Positions 1-64,000 of a DNA stretch of 64,000 bases are shown here, in pieces (the stretch's first letter is position 1; the number at the start of each line of letters is the position of its first letter). The position numbers and the translations under genes are program-made. The notes beneath the pieces were generated by a model, which was not told where the DNA came from, did no database searches, and saw only the letters and a program-made list of their open reading frames with translations. The stretch is from a virus: positions 73,948 to 137,947 of IMG/VR virus record IMGVR_UViG_3300042923_000524. One strand, written 5' to 3'.

Positions 1-117
1 TGTTAATTTTCTATACCAAAATAAAAATGGAAAATAGTAAATTCTATCCTGACATCCAACATTTGTTGATTCCTTCATTTATATTCTCCTTTCCATCAAA
101 TTGAAATTCTATTGTAA

Positions 118-351
118 TTATAAATTTGAATTAAAACCTGTTTTTATATTATCTATAATGTAATCTATAAACAATTTACTTGGATTAAATGTTTCTTCAA
201 TAAAACCATTTAAATCATGATTGTTTAACAATGCAAATATTGCAAATACTGGTATTATAATTATCATTATTATCAAACAGGGTATAGATAATATTGTACA
301 AATTATATTTCTAATTCTTTTATACATATTCTCTCCTTTCAAAATCCCCAT
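118..351 (-). CDS. small hypothetical membrane protein
   Basis: ORF track; one hydrophobic stretch; RBS suggests start at MYKRIR. Confidence 0.6.
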   Translation of the reverse strand: MGILKGENMYKRIRNIICTILSIPCLIIMIIIIPVFAIFALLNNHDLNGFIEETFNPSKLFIDYIIDNIKTGFNSNL

Positions 352-374
352 AAATTTCGCATTCTAAAGTCATT

Positions 375-962
375 TTAATCAATTTTAATAACTTTATCAT
401 CTTTAGTATTCATAATATAAAAAGGTCTTTTGACTCCACACCCATGCTTCTCAGATGCTTCTAATCCCTCTTTTATTCTATCTATAGTACTTTTATCCTT
501 ATTCTGTGATAAAACAGCCATAGCAAATTGTTTTCCAGAGCCACTAGTTACATAATCATCTTCTGATTCTAAAACTTGACCATTGTTTTCTATTATGTAT
601 AATTGATTTTTATAGGCAAGAATTATATCACCATTTATACTTTCATATCCGTCTTTATATGTGGTACATCTATAATCCCTAGCCAAACTCATTATTTTAG
701 TTGCTGTATGCTTAAAAATATGTTCAATATTAACTTCGTTCTTCAAATGTTTAATTTCACTAATTAAACCATCTTCAGTAGAAAGTATATTTTGTAACTT
801 ATAATCTCCGCATATAGCCATTAAAACATTTGAATTATCTTTTGCTTTAAATACTTTCTTGTTTTTAAATAGTTGCTGACAATATCCATTAGAACCTAAT
901 GAATCTGCACCTATGTATACACAATCTTGTTCTTTATCAAATACCCCTATAATACAAGTCAC
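375..962 (-). CDS. HslV/proteasome-beta-like Ntn-hydrolase (threonine peptidase)
   Basis: N-terminal MTCIIG (Thr nucleophile), GADS, and GSG motif (VTSGSGKQFA). Confidence 0.75.
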   Translation of the reverse strand: MTCIIGVFDKEQDCVYIGADSLGSNGYCQQLFKNKKVFKAKDNSNVLMAICGDYKLQNILSTEDGLISEIKHLKNEVNIEHIFKHTATKIMSLARDYRCTTYKDGYESINGDIILAYKNQLYIIENNGQVLESEDDYVTSGSGKQFAMAVLSQNKDKSTIDRIKEGLEASEKHGCGVKRPFYIMNTKDDKVIKID

Positions 963-974
963 TTATTAATCCTC

Positions 975-1184
975 CTATATCTCCGCACATTTCACAGCAT
1001 AAATATTATATTTTACTTTACAAACTTGGCAAATATATGTATCTTTCTCAATATCTAAATAAATTCTATTTACATTACTCATATCTCTACCACATATACT
1101 GCAACTCTCCCAAACATCACTGTATACTTTGTTATTAACTCTGTTGTTCATCTCTTGACTCATCCTCTTGATTTCCTTTCTCAT
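975..1184 (-). CDS. small zinc-finger protein
   Basis: CSIC...CQVC; RBS present. Confidence 0.6.
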   Translation of the reverse strand: MRKEIKRMSQEMNNRVNNKVYSDVWESCSICGRDMSNVNRIYLDIEKDTYICQVCKVKYNIYAVKCAEI

Positions 1185-1647
1185 CTACGATTACTTCCTC
1201 TTTGTGAACTGTATTTATTTTTATATTAATTATTACATCTGTATTATAAAATAATATTGTTTCTAAATCAGTATCTAGTGTACTAAATCCATTGCCGATT
1301 TTTTCAACTAAATAAAATTTCTCTATCTTATTCTCAAATCTTCTTATTAGCTTTCCTGTGCCTTCAAATATAATATTATTTAAATCTGATATACTAATAT
1401 GTATTGGTTGCTTAGTTACGCTATACAGATGAATTCCAAGTGTCTCATTTATATCAACACTTTCAGGTAGTTTACTATTATATAAGTGATATTCTATCTT
1501 ATCTATTCTATTCTTCAGCATCAGTACCCCTGTCTTGTTTAATCCTTTAACTGGCTCATCTTCTGAATCTAGTGTTGGTATAACCATTTCATAAGATTTA
1601 GTATCTATATTCTTATTCATATATCTTTCTATGTATTGATTGTTCAT
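1135..1647 (-). CDS. hypothetical protein
   Basis: 170-aa ORF with GGAGG RBS. Confidence 0.7.
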   Translation of the reverse strand: MNNQYIERYMNKNIDTKSYEMVIPTLDSEDEPVKGLNKTGVLMLKNRIDKIEYHLYNSKLPESVDINETLGIHLYSVTKQPIHISISDLNNIIFEGTGKLIRRFENKIEKFYLVEKIGNGFSTLDTDLETILFYNTDVIINIKINTVHKEEVIVDEKGNQEDESRDEQQS

Positions 1648-1884
1648 TCTTTATGATACCTCCATATATTTTGTTGTTTTAGTTATATTTATTAATTTTA
1701 TATTTGTCATTATATAACTTTTGTAAAAGAAATCCTTAAATTCACAACTTTGTCGTGCTGACCACCTCCTTATAAATTAATTATAGCACGATTGTAGTGG
1801 AAGTCAATATGTAATTTTATATTTGTTATTAGTTAATTTTTACTTGATTAATTTGGAAATAAATTACAGTCCACACCCCCATTT

Positions 1885-1957
1885 CCACCTCTGGATATCC
1901 ACCGTATGGAAACCCACATATGGAACTCCATAGTATGGAACTCCACCTCTGGAAAAT
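1885..1957. repeat. five tandem 14-15 bp iteron-like repeats CCA(N4-5)TGGA
   Basis: ccacctctggatat / ccaccgtatggaaac / ccacatatggaact / ccatagtatggaact / ccacctctggaaaat, followed by an AT-rich tract. Confidence 0.8.
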
Positions 1958-2091
1958 GGCGTACTACTAATAATAATATAAACTAAAAATAATTAGACTA
2001 ACAATAATATAACTAACAATAAGAAATTAAAAATAATGTTAATTTTCTGACCGCCAAAAGGCGTTTAGTATTGACTTTCTTTTTCACATTT

Positions 2092-2415
2092 TTATTCGTC
2101 ATCCAAAATCTGTTCTTTCACTTTTCTAGTTTCGTAAATTTCATATGGATAACTAAATCTACCATCTATTCTATTTTTGATTTTATCTCTTTCTACATAT
2201 CCTGATTCAATTAACTCTTTCATTATCTTAGAAATACCCTTTACACCACAATTAAAGTGTTTTGCTATTTCTGTTTCATAAAATTGCCAATCATCAGGTT
2301 GAGATAATAAATACAACATTATTCCTTTTGCTTGAGGGGATAGTGTATGGTCGTTTATTAAGTCTTTATGTATTTGAACAAAATTGCCTTTTTCTTTTTC
2401 AGCTCTATATATCAT
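2092..2415 (-). CDS. phage replication initiator-like winged-helix protein (N-terminal domain only)
   Basis: NFVQIHKDLINDHTLSPQAKGIMLYLLSQPDDWQFY...KELIESGYVER, typical of phage replisome-organiser N-termini. Confidence 0.75.
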   Translation of the reverse strand: MIYRAEKEKGNFVQIHKDLINDHTLSPQAKGIMLYLLSQPDDWQFYETEIAKHFNCGVKGISKIMKELIESGYVERDKIKNRIDGRFSYPYEIYETRKVKEQILDDE

Positions 2416-2509
2416 TTAAACTTTTTTCACCTCCTACATTAATTCTATCATGGTTATTTTGTTTGTCAACACCTAATTTTATATTTGTTTTTATAAACTT
2501 ATATTTTGA

Positions 2510-2716
2510 TTAATCTCCTTCCTTAATAAACTCAACTATGTCCCCTATTTCACATCCTAAATAAACACATAACTTTTCTATAGTCTCCAATGTTAGGTTT
2601 TCATTATTATTTATCTTTGTTACTATCTTAAAACTTAATCCAGATTCTTTGCAAACCGTACTAAGTTTTAATCTTCTATCTACAAGCAAATGTAATAGTT
2701 TGTTATAACTTATCAT
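2510..2716 (-). CDS. XRE/Cro-C1-type HTH regulator
   Basis: MISYNKLLHLL...LETIEKLCVYLGCEIGDIVEF pattern. Confidence 0.85.
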   Translation of the reverse strand: MISYNKLLHLLVDRRLKLSTVCKESGLSFKIVTKINNNENLTLETIEKLCVYLGCEIGDIVEFIKEGD

Positions 2717-2928
2717 TAATATTCACCTCTATACCATTATATGCTAAAGGTAGTGAAAAATAAATATAGGAAAAATATTATATTTATGGTTGCAATATTA
2801 ACCGATAGGTAATATAATAAGAGCATAAGGTATTACTTTTGACATACAAAACATTAAACTAAAACTCAAAACAAAAGAAAAACCATAAAAAGTGTTACAA
2901 ATAACATACTTAAAAGGAGAGTGAAACA

Positions 2929-3858
2929 ATGTATGCTAGTATTGATTTAGGTACAACAAGAATAAAAGACCATCTAGGTAATTGTTATGCGTCTGGAATA
3001 TCAGAGAGAGTTTACGACATGGCAAATTATGTTATGACACTAGAAGGTAAAAAATATACAATGGAATTATTTCATGAGAAAGCAATATACGATGTAAATA
3101 GTAATAAAGCTTTAAATACTAATGCTAGATTAAACTACTTATATGCTTTACACAAAATTACTAATGGTGATATGGGTATATATAAAGATGTTGTTGTACC
3201 CCTACCAGCAAAACAATATGAAAATGAAGAATCTGTAGCAATGTATAAGAAACTTCTTACATTAGATAATTCAATAATGGTTGATGTAAATGGAAATACA
3301 AAAGAAATATATGTTGATAGTGTAGGAATTGTACCAGAGGATTTTCCAGCTTACTATACAGAAGAAATAAATACTGAACGTTTTGGAAATGCAAAAACTC
3401 TATTAATTGGAATTGGTGGATTTAATTCAAATCAATACCTAATAAAGAATGGGGATATAATAAAATCTGACTCAGACGAACAGGGTTGTTTACAGTTATT
3501 TAGTGACATTGCAAGCATTATAAACAGTAAATATAATTCTAATATAAGTCTTGAAGAAGTGTATAGTACTTTAACTAAAGGATTATTTTACAAAGGTGAA
3601 TATATTGATATTTTACCAATTGCTAAAGAACCTATAATGGAATATTGTAAGAAATTTTATAATAAACTCAAACTTAAATTTTCTGTAGATACCGTGCCTT
3701 TTGTTCCTTGCGTGGGAGGCGGTAGCATATTTTTAACAGAATATTTACGTGAATATATCCCCCACTTAGAGTTAATTAAAAATGCACAGAATGTTGCTGC
3801 TAAAGGTATGAGATATATGTTAGGTGTAGATGAATTACAGGATGTGGTTAATTTATGA
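2929..3858 (+). CDS. parM: ParM/StbA-family actin-like segregation ATPase
   Basis: IDLGTTRIK phosphate-1, IGIGGFNSN phosphate-2, VGGGS adenosine motif. Confidence 0.8.
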   Translation: MYASIDLGTTRIKDHLGNCYASGISERVYDMANYVMTLEGKKYTMELFHEKAIYDVNSNKALNTNARLNYLYALHKITNGDMGIYKDVVVPLPAKQYENEESVAMYKKLLTLDNSIMVDVNGNTKEIYVDSVGIVPEDFPAYYTEEINTERFGNAKTLLIGIGGFNSNQYLIKNGDIIKSDSDEQGCLQLFSDIASIINSKYNSNISLEEVYSTLTKGLFYKGEYIDILPIAKEPIMEYCKKFYNKLKLKFSVDTVPFVPCVGGGSIFLTEYLREYIPHLELIKNAQNVAAKGMRYMLGVDELQDVVNL

Positions 3859-4070
3859 GCTGGAGGAGAAGTTTATCATTTTCAACAGATGAAGAGGATT
3901 TAAAGAATCACTTTGATACAGGTGGGAGAAGTGATTTTGCTAAAGAAGCTATGAAATTCTTTATTAAGTTTAGAGATAAGGTTTTTATTGTTCCAGATGG
4001 AATGAGTTTTAATCATTCACCCAAAACAGCACAAATACCAAAGAATAATATTAAGAAATTTATCAAATAA
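3855..4070 (+). CDS. putative ParR-like adaptor / RHH DNA-binding protein
   Basis: overlaps parM stop (ATGA); SLSFST...RSDFAKEAMKFFI RHH-like pattern. Confidence 0.6.
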   Translation: MSWRRSLSFSTDEEDLKNHFDTGGRSDFAKEAMKFFIKFRDKVFIVPDGMSFNHSPKTAQIPKNNIKKFIK

Positions 4071-4220
4071 TACTAATAATTAACATAATTACCTATATAA
4101 AATACTTCTGATGAAATAATTGATTACAAAAGACTTAAAGAACGCATTAAGAGTCTAATCAATAGTTTTATTAGGAGTATTTTTATTATAATCATTTGCT
4201 TAAAATAGGAGGGATATGAA

Positions 4221-4400
4221 TTGGAAGTGATAGGTGCATTTATATATACTTATTTAGAATATGTTGTTGGTGGGGTTGGGGCAGTAGGATTTATAGGGTA
4301 TATGTTGACTAGAAAAACACATGACCATTCAAATGATTTAACCCCTTATGTAGTAAAATTGGGTAGACAAAAAGATGCTATTACTAAACAAACAAAATAA
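4221..4400 (+). CDS. 59-aa membrane protein (not in ORF track)
   Basis: TTG start after GGAGG; hydrophobic YVVGGVGAVGFIGYML. Confidence 0.6.
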   Translation: MEVIGAFIYTYLEYVVGGVGAVGFIGYMLTRKTHDHSNDLTPYVVKLGRQKDAITKQTK

Positions 4401-4416
4401 AGTGAGGTAGTGTATT

Positions 4417-5805
4417 ATGGCAAACCCATTAGCAAAAACAAATTTGAAATCTAAATTAACTAAAGAGGATATTCTAAATCAGAAAAAATATATAAAAGCA
4501 AAAAACGAATTCAAAGAAAAATTCTACAGATTAATGTTTGAGTTAGGTTTGTACAATAAATTCAATAAAACTTATTTCTTACAGATAATGAATGAAACTA
4601 ATTATGGATTTTATGCTCAGTTGTATCTTGTAGATGGTCTTTCGTTTAAACAACTTCAACAAAAAATAGGTGAATTACAGGAGGGATTATGTTGTATTTG
4701 GATAATGCAGACTAAACAATTTGAGAATTATGCTTCAGTAAAGATAGTTACTCAACCTTTAGATGAAAACTTACCATTTGAAAATCCAAAGATTAAACCA
4801 CATCAAATGTATCTAGGTATGAGTTTTTCAATGAAACCTATAATCATAGACGTTGTGTTAAACTGCATGATGCTCTGTGGAGGTGCTACAAACAAAGGAA
4901 AAACTAGATGGATATATTGTGTATTACTTAGTTGGATTTTAGGATGTAAACCTTCAGAAGTTGAATTATATATTTCAGATATTGCAAAGGATGAATACGT
5001 ACTATTTAAGAATGTTAAACATGTTAAGTGTTATGCCAATGAATTGGAACAATTATACAATATGGTACATGAATTAAAACGTAAGTTTGAAGAAAGAAAA
5101 GTATTAATTAGTAAATATAGAGAGACAGGTGAAGCGACTAATATATGGGAATACAATCTAATTAGTAAAAACAAATTATCATATGTTTATTATGTTATAG
5201 ATGAATTATCAGTGTTAATGCCTGATAAAACTGACAGTGAAGATGAAAAAGACATGAAAGGCGAAATACTAGCTATTTCAAAAATGCTAGAAAAGACCGC
5301 TAGAGCATTAGGTATATATGTATTATGTGCGACACAAAAAACTACTAAAGAAGAAATGCCAAGTATTATTAAAAATATGTCAGCCGTAAGAGTAAGTTTC
5401 GGAGCGAATGATGCAGTATCTTCAGAAGTTATTATGGGAGACTCCAGTGCAGTAGGGTTGCAACAGAGATATGCTGTCTACTCTTTAAATGGCGGTGAGA
5501 AGAAAGATTATTTGTTTAGTCCTTACCTAACCACAGATATGTTAAAAATGTTACTAGAGCCGTATAAAACAAATAAAACAGAATTAAACAAACCTAATCC
5601 AATAAAAGAAATACCAACTATTGAAACTCTAGATTTACCGAAACAAATGATTCCTTATAATCAAAATTCAAATTATACACTTCAGCCTATTATATGGAAA
5701 TTAGATGCAAAGTTTAGACCATATAAAAAGCAGGATGTGGAAATTGTAGAAATGCCTAAACCACTATTTCATAATAATGGAGATGATGATTGCATTGATT
5801 ACTGA
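4417..5805 (+). CDS. FtsK/SpoIIIE-domain ATPase
   Basis: Walker A GGATNKGKT, Walker B YYVIDELS, ARALGIYVLCATQK. Confidence 0.9.
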   Translation: MANPLAKTNLKSKLTKEDILNQKKYIKAKNEFKEKFYRLMFELGLYNKFNKTYFLQIMNETNYGFYAQLYLVDGLSFKQLQQKIGELQEGLCCIWIMQTKQFENYASVKIVTQPLDENLPFENPKIKPHQMYLGMSFSMKPIIIDVVLNCMMLCGGATNKGKTRWIYCVLLSWILGCKPSEVELYISDIAKDEYVLFKNVKHVKCYANELEQLYNMVHELKRKFEERKVLISKYRETGEATNIWEYNLISKNKLSYVYYVIDELSVLMPDKTDSEDEKDMKGEILAISKMLEKTARALGIYVLCATQKTTKEEMPSIIKNMSAVRVSFGANDAVSSEVIMGDSSAVGLQQRYAVYSLNGGEKKDYLFSPYLTTDMLKMLLEPYKTNKTELNKPNPIKEIPTIETLDLPKQMIPYNQNSNYTLQPIIWKLDAKFRPYKKQDVEIVEMPKPLFHNNGDDDCIDY

Positions 5806-6415
5806 TAAAGATTATTTAATCATACGCTATTTAGAAAAGTATAAATTTTGTACCATAGGACAATTAGAGAAAATTTTCTACAGAGAACAACAATACAGTT
5901 ACAATATTGTGAGAAAAAGACTTGAAGAAATGATTAAGGCTAAATATATTAAAGAACCTGTTAAGAATCTTGAAACTAATAAGAATGTTTATATTTACAA
6001 TGACAAAGATTTAAAACCACCTAATCACCATAGATTAATCCTTTTAGATTTACTTGCAGAGATGATATATTCAGGATTTAATGTAGAACAATTTGAAATT
6101 GAAAAATCATGGGCAGATGGAAAATTTCGTTCAGATGCTTTTGCAGTATTTACAATTCCTGATGGTTTTGGTTCTACAAAGAAAAGAAAATATCACTTTT
6201 TTATAGAAGTGCAATTATCAAACAACTATCACAACTTGAACAAATATGATGAACTTTATAAAACCTATGCTGTTCAAAATTATTTAAACAAAGACTTTTA
6301 TCCTAATAAGATATTATTAATCTCTGACAAAACTTATCCAAAGATAGAGTTACAACATGCTCAAGTAATACAACTAGATACTAAGTTAAGTTTATTTCCA
6401 ATCATACTTTTATAG
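5777..6415 (+). CDS. replication-relaxation (Replic_Relax) family protein
   Basis: N-terminal wHTH, HRLILLD, RSDAF...FFIEVQLS...KY nuclease-like motifs; coupled to FtsK. Confidence 0.75.
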   Translation: MEMMIALITDKDYLIIRYLEKYKFCTIGQLEKIFYREQQYSYNIVRKRLEEMIKAKYIKEPVKNLETNKNVYIYNDKDLKPPNHHRLILLDLLAEMIYSGFNVEQFEIEKSWADGKFRSDAFAVFTIPDGFGSTKKRKYHFFIEVQLSNNYHNLNKYDELYKTYAVQNYLNKDFYPNKILLISDKTYPKIELQHAQVIQLDTKLSLFPIILL

Positions 6416-6524
6416 TAAATATTGTAGCAAATACTGTAGTTTTATATGGTTGTTAACTACTAGATAATAAGGTATGTGGACATTGGGAATATGAATAGGG
6501 ACAATAAATCAATAGTAATAGCGA

Positions 6525-7187
6525 ATGAATATGAAGCTGTTACGTATGCATGAAGGAGTGATAGCGATGTCATGGAATTTCAAAATGGCAATTGACGAAC
6601 TCCATAAGATATTCACTTTCTTAAACTTAGAAATATTCAATAATATACTACCAGAACCAGCAATTACCATTCAATCTAAAGGTAAGAGAAATGCTCTAGG
6701 ATGGTGTAGTAAAAATCCAATATGGGTAGATAGTGAAAACAAAGAACAAAAGTATGAAATTAACATTTGTGCAGAAAATGCAAATATGAAGACTACTGAT
6801 ATAGTTGAAGTTATGTTGCATGAAATGGTTCATCTTTACGGAGATATACATGAGATTAAAACTACTTCAAGAAATGGGAGTTTTCATAATAAAAATTATA
6901 GAGACTTGGCATTGCAGTTTGGATTAAATGTTGCTAAAACAAAACAATATGGATATTCAGAAACAATGCTGTGTGAGGAAACTATAATATTAGTTAATAA
7001 TGCTAATTTTAATCAAGACGCATTTATATTAGCTAGAATTAATGATGAAGGCAATATAAGTAAGAAAAAAGGTAGTATTAAACATGTATGCCCTGATTGT
7101 GGAAATAAAGCCAGAACCACCAAAGAGATTCCACTTATATGTGGTAAATGCATGGAACAAATGGATATGGAAGTTGATGAAAGTTGA
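6525..7187 (+). CDS. SprT-like zinc metalloprotease with C-terminal Zn ribbon
   Basis: LHEMVH, FHNKNY, CPDC...CGKC. Confidence 0.85.
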   Translation: MNMKLLRMHEGVIAMSWNFKMAIDELHKIFTFLNLEIFNNILPEPAITIQSKGKRNALGWCSKNPIWVDSENKEQKYEINICAENANMKTTDIVEVMLHEMVHLYGDIHEIKTTSRNGSFHNKNYRDLALQFGLNVAKTKQYGYSETMLCEETIILVNNANFNQDAFILARINDEGNISKKKGSIKHVCPDCGNKARTTKEIPLICGKCMEQMDMEVDES

Positions 7188-7457
7188 ATATTAATTTTCA
7201 AATTATGCGGTAAAACTGAAAAGTTGAATCCGCAATACATATAAGAAAGCTAACTACAAAAGATGAATGCAATTTCTTATATTAGTTTAAATGTAGGAAT
7301 TGTAGTAATACTTATCCTGTGTCTCCTTATGTGTTGGTTTAAGTTATGAGTAAGATGAATGTTGAATCATTATTCTGCGGTAGTAACTTATCTTGACATG
7401 TCTGGTTATGTAGGGTCTGTATTGTTGCAGTTGTTATGTTTGGATTGATGTAGGAAG

Positions 7458-7847
7458 ATGTGTTGGTCTTATGTGGTTGGCTTTTTATTATATGAACAAA
7501 AGAAAGGTGGAATACAAATGTTAAAATTTATGGTTAACTTGTTTGAACTTTACTTAATTACTATGGTGAGTTTTAAAGTATTGAGATTTGTAGTAAGAAG
7601 AAGTTTTGGATTAGGCAAGAAAAGTAAAGTTAAAAACGCAAAGAAAAGATTGAGCATTCTTGGAAAGATTAGATTGTTGATTAGTAGACAGTTGCATAGC
7701 AAATTAGACGGAATGTTGACTAAACAATCTGAGAGATTTAAAGCAAAAAAAGAAAGCCTTGCTAAGATTGACGCTCAACAAGACTCAAAGGAGAATATTA
7801 ATAAAGTTGTAGACTTTAAGGGTTACAAAAGTAAAGTTGTTAAGTAG
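7458..7847 (+). CDS. hypothetical protein with N-terminal hydrophobic segment
   Basis: likely start MLKFMV after GAAAGGTGG. Confidence 0.65.
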   Translation: MCWSYVVGFLLYEQKKGGIQMLKFMVNLFELYLITMVSFKVLRFVVRRSFGLGKKSKVKNAKKRLSILGKIRLLISRQLHSKLDGMLTKQSERFKAKKESLAKIDAQQDSKENINKVVDFKGYKSKVVK

Positions 7848-7893
7848 TTATGTGAGAGGTTAATTCCTCTCCTTACTACACTAACAATATTAT

Positions 7894-8157
7894 GTGCTGA
7901 TTGATTATGGTTTATGCGGAACAAAGGAGAGTGATTTTATGAATTTAATAAATTTAATAAGACTTTGCGAATTACTTGAAGCACCAATTACAATAAATTT
8001 TCAAAACAAACATATTAAGATTACGATAGACTTTCAAAATTTTGAAGGAAATAATTCAGAATTATTATTAGAAGAGATACTTAATGATGAATTGATAAAC
8101 AAGATATACAAAGAAGAATTAAAAAAATTTGAAAATACAAAGGAGAATGAGTTATGA
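7894..8157 (+). CDS. hypothetical protein
   Basis: ORF track; RBS before MNLINL. Confidence 0.6.
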   Translation: MLIDYGLCGTKESDFMNLINLIRLCELLEAPITINFQNKHIKITIDFQNFEGNNSELLLEEILNDELINKIYKEELKKFENTKENEL

Positions 8158-8369
8158 GATATTTATTGATTAATAGCAAAACAAATGAAAAAGTAGGTGA
8201 TTTTAGTACACGACAAAGAGCAAGTAGAAAGCAAGATAAACTAGACAATGAATATGGTGGTTATATACATCATATTAAAGAAGTTATATAGGGAGTGAAA
8301 TATCTCCCTTCTCTTCACAAAAATAAGAATTTAAAATTATAAGAAATTAATTAAAAGTGAGGCTATTTT

Positions 8370-8600
8370 ATGGAAAATTGTACAGAAAATAAGCAAAAAC
8401 ATATGAAAATTAATAGAAATTACAAGAGAAAATCTAATAGAAATTATAGATATATACTTATAGATTTAAGTGCTTATAATATACAGAGTATTGCTAATGT
8501 GTTGCTGGGATATGGGGTTTATTTATTGTTTAGTAGTATTAATTTGGGTTTTGAGAGTATGGCTACTGTTAATGCGTTTAAATATTTGAATAGAATGTAA
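8370..8600 (+). CDS. hypothetical membrane protein
   Basis: ORF track; RBS. Confidence 0.55.
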   Translation: MENCTENKQKHMKINRNYKRKSNRNYRYILIDLSAYNIQSIANVLLGYGVYLLFSSINLGFESMATVNAFKYLNRM

Positions 8601-8621
8601 AATAAGAAAGGGGATAGAATA

Positions 8622-8804
8622 ATGGGTACAATTATTACAATGGCTGGTATTGCTATAGGTGGAATGATGTTAGAAGGAGTTTTAGCAAAAGCAGGTAAAA
8701 TGGAAGAGGCTAAATATGTAGGAATGACAACTATAGCAGGTTTGGCAATCACTGCTGTTACTAAGTTTGTGCAATTAGCAAAAACACTTAGTAGTTTAGG
8801 TTAG
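8622..8804 (+). CDS. SpoIIIAC/AD-like small membrane protein
   Basis: two TM helices joined by LAKAGKMEEAKYV, resembling the SpoIIIAC LDQMGKKEYAQWV loop. Confidence 0.55.
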   Translation: MGTIITMAGIAIGGMMLEGVLAKAGKMEEAKYVGMTTIAGLAITAVTKFVQLAKTLSSLG

Positions 8805-8812
8805 GTGATATT

Positions 8813-9160
8813 ATGTTAGGATTAATAACTTTAGCAGGAGGAGCAATTGTTATAGGAATTAGTTGTATGGTTGATGCCAGTGGAACTGTAAAGTTAGTTG
8901 TTAGTGCAATCACAATAAGAGGTATTACATGGGTAATTAAAAAAACTATAGGTAGTATAGATAAAGATAAAGCTGATTTGATAAACTTTACTGGATGGAG
9001 TATATGTGGTATTAGTTTGGTTGGAATATTAAAGAATTGTAAGAAAGGGATAGAACCAATTGTGAGGGATTTTGGTGAAGCTGCTGGAACTGTGAGTAAG
9101 ATTAAAAGTGATTTAGATGGATTTGCTGAATGGGTAGAGAGAATTACATTTTGGGACTAA
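8813..9160 (+). CDS. membrane protein
   Basis: three hydrophobic segments; followed by a bidirectional terminator. Confidence 0.65.
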   Translation: MLGLITLAGGAIVIGISCMVDASGTVKLVVSAITIRGITWVIKKTIGSIDKDKADLINFTGWSICGISLVGILKNCKKGIEPIVRDFGEAAGTVSKIKSDLDGFAEWVERITFWD

Positions 9161-9205
9161 AAATATAAGGGTAGATTACTACCCTTATATTTTATTTTAT
9201 ATTTA

Positions 9206-9793
9206 TTATTGATTAATATATGTAAAAGTGAATCCATTATAATCTTTTCTATTATTATTTAATACTTGCCATATTATTTTATAATCTAAATTTAATTCTT
9301 TTCCTGCTTCTATAAGTGAATTATATATTTTTTTTGTTTCATTACATACTATTTTTCGTTTTGTTAAAGATTCATTTCTTATTAAATCCTCACCAGTATA
9401 TCCAGATTCCAATCTTCCCAATATTGTAAGTCTTTTAACTCCACTTTCTTTTGACCATTCAGAAATACTTTTTGTAATTCCATTAATTGTTATTTCTTTT
9501 CTATTTGACCTATTTATTGCTTGTTTGTTTAATGGTATCCATTTACAATTTTCAGGACAATAATCTTTATCAACATCAATACGTTCTAAACTCAATCCTT
9601 CTTCATAACCATTATTTATTGCCCACTCTTTAAATGTTAAATAATCATTCCACTCATCACATATCTTAATTCCTTTTCCACCATAATACTTATAATTTTC
9701 AAATGTAATACAATTACATCTTTTTCTCATACCATTCCATCTTTTATAAAGTGTGGTATAAGATTCTCCATGTGTCTTTTTACCCATTAACAT
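9206..9793 (-). CDS. free-standing HNH-type homing endonuclease with C-terminal NUMOD1-like domain
   Basis: YGGKGIKICDEW, LERIDVDKDYCPENCKW, KIVCNETKKIYNSLIEAGKEL. Confidence 0.8.
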   Translation of the reverse strand: MLMGKKTHGESYTTLYKRWNGMRKRCNCITFENYKYYGGKGIKICDEWNDYLTFKEWAINNGYEEGLSLERIDVDKDYCPENCKWIPLNKQAINRSNRKEITINGITKSISEWSKESGVKRLTILGRLESGYTGEDLIRNESLTKRKIVCNETKKIYNSLIEAGKELNLDYKIIWQVLNNNRKDYNGFTFTYINQ

Positions 9794-9799
9794 ACCTCC

Positions 9800-11690
9800 T
9801 TGATTTTATAATTTTATATTAGTTATTTAATCATAACATGGATATACAGAATGTCAATAACAAATATAAAAGTGTACTTAAAAAATATGGTTTTAAATAT
9901 AGTGAATTTAAAGTGATTTTAAGACATTGAGATGATAAGGGGTGTTTTGGTATTGGGAATGGGTAAAGTTTTGTTATAGATTAAATTGGAATTCGGAGAG
10001 GGGATTTGGAAGATATATCTTTGGTAGGATTTATTATTAGTTTTGATTATGTAAGAAATATATGCATAGTGGAGTGCATGATAGATACATATGCATTGTA
10101 GACTGCATAATTAAAGAAGGTATTAAGTCAATTATATTTAGTTTTAAGACATTATTTATTTTAGTGGTGTATTTATATTATGTGAGTGGGAAGTTTTATT
10201 AGGGATTATTATATTAATTGGAGAAGGGATATCGTAATGGGAGAATTGGGTGGGAATTTGGTTATCGGTTTGTTGGGTGGTATGGTTTGGATTATTTGGG
10301 TTAAGTGTTGGAATTGCTCTGTTTGATGTTTTGGTATTGGGTTTGTTTACAGAATGTAGTCGGATTTATTGTGTAATTTCAATGGGTATAGGGTATTGTG
10401 GGTATTTTTTAATATTATTATTGTAAATACATGCCCCATTATTGGTAGAGATTGTAAGTTGTAGACGATAGTTTTGTCGATGTGGGATGGGTGGATTTTT
10501 GATTTTGTTTTGTAAAATTATACATTCGATTTCGTATTTTAGGTTGGGTGTGTTTGTTGATGTACTCATGTCCCCATCTGCTAAATGATAATTATTATTA
10601 ATGTAAACTATGCCCTACCTTATGAAGCTGCTTTATTGACCAATAGCAATAAATACCTTTCAACCATTGATATTACTATGTTTAAAGGTATTTATTACAT
10701 TGTAAAAACATATCCTATAATGATTATTATGTTGTATGTTATGCATTATGTAAGCTAATAAAGGGAATAATAGTACTATAGAAGGTTGTTTTACTCTGGT
10801 TTATTGGATGCTCTGAATGGTTACATATAATTGCAGAATATTGCATAGTTATAATGTAAAGTTCGCTTTACATAACAGCGGTTGTTACGTTGAAGTATTA
10901 GGTTAGTTACTTAACTAATTAACCACTGTATTAATACAATAATACAATATCAAATACATGCAAAATAATTTGCACTATAGCAAATATATTTGCACTATAA
11001 TTATATCATTACAATTAATCATCTATTGTCAACTAACTAAAACTACAAGTTAACAATTAAATCACTAACCTAATAATCTAATAGTATTGTTAACTACAAT
11101 CAAACAAAAGGTTAACAATCAATCATACAATAACCAATACAACCATATACATTAACCATAACTATATTATACATTAATTAATACTACTACACATAGTAAT
11201 CAATACTACATAATTGTATATAAATTACAAAACAATTCAAACTGCATCAAATACAACCTAATACATTATATCACATATTAAACTAATACAATATCATACA
11301 GTACCTATAAACATACTATGCTACACACTAATATTACATATCCTTTATACATCCACTGCATAACCAATCATACAATAACTAATATAAAACTCCACTCCAT
11401 CCAATACCCTTCAAACGCTCCAAAATGCCTTTAAACGAATTAAACCCTTTTAGCATACACTAACACTATTCTCCAAAAACAATAGCTTTCCTTATATTGC
11501 AATGCTTACAACATATACCATCATAAACCAGTAATAAGCTAATAAAATGCATAAAATAAATACATAAACTAATACCATTATTAAAACTCTATTATATAAT
11601 ATATAAAAAATATATTTACAAATACTAATATAAAACTATTGCAAATTAAAATAATAACTATATAATAGTATATAGAATCAATTATATAAG
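9800..11690. other. long non-coding region with G/T-rich to A/C-rich strand switch (origin or genome-end candidate)
   Basis: no credible ORF; G-rich to about 10560, C-rich from about 10920; IRs at 10648-10696 and 10854-10873. Confidence 0.6.
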
Positions 11691-11693
11691 GAG

Positions 11694-12185
11694 TTGTTAA
11701 CCATGACATATGAAGTCACCAGAAAACAAACAAACAATAATAAAACCTTTACAAATATAATTAATCAAGACCAACTAAACAACATAATCAAATATCCTTC
11801 AAGCCTTTACACAATAGAATCAATATCACCAATAGAAGAGAACAAAACAACCGAACATGAAACAATAGAGCCTGAAGAAATAAAAAAGAATGATGCACGT
11901 TTAACTGAACAACAAAAAGCAGTTAAGCAACTAATAAAAGACTTGAATCTTAAATATGATACCGTAATAAATACAACAACAAATATATACATCAATAAAA
12001 ATAGAAAAATAAAAAACATACAAGACATACTATATTACGCTCTACAATATAAAATAATCAGTATAGGCGAATATAGTAAAATAGGTGATTACATCTCAGT
12101 ATTTAGAAACGGAATACAAGGATTAGAACATATAAAAAGTAATGGGAAAATAAAAATAGAAATGTATAGAGAAGATGCTAAATAG
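11694..12185 (+). CDS. hypothetical protein
   Basis: 163-aa ORF, RBS. Confidence 0.7.
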   Translation: MLTMTYEVTRKQTNNNKTFTNIINQDQLNNIIKYPSSLYTIESISPIEENKTTEHETIEPEEIKKNDARLTEQQKAVKQLIKDLNLKYDTVINTTTNIYINKNRKIKNIQDILYYALQYKIISIGEYSKIGDYISVFRNGIQGLEHIKSNGKIKIEMYREDAK

Positions 12186-12306
12186 GCATCTTTTTCTCTT
12201 TGTATATCAAAATAGACATATTGACAATATACAAAACCATGATAATATTAATATAAGACATAATAAAATCAATATAAAATTATAGAAGGGAGGAAATAAT
12301 ACTAAT

Positions 12307-12465
12307 ATGAAATACGAATATAAAATCGAGTTTGAATCTCATAATGATAATATCATTGAAATAATACATAAAATTAATGATATATTATCATCCAAATTAA
12401 TAAACCAAATTACAAATATAAAACAGACATTTACAATATTAGATGATATTAAGGAAAATAAATAA
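12307..12465 (+). CDS. 52-aa hypothetical protein
   Basis: ATG after GGGAGG; read manually. Confidence 0.5.
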   Translation: MKYEYKIEFESHNDNIIEIIHKINDILSSKLINQITNIKQTFTILDDIKENK

Positions 12466-12820
12466 TCAATAGTAGTCTGCCGACGGCTTGACATTGGTCT
12501 GCTAAAGCATCCCAAGTCAAAATAATATTATTATCCTTTTACTTTATTATTTTAAACCTAATTTAAACCTAACAAACCAAACTAATATAAGGAGTTGATT
12601 ATTATATAAACCTTAACTAATAACATATATAAAATTGTACTAGAATGTAAGATAAGAGTTTAAACATCCTAAAAACCGACTTTAAACCTACTCTAACAAC
12701 TCATTTCAGCTTTTGAATAGGTATGCTGTATCATACCTTTAGGTTCGCTGTAGCATACCTATTGAGTAAAATTGACCTATAAAACACATAAAAACACTAA
12801 TAATTAAGGAGGAAATAACA

Positions 12821-13411
12821 ATAAAAAACAAAGAAAGTAAAACTAATAATAAACAATCTCCACTATATGAAATAGAAGATATAAAAGACGATGAGATTAT
12901 CAAAGTATTAATAAATCCAGAGTCAGGAGAAATTGAAGGTTATATCCGTAATGGAGATAGAATAATAAGAAGTGGCTCAATTAATGCATTCAATAAACAC
13001 AATGCTAATTATGAGGATAAAGATGACAGACATTTTACAAAGAATTATCATTCAGAGCTACAAAGAATTACTAAATTGAGACTCAATAAAAAACTATCAA
13101 TGGCAGCAGAACTATTATTCAGAACTTTAGGAGATTATTTAGACTTCTCTGGAGATAATATAATAAAAAACAACTCTGAAGCAATGGGAACAAAGACAAT
13201 AGGAGAAAATATTTTAGGTTATGGAAAAAGCCAGACAATAGCATTATTAAATGAACTAATAAATTTAAGTCTTATTGCAAAGGTTAAAAGAGGCAGAAAC
13301 GTTATATACATAATGAATCCTATTTACTATCATAGAGGAAAAATATTAAAAACAACTATTACAATATTCAAAATTAAGACAGATAATATTGATTGGGATA
13401 TAATAGAGTAA
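12821..13411 (+). CDS. RepL-like wHTH protein, probable ATA start
   Basis: frame open from ATA at 12821 behind AGGAGG; INPESGEIEGYI...; C-terminal IAKVKRGRNVIYIMNPIYYHRG. Confidence 0.55.
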   Translation: MKNKESKTNNKQSPLYEIEDIKDDEIIKVLINPESGEIEGYIRNGDRIIRSGSINAFNKHNANYEDKDDRHFTKNYHSELQRITKLRLNKKLSMAAELLFRTLGDYLDFSGDNIIKNNSEAMGTKTIGENILGYGKSQTIALLNELINLSLIAKVKRGRNVIYIMNPIYYHRGKILKTTITIFKIKTDNIDWDIIE

Positions 13412-13709
13412 ATACATAATTTAATATTTTCATCTAAAAGGCTCATAAAACAGCCTTTTTATTTTGCTTTAAACCGCCTAAAATCCATCCCTTAATAACC
13501 AAACTCCAAACACCACAAAACACGCTTAAAATCAATCCTAGTAGCTTACAAGGGCATATGTGATAAAAGATATAAAATTATAGTTAATAATCAGTATATA
13601 AACGACTACTAAAAATAAATATAAAATTATTGAACAAAACTATTGTAATTACATATAATATAGTATAAAATAAGAGATAATAAATATAAAATTTGAGGAA
13701 GTGTTATAA

Positions 13710-13940
13710 ATGGAAGAAACAAAATTTGAAACCGCTTTAAAAATCTGGATGGTAGAAAATGGATATATAAACAAAGGCTGGAGATTTAGCATAGAAAGTA
13801 AATCAGCAATAGGAAATTCTGATTTAGCTGAAGTGATATGCAAAGCATATGAACCAAGAAAAAGAAAACCTTTTTATATTACATTTAAATACAACTTTGT
13901 AAGGGAACAAATAAAAACAGATACGATTCAAGTTAATTAG
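13710..13940 (+). CDS. hypothetical protein
   Basis: own promoter, RBS and terminator. Confidence 0.65.
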   Translation: MEETKFETALKIWMVENGYINKGWRFSIESKSAIGNSDLAEVICKAYEPRKRKPFYITFKYNFVREQIKTDTIQVN

Positions 13941-14662
13941 AGGCAATATGCCTCTTTTTATTTCTCTTAATTCCTACTAAAACACTAAGATATAAATTAT
14001 ATCAATTAAATATATTACATATAAAAACTAAACAATTCAAACAATATACAAAAACACCTACAATTCAAATAAATAAATAATCCTGCCAAAATAATCATAA
14101 ACACCATAAAATAAAACCAGCCTATAAAATTGTATAATTTGTACCATAAAAACACTATGTATAAATCTGTATATTTATACACAGAAACAACCCAAATCCT
14201 GCATAAATATCCAGCCTTTTAAATGCGTTTTAAGACATTATTTTTATATTAGTCATACACTAATACCACCAACTTTTTATGCATCACAACCCATTGCAAT
14301 TACTACATTATACATTGACTGCATACGATTATTTACATCAAAATTTCCACAAAATCGTAAAAATATCCTAAATACTGTAAATTTTAGGGTATACCCTCAT
14401 AGGGTAGTAGGGTAAAATGTGCATATCATATGCATATTAATTTTATATATGTTTTTATATAATAGCCATCTAAATTGTATAAATTGTGAAAAATGTTTTA
14501 AAAACTCACACAATTTGATCCCATTTGGTGAACTTGGGACTTAGTATTTTTATTGATAGAAACATATAATAATAGATATAAAATTAATGTTTGACAATAA
14601 GAATATATCTATGTTAATATTAATATAATAAATCAAATATATTAATAAGGAGTTGTTACAAT

Positions 14663-14851
14663 ATGGTAAAGGAATTAATAAACTTTTTAAAAGAATCAAA
14701 CTTTAACTACTTAGAAATAAAACTAAATGAAGATACCACGAGAACAATAGACATAAAAACAAATTCAGAAACAACAATTAAAAAACACTTAAAAGAATAT
14801 ATAAATAAAAATTATAAGATAGAAAAGAAAACAATAAAAAGAGGTTTTTAA
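14663..14851 (+). CDS. hypothetical protein
   Basis: promoter, RBS, terminator. Confidence 0.65.
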   Translation: MVKELINFLKESNFNYLEIKLNEDTTRTIDIKTNSETTIKKHLKEYINKNYKIEKKTIKRGF

Positions 14852-14974
14852 CCTCTTTTTATTTTATCATAAATATATTGTTATATATTTAAATACACAT
14901 ATAAAATTAATTGTTGACATACATATAATAAAGGATTATACTATATAATATAATAAGTAATAAATCATAAGGAG

Positions 14975-15259
14975 TTGAATACTGTGACTAAATCTAAAAC
15001 ACCTACATACACAAAGAATGCTTTAAAAATATCAGAGTTAGCAATAAATTTAACTTCAATTGCTGAAGACGATAAAAAGCAAATTAATGAATATACTTTA
15101 CAAGAAGTATTAAATGAAGCAAAATATATATTAAGTTGCTACAATGAATCAGGACATATGTTAAATGAAGATTTAGATTCAGACGATATTGAAACAAGAA
15201 AACAGGCACAAAAACAAGTTAACCAGTTAAAAAAATATATCATCAAATATAATAAATAG
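14975..15259 (+). CDS. hypothetical protein
   Basis: promoter, RBS. Confidence 0.65.
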   Translation: MNTVTKSKTPTYTKNALKISELAINLTSIAEDDKKQINEYTLQEVLNEAKYILSCYNESGHMLNEDLDSDDIETRKQAQKQVNQLKKYIIKYNK

Positions 15260-15271
15260 GAGATGTATTAA

Positions 15272-15469
15272 ATGAAAAAAATAGAATATGAAGCGTTAGG
15301 ATGGACTAAGAAAGGTATTGTTTATAGAAAAGGTAATATTAAAGTAAGGCATGCAGCAAAATTAAACGAAGCAAACGGAAAAAGAACCGATTATATAAAA
15401 GTAGAAATTGACGGAAAATTGATAGATAATAATTATAAAACATTAAACGAAGCATTACAGAAATTATAA
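15272..15469 (+). CDS. hypothetical protein
   Basis: RBS, terminator. Confidence 0.65.
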   Translation: MKKIEYEALGWTKKGIVYRKGNIKVRHAAKLNEANGKRTDYIKVEIDGKLIDNNYKTLNEALQKL

Positions 15470-15560
15470 GAGCTTGAAAAATAGCTCTTTTTCTTTTCTC
15501 AATCTTTCAACCAATTCTGTAATTTGAGGACATTTAAAATTTTAGAAATATATCATAATG

Positions 15561-15605
15561 AATATAAAATTATATATTGACATATAATTATAATGGGTTT
15601 ATAAT
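15561..15605 (+). promoter_or_regulatory. consensus sigma-A promoter with upstream AATATAAAA box (type example of at least 12 similar units)
   Basis: AATATAAAA at 15561, TTGACA 15577-15582, 17 bp spacer, TATAAT 15600-15605. Confidence 0.8.
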
Positions 15606-15624
15606 TAAAGAAAATACAAATTAA

Positions 15625-15891
15625 TTGGAGGTTTTAAACATGACTAAAAAAGAATTATATATGAATAGAATCAATCATGCAATAATTACAAAGTATGACA
15701 TTGAATTAGTTATTTTTACTGAAGGTCAAAGACATCCAGACTGTTATTACAAAGATATAGAAACTAATAGATGTTATGAAGAAACAGGAACAAAGAATTT
15801 AAAAAGTCAATTTGAGATTGTAAAAAGAAGAATCAAAAATGCTGATTTTGAAAATACAATGAAAACTTGTCAAATACCTGAAGCCGAATAA
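15625..15891 (+). CDS. hypothetical protein
   Basis: RBS. Confidence 0.65.
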   Translation: MEVLNMTKKELYMNRINHAIITKYDIELVIFTEGQRHPDCYYKDIETNRCYEETGTKNLKSQFEIVKRRIKNADFENTMKTCQIPEAE

Positions 15892-15909
15892 AAATAAAAG
15901 GAGAAAATA

Positions 15910-16113
15910 ATGGATTGGATTTTATCAATAGTATCTATGGTAATGCTTTGGATGATGGGCAATAAAAATAAGTATGCTCCATTTATAGGGATAATTGCAC
16001 AAGTGCTATGGATATATTATGCAATATCATTAAAACAATATGGATTATTAGTTGGAACTATTGGATATTTAGTTATACATATTAGAAATGCTGTAAAATG
16101 GCAAAAGAATTAA
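15910..16113 (+). CDS. small membrane protein (PnuC-like phage family)
   Basis: MDWILSIVSMVMLWMMGNKNKYAPFIGIIAQVLW...YGL...W. Confidence 0.55.
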   Translation: MDWILSIVSMVMLWMMGNKNKYAPFIGIIAQVLWIYYAISLKQYGLLVGTIGYLVIHIRNAVKWQKN

Positions 16114-16407
16114 TTTGACCATAAAATAACAATTTCAAAGACTATTATAAAGCCTTTTGGATGCCCTCCAGAGGCTTTAATTTTATCTATGAATAAACAT
16201 AATAGCATTATAGCAGTATTATATATTATAATATCTGGATGCCTTAAAAACGATTTAAAAGCCTTGAAATTGTAGTAAAGTTATATTTATTGAGATGGCA
16301 GCAACGTATATTTTAATAATTTTAAATTAAATAATGAATATAAAATTTAGTTATTGACTATAATAATATTGATATGATATAATTAAATTAATACATATTA
16401 AAAAGGA

Positions 16408-17094
16408 GTGATTACCATGACAAGTAAAGATATAAAAGAAATAGTAGAAGTATGGAAGGCTCAACCAATAGAAAGATTTAGAGATAATGTAGAAAGTTAT
16501 ACAAGAGCAATAAAAAGACATGAAAACGAGATACAAGAAATATTATTAAAAATGCAACAATTAGATGTTAATCATAAATATTATATTGATAAAATGAAGA
16601 ATATGAATAGTGACATTAAAACAGCATTAGGATTTTTAAAAGAAGACAAAGCACTTGTTGAAGCATCGCAACCAGAGCTTGAAAAAGCAGAAAATGAAAT
16701 AAAAATACTTGAAGAGTCAAAGAAACCTCAATTTGAAGTATTAAAAAACTTTGTAGAGCAATGGAAAACTGAAGCTATAAATTATTATTTAGAACTTCTT
16801 AAAAATGGCTATGATGGCAAAGACGATTATATAATAGACTTATTACAAAGAGGAGAAAAATATATAATAAATCTTTACACAATAGAAGCTAAAGCAAGGC
16901 TAGTAAATATGATAACATTGATAAAAGAAAAGACTGGCGAAGTAATATCTTGTAATTTATACGGAAGTGGAAACAATCAAAAGTTTGGTTTTGAGGGAAC
17001 AGTAACAGGAGAAAAGAAAACAGTAAGAGTCGAAGCAATTTTAGCAGGTGGATGGAATATTCAAAAACTACATGTAAGACTATTAATAAATTAA
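16408..17094 (+). CDS. hypothetical phage protein with coiled coil
   Basis: 228-aa ORF with promoter, RBS and terminator. Confidence 0.7.
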   Translation: MITMTSKDIKEIVEVWKAQPIERFRDNVESYTRAIKRHENEIQEILLKMQQLDVNHKYYIDKMKNMNSDIKTALGFLKEDKALVEASQPELEKAENEIKILEESKKPQFEVLKNFVEQWKTEAINYYLELLKNGYDGKDDYIIDLLQRGEKYIINLYTIEAKARLVNMITLIKEKTGEVISCNLYGSGNNQKFGFEGTVTGEKKTVRVEAILAGGWNIQKLHVRLLIN

Positions 17095-17176
17095 AGAGTT
17101 AGAAATAACTCTTTTTTCTTTTAATAAGAATGAATATAAAAATTATATTTGACAATACTATTGTTAGCGTGTTAAA

Positions 17177-17368
17177 ATGAGTTATAATCTAAATTTAAGG
17201 AGTGAGTATTTTATGAGTATGTATATAATAGAAGTTAACGAAGACGGCGAAAATATGCAATATGAGTATGGCAGCAAGGCACATGCTGAAGAGCATTATA
17301 ATTTTGAAGCACATTGTACAATGTATGAATATATAGATGGTAAACATTATTACATGAAATCTAAGTAA
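17177..17368 (+). CDS. hypothetical protein
   Basis: likely start MSMYII. Confidence 0.55.
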   Translation: MSYNLNLRSEYFMSMYIIEVNEDGENMQYEYGSKAHAEEHYNFEAHCTMYEYIDGKHYYMKSK

Positions 17369-17491
17369 ATATGATTATAAAATAGGCTGAATAAAGCCTA
17401 TTTTTTTTATGTATTGACTTCCTATAAACTCATGTTACAATTAAAGAGAATACATAACACATATAAAATTAATAAAGGAGGAAACGAATTA

Positions 17492-18367
17492 TTGAATGTA
17501 TTATCATTATTTGATGGAGGCTCATGCGGTCAAGTAGCATTACAGAGGGCAAATATAAAAGTAGAAAAATATTATGCTAGTGAAATAAATCCAAATAGCG
17601 TAAAAGTAACACAAAAGAATTACCCTAATACAATACAGCTTGGAGATGTAACACAACTAAACAAAGAAAAATTATTAAATTTAGGTAAAATTGATTTATT
17701 AATTGGTGGTAGTCCCTGCGAAGATTTAACAATAACCGCAATTGATAGAAAAGATATTAACAAAGGTTTAGAAGGTAAAAAGTCAAAGTTGTTTTATAAT
17801 TATGTGGATGCTCTTAATATTATTAAACCTAAATACTTTTTACTTGAAAATGTTGCAAGTATGACAAAAGAAAATATAGATATAATATCTAGTGAATTAG
17901 GAGTAAAACCAATATTAATAAATAGTAATTTAGTATCGGCTCAGGATAGGGAAAGACTTTACTGGACTAATATTACAGGTATTGCACAGCCAAAAAATAA
18001 AGAAATTTTATTAAAACACGTCTTGCAGCGAGATGTAGAAGAAAAATTTTACTACAATAAACCCTTTGAATTTTATGGATTAGATAAAAAAGTATGTGCG
18101 AAATTGTTAGTAAATTCTCATGATTTAGTTAAAAGAGTTTATAATCCAGATTTTAAATGTGCAACATTAACAGCTGTACAAGGTGGATATCAAGAGAAAA
18201 AAGTTTATATAAATAGTAGAGTTAGAAAATTAACACCAATAGAATATGAAAGACTTCAGACTTTACCAGATAATTATACATATGGAGTTAGCAATACAGC
18301 ACGCTATAGTATTTGTGGAGATGGTTGGACAGTTGATATAATAGCACATATTTTTAAAAATATATAA
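17492..18367 (+). CDS. DNA cytosine-5 methyltransferase
   Basis: LSLFDGGSCG (I), GGSPC (IV), LENV (VI), QDRERLY (VIII); TTG start at 17492 behind AGGAGG (track start 17414). Confidence 0.9.
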   Translation: MNVLSLFDGGSCGQVALQRANIKVEKYYASEINPNSVKVTQKNYPNTIQLGDVTQLNKEKLLNLGKIDLLIGGSPCEDLTITAIDRKDINKGLEGKKSKLFYNYVDALNIIKPKYFLLENVASMTKENIDIISSELGVKPILINSNLVSAQDRERLYWTNITGIAQPKNKEILLKHVLQRDVEEKFYYNKPFEFYGLDKKVCAKLLVNSHDLVKRVYNPDFKCATLTAVQGGYQEKKVYINSRVRKLTPIEYERLQTLPDNYTYGVSNTARYSICGDGWTVDIIAHIFKNI

Positions 18368-18459
18368 TGACTTATATAAAATTATCAATAGTTATTGACA
18401 TATAAAACGTTGTAGTATAATATAATATATAAGATACTACATAAAAAAGGAGTGAAGTC

Positions 18460-18687
18460 ATGAAGATATATTATACATTAAACTCCGAAGAACTTGGAGA
18501 AGAAGCAAAGAAAGAAACATTAATAAATATTTATAATGAATGGCTGAGATATAAGAAAGATGATAAAGAAACGGGAGACAAGAAGACATATTATTTTATT
18601 AAACATGAAATAGAAAACAATGTTGATAATACAACAGAAGGAAAAGTTTATAAAAGAGGTAATCAAATTTATTTTAAATCAATATAA
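18460..18687 (+). CDS. hypothetical protein
   Basis: promoter, RBS. Confidence 0.6.
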   Translation: MKIYYTLNSEELGEEAKKETLINIYNEWLRYKKDDKETGDKKTYYFIKHEIENNVDNTTEGKVYKRGNQIYFKSI

Positions 18688-19114
18688 TATTAAGGAGTTG
18701 TTATAATTGGCTATTATGACAGATAAAGAATTACAAAATATAGCAAGTGATTTATTTCGTAAATATTGGAATATGGATTTAACTATTTCTGTTTCGGTTA
18801 ATCCTAAAATGTATAAATGGTCTGCAAGATGTTACCCTATGACAGTTGGGAAACATTAATAAATAGAGGATATAAGAAAAGAATTTAGCAGTTTATTAAT
18901 TGCAGCCGAAAGGCTGTTTTTAATTTCACGACAAAACACTTCTTTCATGGTCATTACTGGAGCAGATTATTTTTAAAAATCATGTATCAACTTTAAACTA
19001 AAAGCATATAATAAATTAACCAAATACAAATATAAAACTTTTAAAATATTTGTTGACAGAAATTTCTAGCATATGTTATAATGAATTATCGAATAAATTA
19101 TAGAAGGTGAAATC

Positions 19115-19348
19115 ATGAAACAATATAGAACATCATATAAAAAAGTTAATGACTTATGCAACTTATTAGAGTATAGACTTGTAAAACATGAATGGTTAGG
19201 GAAAACAGATTATTTTTATAATTACTCTCTTGTAAAAGATGAAAACGGACGTTATAAAGAAACAATTCTAAAAACAACTAGCTTGAAAAATGTTTATGAA
19301 TGGTTATTAGAAAATGGAATCAATTATAATAATGGCATAAAATATTAA
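19115..19348 (+). CDS. hypothetical protein
   Basis: promoter, RBS. Confidence 0.65.
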   Translation: MKQYRTSYKKVNDLCNLLEYRLVKHEWLGKTDYFYNYSLVKDENGRYKETILKTTSLKNVYEWLLENGINYNNGIKY

Positions 19349-19350
19349 AT

Positions 19351-19419
19351 CTCGACTATGCGAGTATAAACAGACTTTAAGCATAGAGCGTTAACAGGTT
19401 TAACAGCCTGTTAGGTAGT
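19351..19419 (+). ncRNA. pistol self-cleaving ribozyme
   Basis: P1 ctcg/cgag, pseudoknot ctatg/catag, UAUAAACAG linker, P2 act/agt, UUAAGC, GCG, P3 ttaacagg/cctgttag, GU cleavage dinucleotide. Confidence 0.85.
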
Positions 19420-19778
19420 AATAAATAATAAATTAATAGGAGTGATTTATCAATGCCAAGTAAAACAGTAAGAGAAACGGAATATAATAAAACAATCCAA
19501 TATAAAGACGGACAAATGACATATTGTATCAACTATAGAAAAGAATTTCATAAATCATTTATAAATGGTTTTAGATGGGTAGAATGTTAATTCAATAAAA
19601 TCCAAATTTGGTCATCATGTAAAAATTTAGGAGGTGCGTATAATGTGTAGAATCTGTGGAGCAGAAACAAAAGAAACTATTTGTAAAGAGTGTCAAAAAG
19701 AATTAATCAAAGAAAACTATAACAAAACTTTTATTAAAATATCAAAATAAAAATATAAAATTATAGGAGAGTGTAAAA

Positions 19779-19991
19779 ATGAGCAATTACAATTTAAATA
19801 GCAAACAAGTAGCCTTAATTATACAATCCCTTTTAAATGATGCCTGTTTTTATGAATGTGATAATAAAGAATATGAAAAGACAGTTAAAAAAGAAGGGCA
19901 CGAACTAATTAACTTTTTATTAGAACAACACAATAAACAAGAATCAGAAACATTAAAACACTATAATAATTATGTTGAAGGAGTGAATTAA
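19779..19991 (+). CDS. hypothetical protein
   Basis: RBS. Confidence 0.6.
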   Translation: MSNYNLNSKQVALIIQSLLNDACFYECDNKEYEKTVKKEGHELINFLLEQHNKQESETLKHYNNYVEGVN

Positions 19992-20363
19992 AAATGAAAG
20001 ATTTATTTGAAAAATTAGAATATGCAAAAAAGGCGGTATTAAGAACATTAGAAAAAGAAAGTTGTTCAGTTGATTTTCATGGTTTATCATATTGGGCAAA
20101 TGAAGTAGAGCGTTTACGCAATGAAATTAAAAAGATATTATAATATTAAGAGAAGCCTGTAAAAAGGCTTTTTCTTTTATCTAATATCCAGACCAAATAG
20201 ATGTTTTATTGTCATATAATGTCGATAAGTTTTATAATAATTAATATAAAATTGAGCAAAATAATGTTGACAGATTAAAAACACGTATGTTATAATTAGT
20301 TATACCAATTAATTAGAAATTCAATAATAACAAATAACAAATAACAAATATAAAATATAAGGA

Positions 20364-21044
20364 GTGGAAATTATGAAAAAAACATTATATTTTGAAGGTG
20401 CAGGATGGTCGGGAGCAGATATAAGCCAAAGAACAATAGGAAATTGCAGAATAAGAACAGGATTCACAAACAACGAAGGAAGAAAAATCTATTTAGAAAT
20501 TACTGGTTATGAAAAATCAGCCAATGATAAAAAGATTGACAGATATTCAGAATATCAAGTTGGAGAAGCAATTGGATTTGTAGATTATTGTTTTTATATT
20601 GATACAGAATCAAAAGACCCTTGCAACGAATGCAGAATAAAAGACATAGAACATAATGCAAAATTTGCTTATACAAAAGAAGGTATAACAGAGTTTATTA
20701 ATAAAAATCTGAAGTGCAGCTTTGAAACTATCGAAGTATTGCCAGATTTAGGAGGTTACAGAGTACACGGAGATAACAAAACATATAGCATGATGGAAGA
20801 CTACAATCATAATTCAGAACTAATTAAGACAAGAGAAGAAGTTTACAATCATTTTTACGGACTTGAAAAATCAGAAGGTAAACAATATCCAAACTTCTCT
20901 TTATGGGTAGATGATAAAGACATTCACTTATTACACTTGTTAAGACATTTTAATGGTTATAATAAGCATTGGTCAATTCATACCGATATAGAAAACTGGA
21001 AAGAAACAATAACAGAAACCAAGTTGGGAAAATATGCCTGTTAG
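20364..21044 (+). CDS. hypothetical phage protein
   Basis: 226-aa ORF, promoter, RBS. Confidence 0.75.
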   Translation: MEIMKKTLYFEGAGWSGADISQRTIGNCRIRTGFTNNEGRKIYLEITGYEKSANDKKIDRYSEYQVGEAIGFVDYCFYIDTESKDPCNECRIKDIEHNAKFAYTKEGITEFINKNLKCSFETIEVLPDLGGYRVHGDNKTYSMMEDYNHNSELIKTREEVYNHFYGLEKSEGKQYPNFSLWVDDKDIHLLHLLRHFNGYNKHWSIHTDIENWKETITETKLGKYAC

Positions 21045-21149
21045 TTAATTATTTACTGTTAGAGTACACTATAACAAATATAAAACTATAGTGTACTCCA
21101 TAGAGTAAATAAAACTCTAAAAAATATAATAACAGGAGCGTGTTTATAT

Positions 21150-21551
21150 ATGATAAAAACATTTAAGAAAGAATTAAATAGCCACGATTACAATGAAATA
21201 AGAATAATTAATTTAGAATCTGGAGAATTTACACACTATTTTCAGGATAAAAATATAGGCTTTATATTTTCAGATTATACAACAACAGTATTTGAAATGG
21301 GCTATAAATCAGTTAAAGAATGCATTAAAGAACTAAGAAGCCGAGGTTTATTAGGTCAAGAAGTTGATTACAAAGAACAAAAAGAATCTGAAAGAATCGG
21401 TTATATTAAATTAGGCGTAGAGCGCATTAAAAGAGCAGGAAGAGTAAATACAAATGATTTTGAAGATGTAATAACAAAGCTATCAAAATATGGTATGGGA
21501 TTCTGTGATGCTCAAAATGTAATAACAGAAACATATTTATATCAAGCATAG
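21150..21551 (+). CDS. hypothetical protein
   Basis: RBS. Confidence 0.7.
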   Translation: MIKTFKKELNSHDYNEIRIINLESGEFTHYFQDKNIGFIFSDYTTTVFEMGYKSVKECIKELRSRGLLGQEVDYKEQKESERIGYIKLGVERIKRAGRVNTNDFEDVITKLSKYGMGFCDAQNVITETYLYQA

Positions 21552-21553
21552 CA

Positions 21554-21625
21554 ACAGGTCACAGCCTGTATAAATAGTGCTTTAAGCTGTGAGCGTGTCA
21601 AGGTATAACAGCCTTGACGATAGCA
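21554..21625 (+). ncRNA. pistol ribozyme (second copy, AU at cleavage junction)
   Basis: P1 acagg/cctgt, pseudoknot tcacag/ctgtga, AUAAAUAG, P2 tgct/agca, UUAAGC, GCG, P3 tgtcaagg/ccttgacg. Confidence 0.8.
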
Positions 21626-21652
21626 AAATAAAGGTTTAGGAGGTCGTTAAAC

Positions 21653-21961
21653 ATGAGTTATAATAAGGCTATGAAGCATTCAAACAATCATAGAAAAGAT
21701 AAATACTATCAACCAGTTTTAGGTATGCCCTTTGAAGGTTTAAAAGAAGGAGAGCATATAGAAAGCTATCAAAGTATAGCAGAAAGAACAGCAGAATCAT
21801 ATCATGTTAAAGCTTTTAACGAAATAAATAATACATGGGAAAGAATGTCTAAGGATTTTTTAACAGAATCAGAAGCGATTGACGAAAGTTTTATATTTGA
21901 CGAAAAGGGTTATAGAACTAGAATATATAGTGATAAAGATATGAGAGTTGCAGGATGGTAA
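21653..21961 (+). CDS. hypothetical protein
   Basis: RBS. Confidence 0.7.
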   Translation: MSYNKAMKHSNNHRKDKYYQPVLGMPFEGLKEGEHIESYQSIAERTAESYHVKAFNEINNTWERMSKDFLTESEAIDESFIFDEKGYRTRIYSDKDMRVAGW

Positions 21962-22454
21962 AAACACTATAACAGCCGAGGTATTTTAAACCATGAAGTT
22001 TTAAAAAGTTACTATAACAGTCGACACAAAATAGTTGACGAAGTTTTCTTATAACAGAAAGCACTTTTTACTTCATGGATTTTAACTATAACAGCAAGTT
22101 TAAAATGGTTGACCGACTTTTGTAAATAATATATAAAAGATTGGTATAAAAGTTACTAAGACTTGACACAATATAACTAAATACAAATATAAAATTTATT
22201 TTAAAAAAGCATTGACAAAACTTTTCTATGTATGGTAAAATAAGTATAACAGGTAAACGAAAAATAAATATATTGGAGGGTTTGAATATGGAATTAACTA
22301 AACAAGAAATACAATCAAGGATTGAGAAAATAAGCAAACTTAAAGAAACTGAACAAGATATTCAAAAATTAAAAATCATCAATCAAGCAGTAAAAGATTT
22401 AAGTAGTTTATTATAAAAAGCCAATCAAAGACGTATTCAGTTGAAATTTAAAAT

Positions 22455-22796
22455 ATGAAAGGTGGAAATAAAATGAATTATATTTTTGAAAGTATCAAAA
22501 GAGAATTAGGAGAAGATTCAATTGGTTGGAGAGAAATATCAAAATTATTAGATGCTCAACCTAAAAAAGAAGAAGTTGGTTTTAAAACAGAATTTAAAGG
22601 TGAATGCTATATAATTCAAGATGCAACAGGAAACTTTGTTTATGGCGAATGTGAAGGTGAAGGAATGGATTTTGAACAGGCACAAAAGTTTAATGATTTT
22701 AATGGAGCTTTAAGATTTGTAAATCACAATGAAGAATACGACAGTGACCATTGGAAAATATTTAAAGTAAAGATTGATTATGAAATATTAGTATAA
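22455..22796 (+). CDS. hypothetical protein
   Basis: likely start MNYIF. Confidence 0.7.
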   Translation: MKGGNKMNYIFESIKRELGEDSIGWREISKLLDAQPKKEEVGFKTEFKGECYIIQDATGNFVYGECEGEGMDFEQAQKFNDFNGALRFVNHNEEYDSDHWKIFKVKIDYEILV

Positions 22797-22808
22797 CAGC
22801 ATCCCTTC

Positions 22809-22870
22809 CCTGTCTGATGAGAGCTTGATAGTAACAAGCCGAATCCTGCTATAACAGAGCAGGAAACAGG
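22809..22870 (+). ncRNA. hammerhead-like ribozyme variant
   Basis: stem I cctgt/acagg, CUGAUGA, stem II gcttg/caagc, GAA-U, stem III cctgct/agcagg; U15.1-A16.1 instead of A-U. Confidence 0.6.
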
Positions 22871-23110
22871 AAACTGAAATAAATATTTAGGAGTGAAATA
22901 TAAATGGAAAAGAACATGATAGAAATTAATAAAACAACTCGTATATCAATTGACGATGATGGTATAATATCAATTCATCAATTAGATTGGAAAGGTAAAG
23001 ACTATACAACTATTCATCTTAGCAAAGAGGCATTAAAGCAAATTACAGAGATAGTTGAAAAGGTATAACAGTAAAATCCAGACAAAACAGTAGTTTTATC
23101 AAAATATAAA

Positions 23111-23296
23111 TTGAAAGGATGGAATAAAATGAATGATACAAAATTAGAAAATATGATATTAACAACTAAACTATGTTTAGTAGAGGCAGAAACAAAAAGC
23201 CAAGATTTTAAAGACGGTGCAATATATATGTCAAAAAGTATTTTTAGTTCGTTGGGTATACCAGATAATGTTATAGAAAAATTTATAAAAGCATAA
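23111..23296 (+). CDS. hypothetical protein
   Basis: RBS. Confidence 0.55.
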   Translation: MKGWNKMNDTKLENMILTTKLCLVEAETKSQDFKDGAIYMSKSIFSSLGIPDNVIEKFIKA

Positions 23297-23351
23297 CAGA
23301 CAACGAAAGATAGATTTGGTCAAAATAAATAGATGAAAGAAGGAAAGAAAA

Positions 23352-23795
23352 ATGAAATTTGCAAAGTATTATAATGTAACAAACAAAATGAACGAAATGA
23401 TTGAAAAGGGTGATTTATTTTCTTATGAAAAAGGTTTTTACAAAGGATTATATATCTGTAAAGATACTCATGATTTCTGGATTAGTAGAGTATTAGAAGG
23501 GTATAACAGCGAGTTTGAGCAAGAAGATGGAAAATGGTTGGTAGAGCGTAATAAAATAGATAAATATGACTTCTGTGAATTTTTAAAAGAAAAGAAAAAT
23601 GATGATTCTATAATAACAGATAGACGTACTAGAGATTATTATATAGATGAATGTTTCCAAGATGAAGTAATAATGGAAACACTAATACTTATGGATGATG
23701 ATAAAGGTCTTGAAGGATGGGATAACTATGAATGTGATAGTTATGAAGAGGCAGTTGAAGCCATTGATGGAGGCTACGGAATATTAACGACGTAG
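23352..23795 (+). CDS. acidic hypothetical protein
   Basis: 147-aa ORF, RBS. Confidence 0.7.
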   Translation: MKFAKYYNVTNKMNEMIEKGDLFSYEKGFYKGLYICKDTHDFWISRVLEGYNSEFEQEDGKWLVERNKIDKYDFCEFLKEKKNDDSIITDRRTRDYYIDECFQDEVIMETLILMDDDKGLEGWDNYECDSYEEAVEAIDGGYGILTT

Positions 23796-24100
23796 ATACA
23801 ATTATATTGTGTTAGGGTGCATTATAACAGAGTGCATCCAATAGAATATAAATATAAAATTAAGGAGGATTTAAAATGAATATAGTAAAAGAATTAGAGC
23901 AAATTCTACAACAGCCAAACTTTATGGGCAATGACAAATTAGGTTGTAATCTAGCAGTAAATCAAATACTAGATAAAATTGAAGAGCTAGGACTTGAAAT
24001 AGTAGAAAAGAAATAATATAAATATCCCAATAAAATCAACATTCTGAGCCAATTTAACGCTCTATAACAGATTGTTATAACAGAAAGGAGTCAATAGACC

Positions 24101-24331
24101 ATGAGAACATTAAAAGAGATTTATCCACCTACAAATGAATTTAATATTATATATGCTGAGTTAATCAAAGAGGATAATAATGAAGATTATATAAAAGTTA
24201 ACATACAGTATCAAGACGAATCCACAGAACAAATTAAACTTTTAATGCATGATGATTTATTAGAAGATATCAACAGATTATCAGATTTTGAACTTTGTTA
24301 TGATATAACAGAAAATGTCTATTGGGACTAG
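24101..24331 (+). CDS. hypothetical protein
   Basis: RBS. Confidence 0.6.
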   Translation: MRTLKEIYPPTNEFNIIYAELIKEDNNEDYIKVNIQYQDESTEQIKLLMHDDLLEDINRLSDFELCYDITENVYWD

Positions 24332-24796
24332 GGAGGTATAACAGCCATGCAATCAGCGAACCAGAGACAAACTGATTTTGAAGTACTAAAGACAACTAAT
24401 ATAAAATTAAACTATAACAGAAACCCAAATGAATTCAGCAAAACTATGAATATCACAATAACAGCAGCAACATTTATTATGATGGTTTTTCTAGCAATAA
24501 AGTTTCTATCATAAAATACATATAACAGTCACAAATACATATAACAGCGAACTAAGGAGGGGTCACAGTGAATGCAATTAGAATAATAGGTATAGATACA
24601 TTTGAATACTCACAAAGTAAGATAACAGCCGACATAACAACATACTGGAAAGAGTTGTATTGGAAGAATAACAGCTATTTGACGAGATACAGAACAGTTT
24701 ATGAAAACACATTATAAACACAAATATAAAACTATTGACACGGAGTAAACATATGTTAAGATTAAATTAATCAGAATAATCCAATATATTTAAGGA

Positions 24797-25096
24797 GTGA
24801 AAGAAATGAAAAAATCAGAATTAAAAACTGGAATGTGGTTAGAAGTAGAACAAAAATTTACCAATGTTACACTTATAAATATGGGAATGGTTTTATTAGA
24901 TACTGAAAATGGAGATATAATTGTAGGTGAAACATGGATGCCATTAGATAGTCTTAATGAAGATTTAGAATATGAAAATTGTCATGTAAAAATAACAAAA
25001 ATATATCAACCATCAAACAATATAGATTACCTTAGAAAAGAAAGTCCATTTAATTTTAAATTTAGAGAAAACGAGTTAGTTTGGGAAAGAAAATAG
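24797..25096 (+). CDS. hypothetical phage protein
   Basis: MKKSELKTGM...LVWERK; promoter, RBS. Confidence 0.7.
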   Translation: MKEMKKSELKTGMWLEVEQKFTNVTLINMGMVLLDTENGDIIVGETWMPLDSLNEDLEYENCHVKITKIYQPSNNIDYLRKESPFNFKFRENELVWERK

Positions 25097-25141
25097 AATG
25101 ACAATAAAACAAGAATTTGGCTTGGAAGGGAGAAATAAAAA

Positions 25142-25408
25142 ATGAAACAAACTTTTGAAGTGATGATAAATGAAAAGAATGGTAAGGTTACTATTGAAAA
25201 TTTAGGAGAAACAAATTATGCTAATCAATTTATTTATAGGTTTGATAATAACGATAGATTTACAGGATTTTACTGTGACGAATCAAAAATACAATCTATG
25301 TTTACTAAAATAAAAGAAAGTGAAATTAAAAGTCGTGAAAAGCAAATAAAACAACTCCAAAAAGAAATTAAGATATTTGAAAAAGCTAAAATACCAACAA
25401 TTCAATGA
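25142..25408 (+). CDS. hypothetical protein
   Basis: RBS. Confidence 0.65.
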   Translation: MKQTFEVMINEKNGKVTIENLGETNYANQFIYRFDNNDRFTGFYCDESKIQSMFTKIKESEIKSREKQIKQLQKEIKIFEKAKIPTIQ

Positions 25409-25446
25409 AATAAGAGTTTCAACGAAATAACGAAAGGAGAAGACAA

Positions 25447-25704
25447 ATGACCATTCCAGAAAAAGAAATATTAAGAAGCATTAGCTACTATACAAAAGAA
25501 ATTGCACCTAAATGTGGAACTGAAGATTTTGACGATGATTCTATATATTGTTTGGGTATACTTACTGGATTGTTTATATCTCTAGGCAAAGGAAAAGAAT
25601 TCACTGATATGATAAGAGCAGGAGAAGAAAAGTGGGCAAATTATGTGATTAATTTATTAAAGACAGAATTTAAATTAAATGAAACAACTTCAAAATTAAA
25701 TTAA
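25447..25704 (+). CDS. hypothetical protein
   Basis: RBS. Confidence 0.65.
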   Translation: MTIPEKEILRSISYYTKEIAPKCGTEDFDDDSIYCLGILTGLFISLGKGKEFTDMIRAGEEKWANYVINLLKTEFKLNETTSKLN

Positions 25705-26063
25705 TAAAGGAGAATACTAAAATGAATTTTACATTATACGATGTCACTTTAACAAATGGAACAGTTCAAAATACATACAGAAAAAGAGCAATTTGCCAAA
25801 GAGAAGCAATAATATTAGCTCAAGCCGATGCAATATTATCTGCAAATGGTTATGATTTTGTATCTATAACTGAAATTAAATATTAATAATAAGGAGGTAA
25901 ATATAAAAATGACATATTGTATAGGAATTAAAATCAATCACTGTATATTTGGCAGAGGTAAAATCTTAGACCGTGGATTTGAAAAGGATACTTATAAAAT
26001 TGAATTTGATAAACCAATGGACGGAATTAAAATAAGAAATATCAATAAAGATAGAATATATTT

Positions 26064-26498
26064 GTGTTAGAAAAAATAATAAATTATAAAGGAAGGTTAA
26101 TTATGTGCAAAGCAAAACAATATTCTGAGCAACTATTAAATATATACAAAAGCATTGAAGAGGATATAAATACATACGATATTGAATTAAGAAAAACTGA
26201 GGGATATTTGCAAGATATTATGCACATTATTGAAAATGAAAACTTCAATGCATCTGAAGGATATAAATTATCTAAAATGATTAAAGATGCCAGAATTGAA
26301 AGAAGAGATTTAAAGAATGAAATAGAAACACTCAATATTCTAAAGAAAACCTATATACAGATGAGTAAAAAGCAACTTAATAAAACAAGTGAAAGTATAA
26401 AAGAGAAAGATAAGCAATTGGGTGAGTTAAAGGAAAAGAAAATATATGTTCCAAGAACTTTGAAGACAACTAATTTAAAATTAGTTGTGTCGAGATAG
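26064..26498 (+). CDS. coiled-coil phage protein
   Basis: QDIMHIIENENFNASEGYKL...RIERRDLKNE; likely start MCKAK. Confidence 0.65.
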   Translation: MLEKIINYKGRLIMCKAKQYSEQLLNIYKSIEEDINTYDIELRKTEGYLQDIMHIIENENFNASEGYKLSKMIKDARIERRDLKNEIETLNILKKTYIQMSKKQLNKTSESIKEKDKQLGELKEKKIYVPRTLKTTNLKLVVSR

Positions 26499-26535
26499 GA
26501 TAATATAAAACGAATATAAAAGAAAGGATGATTAA

Positions 26536-27321
26536 ATGCCATTAAGTGCTGAAGAAAAGAAAGTAAGAGCAGACAAACGTAAACAAGATAAATATAATAA
26601 AGAACATAAAATTATCAACGAAACTTTATATAAATGGTGTACTGAAGATGAACATTGGGTTATTTGTGATGAAAAACATTTTTATATAAATAAAAGTAAT
26701 ACCGTTGATAATTTTAGTAATAGATGTATAGAATGTGAAAAGAAACGTGCAATGCAATGGAAGATAAATAATAGACCAAGAGTAAGAAAATCAGCTAGAA
26801 AATATAATGCTAAACCCCATATCAAATTAAAAATGAGAGAAGCATCTAAAAAGCAAAGAGAAGAAGGATATCAAGTAAAATACCAACAAGAAAATAAAGA
26901 GCAAATAAACCAATATAGTAAAAATAGACAGCAAAAGAATCATAGAATTACCAAAGAAGAATGGGAAAATTGTAAACATTACTTTGCCAATAGATGTGCG
27001 TACTGTGGTTTAGGTATTGAAAACCATTTAGTTATGAAGAAAGGTAAAATGGAATACCATGATTTACATAAAGAACATGCTATACATGATGGTAAAGATA
27101 ATTTATCAAATTGTATTCCATCGTGTCGAAGTTGTAATGATAAAAAATGGAAGTTTACATTAAACCAATGGTATAATTTAAGTAATCCAATTTATACATA
27201 TGAAAGATACCACAAGATTTATCAATGGTTAAGATATGATTATAAAAAATATATACATAAAAAGAAACAAAAAGGTAAATATGTTAAAAAGAATATGGAA
27301 TATTGGGATAATAAAAAATAA
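26536..27321 (+). CDS. HNH endonuclease
   Basis: CAYC...LHKEH...DNLSNCIPSCRSCNDKK. Confidence 0.85.
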   Translation: MPLSAEEKKVRADKRKQDKYNKEHKIINETLYKWCTEDEHWVICDEKHFYINKSNTVDNFSNRCIECEKKRAMQWKINNRPRVRKSARKYNAKPHIKLKMREASKKQREEGYQVKYQQENKEQINQYSKNRQQKNHRITKEEWENCKHYFANRCAYCGLGIENHLVMKKGKMEYHDLHKEHAIHDGKDNLSNCIPSCRSCNDKKWKFTLNQWYNLSNPIYTYERYHKIYQWLRYDYKKYIHKKKQKGKYVKKNMEYWDNKK

Positions 27322-27412
27322 TGTTATATTTAGCACTTTACAACATTATCCAACATATGATATATTAAATACAAATATAAAATTAATATAATAATAAAAG
27401 GGATGTGAAACT

Positions 27413-28288
27413 ATGAAATCTGAAAACAAATTACTCAACAATTTTCTTCTAGCTTTAAAATCAAAAGGAAGGTCACAGAACACAATAACATCATATGAGA
27501 TAGATAACATCCAGTTACTTAATTACATACGAGAGAAAAGGCATATAGAAGCATCTATAGATACATTTGATAAAGAGTTTTTTAATTCTGTAGGGTATCA
27601 GGATTTAGAATTCTATATGAATTATTTAACGCAAAAAAACAAAGCAGAATCATCCAGAGCAAGGAAAGTGTCAAGTATTAAAGAGTTTTTTAAATATATA
27701 ACAAAGATGAAAGTTATTACAATCAATCCTGCATTGGATTTAGAAGCTCCTTCAATACCAGAGAGAAATCCTAAATATAAAAACACAGAAGAATGCAAAA
27801 CAATGCTTCAGAACATAAAAAGCAGAAATAAAGAAAGAGATTTGGCAATCATAACATTATTTATCAATCTAGGTTTGCGTGTCTCTGAATTAGTTGGAAT
27901 TGATTTAGATGATATAAAAGAGAATAAAGTTAGAGTTATCAGAAAAGGTAATGAAGAAAAGAACATGAGATTAAATGAATATTGTATAGATGCAATCAAT
28001 AAGTATTTAGAAGTTAGAAAAACAACTGATGAAAAAGCATTATTTATTAGTGAACGTGGTACTAGAATTAGCGTTAAAGAAATTAGATATCTAACTTATA
28101 AATATGGTAATATTAATCCTCATGCCTTGAGACATAGTTGTTTTACAAACTTATTAAGTACAGGAAAGGTTAATATTCGTAAGATACAAGAGTTAGCAAA
28201 CCATAAAAATATTCAAACTACAGTTCGATATACACATATTACGGAAGATGAAATGCAAGAAACTGTTAATGCAAACCCATACTATTAA
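27413..28288 (+). CDS. XerC/D-like tyrosine recombinase, catalytically intact
   Basis: SAM-like N-domain (SRARKVSSIKEFFKY), GLRVSEL, RKGN, HALRHS, LANHK, TVRYTH. Confidence 0.92.
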   Translation: MKSENKLLNNFLLALKSKGRSQNTITSYEIDNIQLLNYIREKRHIEASIDTFDKEFFNSVGYQDLEFYMNYLTQKNKAESSRARKVSSIKEFFKYITKMKVITINPALDLEAPSIPERNPKYKNTEECKTMLQNIKSRNKERDLAIITLFINLGLRVSELVGIDLDDIKENKVRVIRKGNEEKNMRLNEYCIDAINKYLEVRKTTDEKALFISERGTRISVKEIRYLTYKYGNINPHALRHSCFTNLLSTGKVNIRKIQELANHKNIQTTVRYTHITEDEMQETVNANPYY

Positions 28289-28320
28289 TTAATATAAAAA
28301 TTAAAAGGAGAGTGTATTAA

Positions 28321-28518
28321 ATGTCATTAGCAACATTTAAATCAGAACATGATGATTGGCAACAATTTATGCAGGAAGAACACTCAATGGAAGAGTATAT
28401 ACAAAAATTTGACATAAAACTTACTAGAGAAGATATATTTGGGATTGCTAAACAGGCTTTAATGATTGAGTATATAAAAGATTTAGCAATTATAATGAAT
28501 TATAAAGTAATTGAGTAG
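28321..28518 (+). CDS. hypothetical protein
   Basis: RBS. Confidence 0.6.
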   Translation: MSLATFKSEHDDWQQFMQEEHSMEEYIQKFDIKLTREDIFGIAKQALMIEYIKDLAIIMNYKVIE

Positions 28519-28777
28519 GGGTGGGAGTATGAGTGAAAAAGTAGAAAAAGCAATAGATATATCAAAGTATAAACTAGGGCAAGTAATTAAAGACTTAAAA
28601 TGTCCTCGTTGTAAAAGCAAAGGAGGAATGCGACTTATGGGGTTATATCATAGAGAAACAAATTCACACGAATTAGAATGCAGTTGCTTTTACACCCAAC
28701 GTGTATACCCAAAGAATGTTGAATTTACATATGAAGAACCTAAAGAACCAAAGAGAAAGAAAGGAGATAATAATTAA
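28511..28777 (+). CDS. zinc-ribbon-like hypothetical protein
   Basis: CPRC...ECSC. Confidence 0.6.
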   Translation: MSRGGSMSEKVEKAIDISKYKLGQVIKDLKCPRCKSKGGMRLMGLYHRETNSHELECSCFYTQRVYPKNVEFTYEEPKEPKRKKGDNN

Positions 28778-28989
28778 TGAAAATTATAATGTTAAATATA
28801 AAATGGTTTTTAGTTTCAAGTATAACATTTTTCTTAATGAGTGCTATGATATATCTATTTCAAGATGATATAGAGCGTTTTGCGACAAGAATTATAACGT
28901 CTTTGGTTATGGCTTTAGTATTTAGACTAATGGGTTTAAACGAAAAGGAATAACAATAAAATTTATCATTTATTGAAAGGAGATAGTTT

Positions 28990-29238
28990 ATGTTAAAATT
29001 AAAAGAATTAAAACAAACTTGTAGTTGTTGTCCTAGTCAATGGGAAGGAACAACTAAAGAAGGCAAGTATGTTTATATTAGATGTGATAATAATGAACTT
29101 GAAGTCGAAACAGCAAAGAACGAAGAAGATTGGTATAAAGGTAAATTTAAAGTGGTATTTGTTGATTATAACAGTGATTATGGTGATGTAATGGATACTA
29201 ATGAAATGTTGTCTCGTACAGGAATTCAACTCATATAG
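28990..29238 (+). CDS. hypothetical phage protein
   Basis: TCSCCPSQWEG...YVYIR; RBS. Confidence 0.65.
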   Translation: MLKLKELKQTCSCCPSQWEGTTKEGKYVYIRCDNNELEVETAKNEEDWYKGKFKVVFVDYNSDYGDVMDTNEMLSRTGIQLI

Positions 29239-29530
29239 TCTCATCCAATTTCTCATTTGGTTAGCATTTTGAAAGGAGATTAATATGTTCGATTTTATAG
29301 CATGGTTATTTTTTCATATTTGTAAAATAGTATTTTTACCAGTGTTTATGCTAATATTCTTTATAAAACATTTAGTATATGCACTAGGTAAAACTTTGGA
29401 AGATTGTAGTCATATATTATTGGCTAAGTTTCCAGAAAATAATTAAATACTAATATAAAATTTATATAAAAAATATGTTGACAGGTTTAGAAATATTTGA
29501 TAAGATTGGTTTAAGATATTAAATAATATT

Positions 29531-29731
29531 TTGGAGGTAATCGATATGGATATGGATATTAAATCTATAAAGAGTAATGAATTAAAAACACAAGTTGATT
29601 TAGTATGTACTCACTGTGGAAAAGAGCATGATATCTTAAAGTCAAAAGAAGGAAAAGATTTTGTTTTTGAAACAGATTGCACTGAAGAATGGTGTATATG
29701 TGTTGATTGTCAAAATAAATGTAATCAATAG
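29531..29731 (+). CDS. small Cys-rich protein
   Basis: CTHC, CVDC; promoter. Confidence 0.55.
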   Translation: MEVIDMDMDIKSIKSNELKTQVDLVCTHCGKEHDILKSKEGKDFVFETDCTEEWCICVDCQNKCNQ

Positions 29732-29800
29732 ATTTCGTCCGAATATTAGATTTATAGAAATATTAAAAAAATAATATAAAAATAAAAAGGAGAGAAAGAA

Positions 29801-31837
29801 ATGGAATTTAAAAATTTTAAGAGGTTGTTACAAGAAAACTTTAAACAAATGTCACAAGATGTAACTCATTTATTTGAGGTCGAAGTTGACAAAGATGAGC
29901 TGTGGAATCTATATTTAGATAGTTTTCCAACAGGTACTAATGAAATCTATAGGGAAAGAAGGGAATACGATTGTAGTTGTTGTAGGCACTTTATAAAGAA
30001 CGTTGGTAATGCAGTAGTAATTAAAGACAATCAAGTTAAAACTATTTGGGATTTTGAAACAAATAGCACAACATTTCAACCAGTAGTGAATGCTTTATCT
30101 AAATACATAAAATCTAAAATTGTCTCAGATGTTTGGATAAGCAAATTTAAGACCATAGGCACTGATAAAAATTATGAGCAATTAGATGGAAAAGTAACTG
30201 AATGGACTCATTTATATTTAGAATTGCCAGATAAATTTGTAGATAAGAGTGGTAGGTCAGAAGGGGATATTAAAGGTCAATACAGAGACATTAGAAATGT
30301 TTTTAAACGTTCTTTGGATGAATTAACCGAAGATTCTATTCTAACAGTATTAGAGCTAATTTCATCAAATACACTATATAAAGGTGAAGAATGGAAACAG
30401 CAACTTACATTATTTCTACAACACAAGAAAGCATATATCAAACTAACTGATTTAGAAAAAGAAAATTATACATGGGAACAATCAGTTAAGGTTGGTGCGG
30501 TTATTGGTAAAATCAGAAATCATTCTATTGGAACATTGCTTATAAACATCAGTGAAGGAATGGATTTAGATACAGCAGTAAGAAAGTATGAAGTTATTGT
30601 TGCTCCAACTAATTATAAAAGACCTAAAGCAATCTTTACTCAAAAGATGCTAGATGATGCCAAGAAAACAATAGAAGAGTTAGGATATATGGAATCTCTA
30701 AGCAGAAGATATGCTATGCTTGATGATATTACAGTAAATAATATTCTGTTTTCTAACAAAGATTCTGCCAAAAGAATAGCTAATGCAGATATATTTGCAG
30801 AAATGTCAGGAGAAGCTGCCGTTAATCCTAAGAAATTCTCAAAGGTTGAAGAAGTTTCAATAGACAATTTTATAAACAATATATTACCAACAACCAAAGA
30901 ACTTGAAGTACTATTAGAGAATAAACACTCTAATAGCATGGTATCACTTATAGCACCAGAAAATAAAGATAGCAAAACAATGTTCAAATGGGATAATAAT
31001 TTTAGTTGGGCATATTCAGGAAATATAACTGATAGCTTGATGAAAGAAAGAGTAAAATCTGCTGGTGGTAAAGTTGATGGAGATTTAAGGTTCTCAATCC
31101 AATGGAATGATATTTCAAGAGATATGTGTGATTTAGATGCTCATTGTATTGAACCAAGTAGATATGAAATTTACTACGGAAATAGAAGGCAAACTTCACC
31201 ATCAAAAGGCACTCTTGATGTAGATATTATTAGTCCACAAAATGGAGTTCCTGCGGTTGAAAATATCACATATGAAGATAGAAAGTTTATGAAGGATGGA
31301 GATTATAAATTCTTTGTATATTATTTCTCAGGTAGACCAAACAATGGATTTAGAGCTGAAATAGAATTTGATGGTCAAATATACTCTTTTGAAAGCAAAG
31401 AAAACAACCCATCTAGCAGGATAGTTGAAGTGGCAACTGTAACTTTAAAGAATGGTCAATTTACAATAAAAGAACATTTACAATCTTCAATGTCTTCAAA
31501 AGAAGTTTGGAATTTAAAGACAAATAACTTTGTACCAGTTTCAGTTGTTATGTATTCACCTAACTATTGGAATGAACAAGATGGTATAGGGCATAGACAT
31601 TACTTCTTTATGTTAAAAGACTGTGTAAATCCAGAACAACCTAATGGCTTCTATAATGAGTTTTTAAAAGAAGATTTAATGAAACATAAGCATGTATTTG
31701 AAGCTCTTGGTGGCAAGATGAGAGTTAAAGATGTTGATGACCAATTATCAGGATTGGGATTTTCATCAACTAAAAGGAACGAACTATTAGTTAAAGTAAA
31801 AGGTCAAACAGAAAGAATAATTAAAATAAAAATATAA
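29801..31837 (+). CDS. large phage protein with Cys cluster and C-terminal YfaP/DUF2135-like domain
   Basis: DCSCCRHFI; DLRFSIQWN...DLDAHCIEP...LDVD...AVENI. Confidence 0.65.
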
Positions 31838-31852
31838 AATTAAAAAGGAGAA

Positions 31853-32248
31853 ATGAAAAATATGAATGAAAAAATGTTTGAAATGGCAGTAAGAACAAAA
31901 ATGAGGTTTCCATTTAAGGGAATGGTATCAGTTGAGGATTTGTGGGATTTAAATGTAAGAGACTTGGATTTGGTTTTTAAATCCTTGAATTCACAGTTAA
32001 AGCAGGTAAAAGAAGAAAGTTTGCTTAATGTTAGAACAAAACAAGATGAAGAAATTGACTTGAAAATTGAAATTGTTAAGCATATAGTTAGTATTAAGTT
32101 AGAAGAAGAACAATTGAGAAATAAAGCCAAAGAAAACAGAGAAAAGAAGCAAAGAATATTGGAGATTTTATCAACGAAGCAAGATGCAGATTTACAAAAC
32201 AAATCGCCTGAAGAACTTATGAAGATGCTTAATGAACTAGATAATTAA
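31853..32248 (+). CDS. coiled-coil phage protein coupled to the preceding gene
   Basis: MRFPFKGMVSVEDLWDL motif. Confidence 0.65.
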   Translation: MKNMNEKMFEMAVRTKMRFPFKGMVSVEDLWDLNVRDLDLVFKSLNSQLKQVKEESLLNVRTKQDEEIDLKIEIVKHIVSIKLEEEQLRNKAKENREKKQRILEILSTKQDADLQNKSPEELMKMLNELDN

Positions 32249-32347
32249 AGATGGTATAATATATTAGTATACAGGGTTTTATTTCCTGTATACTAATATT
32301 AAAACCTAGTAATTGCAACAGGTATAGAAGTTAAATGTTTCGATGAA

Positions 32348-32683
32348 ATGTCAATTCTGTCTAGAAAGGAGTTTTGTATGTTAGAATATGAATATTGGGA
32401 TGTTAAAAAAACAAATAAAACTAATGAAGGATTAATAACTGCTGTTGAGTTAAGAGATAAAGATTATAATGCATTACAACTTGATTTTAAATGGGACGGT
32501 TGTATTAATCTTTGGAAGTATTATAATGGCTATACTCCAGATGATGATTCTGAAGAAGCTAGAGAAAATATGGATTACATTCATATTTGTGATTTAGAAG
32601 AGTTTATAAATCAATTACAAGAAGTCTTAGTTATTGCAAAAGATATATTAGGTGAAGAAAAATATGAACGTGATTTTAGATAA
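32348..32683 (+). CDS. hypothetical protein
   Basis: likely start MLEYEY. Confidence 0.65.
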   Translation: MSILSRKEFCMLEYEYWDVKKTNKTNEGLITAVELRDKDYNALQLDFKWDGCINLWKYYNGYTPDDDSEEARENMDYIHICDLEEFINQLQEVLVIAKDILGEEKYERDFR

Positions 32684-33020
32684 AAAGAAGATTTTAAAGA
32701 TATATAATAATTATTTAACAACATTAAAGGAGGAATGAAGATGGTTCAATATATATGGGGCGTTATGGCAATTTGCAGTATTACATGGATATTATATTTA
32801 ACTTTAAAATATAGAAAGTGTATACCTAATATAGTAGCATTGGCAATTAATTTACAATCTTTATTATTGTTGGTCATAGTTATTGGCAATATCTATTCAA
32901 GATAATTAGTTACAATAAATTATAAAAATAAATATAAAATTTATTTGAAATGCATATTGCATTTGTTTCCGACATATAATATAATAAGCATAATAACAAA
33001 TATAAAAATTATATAAAGGA

Positions 33021-33689
33021 GTGGTAATTGAAATGACAACATGCATTCAAAACATTAATAGTCACACTACATACGATAAACCAATAAACACACTAATCAA
33101 CGCAGCACAAAAATTATTAGAGGTACGGAAAGGTGATTTGATATTTGTAGACTTTGACCAACTAATAAAAAGTGGTAGAGACCATAGTATACAATCGAAA
33201 CCTAGACCAGCGGTAGTTTTAAGCAATAACGTTGGAAACAAGTTTTCACCTACTATTTGGGTGGCAACATTAACTTCTAATCTTAACAAAAATAAACTAC
33301 CAACACATGTAAAAGTATCTGAAGAAACAGGACTTAGATTTGATTCGTTGGTTTTAGTAGAACAGGTATTCACAATTGACAAAAAACTTATATTATCAAA
33401 AGTGGGGAAATGTTCAGCACATATAATGGAGCAAATTGACACAGCAGTTAAAATTCAAGCAGGTACAATTGATTTAGAGTATATAGAAGATACAGTTAAT
33501 TGGATTAATAAAGTAGAGTGCGAAGCTCGAATAAATGGGTTTGACCCAGAGGATGCAAGATTACACACTAGACTAGTTAAGGAATTGCAATCTTATTGTA
33601 ATCAATATGGATATGATTATACTAAGGTATTAAAAGAAAAAACATTTATAAAAGTCTCCGTGGACAATAGAAAACAAAATGCAATGTAA
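33021..33689 (+). CDS. MazF/PemK (NdoA-like) endoribonuclease toxin with N- and C-terminal extensions
   Basis: KGDLIFVDF, SKPRPAVVLSNNVGNKFSPT, TLTS, DSLVLVEQVFTIDK; catalytic R and T present. Confidence 0.88.
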   Translation: MVIEMTTCIQNINSHTTYDKPINTLINAAQKLLEVRKGDLIFVDFDQLIKSGRDHSIQSKPRPAVVLSNNVGNKFSPTIWVATLTSNLNKNKLPTHVKVSEETGLRFDSLVLVEQVFTIDKKLILSKVGKCSAHIMEQIDTAVKIQAGTIDLEYIEDTVNWINKVECEARINGFDPEDARLHTRLVKELQSYCNQYGYDYTKVLKEKTFIKVSVDNRKQNAM

Positions 33690-33698
33690 AATATAAAA

Positions 33699-34358
33699 AT
33701 GGAGGACGGCATGATGAACAATAATTTTGTAGGGGAACAGAATGAGGTTAGAACTTTTATAGATAAAAGTAAATTTAATGAAGCAATTTTTAAATGTAAA
33801 ACAGTATTAGAAACATTAAACGATAATTATATCGAAGATAATCACAACAAATGGTTTTTTAATCTAAGAATTGCAATATGTTATAGAAAAAAAGGTCAAT
33901 TTAAAAAAGCATTAAATTATGTATTTGAAAGTAAAAACTACACAAATGATTTAAAAGAGCATATGGAATGTAATTGGGTTTTAGGAAATTGTTATTACTC
34001 TATGAAGTTATATAAAAAAGCTACACTATTTTTTAGACAATGCAGTGACTACTTTACAAACAACAACATGGAAGATGAACGTATTCATATGGATTTCAAC
34101 ATTGCAAAAATTGAAAATGACGATGTAAAAATTAATAGACTTTTGATTGAAGCTTATAATATGGTAAATATCGATGCCGATTCTCTAAGTAATGCAGAGT
34201 GGTTTTTCAACAACGCTTATGAAACCCTCTGCGAAATATACATAGATAGAAATCAATTAGAAATTTTTGAAGAAACTATTGTTAAAATTAAAGATAGAAA
34301 TATTGTTGATGATTTACGAAATAGAATGCAAGTGGTGAATATCACTAACATTTTATAA
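33699..34358 (+). CDS. TPR-like peptide receptor (RRNPP-like, no HTH)
   Basis: LRIAICYRKKGQFKKALNY, VLGNCYYSMKLYKKATLFF repeats; directly precedes a propeptide. Confidence 0.7.
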   Translation: MEDGMMNNNFVGEQNEVRTFIDKSKFNEAIFKCKTVLETLNDNYIEDNHNKWFFNLRIAICYRKKGQFKKALNYVFESKNYTNDLKEHMECNWVLGNCYYSMKLYKKATLFFRQCSDYFTNNNMEDERIHMDFNIAKIENDDVKINRLLIEAYNMVNIDADSLSNAEWFFNNAYETLCEIYIDRNQLEIFEETIVKIKDRNIVDDLRNRMQVVNITNIL

Positions 34359-34380
34359 TATAAAACAAGGAGGAAAAAGA

Positions 34381-34527
34381 ATGAAAAAAATTGCATTGTT
34401 TCTCACAACAGTTGCGGTACTTGCGATGTTGGTTGGAGGTATGGTTTTTGCTTCTGACGTTACAGACCCAAAAGTAGCTAAACCAGTGGTAGTGAGTCCT
34501 AATTCTGACGTTACAGACCCAAGATAA
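34381..34527 (+). CDS. 48-aa secreted signalling propeptide (AimP/Phr-like; not in ORF track)
   Basis: MKKIALFLTTVAVLAMLVGGMVFA-SDVTDPK-VAKPVVVSPN-SDVTDPR; AGGAGG RBS; 20-bp DNA repeat at 34452 and 34503. Confidence 0.85.
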   Translation: MKKIALFLTTVAVLAMLVGGMVFASDVTDPKVAKPVVVSPNSDVTDPR

Positions 34528-34539
34528 TTAATAAAACAA

Positions 34540-34558
34540 GAGGGGTGAAATGCCCCTC
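34540..34558 (+). terminator. hairpin after propeptide
   Basis: gaggggtgaaatgcccctc. Confidence 0.6.
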
Positions 34559-34595
34559 AAACAAAAAACTACAATAAAAATGAGGTGACAACATT

Positions 34596-34946
34596 ATGAT
34601 AGACCAAAACAAAGTAAAAAATCTATGTGAAAAATATAAAATCAACTACAAAATACATCCTAATAATATCTATATGGAAACTCCATTAAATACTTGGATA
34701 TGTGAAGATAAGGATACTCACTATCGCCTTAAACATAAAAATAAAGGTGTCTGTAAACATACGATGCATATGCACGATAGAAAATTTGAAAATGTAAATG
34801 AAGTATTAGAATATATACATACTCATGACACAAAGACAATATTTGACCGTAGAAGAAGTAATGAGAGAAGATTAGATAGGTTATTTGAATCTATATCAAT
34901 ACATAAAAAATCAAATAAGAAAATAAATAAATCAATTAGTATATAA
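34596..34946 (+). CDS. hypothetical protein
   Basis: RBS; His-rich. Confidence 0.65.
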   Translation: MIDQNKVKNLCEKYKINYKIHPNNIYMETPLNTWICEDKDTHYRLKHKNKGVCKHTMHMHDRKFENVNEVLEYIHTHDTKTIFDRRRSNERRLDRLFESISIHKKSNKKINKSISI

Positions 34947-35078
34947 ATAGATTAACATAAATAATGAATATAAATATTTTTCATGATTCACACATACATA
35001 TCAGTATAATTACTTGACACCAAGGATATAATTATATTAAGATATAAATAAGAATGAATATAAAAGGATGTGTGAGTT

Positions 35079-36389
35079 ATGAAAATAGGAAAAGATAGAG
35101 ATTTACTAGAGAAAGAATTAGCAAAAATATTCGTAAAGTATAATTTAGATAATAATGTAATCAATAAAATTAAAGAAGAATTTATATCAAGAGGGGTATC
35201 TTCAGGAGAATTCTTGTCTATTATAGATGGCAAAATTCAGATTGAAACAATCCCTCTTAATATGCTTTGTCTTTTAACAGAGTTGTTTTATAAAGAAACT
35301 ACAGAGCAAAATATAAAACCAGAAACTTATTTTACTGAACAAGAAATTAACACAGCTAAGAATTTTAGACGAGAGTCAGAAGAACAATCTAAATATCCAT
35401 TAGTATTTGAAAATGTCATGAAGATTGGTGATGACCACTATGTAACATATAAAACAGCTCAAGAAGTTGCTGGTTACTATGCAAAGAATTTAATTGTTTA
35501 TAACAAACAAACTCAAAGAAATGCAAAGTACAGTGAGTATCAAGATAAAATTGTTGAAATGATAAGTATAAATAAATCTTCTATTTCTGATATTGCAAAA
35601 GATATTGTTGAGGGCAGACAAATTACAAACTTTATCACTTTTAATATTCTTCAAAATGGCGAAGAGAATTTTGAATATGATGCTAAAAATAAAACTTTAA
35701 CTGTATTTGAAGGTGAGATTGATATACTTGACGGTTTTCATAGGTCAATGGGAATTCTCTCAGCAGTACAGAAAGAGCCTAATGTAAAATATATCACTGG
35801 AATTAATATAGTGAATTGGGATATTGAAAAATCAAGAAGATTTATTGTACAGGAAGATAAGAGAAATAAGATTAATGCTTCTCATGTAAAATCACTTAAT
35901 CCAGATAGATATGAAAACATGATTATTAAAAAACTAAATGAGAGTAGTTCAAGTGATTTAAAAGGCAAAATTACTACAGATAATTTATTTATAAGAAAAC
36001 ATAAAGCTTTAACAACATATGATGTTATTAATAATACTATTCAAAAAGAATATAAAGACATTAAAACCAATAGAGATGCTTCTTTAATTGCTGAATGGTT
36101 AATTGAATTCTTTAATGAATTAATTGGTTTGTATCCAACTGAGTTTTTAACTGAAATTGAATCTACTAAGGAAACTTCATTTATTAACAATGAGAATATG
36201 TTCGCAGGTTATATTTCACTTTCAAAAGAATTACAGAATGTTAGCAATTGGAGACAAAAACTACAGGAAGTGATGAGTAAAATTGATTTTAGCGTTAATA
36301 ATTCTAAGTGGGAAAGTCTTAAATCTGCAACAGAATTAAACAAGAGATTATTAAAGAATATATCTAATTATTTTAGAGAGATTGTTTAG
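35079..36389 (+). CDS. SPbeta YopQ-like DGQHR/ParB-fold protein
   Basis: IDILDGFHR motif; size and position directly upstream of a YopR-like gene. Confidence 0.65.
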   Translation: MKIGKDRDLLEKELAKIFVKYNLDNNVINKIKEEFISRGVSSGEFLSIIDGKIQIETIPLNMLCLLTELFYKETTEQNIKPETYFTEQEINTAKNFRRESEEQSKYPLVFENVMKIGDDHYVTYKTAQEVAGYYAKNLIVYNKQTQRNAKYSEYQDKIVEMISINKSSISDIAKDIVEGRQITNFITFNILQNGEENFEYDAKNKTLTVFEGEIDILDGFHRSMGILSAVQKEPNVKYITGINIVNWDIEKSRRFIVQEDKRNKINASHVKSLNPDRYENMIIKKLNESSSSDLKGKITTDNLFIRKHKALTTYDVINNTIQKEYKDIKTNRDASLIAEWLIEFFNELIGLYPTEFLTEIESTKETSFINNENMFAGYISLSKELQNVSNWRQKLQEVMSKIDFSVNNSKWESLKSATELNKRLLKNISNYFREIV

Positions 36390-36418
36390 TTAAAAAATTA
36401 AGAAAGGTGTGAATATAA

Positions 36419-37384
36419 TTGAAACATTTTATTATGTATAATCCAGAATTAAAAAATGTTTATCTTAATACTATTGACAACGAAGGAACTAGAGAAAATA
36501 TTGGATATACTTTTCAAAAGGCTAGAATACTAGAAGATGAAAAAGGAAAAGATATATGTCATTTTAATTTTGATGAATTAGGTGAATTATGGAGTAGCTT
36601 CAGAGCAAAAAGTTTTGCTGCCATTACTACTAAAGTTAGTATTATAGTTAAGTATATTGACTTTTGTATTGATAAAGGATTGGCTGATGTAAACTACAAT
36701 TGGGCAAAGATGTACTTTAATGAAGATGGATTAAGACCATATGTAAGCAAAGTTGCTATAGGTAATAAAATAATTGACAAAGAAACTTTAGAAGATATAA
36801 TTGATTTTTGTGCTAACGCTCAAGATGCTGTAATCTTTGCATTATTATTTGAAGGTGTAAAGGGTAGACCAATACAAGAAAATGCCTTTGAAGAAGTTAG
36901 GAATCTTAGAATGGTTGATTGTAATACTGATACTAATGATATTATACTAAGACAAGATGATGGTAAAACAAGAGTTATTCAAATATCTGAAAGAACTATG
37001 AATTTAATAGTAGATGCTTATAATCAACAAACGTATTTAAGAAAAAATGGCGAATCAACCGCAAAACTTAAAGAGATAGAAATGATTGATACAGGTTATG
37101 TTTTAAAATTAGGTGATATAGGCAAGAATTCCAATTCGAGTGAAGATAGAATAAGTCATCAAGTTTTATTTAGAAGACTAAAGAATATTGCAAAAGCATA
37201 TGGAAATAGTTTTTTAACACCTACTAATATTTACATGAGTGGAATGGTTGACTATGCTCAAAGACTGCAAACTGAAAAAGGTGTAGAATTAGACAATAAT
37301 GATTATATTCATATATGTGAGAAATATGGAATAGACCCTAAAAGATGGTATAAGATAAAAGTGGAGATTAAGCAGTATCTATAA
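36419..37384 (+). CDS. SPbeta YopR/MrpR-like master repressor (inactive tyrosine-recombinase fold)
   Basis: MYNPELKNVYL, GKDICHF, LLFEGVKG, YLRKNG, FLTPTNIYMSG; lacks the RHR catalytic set. Confidence 0.8.
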   Translation: MKHFIMYNPELKNVYLNTIDNEGTRENIGYTFQKARILEDEKGKDICHFNFDELGELWSSFRAKSFAAITTKVSIIVKYIDFCIDKGLADVNYNWAKMYFNEDGLRPYVSKVAIGNKIIDKETLEDIIDFCANAQDAVIFALLFEGVKGRPIQENAFEEVRNLRMVDCNTDTNDIILRQDDGKTRVIQISERTMNLIVDAYNQQTYLRKNGESTAKLKEIEMIDTGYVLKLGDIGKNSNSSEDRISHQVLFRRLKNIAKAYGNSFLTPTNIYMSGMVDYAQRLQTEKGVELDNNDYIHICEKYGIDPKRWYKIKVEIKQYL

Positions 37385-37661
37385 TTTAAAAATAAAGTAG
37401 TTTTATTACTACTTTAACAAATACAAATATAAAATTTATTTAATAAAAGTGTTGACAAAGGCAAAAAGTGGTAGTAGTATTATAGATAAGAGGTGAGTAT
37501 ATGAAACAATATGGATATATGATTCTTGTTTTAGGTATTATTGGAGTGGCTATAGCAGTGGTAATAAGATTTATAAAATAAGCTAACCAAATTGAGATTT
37601 GGTCGTGATTTTAGAAAAACTAGCCGCTGCGAGAGTAGGGTTGTAGAAAAGGAGAATAAAT

Positions 37662-37847
37662 ATGAAAAGTGATAATGTAATTAAAGAAACAAGAGTTTTA
37701 GATAATGGAAAGAAATTTAATGTTATAGTAAGATATGTCGGAACAGGTACTATAGAAGATATTCTCACAGATTTTGCAAACGAAATGGTTAAAAAGATAA
37801 ATTTAGGAGTTGATAAATATGACAAATTATCAAAACAGATTAAATGA
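37662..37847 (+). CDS. hypothetical protein
   Basis: RBS; resembles 37955..38143. Confidence 0.6.
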   Translation: MKSDNVIKETRVLDNGKKFNVIVRYVGTGTIEDILTDFANEMVKKINLGVDKYDKLSKQIK

Positions 37848-37954
37848 TTTGAGAAAAGAATATATTAACAATCTTAAAGAGGAAGGTGACATATCATCTA
37901 ATGAAGAATGGTTAATAAATAAACTTTTTGATTTTCTAATAGAGGGGGCTAACA

Positions 37955-38143
37955 ATGACAGCTCGAGATAATTCAAATGTAGTTTATAAAGAAGGTTATC
38001 CTAAAATCACTAAAACAGTGCATAGGTCAAGAGGTGGCTATGACATAAATGTGACTTGGGTACACACAGGAGAAAAAACTATAAAAGAATTTATTTCAGA
38101 TTATGCAGAGCAAATAATTAAAAAGATTAATGATAAAATTTAA
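37955..38143 (+). CDS. hypothetical protein
   Basis: RBS; resembles 37662..37847. Confidence 0.6.
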   Translation: MTARDNSNVVYKEGYPKITKTVHRSRGGYDINVTWVHTGEKTIKEFISDYAEQIIKKINDKI

Positions 38144-38453
38144 AATCAAAAGAAGGGAGGGTAGTTATATGACTGGTGAATTATTAATAAAAGGAAATAC
38201 TGGTTGTTATCACATATTGAATTCAAAGGATTGTATAAATCACAATGTATCAGAAATCTTAGATTTTAATTTAGATAAAGAAAAGACTATATGTATTACA
38301 ACAAAGAGTGAAAATATTTTATTTAATGAATGTGGAATTGTTAATAAACACCAAGTACAAGAAAATATGTTTGATTATTTTGTAAATGATAAAAATCTCA
38401 CACAGATATTATGGGATAACTTAAATAATAAAATTGTGTTTAAAGTATCTTAA
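38130..38453 (+). CDS. hypothetical protein
   Basis: likely start MTGELL. Confidence 0.6.
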   Translation: MIKFKIKRREGSYMTGELLIKGNTGCYHILNSKDCINHNVSEILDFNLDKEKTICITTKSENILFNECGIVNKHQVQENMFDYFVNDKNLTQILWDNLNNKIVFKVS

Positions 38454-38499
38454 ATAACATTTAAATTTATTGGCACTAAATAATAAAGGCGGTCTTAGC

Positions 38500-38712
38500 A
38501 AAGGAGTAAAACCTTTAATTGTCTGCAAGGATAATTTCGCCTATAGTCGAGATAGTGACAAGTAAATCTTATTAATAAGTTTTGTAATACACTCGATAAG
38601 GTAATAAGTGCGAAAGTGAAGCGAACGTGTTTCTACTGTAGTATTCGCACCTATTGAAACTGCTAACACAAAGTCCGTTAGCACAACTTATAATTAAATA
38701 CAATTGTAACAA
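38500..38712 (+). ncRNA. Cas12f1 tracrRNA (ends approximate)
   Basis: anti-repeat acaacttataattaaatacaattgtaac at 38683-38710; segments cactcgataaggt and tgaaac-stem-acaaag-stem resemble AsCas12f1 tracrRNA as recalled. Confidence 0.8.
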
Positions 38713-38775
38713 TTGAATAGTTTCGCATTATTATAACTTAAAAGTGTTGAAAATGCTGTTTTGGATTTGTAAGCA

Positions 38776-39070
38776 GTTACAATTTGTATATTATATAGGT
38801 TGTAAGTTTTAGAGCATTGATTTCTGTTTCTATTGCGTTTAAAGTTACAATTTGTATATTATATGAGTTGTAAGTTACTTTGCAAATGTCGAAAATAGAT
38901 GTATAATTATTACAATTTGTATATAAATATGGGTTGTAAGTTGACTACAGGTGTTAATATTTATTTATTCTTCATGTTGCAGTGTATTATATGAGCTGTA
39001 AGTTTAAAAGCCATTTATAAAATCATCTTTGTATTTGCTTTTGCAATCTGTATATTATATGAGTTCTAAG
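38776..39070 (+). CRISPR. CRISPR array, 5 repeats / 4 spacers
   Basis: repeat GTTACAATTTGTATATTATATGAGTTGTAAG at 38776, 38844, 38909, 38976 (degenerate) and 39040; spacers 37, 34, 35, 37 nt. Confidence 0.92.
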
Positions 39071-39176
39071 ACATAATTAATTGGAAAAGTTAATATATAA
39101 TAATAAATTGTAAATGATAGATGTTATGATGTGAATTTAATTTATATAAGAAAAAATATAAAATAGGAGAGATAAG

Positions 39177-40490
39177 ATGAATAAATGTATAAAAATAACA
39201 ATAAAAAATTGTATAAATATAGATAAATATAGACAGGTATTAAGGGATTTAAGATATCAAACTTGGTTAGCAAGTAATAAAGCTATGACTAATTATTATA
39301 CTTTTGCATTAGAGAACATGGAATATAAAAACATAAATGGAATCAACATAAATGAGAAAGAGAGATATGGTAAAAGTTATGATGCATGGATACAAAATAG
39401 AATGAATGAGATTATGACCATGCATCAAAGTGGGAATGTAGCTCAAACAGCACAATTTGTCGCTAAGAGATTTAAAGACGATATAAAAAAAGGTATGTTT
39501 AAAGGCAAGATATCAATATCTAATTTTAAACAAGATATCCCACTTATTATACATAATAAAAACTATAAAATCATACAGGGTGATAAGGGATATAAAATTG
39601 AATGTAGTTTATTTAATAGAGAATACCAAAAAGAAAATATTATTAAAAAAGCTGAATTTCAAATTGATAAGATTGATAATAATTGTAAAAGTGTATTAAA
39701 TAGAATTATATCTGGTGAATATAAGCAGGGTTCTATGCAAATTACAGAAGATAAAAAAGGTAAATGGTATTTTATAATTAGTTATAGTTTTGAAGCATCC
39801 AAACAAACTTTTGACCAAAATAGAATATTAGGCATAGATTTAGGTATAACTAAAGTAGCTACAATGCAAATATTTGATAAAACCATTGAAGAGTGGGATA
39901 GATTATCTTGGAAAGAATGTATGATGGATGGTAGAGAGTTAATACATTATAGACAAAAGATAGAAGCGAGAAAAAAACAATTACAAATAGCTAGTAAGTG
40001 GTGTGGAGAAGGTAGAGTTGGTCATGGTACTAAAACAAGAATGAAACCTTTAGATAAAATAGGAAGTGTGGTAAGTAATTTTAAAGATACATATAATCAT
40101 AAAATAAGCAGATATATAATAGATTTTGCTATTAAACATAATTGCGGAATAATTCAAATGGAAGATTTAAGTGGATTTAGTGAACAACAAACAGAAAGTT
40201 TATTAAAGAATTGGAGTTATTTTGATTTACAAACTAAGATAAAATATAAAGCCGAAGAAAAGGGAGTAGAGGTTATATTTATTAATCCTCAATATACAAG
40301 TAAAAGATGTAGTAGGTGTGGTTGTATAGACACACGAAATAGAGATTGTGAAAATAATCAATCCAAGTTTGAATGTGTAACTTGTGGTCATAAAGAAAAT
40401 GCAGATATAAATGCAGCGAAAAATATTAGTATGCCTGATATTGAAGAAATTATTGGTGAATACATAAAATATGGTTTAAAAGTAAGTTAA
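39177..40490 (+). CDS. cas12f1: Cas12f1 (type V-F, TnpB-related) RNA-guided nuclease
   Basis: RuvC ILGIDLG, IQMEDLS, NADINAA; CSRC...CVTC; VGHGTKTRMKP and IISGEYK segments like AsCas12f1; adjacent array and tracrRNA. Confidence 0.88.
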   Translation: MNKCIKITIKNCINIDKYRQVLRDLRYQTWLASNKAMTNYYTFALENMEYKNINGININEKERYGKSYDAWIQNRMNEIMTMHQSGNVAQTAQFVAKRFKDDIKKGMFKGKISISNFKQDIPLIIHNKNYKIIQGDKGYKIECSLFNREYQKENIIKKAEFQIDKIDNNCKSVLNRIISGEYKQGSMQITEDKKGKWYFIISYSFEASKQTFDQNRILGIDLGITKVATMQIFDKTIEEWDRLSWKECMMDGRELIHYRQKIEARKKQLQIASKWCGEGRVGHGTKTRMKPLDKIGSVVSNFKDTYNHKISRYIIDFAIKHNCGIIQMEDLSGFSEQQTESLLKNWSYFDLQTKIKYKAEEKGVEVIFINPQYTSKRCSRCGCIDTRNRDCENNQSKFECVTCGHKENADINAAKNISMPDIEEIIGEYIKYGLKVS

Positions 40491-40633
40491 TTAATAATAA
40501 ATATAAAATTAAATATATAAACCACTTGTAATTTTTTATTCTTAGTAGTATACTAATATTAGGAAATATACAAAAACAAAAATATAGCGTTTCCAATGGT
40601 TGTAGCAATCGCAAATGACCATAAAATCGGGAT

Positions 40634-43029
40634 TTGGTCAGAAGTATAAATTTAGGAGGTATAACGATGATAGAATTATTTTGTTTAGAACATGACTGTG
40701 ACTTTAACATTAATGGTAAATGTGAAAGAGTAGATTTACAAGCTAGGTATGATGCTTCTATTGGTTCTGTTGTATTAGAAACAGAAAATTATGAGTTATG
40801 TTATAAAAGAGAGAAATAGAAAATAATTCATGGAGGGCAAACAAGATGCAATTAAAATGTATTTTTAGTATGAAAGGTATAGATATTACTCTTAATAAAA
40901 TCTATGAATTATTAGACGAAGATAATTTGAATTATTACATTTATGATGATATGAACGGATATAGGGCATTTAGTAAATTTATGTTTGAAAAGATTCAATG
41001 AAAACGATATTCTATCTAAATATGAAAGGAGATTAAATAATGGAACAAAATTATTTAGCAACATATAGAAATGGTGATAATTTTGAATATGCATGGTTTG
41101 GAACAGAAGAAGAGGCATTAGAATGGATAGATATAGAATCTCAAAAATATACAAATGTAGAAGTAGTGGAATTAAAAGTTGTAAATGTTCTATTTGAAAG
41201 AGACTAGCAAATGGTTATTCTAATGAAATTTAGAAAGGAATGTTTAATAATGAATAAATTTCAAAAATTTGTAAGTAGGAAAGCAAAGCAAATGATTCGT
41301 AATGAAAAAAATTCTCGTAGTTTTAGATACTATAGAAAAGAATGGAGATTTATAAAATCAGAAGTTCTTGATAGTCAAATTGATTTTGAAAAAACAAATA
41401 ATTTTAAAGAAAAACAATACTCTTATTTATCTGGTGAAACTGACCCACATTGATAAAATAACGACAAAATGCGAGATTGATAGGGAGTTGATAAATTGAA
41501 GGTAATTATAAAAACAGCATATAATGTAGACTTAAAATATATTTACTCTCATGTAAAACCATTGGTAGATAAAAATGTATTTATTAAACGTATTAGAGAT
41601 GAAGTAAGTCAATATGTAAAAGCCTGTTTAGACACTTCCACAAATGAAAATGGGAATGGATTAGAAGATAACATTATCTACTATCTAATTCAAGATGGAT
41701 ATGCTGAAGCTAAATCAGAACATGCTAAGTATTTAATTACTGAATGAATATTTTAGGAGGCGGTTTATATGAACAAATATATAGTAAGAATTACTCCATT
41801 ATATAAAGATACTTTAAATCAATTTGGAAATATAGTTTTTGAGTCAAAATTAATTAATAGTTTGGTGGGATTGGAATCTGAATTATCAATAAATGATATA
41901 TGGAATATTCCACATGTATTTAAAGTAGAAGAAGATGTTGAAGGAAAATTCGATTAAAATGTTAATAGTATATGTGTTTTGAGGTGATTTAATGAATGAA
42001 AAAGAAGAATGGATTATAGATTATTTAAAAAATAAGACCGCATTTAAATTTATAGATATGCTGGATGAAGATTTTGTTGAAGCATATATAGATGAATTTG
42101 AAGTTAAAAGCCAAAACATGACGTTAGGAGCTTCTAAGTGTAAGGAATTATCAAAGCTGCTTGGTAGTATGTATAAAAAAGGCTTATTGAATAGATTTCC
42201 TCATGGTGTGAGAAGTGGTTATAATCAAGATTATGCGAATTTTAAAGCACCTAAGTGGGTATATTCATATGAATTAATAAATTAAGACAAAATGTGGATT
42301 TGGAGAAAATATTGAAAGGAGTTATATATTATGGGTTCAGCACAACAAGACTTTAATAAGTTTATAGAATATAAAAGAAAGTTTAGAAATAAAGTAATAA
42401 TTAAATCTGTTATCGGTATTATTTTTGTGACATTTATTATATATAAAGTATTATTAATATAATTCCAATAAAAGGTGAAATTGATTGGGAGTTGGTAATA
42501 AAATGAAAAATAAATTAATTGGTAAAAAAGTAGATATAATCGACAAAGAATCAATATATTATAAACATTGGGGTTTTATAAGAGGTTTTGATGGAGATGT
42601 TTATCATATAAATGGTGGTTCTATATCTTTAAATAATGGTGACTTAACTCCCATATTTGATAGAAATCAATTTTCAGTTAGAAGAAGGCAAGAAGGAGAC
42701 AATAATGAAGTGTAATAACTGTACATGTAAGAAATGTAAAAATTACGAATGTGAATATCATTGTAAGGATATGACTGATTTAGAGAAACAAATATGTGAT
42801 ATGGATGTATCTGGAGAATGTGATTGTTTTAAAGGAGAAAAAGATGTTAGAAAAAGTTAATCAAAACAAAGAATTAAACAAATATGTAACTATAGTTTGT
42901 CAAGATAAGATTGGTGATAATTTCTTAGAAGCCACTGTCAAAGTTAATGCCACAATAATAATTGATAATGATGACATTAAAGATTTCTCTAAAGAGATAA
43001 GAAGATTAATACTTGGATATAAAGTTTAA
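40634..43029 (+). other. cluster of small co-oriented hypothetical ORFs (40634, 41211, 41496, 41769, 41992, 42485, 42657, 42796)
   Basis: ORF track, RBSs, separated by short conserved intergenic elements. Confidence 0.6.
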
Positions 43030-43587
43030 ATAAAACGAATATTTGATTAGGAGTTGAGAATATGGGATTAAAAGCAATACCAAATGTTTATAGTTATAGA
43101 TGTGATGAGTGTAATACAGGTTCAGACCCAGTTCAAGAATATGAATCAATTAAAGAATGCCTAGAAGATTTAAAAAGTGCAGGATGGAAGGGAAATTATA
43201 AAAAACTCCTGTGTCCTGAGTGTGCAAATAAATCTAAATAAAATGAATGTTTGGAGGTAATAAGAATGTCATATTATGATTATTTAGATGATTATAGATT
43301 TATGCATCCAGAAGAATTTGATGATGCAGAAGAAAATGAAAAGAGAGCATTAAAAGAAGCTGAAGTGATAGCCAAGATTTTAAACAATATGTCCTCAAAA
43401 TCATAGTTTGCTTTAAATATTTAATAAAAAATATAAAACTAAACACAAACTAATTTTCAGAATACACCAACAAAAGAAAAACATTACCTTAGTTTCCATA
43501 AATAACTTGCGAAAATATATAATAGCACTTATAATAAAATATACGAACATGCGTTCGATAAACAACCAAATAGTAATTATCTGAATA

Positions 43588-43626
43588 TTCGACAAAATAG
43601 GAAAAACTAACCAATAATATGTCGAA
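43588..43626. promoter_or_regulatory. two Spo0A (0A) box matches upstream of the agr-like cassette
   Basis: TTCGACA 43588-43594 and TGTCGAA 43620-43626. Confidence 0.55.
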
Positions 43627-43711
43627 ACATGTAGTAATTATCCACTGTAAACCTTTACATAATAATGTTATTATTAATGTAATAGATAATTAAATATCAA
43701 GGGGTGATATA

Positions 43712-44560
43712 GTGGATACAATGAGTGTTAGAGATATTTGGTTAGTAGCAATACCAGAGATTAGTTTATCCATATTATTTGGTCTTTTACTTATAAATAA
43801 GCAAATATTCAAAAAGAAAAATAGGTCTTTAGTCGGGGTATTGAGATTTATAGTATCTGTTATAATGGTATTAGTAATAAATTATTACTCAAGAGCAACG
43901 GTAAATAATGTTGTTTTAATTATATATTGCACTACAGTTGCATATTCTTTAACTTTTAGTTTGGTTTGGAGAAATAATTTAAGGCAGAGTTTATTAGTTG
44001 GATTATTAATAACTTATTTAATTATGGGAGCAGAGTTTATAACATTACCACTTATGAGTTTATTAATTAACAAATTTCAAGCATTATCAATTTTTAGCAT
44101 TAGATTTTTATTATCAATACCCTCAAGAGTTATAGATGCGGTGGCTATTAGTGGACTTATGATATATGATATGTCAATACAAAGTAAATTGTTTGATAAG
44201 AATTGGAGCTTATTAAAAGTTCAAGAGAAAATAACGACAACAGCTATATTAATACTTTTTACAATGATTGTAACAATAGCTGCAAATAATTCAGACATGT
44301 TTGTAAAATTAAATCAAAATGGAATTGATACTTCATTTATTAATAATAATTTACAGAGTTCTTTCTATGGCGTAATCTTCTTTATGATAGTTTCTGTAGT
44401 ATTCTTTTATACAATAATTAAGTATTGTGAATATAGAGATATAGCACTAAAAACACCAAGGGAACTATTTACGGATATTGCAGAAATTTCATCTCCTGAA
44501 AAAATAAATGATTATATAGATATTTTACAAAAGCATTTATCAGAAAAGGAGGTGAAATAA
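43712..44560 (+). CDS. AgrC-like multi-pass membrane sensor lacking the histidine-kinase domain
   Basis: about 7 TM segments, only a short cytoplasmic tail, no H-box/HATPase; first gene of agrD/agrB operon. Confidence 0.6.
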   Translation: MDTMSVRDIWLVAIPEISLSILFGLLLINKQIFKKKNRSLVGVLRFIVSVIMVLVINYYSRATVNNVVLIIYCTTVAYSLTFSLVWRNNLRQSLLVGLLITYLIMGAEFITLPLMSLLINKFQALSIFSIRFLLSIPSRVIDAVAISGLMIYDMSIQSKLFDKNWSLLKVQEKITTTAILILFTMIVTIAANNSDMFVKLNQNGIDTSFINNNLQSSFYGVIFFMIVSVVFFYTIIKYCEYRDIALKTPRELFTDIAEISSPEKINDYIDILQKHLSEKEVK

Positions 44561-44680
44561 ATGAAGAAAATTTTATCTATATTAACTATGGGTATTATAA
44601 TAGTTGGAAGTTTAGTAACTCAAACATTTGCTTGTGGAGCAATATTAGGAGAAGATTCAATTCCAGATTCACTAAAGTAG
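44561..44680 (+). CDS. agrD: AgrD-like cyclic thiolactone autoinducer precursor (not in ORF track)
   Basis: MKKILSILTMGIIIVGSLVTQTFA-CGAIL-GEDSIPDSLK; AGGAGG RBS. Confidence 0.8.
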   Translation: MKKILSILTMGIIIVGSLVTQTFACGAILGEDSIPDSLK

Positions 44681-44717
44681 AAAGAAGGGGTGTATCCCCT
44701 TCTAAAATCCAAATGAG

Positions 44718-45035
44718 GTGGTTTCTATTGATGATACGAGAAGGTTAAAAACAAATGAATTACTTAACACATTGGATTGTACTATAAAAGATAAAATTAA
44801 ACTCAAAGAGATTTTGAGGTCTCTTGATAATGAAGATGTTGAAACTGGTAGTATATATGAATTAATAAGTCAAAAAACACATAAAGACCAATCAACCATA
44901 AAGAAATTTATGGCAAAGATTACAGGTCGATTAGATAATAAATTATTAAGGAAATTAGGTATTAAAAATAAACCAAAAGGAAAAGAGTTTTTAATACATC
45001 TGTACAGGACAATAAATGAAAATGAGGATACATAA
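44718..45035 (+). CDS. Spo0A C-terminal DNA-binding domain-like protein
   Basis: SIYELISQKTHKDQSTIKK...KPKGKEFLIHL parallels Spo0A LYP.IA...T.SRVER...KPTNSEFIA. Confidence 0.55.
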   Translation: MVSIDDTRRLKTNELLNTLDCTIKDKIKLKEILRSLDNEDVETGSIYELISQKTHKDQSTIKKFMAKITGRLDNKLLRKLGIKNKPKGKEFLIHLYRTINENEDT

Positions 45036-45037
45036 AA

Positions 45038-45598
45038 TTGATTGATAAAATAGCAACATGGATAGGCAAAATACTTTCTGATTATACAGGATTAAATGAA
45101 GTTAAGCAGATAGAATTGATATATTTTCTGAAGAGAATAATTAAAAATTTGATATTCTATATAATCACATTTAATATAGCAATTTTACTAAATATATTTA
45201 ACCCTGTATTAATACTATTACTAAGTTATCATTGTGTAAGATTGAGGTTTGGAGGAATACATTTAAAGAATCAGACATTATGTTTAATAATAAGTATAAT
45301 TGCTCCTTTGGGATTAGGATACATAGCATCTAATTATAAATTCAATTTACTTTTTATGGTAATATTATATGCCGTAATGATTTTATACGCAAATTACATA
45401 GACGTGATAGATAATATTAATAGACCCCTGACAGTTGATAAGAAGCTTAAATTTAAAAAACAAGGCTTAATAACTATGACAATATTATTTGTACTAAATA
45501 TTATAATATATATACTTGATTTCGTATTAATAAGCAATAGTATCCTAATGGGAGTCTTACTAGGAGTGATATTACTTATAAGGTTTCCAATAAAATAA
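45038..45598 (+). CDS. agrB: AgrB peptide-processing membrane endopeptidase
   Basis: VRLRFGGIHLKNQTLC (His/Cys) and NINRPL motifs. Confidence 0.88.
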   Translation: MIDKIATWIGKILSDYTGLNEVKQIELIYFLKRIIKNLIFYIITFNIAILLNIFNPVLILLLSYHCVRLRFGGIHLKNQTLCLIISIIAPLGLGYIASNYKFNLLFMVILYAVMILYANYIDVIDNINRPLTVDKKLKFKKQGLITMTILFVLNIIIYILDFVLISNSILMGVLLGVILLIRFPIK

Positions 45599-45606
45599 AA
45601 GAATGA

Positions 45607-45684
45607 GAAAAACAAAAGCCAGAGTTTCCTCTGACTTCCGTAGCAATAAGTGTGTCTTTTGCCGAGTTCACGACTTATGCCTAT
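45607..45684 (-). ncRNA. putative small RNA convergent with agrB
   Basis: minus-strand TTGTAT-17-TATACT promoter (45718-45690); gtcagag-GAAA-ctctggc plus T-tract terminator. Confidence 0.5.
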
Positions 45685-45761
45685 AGATAAGTATAATGTT
45701 TTTCTCTTCTAAATACAACATAAATTTTTACAAATAATTTAAATGTAAAGGAGAGAAAGGA

Positions 45762-46349
45762 ATGAAAAGAAATGCTAATTTAGTTTACAAGGAAATGATG
45801 TTAGAGGTTAATAAGTTTATTAACGAAATGGGATTGGATTGCGAAATATTAGGTCTTAAAACTAACCAAGATAAGATGTTATACTACTGGAATTACATAG
45901 ACCAAAAAAATGTTTTTAAAGGCATCCTAGAGCTTCCAAATATATATTTTATTAAACTAGCAAACTTATTGTGTAATACCACTGAAAGAATGATAGAATT
46001 TCAAGAGAAGTTTTATAATCCTGATGGAAATGTTGCTAATCAACTTAGAGAATATAGAAGGTATTTACTAGATATTAGAGATGATAATGCTATGTCATTG
46101 TATAAAGTGTTAAAAATAGTTATAGATAATAGATGTTGGAGCAATTTAGATACAGTATTAATGGAATTATATCTTGAGCCGATAGACAAATGGATATGTG
46201 ATGAGATAATAGATTTGATACATAATGAGAATCTTACGGCAGAAGATATATACTTGTGGTATAAGAGAGGAAAGAATGTTAAGAGTTTAATCAGTTTCGA
46301 TATTGATTATATAAAGTTGTCAAATAAACAGTTTGTAGAAGAAATATAA
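45762..46349 (+). CDS. hypothetical protein
   Basis: 195-aa ORF, RBS. Confidence 0.7.
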   Translation: MKRNANLVYKEMMLEVNKFINEMGLDCEILGLKTNQDKMLYYWNYIDQKNVFKGILELPNIYFIKLANLLCNTTERMIEFQEKFYNPDGNVANQLREYRRYLLDIRDDNAMSLYKVLKIVIDNRCWSNLDTVLMELYLEPIDKWICDEIIDLIHNENLTAEDIYLWYKRGKNVKSLISFDIDYIKLSNKQFVEEI

Positions 46350-46556
46350 AAGTTTATCATTATTGGATTAATGCTATGCGGAGATTTAGCAATCCTTACA
46401 ATTTATCTAAACAAGTGGAGAAGTCTGCTTGTTTAAAACTTTATTAAAAACAAATATAAAATTACTATTGACAAATGAATTAGTGGTAGTATAATAAATT
46501 ATAGGAGATGAAATAAATGGCAGTTCCACCACAGTACTAAAATAAATTGACGGAGG

Positions 46557-47273
46557 TTGTTGCAGATGAAGAATTATAAGATGGTAGATAGGTATAAATT
46601 ATACGAGAATTTACTTGGAATTATAATGATAGGTGTTATATTGTTTGCTCATGTTAATAATTTAAATAATATTAATAAAAATGAATATAAAACTAAAACA
46701 AACATATACATATTATCAGAAGAACAAGAAGTATTTATTAAAGAATGGAGTGGTATTCCTAGGGAATTGAGAGAGTGGATGGATGGGTATGAGGAAGAAA
46801 AGTTTCAACCAATGGAAATTCCTTTAAGTTTGGAACTTCAGGAATATACATATGAGATGTGTAAGAAGTACAATGTTGATTATATATTCGCAATGAGTAT
46901 TATGAGGACTGAAAGCAGTTTTAATATTAAAGCTAAATGTAAAAACAATACAGATAATTATTACAGTAGGGGACTTATGCAACTAAACGAAAGATATATA
47001 TCTGAATTCGTAGAACTTACAGGAATAAAGGATTTTAATATAAATAATCCACTACATAATATTGAAGGTGGCGTTGCAAAATTAGCTAATTTAAATAGAT
47101 TTTGGGATAAATATGAATTAGCAGAAGAAGATAATTGGTATGCTGTCACCAATAGCTATAATTTAGGGCTTAATAAATATAAAAAACAAGTAATAAGTAG
47201 GGGTAATTTCTTCAGTAGGGAGTATGACAGAAAGGTAATGAAAAATAAAGAAAAATTAGAAGGAGGAATATAA
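46557..47273 (+). CDS. membrane-anchored SLT lytic transglycosylase
   Basis: IMRTESSFN, GLMQL, AVTNSYNLG. Confidence 0.85.
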   Translation: MLQMKNYKMVDRYKLYENLLGIIMIGVILFAHVNNLNNINKNEYKTKTNIYILSEEQEVFIKEWSGIPRELREWMDGYEEEKFQPMEIPLSLELQEYTYEMCKKYNVDYIFAMSIMRTESSFNIKAKCKNNTDNYYSRGLMQLNERYISEFVELTGIKDFNINNPLHNIEGGVAKLANLNRFWDKYELAEEDNWYAVTNSYNLGLNKYKKQVISRGNFFSREYDRKVMKNKEKLEGGI

Positions 47274-47849
47274 TTGAAACAAATTTATTTAATCTCAGGG
47301 CATGCTCAAAACGGCAAAGATGAAACAGCAGACATTATAATTAAACATCTTGAAGGTAAATGTACAAAAGTATCATTAGCAAGAGATTTAAAAGCTATAT
47401 GTCAAGAGTATCTTGGATGGGATGGAAGTAAAAATGAATTAGGTAGAGAAATCTTACAAAAAACAGGCACAGAAAAAATAAGACAAAAACTTGGATGGGA
47501 AGTATTTCATGCGCATCGAGTTTATGAAACAATTAAGATTATAGAAGATGCTTATGATTACATATTTGTACCTGATACGAGATTTAAAAATGAAGTATTT
47601 TATTTACAAGCAATGTTCCCTAGTAAGGTTACAACAATAAGGGCAGAGAGATTGAATTTTAAGAGTCCTTTAACTAAAGAGCAACAATTACATGTAAGTG
47701 AAACGGATTTAGATAACTTTAAGTTCGACTACATAATTAGAAGCAAAAGTGGATTAGATAATCTTGAAAAAGAAGTGTTAAAAACTATTTTTGGCATAAA
47801 CGATAAAGCGTCTGATATGGAAGAATGGTTTAAGCAATATAGTTCGTAA
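47274..47849 (+). CDS. deoxynucleoside monophosphate kinase-like P-loop protein
   Basis: LISGHAQNGKD, RELQKTGTE-like helix, VPDTRFKNE, HVSET. Confidence 0.75.
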   Translation: MKQIYLISGHAQNGKDETADIIIKHLEGKCTKVSLARDLKAICQEYLGWDGSKNELGREILQKTGTEKIRQKLGWEVFHAHRVYETIKIIEDAYDYIFVPDTRFKNEVFYLQAMFPSKVTTIRAERLNFKSPLTKEQQLHVSETDLDNFKFDYIIRSKSGLDNLEKEVLKTIFGINDKASDMEEWFKQYSS

Positions 47850-48096
47850 AGGAGGAATAAATATGGAAAGGTTTTTAATTAAGTTAACAGATTTATTAAA
47901 TAATGATTTTACAAAATTACCTTGTAGTGATAGTTGTAAAGATTGTAAATTAAATATAAAACTTGATGATGAAAACTATAATGGTTATACAATTTGTGAT
48001 ATACTTACTGATTTACAAGATGTATTAAGTAAAATATAACTGACCACAAAAGAACAATTTGGTCGGGAAATAATATAAAAATAAGGAGATAATTTA

Positions 48097-48645
48097 ATGC
48101 AAAAATATTTTTTAGCAACAAAAGATAGTGAATTTGCAAAAGAAATGACTAAATACATAGAAATGTATGAACAACAAAGGGTGTTTGTAAAACAATTTTT
48201 TAAAGATAATGAAATAGAAGGAACTCAATATATTGTATCTGGAGATGGTTGGGTTAATAAACCTTTTGAGGAATGGAATAAGAATAAAATTACACTTAAT
48301 ATCAACCCCACAGAAAAAGATAATCAAAAATTCGGAAGTATGTTGACTAAACCTAAACATCATGGATTGTGTGCATTTAAAAAAGGTTCAAAAATTGCAA
48401 AAGAATTTTCAGATTTATGCTTCAAAGAAAAGATTGTGGTGAATCTATATCAGCCTAGTTTAAGAGATTATTTTCAATCAATTGGATACTCAGCATATAC
48501 ATCACATTTACTTGATAATGAAGACAATAGTTTTTATTTAAAAGTAGAGAGTAAGAATCTAAAAGAAGATGATATACCTGAATATATGACAGAAATAAAA
48601 GCAAGTGATTTTTATAAAATATTAGAAGAAAGAAAAGAAATATAA
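48097..48645 (+). CDS. hypothetical protein
   Basis: 182-aa ORF, RBS. Confidence 0.7.
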   Translation: MQKYFLATKDSEFAKEMTKYIEMYEQQRVFVKQFFKDNEIEGTQYIVSGDGWVNKPFEEWNKNKITLNINPTEKDNQKFGSMLTKPKHHGLCAFKKGSKIAKEFSDLCFKEKIVVNLYQPSLRDYFQSIGYSAYTSHLLDNEDNSFYLKVESKNLKEDDIPEYMTEIKASDFYKILEERKEI

Positions 48646-48930
48646 GACAATAAAACGATGATTTGGTTGAAAGAGAGGTTTGGGTATGTATGTAATATAT
48701 AAAGTTTCCGTAGATAAAACTTATTATATTGACGATATTGATACAAAGATTGAAGTTAAACTCATTGAAAGTTATGATAATCAATCTGAAGCTGCAAGAT
48801 TGTGTAGCATATTAAGTAAAGAAAATAAGGATGAAAGAGTAAAATATAAATATGGATATTTAAAAGATAAAAATTAAAACTACTCAAAATGCTTATTTAG
48901 AGGTAACTTAAAAATAGAAAGGAGAATTAA

Positions 48931-49599
48931 ATGATAGCGTTAATAAATTTTACAAAAGACCTGTTTATTCCAAGACAGGATGCAACAAACTTAAATTTAC
49001 AGTACGAAGAAGTAGGAAAGATTGGAGTAAATTATCAAAGTAATATTGAAAGAATGACAACTAGTTATTACTATTATAAAGATGAATTAATCAAAAATGA
49101 AGAGGACGGAAGATATTACAAAGATGATAAAAAGATTGACAATTATTATGTGTATGACAGAGTAAAAGATGGTATAGATTATGTGTATGTTAAAAGTGAA
49201 AATCATATTGTAGATTTACTGGAGTTTGCTCCTAAATGTAATTATTCATATTCAATACAAAAGTGTATAAAATCTAAAGAGCCTACAGTACAAAATATAC
49301 AATCATTATTAAGCATTATAGAAGAAAAAACAGAAGCAATAAATAAAACTATTGATATAATGAGCAATCAAACATTTAATCAGAAATGTAATGTTCATGT
49401 AGGTGGAGGGTTAATTGCTACTTATAATGATTTAATGCTAAAAGAAGATTCTTGTACCGATGCATTACAATCTGAACTAAATAATGGTTGGAGAATAATT
49501 GCAGTATGTGTGCAACCAGACCAAAGAAGACCTGATTATGTGTTAGGTAGATATAACCCTGAGTTAGATACATATAGAAAAAATAGTGCGGAGAGATAA
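48931..49599 (+). CDS. hypothetical phage protein
   Basis: C-terminal DSCTDALQSELNNGWRIIAVCVQPDQRRPDYVLGR. Confidence 0.7.
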   Translation: MIALINFTKDLFIPRQDATNLNLQYEEVGKIGVNYQSNIERMTTSYYYYKDELIKNEEDGRYYKDDKKIDNYYVYDRVKDGIDYVYVKSENHIVDLLEFAPKCNYSYSIQKCIKSKEPTVQNIQSLLSIIEEKTEAINKTIDIMSNQTFNQKCNVHVGGGLIATYNDLMLKEDSCTDALQSELNNGWRIIAVCVQPDQRRPDYVLGRYNPELDTYRKNSAER

Positions 49600-49698
49600 G
49601 ATGTCGATAGAAAGATAATACCATTGAAATATTTTAGTCATAAATTAGAAACTAATACATAGCATATATTAATTAATATAAAATTATAAATAAGGAGG

Positions 49699-50160
49699 TT
49701 GAATAAAATGATAGAAATTTTAGGTGCAGAATTAGACATAGCATTTGAAGAACTTAAAATGAATGTACTAAAGACATATGAAATAATAAACAAACCTTGG
49801 GATTACTGTGAAACATATCAAGTATGGGAACTTTCTGAAGAAGATTTTGAAAAGATTTGTAGCATACCAGACAACGAATGGAAAGACAATTGGGGTTGGT
49901 GGAGATATGCAAAAGGTTCAAATCTAGGAAGTGTAGGTCATAGGTATAATATAAATGGTCATTACATTTCTGCGTGGGATGGTTATAAAAGAGAAAATAC
50001 AAAAGATTATCCTTGGAATAGGGAATATAAAACCCTCCTACAATATTTCTGCAATGAAATTGGTGTATCAACTGAAAAGAATGTTTGTGCTGTAGCTGTT
50101 GATTTAGCAGAGCAGAATGGAATTACAATGGCTGAATTGTTTAAGAAATATCAAGGCTAG
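49699..50160 (+). CDS. hypothetical phage protein
   Basis: WGWWRYAKGSN motif; RBS. Confidence 0.7.
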   Translation: MNKMIEILGAELDIAFEELKMNVLKTYEIINKPWDYCETYQVWELSEEDFEKICSIPDNEWKDNWGWWRYAKGSNLGSVGHRYNINGHYISAWDGYKRENTKDYPWNREYKTLLQYFCNEIGVSTEKNVCAVAVDLAEQNGITMAELFKKYQG

Positions 50161-50233
50161 TGGGGAGCAATCCCCTGATACATAGTTTCAACATAATAGG
50201 TATTTTATAGGAATTTTAAAAAAGGAGATAAAT

Positions 50234-51071
50234 ATGGAAAGAAAAATTAAACTATCAAAGGGTGAAATAGAATCATTTTTTATAAAAGGTCAAAGAAATC
50301 CTTGTAATTGTGGCTCAAATTGTTTTCATAAGGAGAATGATGAATTAATAACACTTGGAGTTTGTAATGCTTGCGGTGAAGATATATATGAATATGAAGA
50401 GCGAGAAGAATTTGACGAGTGGAAATATAAAAAGTAAACTGTCTTCAAAAGGCAGATTTGGAGGAAAAATATGAATGGTTTTAATTTAGTAAAAAAGATA
50501 ATAGATGAATTAAAAGAAGAGGATATGCCAAGATTCATGAATGAGTTAGGATGCCCGAATTATTTCAGGTTAGAACAAGTTTCTGATGATGAATGCAATA
50601 ATTCACCTTGTATAGAATGTTGGAAACAGGCATTAAACAAAGAGTATGAAGTTTAAATAAAAGACAGGTTTTAAAGACAAATTGAAAGGAGGATTTTTTA
50701 TGAATAATACTATCACAATTACACAAAAGGAATACAATGAATTACTAGAATCACAACGGTCTTTAGAAGCATTACAATGTGCAGGTGTAGACAATTGGTC
50801 AGGATATTGCGAGGCACAAGAGATTTTTAATAGTGAAGATTAAATCACATCATAACAATTAATTGGAGGTAATAAAAAGATGGAAAATAAAGAAATAGCA
50901 AAAAGAATAAGTGAAATGGTATGGAAAAATTATGAAGATAATGACATATTTGCAGTACAATTATTTGTAGAAAAAATTTGTTTACCTGAAGGAGTTCAAA
51001 GTTATACTCAAGAAGACCTAGAGGAATATATATTAAAAATAGCAAATAATAATTTTATTACAGAAATTTAA
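50234..51071 (+). other. cluster of small hypothetical ORFs (50234, 50471, about 50700, 50880)
   Basis: ORF track, RBSs. Confidence 0.55.
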
Positions 51072-51099
51072 ATTAAAATAAAAAAGGAGATATATAAAA

Positions 51100-51399
51100 A
51101 TGAAAAAAGCAATAACAATAATCCTAGTAATAACCATTATCCTAACATCATTAATCCTAACATCATGTTCGCAACAATCTCTTAACGATGAATATCAAGC
51201 AACGATACAATCAATAGACGGCAATAAGGTAACTGCTTCAGTAGGCAATATAACTAAAACAATATACATAAACGAAGATAATATGACTTTAGGAGCAATC
51301 GGCAAATATGAGTTTCTTAAAATCAAAGCTGGAGATATAGTAAGTATTAAGGTTTCTGAAGGTAGAATTGTAGATGTTAATTTAGTAAAACAGAAGTAA
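51100..51399 (+). CDS. putative lipoprotein
   Basis: signal peptide with LTSC lipobox. Confidence 0.7.
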   Translation: MKKAITIILVITIILTSLILTSCSQQSLNDEYQATIQSIDGNKVTASVGNITKTIYINEDNMTLGAIGKYEFLKIKAGDIVSIKVSEGRIVDVNLVKQK

Positions 51400-51431
51400 A
51401 TAATAAATATTTAATAACTAATATAAAATTT

Positions 51432-51908
51432 ATGGAGGTAAACATACATATGGCTAGACAACCAAAAGCAGAAATAAATAAGGGTAGTAAAAAGAATACA
51501 ACAACTAAAGTAGTTACAACTGAAACTAAAAAATCAAGAGGCAGGGAGAAAGGATTTACTGTTGAGCCTACTGTGGCTATTATAAATATTACCGACACAC
51601 CATATAGAATTGATGAGTCAGATGGTCGCAATAAAATTATTCAGAAGTTGATTACTAAAGTAAGAACAAAAGAAGAAAAAGATGATGAATTCAATAAAGG
51701 TGTTAAAGTAGGGGAAGAGTACACAAGATATGTGAACGTATTAAAATGTTACCGTTCAGACTATAAATCGGCTTTCTATAGACTTCACGAAGTAATGGTT
51801 GAAGATGAAATAGAAAAGAGAAAAATAGTTTCATTAGAAGAATTCTTAAAAATTTATAGAGAAATGAATGTCTTGTTGGATAAAACATTTCCTGTGAAGG
51901 CTGAATAG
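51432..51908 (+). CDS. hypothetical protein
   Basis: likely start MARQPK. Confidence 0.65.
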   Translation: MEVNIHMARQPKAEINKGSKKNTTTKVVTTETKKSRGREKGFTVEPTVAIINITDTPYRIDESDGRNKIIQKLITKVRTKEEKDDEFNKGVKVGEEYTRYVNVLKCYRSDYKSAFYRLHEVMVEDEIEKRKIVSLEEFLKIYREMNVLLDKTFPVKAE

Positions 51909-51920
51909 GAGGTAGGTTTT

Positions 51921-52100
51921 ATGACATATGAATACTACTGTCCTTATTGTAAAACTTACTCCGAAGTTACTTGTAAGGTAAGTGAATATGAAGAAGAAAT
52001 TCAATGTGGTTGCGGAGGTTCTGCTAAAAGAAATTACTCTCCTACAAGAACAATTTATAAAACCACAGGATTTTTTACTACAGATAGGGATGATAAATAA
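51921..52100 (+). CDS. FmdB-family zinc-ribbon protein (not in ORF track)
   Basis: MTYEYYCPYC...QCGCGG...YKTTGFFTTD. Confidence 0.75.
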   Translation: MTYEYYCPYCKTYSEVTCKVSEYEEEIQCGCGGSAKRNYSPTRTIYKTTGFFTTDRDDK

Positions 52101-52102
52101 TT

Positions 52103-54137
52103 ATGAAAGAATGGTGTTTTGAGCATCCAATATTAACTTTCTTTATAATCTGTTTAATATTATTAGAGTTAGATTGTTATATTACATATTTAAACAATAG
52201 ACTAAAGTTAAAACTTTTTATTTTAGAGAATAAGAAAGAAGAAAATAAAAATAAGTACACTATATATAGTGGTGATGGTAAAATAAAACACAATATATAG
52301 TAACAAAATGACCATAAAATGAGTATTTGGATGTAAGTTGGAGAGGAATAGTAAATGATAAAGAATTGTAGTAACTGTGGAAATAAAGGTGCGTTGTGTT
52401 GCTCTTATTGTGGTGACTATGAAGGTTGGAAACCAATAAAAGAGGAAAATACCAAAGTAAGAAAAGATGGATTGACCGAACAAGAAGGAAAAGTAATGGA
52501 TTCACTAGTTGATGCGTGGAATGAATATGTTAAATTAGAAAAACAACACCCAACGGATATTGATGAGTTTTGTGATGGAATACATAGATGTCAACATGCT
52601 TTGACTATAAGAATTTTAAGAAGAGATTATTCTGAAGGTTATCCTATAAAATAATAAATATAAAAAGGAGTTTAGTAAATGAAAAAATTAGTTATAAATT
52701 CAGGCAAGGCTTATGTGATGGAAAATAAAGAGGATTATAATTTAACTGATAGTTATGAACATGCAAAAGATTTTAGATGGTGTTGGTTATGGTTTTCTAA
52801 GAAAACATTTTTAAAAGGTATTAATAAAAGATTTGGTAGTGGATGGGAATTTAAATGGATGTAGTCAGAATAAGGATTCTGAGGACATATAATAAGGAGG
52901 ATATATGAAAACTACAATAATGCAATGTAACTGTGATAATTGTAACGAAATAATGACTGAATTTGAATATGAGCAAGCTATTAAAATTACAATATCAGCA
53001 GATTTACCTAATCCACAAGGTAAATGTGGTCAGTTTGGTGGTATAACGATGAAATTATGTAAAAAGTGTTCTGAAGAATTAGGGATAATCAATTCGGAAG
53101 AATACCATAACTATACGTATTCTCATAGTAGATTTATTAGCAAAATTAAAGAATGTAAAACAAAGATTTTAAAATTGTGCTTTAAGAAATAAGGAGATTA
53201 CAATGAGTAAATATGTATATGAAGACCCTATTAAATTAGGATATATTCAATTTAAATTAACCAAGAAACAGCACAATAGTCTATTCAAATATAGACAAAT
53301 TAAATGGACAGATAAATACGAGTATTATTATAATGAACATGAAATAATAATACATAAATTCTATAATTGGAAAGCTGTTTTATTACAAACAATTTTCTTT
53401 CCAGTAGAAATATTGATGAATGGAATAGTAAATGCAAAAGAAATTTATAAAGAAATCTTGGAATTATATAATCAAAAGGAATCTGGAAGTTTTTCTGGTG
53501 ATGATGTGTCTAGTGGAACAGATAAATATAATGAGATTATGGATATTATAAAATAATAATAAATATGATAAGAAAGGAGAAAAATATGAAAGTTGCAAAT
53601 TTATGTGATTATTGCAAACATGAAGTGCCTGAATGTGAAAACTCAAAAGTAGTGTTTGGCGTAGATTGTAAGGATATTTTAGCCTATTATAATCAAGGTA
53701 TAGTTGATAAAAAATATCTTGATGCTACTGTTGCATGTGATGGATTTTCTGAAAAAGAATAGTTATACATATTAATAATAGCAAGTTTCAACAGAAGCAC
53801 GATTTGATTAGGAAAGGAGATATAAAAGTTGTTTAATTTAAAAGAAGAAGAAAAATACATATTTGATGCTATAGTAGGAGCAAGAACAATACAAGAGTTT
53901 CTATGGGGTGAATATAATAATCAATGGGATTTAGAAGAATGGAAACGTATGTTTAAAAAGAGAATTGTTAAAATAGATGACATTGATACTGATAATCCCC
54001 ATGCAAAGATTGAGTTAAAGAAGAGAGTATTACAAAATGCTTGTTTATGTATTGCTTTACTAAATAATATTGACAAAGAAAATATTAATGAGGAATGTAA
54101 TATACCATCTAATTTACCTGATTATAAGACTGAATAA
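52103..54137 (+). other. cluster of small hypothetical ORFs (52103, 52355, 52679, 52905, 53203, 53565, 53829)
   Basis: ORF track, RBSs, flanked by 23-bp elements. Confidence 0.6.
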
Positions 54138-54292
54138 TTACGACCAAAGAGAATTTCTGTTGAAACATTAATAATGATTAATATAAAATTATATATTGAC
54201 ACACATGCTATCTGTGGTATAATTAAAAGTAAGTAGAAACATTATATCACAGATATTCACATACATAATCAAATATATAGGAGGTTAAAGAC

Positions 54293-56296
54293 TTGGAACA
54301 AATTAAAAGGATTCAAACTCTAGTTAAAGAATTAAATCAGCACTCATATGAATATTATACTTTAAGCAAACCTAGTATTTCCGACAAAGAATATGATGCT
54401 AAATATAAAGAATTAGAAAAATTAGAATGGGAAAATAATTATTTATTACCCGACAGCCCAACACAAAGAATTGGTGATATAGTATTAGACAAATTTGAAA
54501 AACATGAGCATAAGTTTAAATGCTATTCAATGGATAAAGCACAGTCTTTTGAAGAACTTGAAGAATGGGATAAAAAGAATAGATTGTTTGTAAAACAAAA
54601 TAATTTACCAAATATACAATATGTTGTTGCAAAGAAATTTGATGGACTCACAATTAATAATACATATGATAATGAGGGTTTATTTGTTACCTCTGCAACT
54701 AGGGGAACAGGAGAAAAAGGCGAATTAATTACATCTCAGGTTAAAACTATAAAGTCAATTCCATTAAGAATTGATAATAATAGTTTAATAGAAATACATG
54801 GCGAAGCATTCATGACTAAAAAGGAATTTAATATGTATAATCAAATTGCAGAAATTACTTTAAAGAATTTAAGAAATGGTGCTGCTGGAGCTATAAAAAA
54901 TCTTGATGTAAAAGAAACTGCTAAAAGAAATTTATCAGCTTTCTTCTATGATGTAGGATATAGCGAAGGAATTAAATTTTCTACTTATATGGATATGATG
55001 GATTTTATTCAAAAGATGGGATTACCTGTAGACAGAGAATATTATTTATGTAATACCATTGAAGAAGCTAAAGAGAAGATTGATTTAATTGAAAGTCTAA
55101 GACCAGATTTAGAGTATGAAATAGATGGTGCGATAGTTAGTATTAACGATATTAAAACAAGAGAAATGATGGGATATACAGTTAAATTTCCACGTTGGGC
55201 AATAGCTTATAAATACGAAGCCGAAGAAACTACTACTAAATTATTAGATGTAGATTTTAATACAGGTAGAACAGGCAAAGTAACTCCAAGAGGAATGGTA
55301 GAGCCAGTTGAATTAATGAGTGCAACAGTTAGTTTTGCAACACTTAATAGTATGGATGACATAAGAAGAAAAGGTGTTAAAATAGGCTCAGAAGTTTTTA
55401 TAAGACGTTCTAATGATGTTATTCCTGAAATTTTAGGAGTGGTTGAAGATAGTTTAACTGACGATATGAAAGAAATACAAATGCCCACACATTGTAAATC
55501 ATGTGGAAGTGAGTTAATTCAAGAAGGTGTCCATTACTTCTGTAAAAATTCATTATACTGTAAACCACAGATAGTAAAGTCTATTGCACACTTTGGAAGT
55601 CTTGAAGCTATGAATATTGATGGTTTTAGCGAGAAGACCGCACAACTACTTTATGAAAATGATATAGTAAACAGTGTTTTAGATTTGTTTAACTTAGAAA
55701 GCAAGAGAGAGCAGATTATTAAATTGCCTAAGTTTGGAATTAAAAAATATGATAATCTAATTCAGTCAATTGAGAATTGTAAGAAAGTTAAGCCGAATCA
55801 ATTCTTATATGCATTAGGTATTGATGAAATAGGTAGAAAAGCAAGTAAAGATATTTGTAATTTCTTTAATAATGATATTCAAAAAGTTATTGATGCTAAA
55901 CCAATGGAGTTATATAAGATAGATGGTATTGGTGAAGCAACTGTAGATAGCTTTGTAAAGTATTTTAGTGATGGTGAAAAGTATAATATGGTTTTAAATT
56001 TAATTAGACTAATGGAATTTGAAATTAATAAACTAAAGTCAATCACAGCCACAGATTCACCCTTTACAGGTAAAAAACTTTACTGCACTGGCTCATTCCA
56101 ATCATACAAAAAAGATGAGTTAAAAGCCATTGTAGAAGGTTTGGGAGCAGAATTTACTTCAGGTTATGCTAAGTCATTAGATTACTTGGTTGTTGGTTCT
56201 TTAAAAGGTAGTAGTAAAGAAGATAAGGCTAAAAAAGATGGAGTTAAGATACTGACTGAGGATGAATTTTTAATAATGATAGGGAGGAAGGGTTAA
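54293..56296 (+). CDS. ligA: NAD-dependent DNA ligase
   Basis: KFDG, TRGTG, EIHGE, EIDG, GRTG, CKSC...C, C-terminal BRCT. Confidence 0.97.
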   Translation: MEQIKRIQTLVKELNQHSYEYYTLSKPSISDKEYDAKYKELEKLEWENNYLLPDSPTQRIGDIVLDKFEKHEHKFKCYSMDKAQSFEELEEWDKKNRLFVKQNNLPNIQYVVAKKFDGLTINNTYDNEGLFVTSATRGTGEKGELITSQVKTIKSIPLRIDNNSLIEIHGEAFMTKKEFNMYNQIAEITLKNLRNGAAGAIKNLDVKETAKRNLSAFFYDVGYSEGIKFSTYMDMMDFIQKMGLPVDREYYLCNTIEEAKEKIDLIESLRPDLEYEIDGAIVSINDIKTREMMGYTVKFPRWAIAYKYEAEETTTKLLDVDFNTGRTGKVTPRGMVEPVELMSATVSFATLNSMDDIRRKGVKIGSEVFIRRSNDVIPEILGVVEDSLTDDMKEIQMPTHCKSCGSELIQEGVHYFCKNSLYCKPQIVKSIAHFGSLEAMNIDGFSEKTAQLLYENDIVNSVLDLFNLESKREQIIKLPKFGIKKYDNLIQSIENCKKVKPNQFLYALGIDEIGRKASKDICNFFNNDIQKVIDAKPMELYKIDGIGEATVDSFVKYFSDGEKYNMVLNLIRLMEFEINKLKSITATDSPFTGKKLYCTGSFQSYKKDELKAIVEGLGAEFTSGYAKSLDYLVVGSLKGSSKEDKAKKDGVKILTEDEFLIMIGRKG

Positions 56297-56634
56297 TTCC
56301 CTTCTATCCTTTTAAATACATAATGAATATAAAAACGGAGGAACACATAAGTAAAGAAAAGTTTAAGATATTTATAAGAGGACTACAGGTTTGCTTTCTT
56401 ATAGTGATTGTGAATTTGTTTATGTTTTATATATCTAAAGACCATATAGCACCAGAGGTCTGTATTTGGTTTGCAGGATTTATAAGTTTTGGATTATTTT
56501 ATCAGTTACATAAGATAATATTAAAATTAATATAAATTGTAATACATTTGTAATATGAGAACACGAATAAATGGAAGATAAACAGCGAAAACGAGACTTT
56601 AAAATTACAAAAAGACCATGAAATTCATATTTTA

Positions 56635-57939
56635 TTGAAAGTTATAAAGGAGGTCGATAGTATCAATCCAGTATTTAAAGAATACATACAATTTTTAAAA
56701 GACAATGGAGTAGATTATCCACTTGTAGAAGGTTTCTATTGGTTAGAAAATCAGATTATTAAGGCATATGATAAACAAGGCAGTTTACAAAAGATTATAC
56801 GTCTAAATATAGATGATAAACTAAATATTACATATAAAGAATATAAAAATAACAAATATGATTTAGAATCTTGGCAAGAAACAGTTAAAAGAAAAACATC
56901 TGAAATAGACCAAAGAGAATCTGACAGCCTCAACCTTCTATCTCAATATAAAGAAACAGATAGATTAATTGTTGATACAAACTCAACAGGTAAAGATAGT
57001 ATGGTTAAAACTCATCTAGCTAAAAAAGCAGGATTAAAGTTTAATACATATTTCAATTGTACTACTATGGATGTAGCAGATAGCAACATAATGGCTAAAA
57101 ACAATAAATATAAGTTTACCTATCCTGATAAGAAATACAGAAGTTTCTATAAATGGAGAGAAAATGAAAATATTATACCTTCAAGACTTAATAGATGTTG
57201 TTGCAAGTATTTTAAAGAAGAACCAACCATAAACAGTTTTGATAAAAAAGATAAATTATTATTCTTATTTGGTATGAGAAATAGTGAAAGCACTAATAGG
57301 TCTGGATATACTGATATTTGGATAAATGAAAAGTGGGGTAAGAGGGATTGGATAGGTATATTACCTATTAGAGAATGGACAGATGAAGAAATTTGGTTAT
57401 ACATATTTAGTGAAGGTATTGAAATTAATGATAAATATAAAAAAGGTTACAATCGTGTAGGCTGTGGAATAGTTTGCCCTAATTATAATAAATCAACTTG
57501 GGTACTAGATAAGTATTGGTATCCTTCAATGCATGCAAGATGGCAGAATATTTTAAGAGAAGATTTCTTAACTAATTACAAGTGGATTGCAGTTCATTGC
57601 ACATTAGATGAATATTTACAAGGAGCATGGGCAGGTGGATTACTAAGACCAGAACCTAATGAAGAAGTAATTAAAGAGTTTGCGGAATATAAATGTATTA
57701 CTGAAGATGTGGCAGGTAAGTATTTTGATAAGTTTTGTGTGAATGGCTGTAAGAGTAGAAGAGGTAATTTGCTAAAGATTAAAGATAAAGATGTTTTAGC
57801 TATGAATCTTAAAATGATTAGTAGAAACACAGAACAATTCATGTGTAAGAAGTGCTTGATGACACATTTAGACATTAATCAAGAGCAATGGGATAAATAT
57901 ATAGAAGAATTTAAACAACAAGGTTGTAGTTTATTTTAG
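56635..57939 (+). CDS. phosphoadenosine phosphosulfate reductase-family (PP-loop) protein
   Basis: STGKDS, RCCCKYFKE, GMRNSES, RVGCGIVCP, C-terminal Cys cluster. Confidence 0.85.
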   Translation: MKVIKEVDSINPVFKEYIQFLKDNGVDYPLVEGFYWLENQIIKAYDKQGSLQKIIRLNIDDKLNITYKEYKNNKYDLESWQETVKRKTSEIDQRESDSLNLLSQYKETDRLIVDTNSTGKDSMVKTHLAKKAGLKFNTYFNCTTMDVADSNIMAKNNKYKFTYPDKKYRSFYKWRENENIIPSRLNRCCCKYFKEEPTINSFDKKDKLLFLFGMRNSESTNRSGYTDIWINEKWGKRDWIGILPIREWTDEEIWLYIFSEGIEINDKYKKGYNRVGCGIVCPNYNKSTWVLDKYWYPSMHARWQNILREDFLTNYKWIAVHCTLDEYLQGAWAGGLLRPEPNEEVIKEFAEYKCITEDVAGKYFDKFCVNGCKSRRGNLLKIKDKDVLAMNLKMISRNTEQFMCKKCLMTHLDINQEQWDKYIEEFKQQGCSLF

Positions 57940-57948
57940 GAGGATGAC

Positions 57949-58305
57949 ATGAAAGTTTATTACGCACATTGCATGGAAATCTATGACACCCCTCAAGAAG
58001 AAAGGGATTTAAATACTATAATATCTTTGTTTCCTAATGCAGAAATATATAATCCAAATAATATTGATGCTCAAAATGGTTATAAGTTAGATGGTATGGA
58101 ATATTTCTATGGAATAATTGATACTTGTGACTTGCTTATCTTTAGAGGATTACCGTTTGGTAAGATACCAGCAGGAGTATTTAATGAAATTGAACACGCA
58201 AAGATGATTAGAAAAATTCCTATCGTTGAATTACCAAGTTTTATAGATAGAAAAATGAGTATAGACGATACAAAATTATATTTAAATGAAGTTGGATTTA
58301 GATAA
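57949..58305 (+). CDS. nucleoside 2-deoxyribosyltransferase-like protein
   Basis: KVYYAH...IYNP...IDTCDLLIF...GVFNEIEHA. Confidence 0.65.
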   Translation: MKVYYAHCMEIYDTPQEERDLNTIISLFPNAEIYNPNNIDAQNGYKLDGMEYFYGIIDTCDLLIFRGLPFGKIPAGVFNEIEHAKMIRKIPIVELPSFIDRKMSIDDTKLYLNEVGFR

Positions 58306-58329
58306 GTTTAAATTAAAGGAGGTTTTATT

Positions 58330-59920
58330 ATAAACAAGATAAAAGAATGGTTAAAAATAAAATTAAGAAAGTTTCTTGGAATAGATACACTTGAAAATAA
58401 TTTTATACTCCATGAAAAGTCGAATGATTTAAAAAATATTAAAATACATGAACATATTAGCTCAACACATAGTGAATTAAGAAGAAATATTTCACATTTT
58501 CAAGAATCAGTTAATGTTTTACATAATACTGTGGAAAATGTAGTCTATATAGGAACGGATGTAGTTCAACATCCTAATAATTATAACCACAGTTGGGCAG
58601 TAATTTGTATTGAGGGCAATATGAACATAGTAAAGTTTGTAGACTTAGATAGAAAAAACGCTAGAGAAATTTTAGATTTTATAAAGCATTTTGAGGCTGG
58701 TAGACATTGTGTAGATTCACCATATAAGCAAATGTTTTATGATGGATTATTTAAATTTTAACCAAAGTTGCATTTGGAGGACAAATAAAAAGGAGGAGTT
58801 AATTTGGATTTTGAAGATGAACGTGCTTTAAAAAGACTCAAAGAAAACAAAGAACAACATGAATTTGATTTATTGAGAGCTAGGAAGGCGAATGAAGCAT
58901 TACAAATACTAGAAGAAATAAACAAATTATTAAAAAATAGAGGATATTACATAAAAGATGAATATTTTGGTGGAAATTATTTAATAAAAATCGACGGTGA
59001 TACTGAAGAAGAAATTGCTTTAATAAGATTCAATAAAAATATAAAATTGAATGATATTTCAGTATTGCCTATTTTATCAAGTGATTAAATGTCCATATAA
59101 CTTACATTTGGTCAAAACATAGAAAGGAATTGTGTCATGATTAACGATTTGGAACAAAGATATAGGCAATTTAAGATTGATTATAAAACAATGTGTGCTT
59201 ATGATGATATGAATTGTTATAACGAAATAGTTAAAGCAATAGAAAATATAAAAATGAGTTTAGAAAACAAATATAAACAAACCCACTGTGATGATGATAA
59301 TACAAATAAAGTTCTCAGTAAGGCAATAGATTATTTAGATAGTGTTATATGTTGTTTTGAAGATTTGAAGTTTTATGATGGTGATGGAAATAGATTTTAA
59401 TTATTAAGAAAGGAGATATAAATGAGTTACAGAAAAGATTTAGATAGAGCCACGGTAACTGCTGAAGAAAGCGATGTAGATAAGACAGATTTTGTTACAT
59501 ATAGTGATGCCAAAGATATACTAGATAACATAGAATCTAAAGTCGGTAAAATTAGGGATATGTTAGGGAATATTAAGGGATTAACTGAAATTGATGAGAT
59601 ATATGTTTTAGTAGATAAGTTACATAGTGATTTATATTAAGTTTAGTCCAAACATAAATTCTATTGGGAGTTAGGAGGATAAAATAGTGAAAAATACGAT
59701 AGATATAGGTCAAGAATTATACTATCAAGGTTTAGGTTATGGAATCAAAGACAAATGTTGGAAGATAGATATAATCAATGACATACGATATGTTCATACA
59801 AACACAGGGGTTATAAGAAAAGAAATTGATGTTATAAATAATACCTGTGATTTATTTTCAAGTAAAGAAGAAATAAACAAAAAATTGGCTAGAAGCTACA
59901 TGGCTAAATTAATTGAATAA
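58330..59920 (+). other. cluster of small hypothetical ORFs (58330/58531, 58804, 59137, 59422, 59687)
   Basis: ORF track; first ORF extends to an ATA start at 58330. Confidence 0.55.
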
Positions 59921-59982
59921 AACTTTAAATAAAATTATTAAATAAAGTATATAAAAATACAATAATATAGGAGGATTAATAT

Positions 59983-61491
59983 TTGATTAAATATAATTTA
60001 GTAAACTTTTGCGAGTTTGACAAATATGCTGCTCAAAGTTTTTGTGCAATACACAATGTAGATGAAAATAAAAATCTAGGTGATATTACAAAAGTAAATG
60101 AGAAGGAAATAGCTGACTTTAATATGATGGTGGGAGGAAGCCCTTGTCAAGATTTTAGTGTAGCCGGTAAACAAGAAGGTGCTAAGTGGACTTGTAAAGA
60201 TTGCGGTCACGAATATAATCCATTAGAAGCACATTATACAAAGAGAGATAAATGTCCTAAATGTGAGTTAACAAATATTGAAAAAACGAGGTCTTCTCTT
60301 TTGGCTGAATGGCTAAGAATACTCAGAGAAAAGAAACCCAACTTAGCAATATATGAGAATGTAAAAAATATTGTTGGTAAGCAATTTAAAGCTACTTTTG
60401 ATTTATTTGAAACTGAATTGAAAGAATATGGATACAATACTTATTGGAAAGTATTAAATGCCAAAGACTATGGAATTCCTCAAAATAGAGAACGTGTTTA
60501 TCTTATAATAATAAAAAAAGAATTAGACAATGGGTTATTTCAATTTCCTAAAGCGTTTAACAATGGATTAAGATTAATAGATTTCTTAGAGAGTGTTGTG
60601 GATGAGAGATATTACATAAGTCAAGACAAAACTGATAAATTAATAGAACAGTTAAAAGATAAAAATAGTTTAATGCTAGATATGTGTCAAGCAAAAAGAG
60701 AAGGTAAGCCAAGAGAATATACAGAAATTTCACCTACATTAAGCGCTAGAGATTATAAAGAACCCAGATTAATAAATAGTGGAGTAATTCAAGTGGGAAA
60801 TATAGTTAACACAGGTAATTGGGATAATCCACAAAGAGGTAGAATTTATTCATCAGATGGTTGTAGTCCTGCTTTAAATTGTTGTGGAGGTGGAGGATTA
60901 GAACCCAAAATATTACAGACTGTATGTGAACAAAGAACCGATGAAGGATTAAGATTTTTCAAAGGTGATATTATTGGAACACTGAGAACAATTGATTCTT
61001 GTGGTGATAAGAGAGTCATAGAAAGTCCAAGACCTGAACTTGTTGGTGGTATTGGTGAAATAAATTTTGGAAAGCAATATAGACAAGGTAATAGAGTTTA
61101 TTCGGCTGATAAAACAGCAATGTGTTTACTTTCTCAACCAGTAGGAAATGCAGGAGGTAATAGTTATCTTTATAATATTGATTATAGAATTAGAAAACTT
61201 ATACCTAAAGAATGTTTTAGATTGATGGGGTTTTCAGATTCAGATTTTGAAGCTGTAAAAAATATTGGGATATCTGATTCTCAATGTTACAAACAAGCAG
61301 GTAATTCTATAGTAGTGGATGTTCTTTATTACATATTACTTGAATTATATAAAACTATGCCATACTTACTGGAAGATATAAAGTTATCGTCATTCTTTAG
61401 TGGTATTGGTGCTTTTGAGAAAGCAATTTTTAGATTAATGGCTAAAATAAATAATAATCATGAAGAGTTAGAAATTGTAATCAATTTGTAA
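59983..61491 (+). CDS. circularly permuted C5 DNA methyltransferase with multiple TRD-like repeats
   Basis: starts at motif II (CEFDKYA); GGSPCQ, YENV, QNRERVY, YKQAGNS; motif I (SFFSGIGAFE) at the C-terminus. Confidence 0.88.
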   Translation: MIKYNLVNFCEFDKYAAQSFCAIHNVDENKNLGDITKVNEKEIADFNMMVGGSPCQDFSVAGKQEGAKWTCKDCGHEYNPLEAHYTKRDKCPKCELTNIEKTRSSLLAEWLRILREKKPNLAIYENVKNIVGKQFKATFDLFETELKEYGYNTYWKVLNAKDYGIPQNRERVYLIIIKKELDNGLFQFPKAFNNGLRLIDFLESVVDERYYISQDKTDKLIEQLKDKNSLMLDMCQAKREGKPREYTEISPTLSARDYKEPRLINSGVIQVGNIVNTGNWDNPQRGRIYSSDGCSPALNCCGGGGLEPKILQTVCEQRTDEGLRFFKGDIIGTLRTIDSCGDKRVIESPRPELVGGIGEINFGKQYRQGNRVYSADKTAMCLLSQPVGNAGGNSYLYNIDYRIRKLIPKECFRLMGFSDSDFEAVKNIGISDSQCYKQAGNSIVVDVLYYILLELYKTMPYLLEDIKLSSFFSGIGAFEKAIFRLMAKINNNHEELEIVINL

Positions 61492-62057
61492 TGTGAAATA
61501 CATAGAAAACGAGAGATAAACAGAGAATGAGAGAGTTTAAAATTCAAAAATCCCAATGAAATGGAGATTTTAAAGAAAGTGAGGAAATTAAAATGATAAT
61601 TTATAATAAAGAAAAGACGAGAGCATCCGTAATAAATGATGTTGCATATATGTTTGCAAGTCAGGATATATATGGACATGAGTTATGGATTAATAATCAA
61701 ATATTTGAAAGATATAATTCAAAGATGGAGTTAAGACAGGTAGTTGAACAAGTCATTAATGCTATGTTAAATAAGCAAGAAAGTTTTGAATTAAATTAAC
61801 CAATAACAAATATAAAACTAATCGCTTGACAACTAGAAAATCCGTGTTACAATTAAATAGTAAGGTAAATAATATAAAATTTTGAAAGGAGAATAATTAT
61901 GAAAAGTATAGTAATAAAAGTATCTATTGTAATAATAGCTTTGGTGATATCATTATATGCTGATAGTTTTTCAATTACATCGTTTGTAGTTGGAGCTTTA
62001 GCAGGTGTTGGTGTAAGTCTTGTAGATAATTATATAAAATAAATAGGAGATACATAA

Positions 62058-62360
62058 ATGAGTAAAGAATATATTATCAATGAATATGTAAGAGATTTTA
62101 GTGACCTGATTGATGTAATACAGAAGATAGAAAGAAAATATAATGAATTATATGAGCAGGTTAATGACCAAGAAAAGATTAATGAACTAAATGAAGAAAT
62201 AGATGAACTAGAAGATGAGATATCTGAATTAAAAGATACTAGGGATAAACAAAATCAAGAAATAGTAGATTTAAGAGATGAGTTGTCAAGACTTGAAAGA
62301 CTATACGATAAAGCACTTGGAGAAATAGAGACATTAAAAAGTGATATGTCAACAGAATAA
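62058..62360 (+). CDS. coiled-coil hypothetical protein
   Basis: heptad-rich acidic sequence; RBS. Confidence 0.7.
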   Translation: MSKEYIINEYVRDFSDLIDVIQKIERKYNELYEQVNDQEKINELNEEIDELEDEISELKDTRDKQNQEIVDLRDELSRLERLYDKALGEIETLKSDMSTE

Positions 62361-62444
62361 TGACCAAAGTAGACTTTTATCGAAAGATTTATAAATACTA
62401 ATATAAAATTAATAAGACTAAAAAAACATAAGGGGGAACAAACC

Positions 62445-62735
62445 ATAAATACAGTAGCAAACCATCTAAATACAATTAAAGACCTTGTAGAATACATATT
62501 AGAAAAGCATCCAGAGACAAGAGCCAATGATACAAAATTATATCTGAAGTGCTGTGAACATCTAGGAGCAGATACATTATATGATTTAGAGACAATGGAT
62601 TTATCAATTATAAGTGTACATAAAATGCGACAGAAGATACAAAACAAAGAGGGTAAGTTTAAAGCTAGTTTGGATGTTCAGGTGAGTAGGCATAAGAGGA
62701 ATAGTGAAGTTAGGGATTATATGATTAATAATTAA
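62445..62735 (+). CDS. hypothetical phage protein, ATA start (not in ORF track)
   Basis: 96-codon open frame behind AGGGGG; LEKHPETRANDTKLY. Confidence 0.6.
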   Translation: MNTVANHLNTIKDLVEYILEKHPETRANDTKLYLKCCEHLGADTLYDLETMDLSIISVHKMRQKIQNKEGKFKASLDVQVSRHKRNSEVRDYMINN

Positions 62736-62745
62736 GGAGAAAAAG

Positions 62746-62961
62746 ATGGAATTAGGAATAATTAAAGTTGATTGTTATAATGATAGTCAAATATTACTAA
62801 CAGGTACAACAAGAGAAAATTATAAGGAACTTGTTGAAATATGGATAAATTATAAAAGAGGTCATCTACACGATGAGATTCAAGAAATAGAAAACGAAAG
62901 TGGTTCAATAGCATTAGACTTTAGTGCAGTTATAATGATTGTATTTGAATTAGAGGTTTAG
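62746..62961 (+). CDS. hypothetical protein
   Basis: RBS. Confidence 0.6.
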   Translation: MELGIIKVDCYNDSQILLTGTTRENYKELVEIWINYKRGHLHDEIQEIENESGSIALDFSAVIMIVFELEV

Positions 62962-63005
62962 ACCGAATTGAAGTTTTGAGGACATTTGAATGAAAGGAGA
63001 TAAAT

Positions 63006-63374
63006 TTGAAAAACATTTATAAGTGCGAAATATGTGATGAATCTTTTGACGATAGAGATGAGTGCATGAACCACGAAGAGCTTTGTAATCCAACAACTAC
63101 ATACACATGTAATAAGTGTGGTAAAACAGAAACATGGGGAAATAAAGATGAAGAAGCATGGATTTATTTAGAAACGTGGCACAATATTCATCTTGGTAGG
63201 ATGGGTTATGGTAGTGGATTAGATGGTAGTGATGTGAATTTTGAACTCTGCGATAACTGTTTGTGTGAGTTTATAAGAACTTTTATACATAAAGAAAGTA
63301 TATATAATAGTGGTAGTAATTATTATTATGAAATAGAAGAGTATGAGGATATAGAAAATATGACCTCAGAATAA
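63006..63374 (+). CDS. Cys-rich zinc-finger-like protein
   Basis: CEIC, CNKC, CDNC. Confidence 0.65.
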   Translation: MKNIYKCEICDESFDDRDECMNHEELCNPTTTYTCNKCGKTETWGNKDEEAWIYLETWHNIHLGRMGYGSGLDGSDVNFELCDNCLCEFIRTFIHKESIYNSGSNYYYEIEEYEDIENMTSE

Positions 63375-63541
63375 AAATTTCAAAGACTTTTAAGTAAATT
63401 AAGAGGTGATAAATATAAAAAGAAAGAAAGGCTTAGTTAAAGCAATTAAGCGTGGTCGTTCTCCTACTTATAAATTTTAATAAATATTATTAATGATTAA
63501 TATAAAATAAATAATTAAAATATTAGGAGGATACATATATA

Positions 63542-64000
63542 ATGGCTAAAAAGCAAGAAAAAATAGAACTTAAAAAGGCTCAATCAACGTTTCAATTAAT
63601 AGGTGAAGCTAAGATTACAGACTTTACATTTAAGATTGATGAATCATCCCAAAAATCTGATTGGATATATAATCAATTAAACTTAGGTGTTGATTGTGGA
63701 AATGGTAATGTTGTCTATGCGGATATGATGGGTGGATACGGTTCTGATAGAGATAATGTATTATATGTTCATGGTGTAAAGAAAGATGATAATGGTAAAA
63801 CAACAGATGATTACGAAAATAGATTTACAATTGATTGGGAAGACAGAACAGATGAAGATATATTAGAAACTATTGGTAGCCAGTGCTTCTTAACTGTGGG
63901 TCTTGAGAAGGATAAGAAAGGAAATATATTTGCTAAGAAATTCTTATCTGCATATGATGCAATTGAATATGTTAAAGAACATCTTGAGAGTGGCACAGTT
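63542..64000 (+). CDS. large phage protein, truncated by window end
   Basis: MAKKQEKIELKKAQSTFQLIGEAK... open to 64000; AGGAGG RBS. Confidence 0.75.
   Translation, partial: MAKKQEKIELKKAQSTFQLIGEAKITDFTFKIDESSQKSDWIYNQLNLGVDCGNGNVVYADMMGGYGSDRDNVLYVHGVKKDDNGKTTDDYENRFTIDWEDRTDEDILETIGSQCFLTVGLEKDKKGNIFAKKFLSAYDAIEYVKEHLESGTV

Follow-up and report, generated by a model that had tools for sequence, protein, structure and literature searches.

Why would a spacer in a phage-borne CRISPR array look like a complete bacterial promoter with a binding site for the sporulation regulator Spo0A? The preliminary description of this DNA proposed two answers for spacer 2 of the array. In one, the guide is directed against a promoter under sporulation control, belonging to the host or to a rival phage; in the other, the spacer acts in cis as a sporulation-responsive promoter for the downstream spacers and cas12f.

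The phage and its CRISPR-Cas12f locus

The stretch of DNA analyzed (the window) makes up the rightmost 64 kb of a 137,947-bp virus record in IMG/VR, and all coordinates follow the numbering of the window. The virus record has direct terminal repeats and represents a ~138-kb Clostridium-type phage. The locus is a predicted phage-borne, minimal type V-F CRISPR-Cas12f system without an adaptation module; a search of the whole phage found no encoded Cas1. A tracrRNA-like region, the array and cas12f follow one another in that order and are all co-directional on the plus strand. The features are as follows, where PFOR stands for pyruvate:ferredoxin (flavodoxin) oxidoreductase:

38560–38740 (ends approximate), plus strand: tracrRNA-like scaffold, with compensatory changes in the sister phages L005 and L006 and conserved also in L017
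38688–38712, plus strand: anti-repeat inside the tracrRNA-like region, with a predicted duplex with the repeats
38776–38806, plus strand: repeat 1 (R1), by direct reading
38807–38843, plus strand: spacer 1, unique
38844–38874, plus strand: repeat 2 (R2), intact, the handle of the spacer-2 crRNA, by direct reading and duplex energy
38875–38909, plus strand: spacer 2, a near-copy of a Clostridium PFOR promoter (31/35 identical to contig C89 of genome G319; L095 1499–1533)
38880–38885, plus strand: −35-like hexamer TTGCAA in spacer 2, by direct reading and promoter scan
38887–38893, plus strand: perfect Spo0A box (0A box) TGTCGAA between the −35 and the −10, one of only five in 138 kb
38902–38907, plus strand: −10 hexamer TATAAT, by direct reading and promoter scan
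38910–38940, plus strand: repeat 3 (R3), with several substitutions, by direct reading and duplex energy
38941–38975, plus strand: spacer 3, no protospacer matched
38976–39002, plus strand: repeat 4 (R4), with a 4-nt deletion, by direct reading and duplex energy
39003–39039, plus strand: spacer 4, no protospacer matched
39040–39070, plus strand: repeat 5 (R5), the degenerate terminal repeat, by direct reading and duplex energy
39177–40490, plus strand: cas12f, 437 aa, AsCas12f-like and predicted nuclease-competent (Pfam, PDB match, invariant residues)

An array with unique spacers lies adjacent to the effector gene, as in other type V-F loci. It comprises five repeats of 27–31 nt and four unique spacers of 35–37 nt, with repeat spacings of 68, 66, 66, and 64 nt. 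The repeats decay rightwards, towards cas12f, and spacers 1 and 2 follow the best-preserved ones. Unlike the spacers of the sister array in L005, all four spacers (starting at 38807, 38875, 38941, and 39003) begin with TT. The functional repeat may therefore be 33 nt long, in which case the PAM reading would shift by 2 nt.

The upstream region has the tracrRNA and anti-repeat expected of a type V-F system, as far as a predicted RNA can be read from the letters. An alignment with L005 and L006 contains paired changes (GCTAAC/GTTAGC versus GCTGGC/GTCAGC). The predicted duplex of the anti-repeat with R1 and R2 has an energy of −19.9 and −20.3 kcal/mol, respectively, compared with −6.8 ± 2.3 kcal/mol for shuffled repeats. 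The duplex is weaker with the distal repeats (−15.2 kcal/mol for R4 and −14.0 kcal/mol for R5). In the sister phages, the tracrRNA-like region ends in a repeat-like tail, GTTGTAAG / GTTGCAAG (L005 2668–2708; L006 2767–2805; window 38745–38775). The ~31-nt stretch that follows the tail is similar between L005 and L006; it could be no more than leader, or it could be a 'zeroth guide' that has been conserved.

The cas12f product matches the Pfam family Cas12f1-like_TNB (PF07282, E 3e-22) and, over residues 17–431, the AsCas12f structures 8J12/7WJU in the PDB (E about 1e-81). D221, E329, and D410 of the RuvC triad and C378/C381/C400/C403 of the zinc finger are invariant in an alignment of 20 relatives. 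The effector is, as in type V-F, a small protein of the Cas12f/TnpB fold with the RuvC D-E-D residues and a zinc finger. The Cas12f proteins of the two sister phages are 65–66% identical to it, and other relatives are found in Clostridium sp. OS1-26, C. paraputrificum, Sarcina, and two Bacillota MAGs (contigs of 158 and 176 kb). Within Clostridium, genes for closely related Cas12f proteins are common, and occur on C. perfringens plasmids of ~50 kb, in C. tetani, and on the chromosome of a Clostridium sp. In a comparison of L016, L019–L022, and L045 with L017, L018, L023, and L027, a tracrRNA and an array were present upstream of some copies, and no array was seen in the 1 kb upstream of others. 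The array-less copies may be stand-alone, TnpB-like proteins.

Two other features of the phage lie to the left of the locus. A pair of Pistol ribozymes, ~2.2 kb apart on the plus strand (19350–19420 and 21554–21625), exceeds the Rfam gathering threshold, with scores of 64.1 and 59.9 bits. Immediately before the CRISPR locus, positions 33021–37384 encode a MazF/PemK-like toxin, a TPR protein, a DndB-like protein, and an MrpR-like recombinase-fold repressor. Such genes would fit an SPbeta-like regulatory region of a temperate phage.

Promoter motifs in spacer 2

Spacer 2 reads TTACTTTGCAAATGTCGAAAATAGATGTATAATTA (38875–38909). The −35-like hexamer, perfect 0A box, and consensus −10 that the preliminary description had assigned to it were all recovered at the same positions by direct reading and by a promoter scan. 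The hexamers TTGCAA and TATAAT are 16 nt apart, within the 16–18 nt spacing of sigma-A promoters, and the scan gave the site a score of 10/12. The heptamer between them conforms to the 0A box consensus TGNCGAA (bioRxiv 10.1101/2024.07.15.603595), and the box is placed at a promoter-like sequence.

Promoter-like sites occur at chance level in the AT-rich window (17 found, 16.7 expected). Across the whole phage, a perfect TATAAT is preceded at 16–18 nt by a −35 with four or more of six positions matched at 93 sites, or ~0.4% per 34-nt segment. Perfect 0A boxes (TGTCGAA/TTCGACA) number only five in the 138-kb phage, and only in spacer 2, read on either strand, does one of them overlap a promoter-like site. 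Because this combination is rare, a random draw of phage-like DNA is a poor explanation for the spacer.

Several related observations were made along the way. The looser word TGNCGAA occurs 30 times in the whole phage, about twice the 13.9 expected under a second-order Markov model (analytic). Two of the five perfect 0A boxes (43588 and 43620) flank the promoter of an agr-like operon. We considered spacer 2 as a diverged copy of this 0A-box promoter of the phage itself (43588–43640) and rejected the candidate, as the resemblance is one of generic motifs only. A minus-strand promoter-like site (38858–38886) combines the palindromic TTGCAA of spacer 2 with a TATAAT in repeat 2, and a minus-strand TATAAT is present in every repeat.

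Searches for a protospacer

The preliminary description reported no protospacer in the window. This holds, and for spacer 2 it is also true of the entire phage genome with as many as three mismatches allowed. This phage and the two sister phages do not target one another in any direction. Exact patterns of spacer 2 found no match among the 2.9 million contigs of IMG/VR (29-mer, 22-mer, and IUPAC-merged 28-mer), in JGI metagenome contigs (22-mer and IUPAC-merged 28-mer), or in GTDB genomes, taken as one per species (22-mer). A BLAST of spacer 2 against INPHARED resulted in chance matches only (E = 4). The whole array gave nothing against PLSDB and only weak matches against INPHARED (E = 0.08).

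The other spacers gave similar results. Spacers 1 and 3 have no protospacer in the phage, in IMG/VR (searched as a 25-mer and a 24-mer, respectively), or in 130 Clostridium genomes, and spacer 3 also has no match in eight chosen genomes. Spacer 4 has none in the phage, in IMG/VR (25-mer), or in the same eight genomes. Spacer 1 had been described as coding on the reverse strand. It does read through as LNAIETEINALK, but 12 open codons are little proof of coding.

These searches leave room for a first alternative, in which spacer 2 was taken from a rival mobile element (a phage, plasmid, or integrative element) outside the databases. Phage-borne arrays mostly target competing phages (Al-Shayeb et al., 2020, PMC7162821), and the lack of an exact match for all four spacers in any collection is what one would expect of unsampled soil mobile elements. 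The resemblance to a PFOR promoter, described below, would then be a coincidence of two Spo0A-box promoters, or the element would have captured such a promoter.

A near-match at the Clostridium PFOR promoter

A search that allowed mismatches was made with the 32-nt core of spacer 2 against 401 Clostridiaceae species genomes and a complete genus of 130 genomes, with one genome per species. The bacterial genomes were reached through the relatives of Cas12f. A single match with three or fewer mismatches was found, at positions 11438–11469 of contig C89 in genome G319. It is identical at 29/32 positions, or at 31/35 with the flanks included: CTACTTTTCAAATGTCGAAAAAAGATATATAATTA. The search of the 130-genome genus returned this same site only. 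The reversed pattern, used as a control, had no matches, and spacers 1 and 3, which serve as informal controls, had none in the same 130 genomes. Comparing 20 kb of phage DNA with G319 by BLAST recovered the site independently.

The site is located in a 354-bp intergenic region between divergent genes, cls (cardiolipin synthase) and a 1172-aa ORF. The ORF, WP_294156537.1, is the PFOR of an uncultured Clostridium sp., which falls in a 90% identity cluster with the PFOR of C. butyricum, and the site is ~135 nt upstream of this gene. The near-match lies in a promoter region upstream of PFOR, with ATTA on its 5′ side, and not in coding DNA that has no promoter role, the location that the preliminary description had named as counting against its proposal.

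Any two promoters of this type share motifs, and we guarded against this by counting the layout itself. The pattern TTNCAA-N-TGTCGAA-N8-TATAAT occurs at three sites in the 130 Clostridium genomes (G319, G341, and G411); the reversed control has none, and neither do the IMG/VR contigs. All three sites are 132–143 nt upstream of the start codons of orthologous PFOR genes. Their alignment shows an island of 30 columns, 83% invariant, between flanks that are 20–45% invariant. The element is, then, located upstream of the same gene and conserved there in three Clostridium species (L095 1499–1533; L127; L128). A second conserved block at the three PFOR loci covers the last ~60 nt before the ATG. In other species of the genus, the PFOR promoters have the form CTTGCAAAA...TATAAT without a 0A box, which suggests that the TTGCAA form is natural for this gene. 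The promoter part of the PFOR upstream regions of other relatives could not be aligned, and one alignment, in which the wrong side of some loci had probably been taken, was set aside.

The expected number of 32-mers with three or fewer mismatches over all 531 genome searches is ~0.002 from base composition alone. The chance that one of the three layout sites would match at 11 or more of the 13 non-motif positions of the 32-mer is estimated at ~0.004 (taking the probability of a match as 0.4). Outside the three motifs, 13 of the 16 positions of spacer 2 also match G319. These agreements, together with a chance expectation of ~0.002–0.004 and a layout found only at PFOR promoters in the 130 genomes and in no IMG/VR contig, speak against an origin in a rival mobile element. 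The best bacterial match is imperfect, as that explanation would allow, and we consider it unlikely. Of the two targets first proposed for the guide, a sporulation-regulated promoter of a bacterium is supported, in that the sole near-match is a 0A-box PFOR promoter; a promoter of a rival phage is not, with no match in IMG/VR, INPHARED, or the two sister phages.

Where a 0A box sits between the two hexamers, repression by phosphorylated Spo0A (Spo0A-P) is predicted. The conserved 0A-box promoter suggests that PFOR could be under Spo0A control in this Clostridium subclade, where Spo0A-P is predicted to repress it. We found no publication that tests repression by Spo0A-P at PFOR. A PFOR gene carried by the phage itself was also looked for, and none was found.

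Origin and likely target of spacer 2

We read spacer 2 as an ordinary guide derived from a bacterial PFOR promoter, whose crRNA would direct Cas12f to a closely matching promoter, and give this reading a probability of roughly 0.55. The single near-match, the rare layout that is found only at PFOR in 130 genomes, and the conserved island place spacer 2 in this family of PFOR promoters. The spacer would look like a promoter because it copies a real one with a Spo0A box, and its origin explains how a spacer can resemble a perfect promoter. The true protospacer is most likely the orthologous PFOR promoter of an unsampled strain or species, as far as can be judged from the match.

The source of the spacer would be a sigma-A-type promoter whose two hexamers flank a Spo0A box, located ~135 nt ahead of the PFOR gene in one Clostridium subclade. 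Spacer 2 would be transcribed behind the intact repeat 2, and its crRNA would pair with the upstream tracrRNA-like RNA. This crRNA would guide the nuclease-competent Cas12f to the PFOR promoter in any cell or DNA with a close match and a suitable PAM. Since the RuvC residues are intact, cleavage would be the default outcome, and the predicted result is a double-strand cut at the PFOR promoter. PFOR is the entry of pyruvate into acetyl-CoA, ferredoxin, and hydrogen metabolism.

The PAM of AsCas12f is NTTR. Cas12f orthologues use a TTR-type PAM (PMC13186708), which the ATTA 5′ of the G319 site fits; the 4 nt 5′ of the G341 and G411 sites are AATA, not TTR.

Several observations count against this PFOR origin. 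The four mismatches to G319 are at spacer positions 1, 8, 21, and 26, and two of these are PAM-proximal. The PFOR promoters of G341 and G411 match spacer 2 at only 27/35 positions. The other three spacers have no match in the three genomes with the 0A-box PFOR promoter. In the work on huge phages, a protospacer was a match of more than 24 bp with at most one mismatch, with 2–3 mismatches allowed for old spacers (PMC7162821). The match of spacer 2 to G319 (29/32, 31/35) is outside the strict, near-perfect tier and reaches the relaxed tier of three mismatches over 32 nt only.

The phage also has lysogeny-type genes, including the MrpR-like repressor, which count against a guide to its own host. 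With such genes, a nuclease aimed at the chromosome of the host would be costly for the lysogen, and lethal self-targeting is awkward to explain. None of the three genomes with the 0A-box PFOR promoter encodes a Cas12f homologue, and 20 kb of phage DNA has no similarity to them beyond the spacer match. Because neither shared DNA nor Cas12f links the phage to these genomes, and the match has four mismatches in 35 nt, the PFOR bacterium is at most a candidate for the phage's own host. We infer that targeting occurs and that the targeted bacterium is either the host of the phage or a neighbor. Alternatively, the guide may be aimed at the DNA of a neighboring species, may be used in lytic growth only, or may lead to binding without cleavage through a mismatched guide.

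A more elaborate version appears improbable to us. In it, the host's PFOR promoter, with its Spo0A operator, is a deliberate target of the phage's Cas12f, which would cut the chromosome during lytic growth or, through a partially mismatched guide, bind without cutting and silence the promoter; the spacer would double as a Spo0A-gated promoter that times cas12f to the sporulation state of the host.

The spacer could also be a functionless leftover, either an accidental self-derived spacer from a bacterial ancestor that was carried in with a captured array, or a chance resemblance. The locus has no adaptation genes, so its spacers were either passed down or gained in trans; the distal part of the array is in decay, and the match to PFOR is only 31/35. 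Against such a fate, the repeat ahead of spacer 2 is intact, lies close to the leader, and pairs most strongly with the anti-repeat, and the nuclease is intact and conserved. Chance is disfavored both by the expectation from composition and by the layout count. We regard a leftover as quite unlikely.

Spacer 2 as a possible promoter in cis

If spacer 2 is an ordinary guide copied from a PFOR promoter, it could still have an effect within the array. A reading built on the second answer in the preliminary description goes further: the spacer would be kept for a role in cis, as an internal promoter for spacers 3 and 4 and cas12f that responds to host Spo0A-P at the 0A box. The spacer contains the whole of TTGCAA-16-TATAAT, oriented towards cas12f, and the promoter scan flagged no good plus-strand promoter between the array and cas12f. 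Perfect 0A boxes are also found in another promoter of the phage, and promoters within spacers fire in other systems (Blombach et al., 2024, PMC10883916).

The arrays of L005, L006, and L017, however, have unrelated spacers at that place, so the promoter feature is not conserved. The downstream repeats 3–5 are the degenerate ones, and thus the guides boosted by a promoter in spacer 2 would be the poorest of the array. The position of the 0A box between the hexamers predicts repression, not activation. The promoter-like appearance is, moreover, already accounted for by the origin of the spacer. Retention of spacer 2 for a function in cis is, in our view, very unlikely. Activity of any kind in cis is a separate matter. 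The promoter is complete within the spacer and aimed at cas12f, which makes firing plausible, with a predicted start near 38914, 4–5 nt into repeat 3; we would place such activity, as predicted from the motifs, at somewhat below even odds. It may be a cryptic by-product.

Comparison with known systems

The locus resembles AsCas12f1-type systems (type V-F, formerly V-U3; PDB 8J12, 7WJU, 8DZJ) in its 437-aa effector, which aligns end to end and has the RuvC D-E-D residues and zinc finger, and in its upstream tracrRNA-like RNA with an anti-repeat and its adjacent array. AsCas12f interferes with plasmids in E. coli (PMC7229846). The present locus differs in being carried by a 138-kb phage, in having no adaptation module, and in its decaying array of five repeats.

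The arrays of huge phages have spacers that match intergenic regions of the host, for which promoter blocking was proposed, and in one case the guide of a phage Cas14 (Cas12f) is directed at a gene of the host (Al-Shayeb et al., 2020, PMC7162821). Like those arrays, the present one is compact, phage-borne, and without adaptation genes, and has a spacer that matches a bacterial intergenic region or promoter. Unlike in the dCas14 example from that study, the effector retains all of its catalytic residues. Even in the best genome, only 31/35 positions match here, and the phage is not tied to that bacterium as its host.

In the Sulfolobales, AT-rich spacers with promoter elements can start transcription inside arrays (Blombach et al., 2024, PMC10883916). 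Spacer 2 likewise has promoter elements in an AT-rich spacer. The archaeal TATA/BRE promoters arose by chance and are suppressed by Cbp1-Cren7, unlike spacer 2, which appears to be a bacterial sigma-A-type promoter copied whole from a real promoter.

A third comparison is with regulators of the Cas12f/TnpB family. TldR proteins are nuclease-dead repressors derived from TnpB. The dCas12f-sigmaE system, also nuclease-dead, carries out RNA-guided transcription (PMC13472631). The likeness lies in a small protein of the Cas12f/TnpB family with a guide that matches a chromosomal promoter region. TldR and dCas12f-sigmaE have lost RuvC catalysis and have a single dedicated guide; here, D221/E329/D410 are retained and the array has multiple spacers. 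With its catalytic residues intact, the effector is not a member of these nuclease-dead families.

To our knowledge, phage CRISPR guides against host chromosomes are known from metagenomes, almost never with a defined regulatory target. The candidate target here is a specific, conserved promoter of a central metabolic gene of clostridia with a site for a sporulation regulator, and the effector is a compact and apparently active Cas12f. The comparison also draws attention to a Spo0A-box PFOR promoter that is conserved within one Clostridium subclade. Should an exact protospacer be found in a host, this would be a tractable case for distinguishing RNA-guided cutting of host genes by a phage from their reprogramming. 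By every feature that can be tested from its letters, the locus is an AsCas12f-like member of type V-F.
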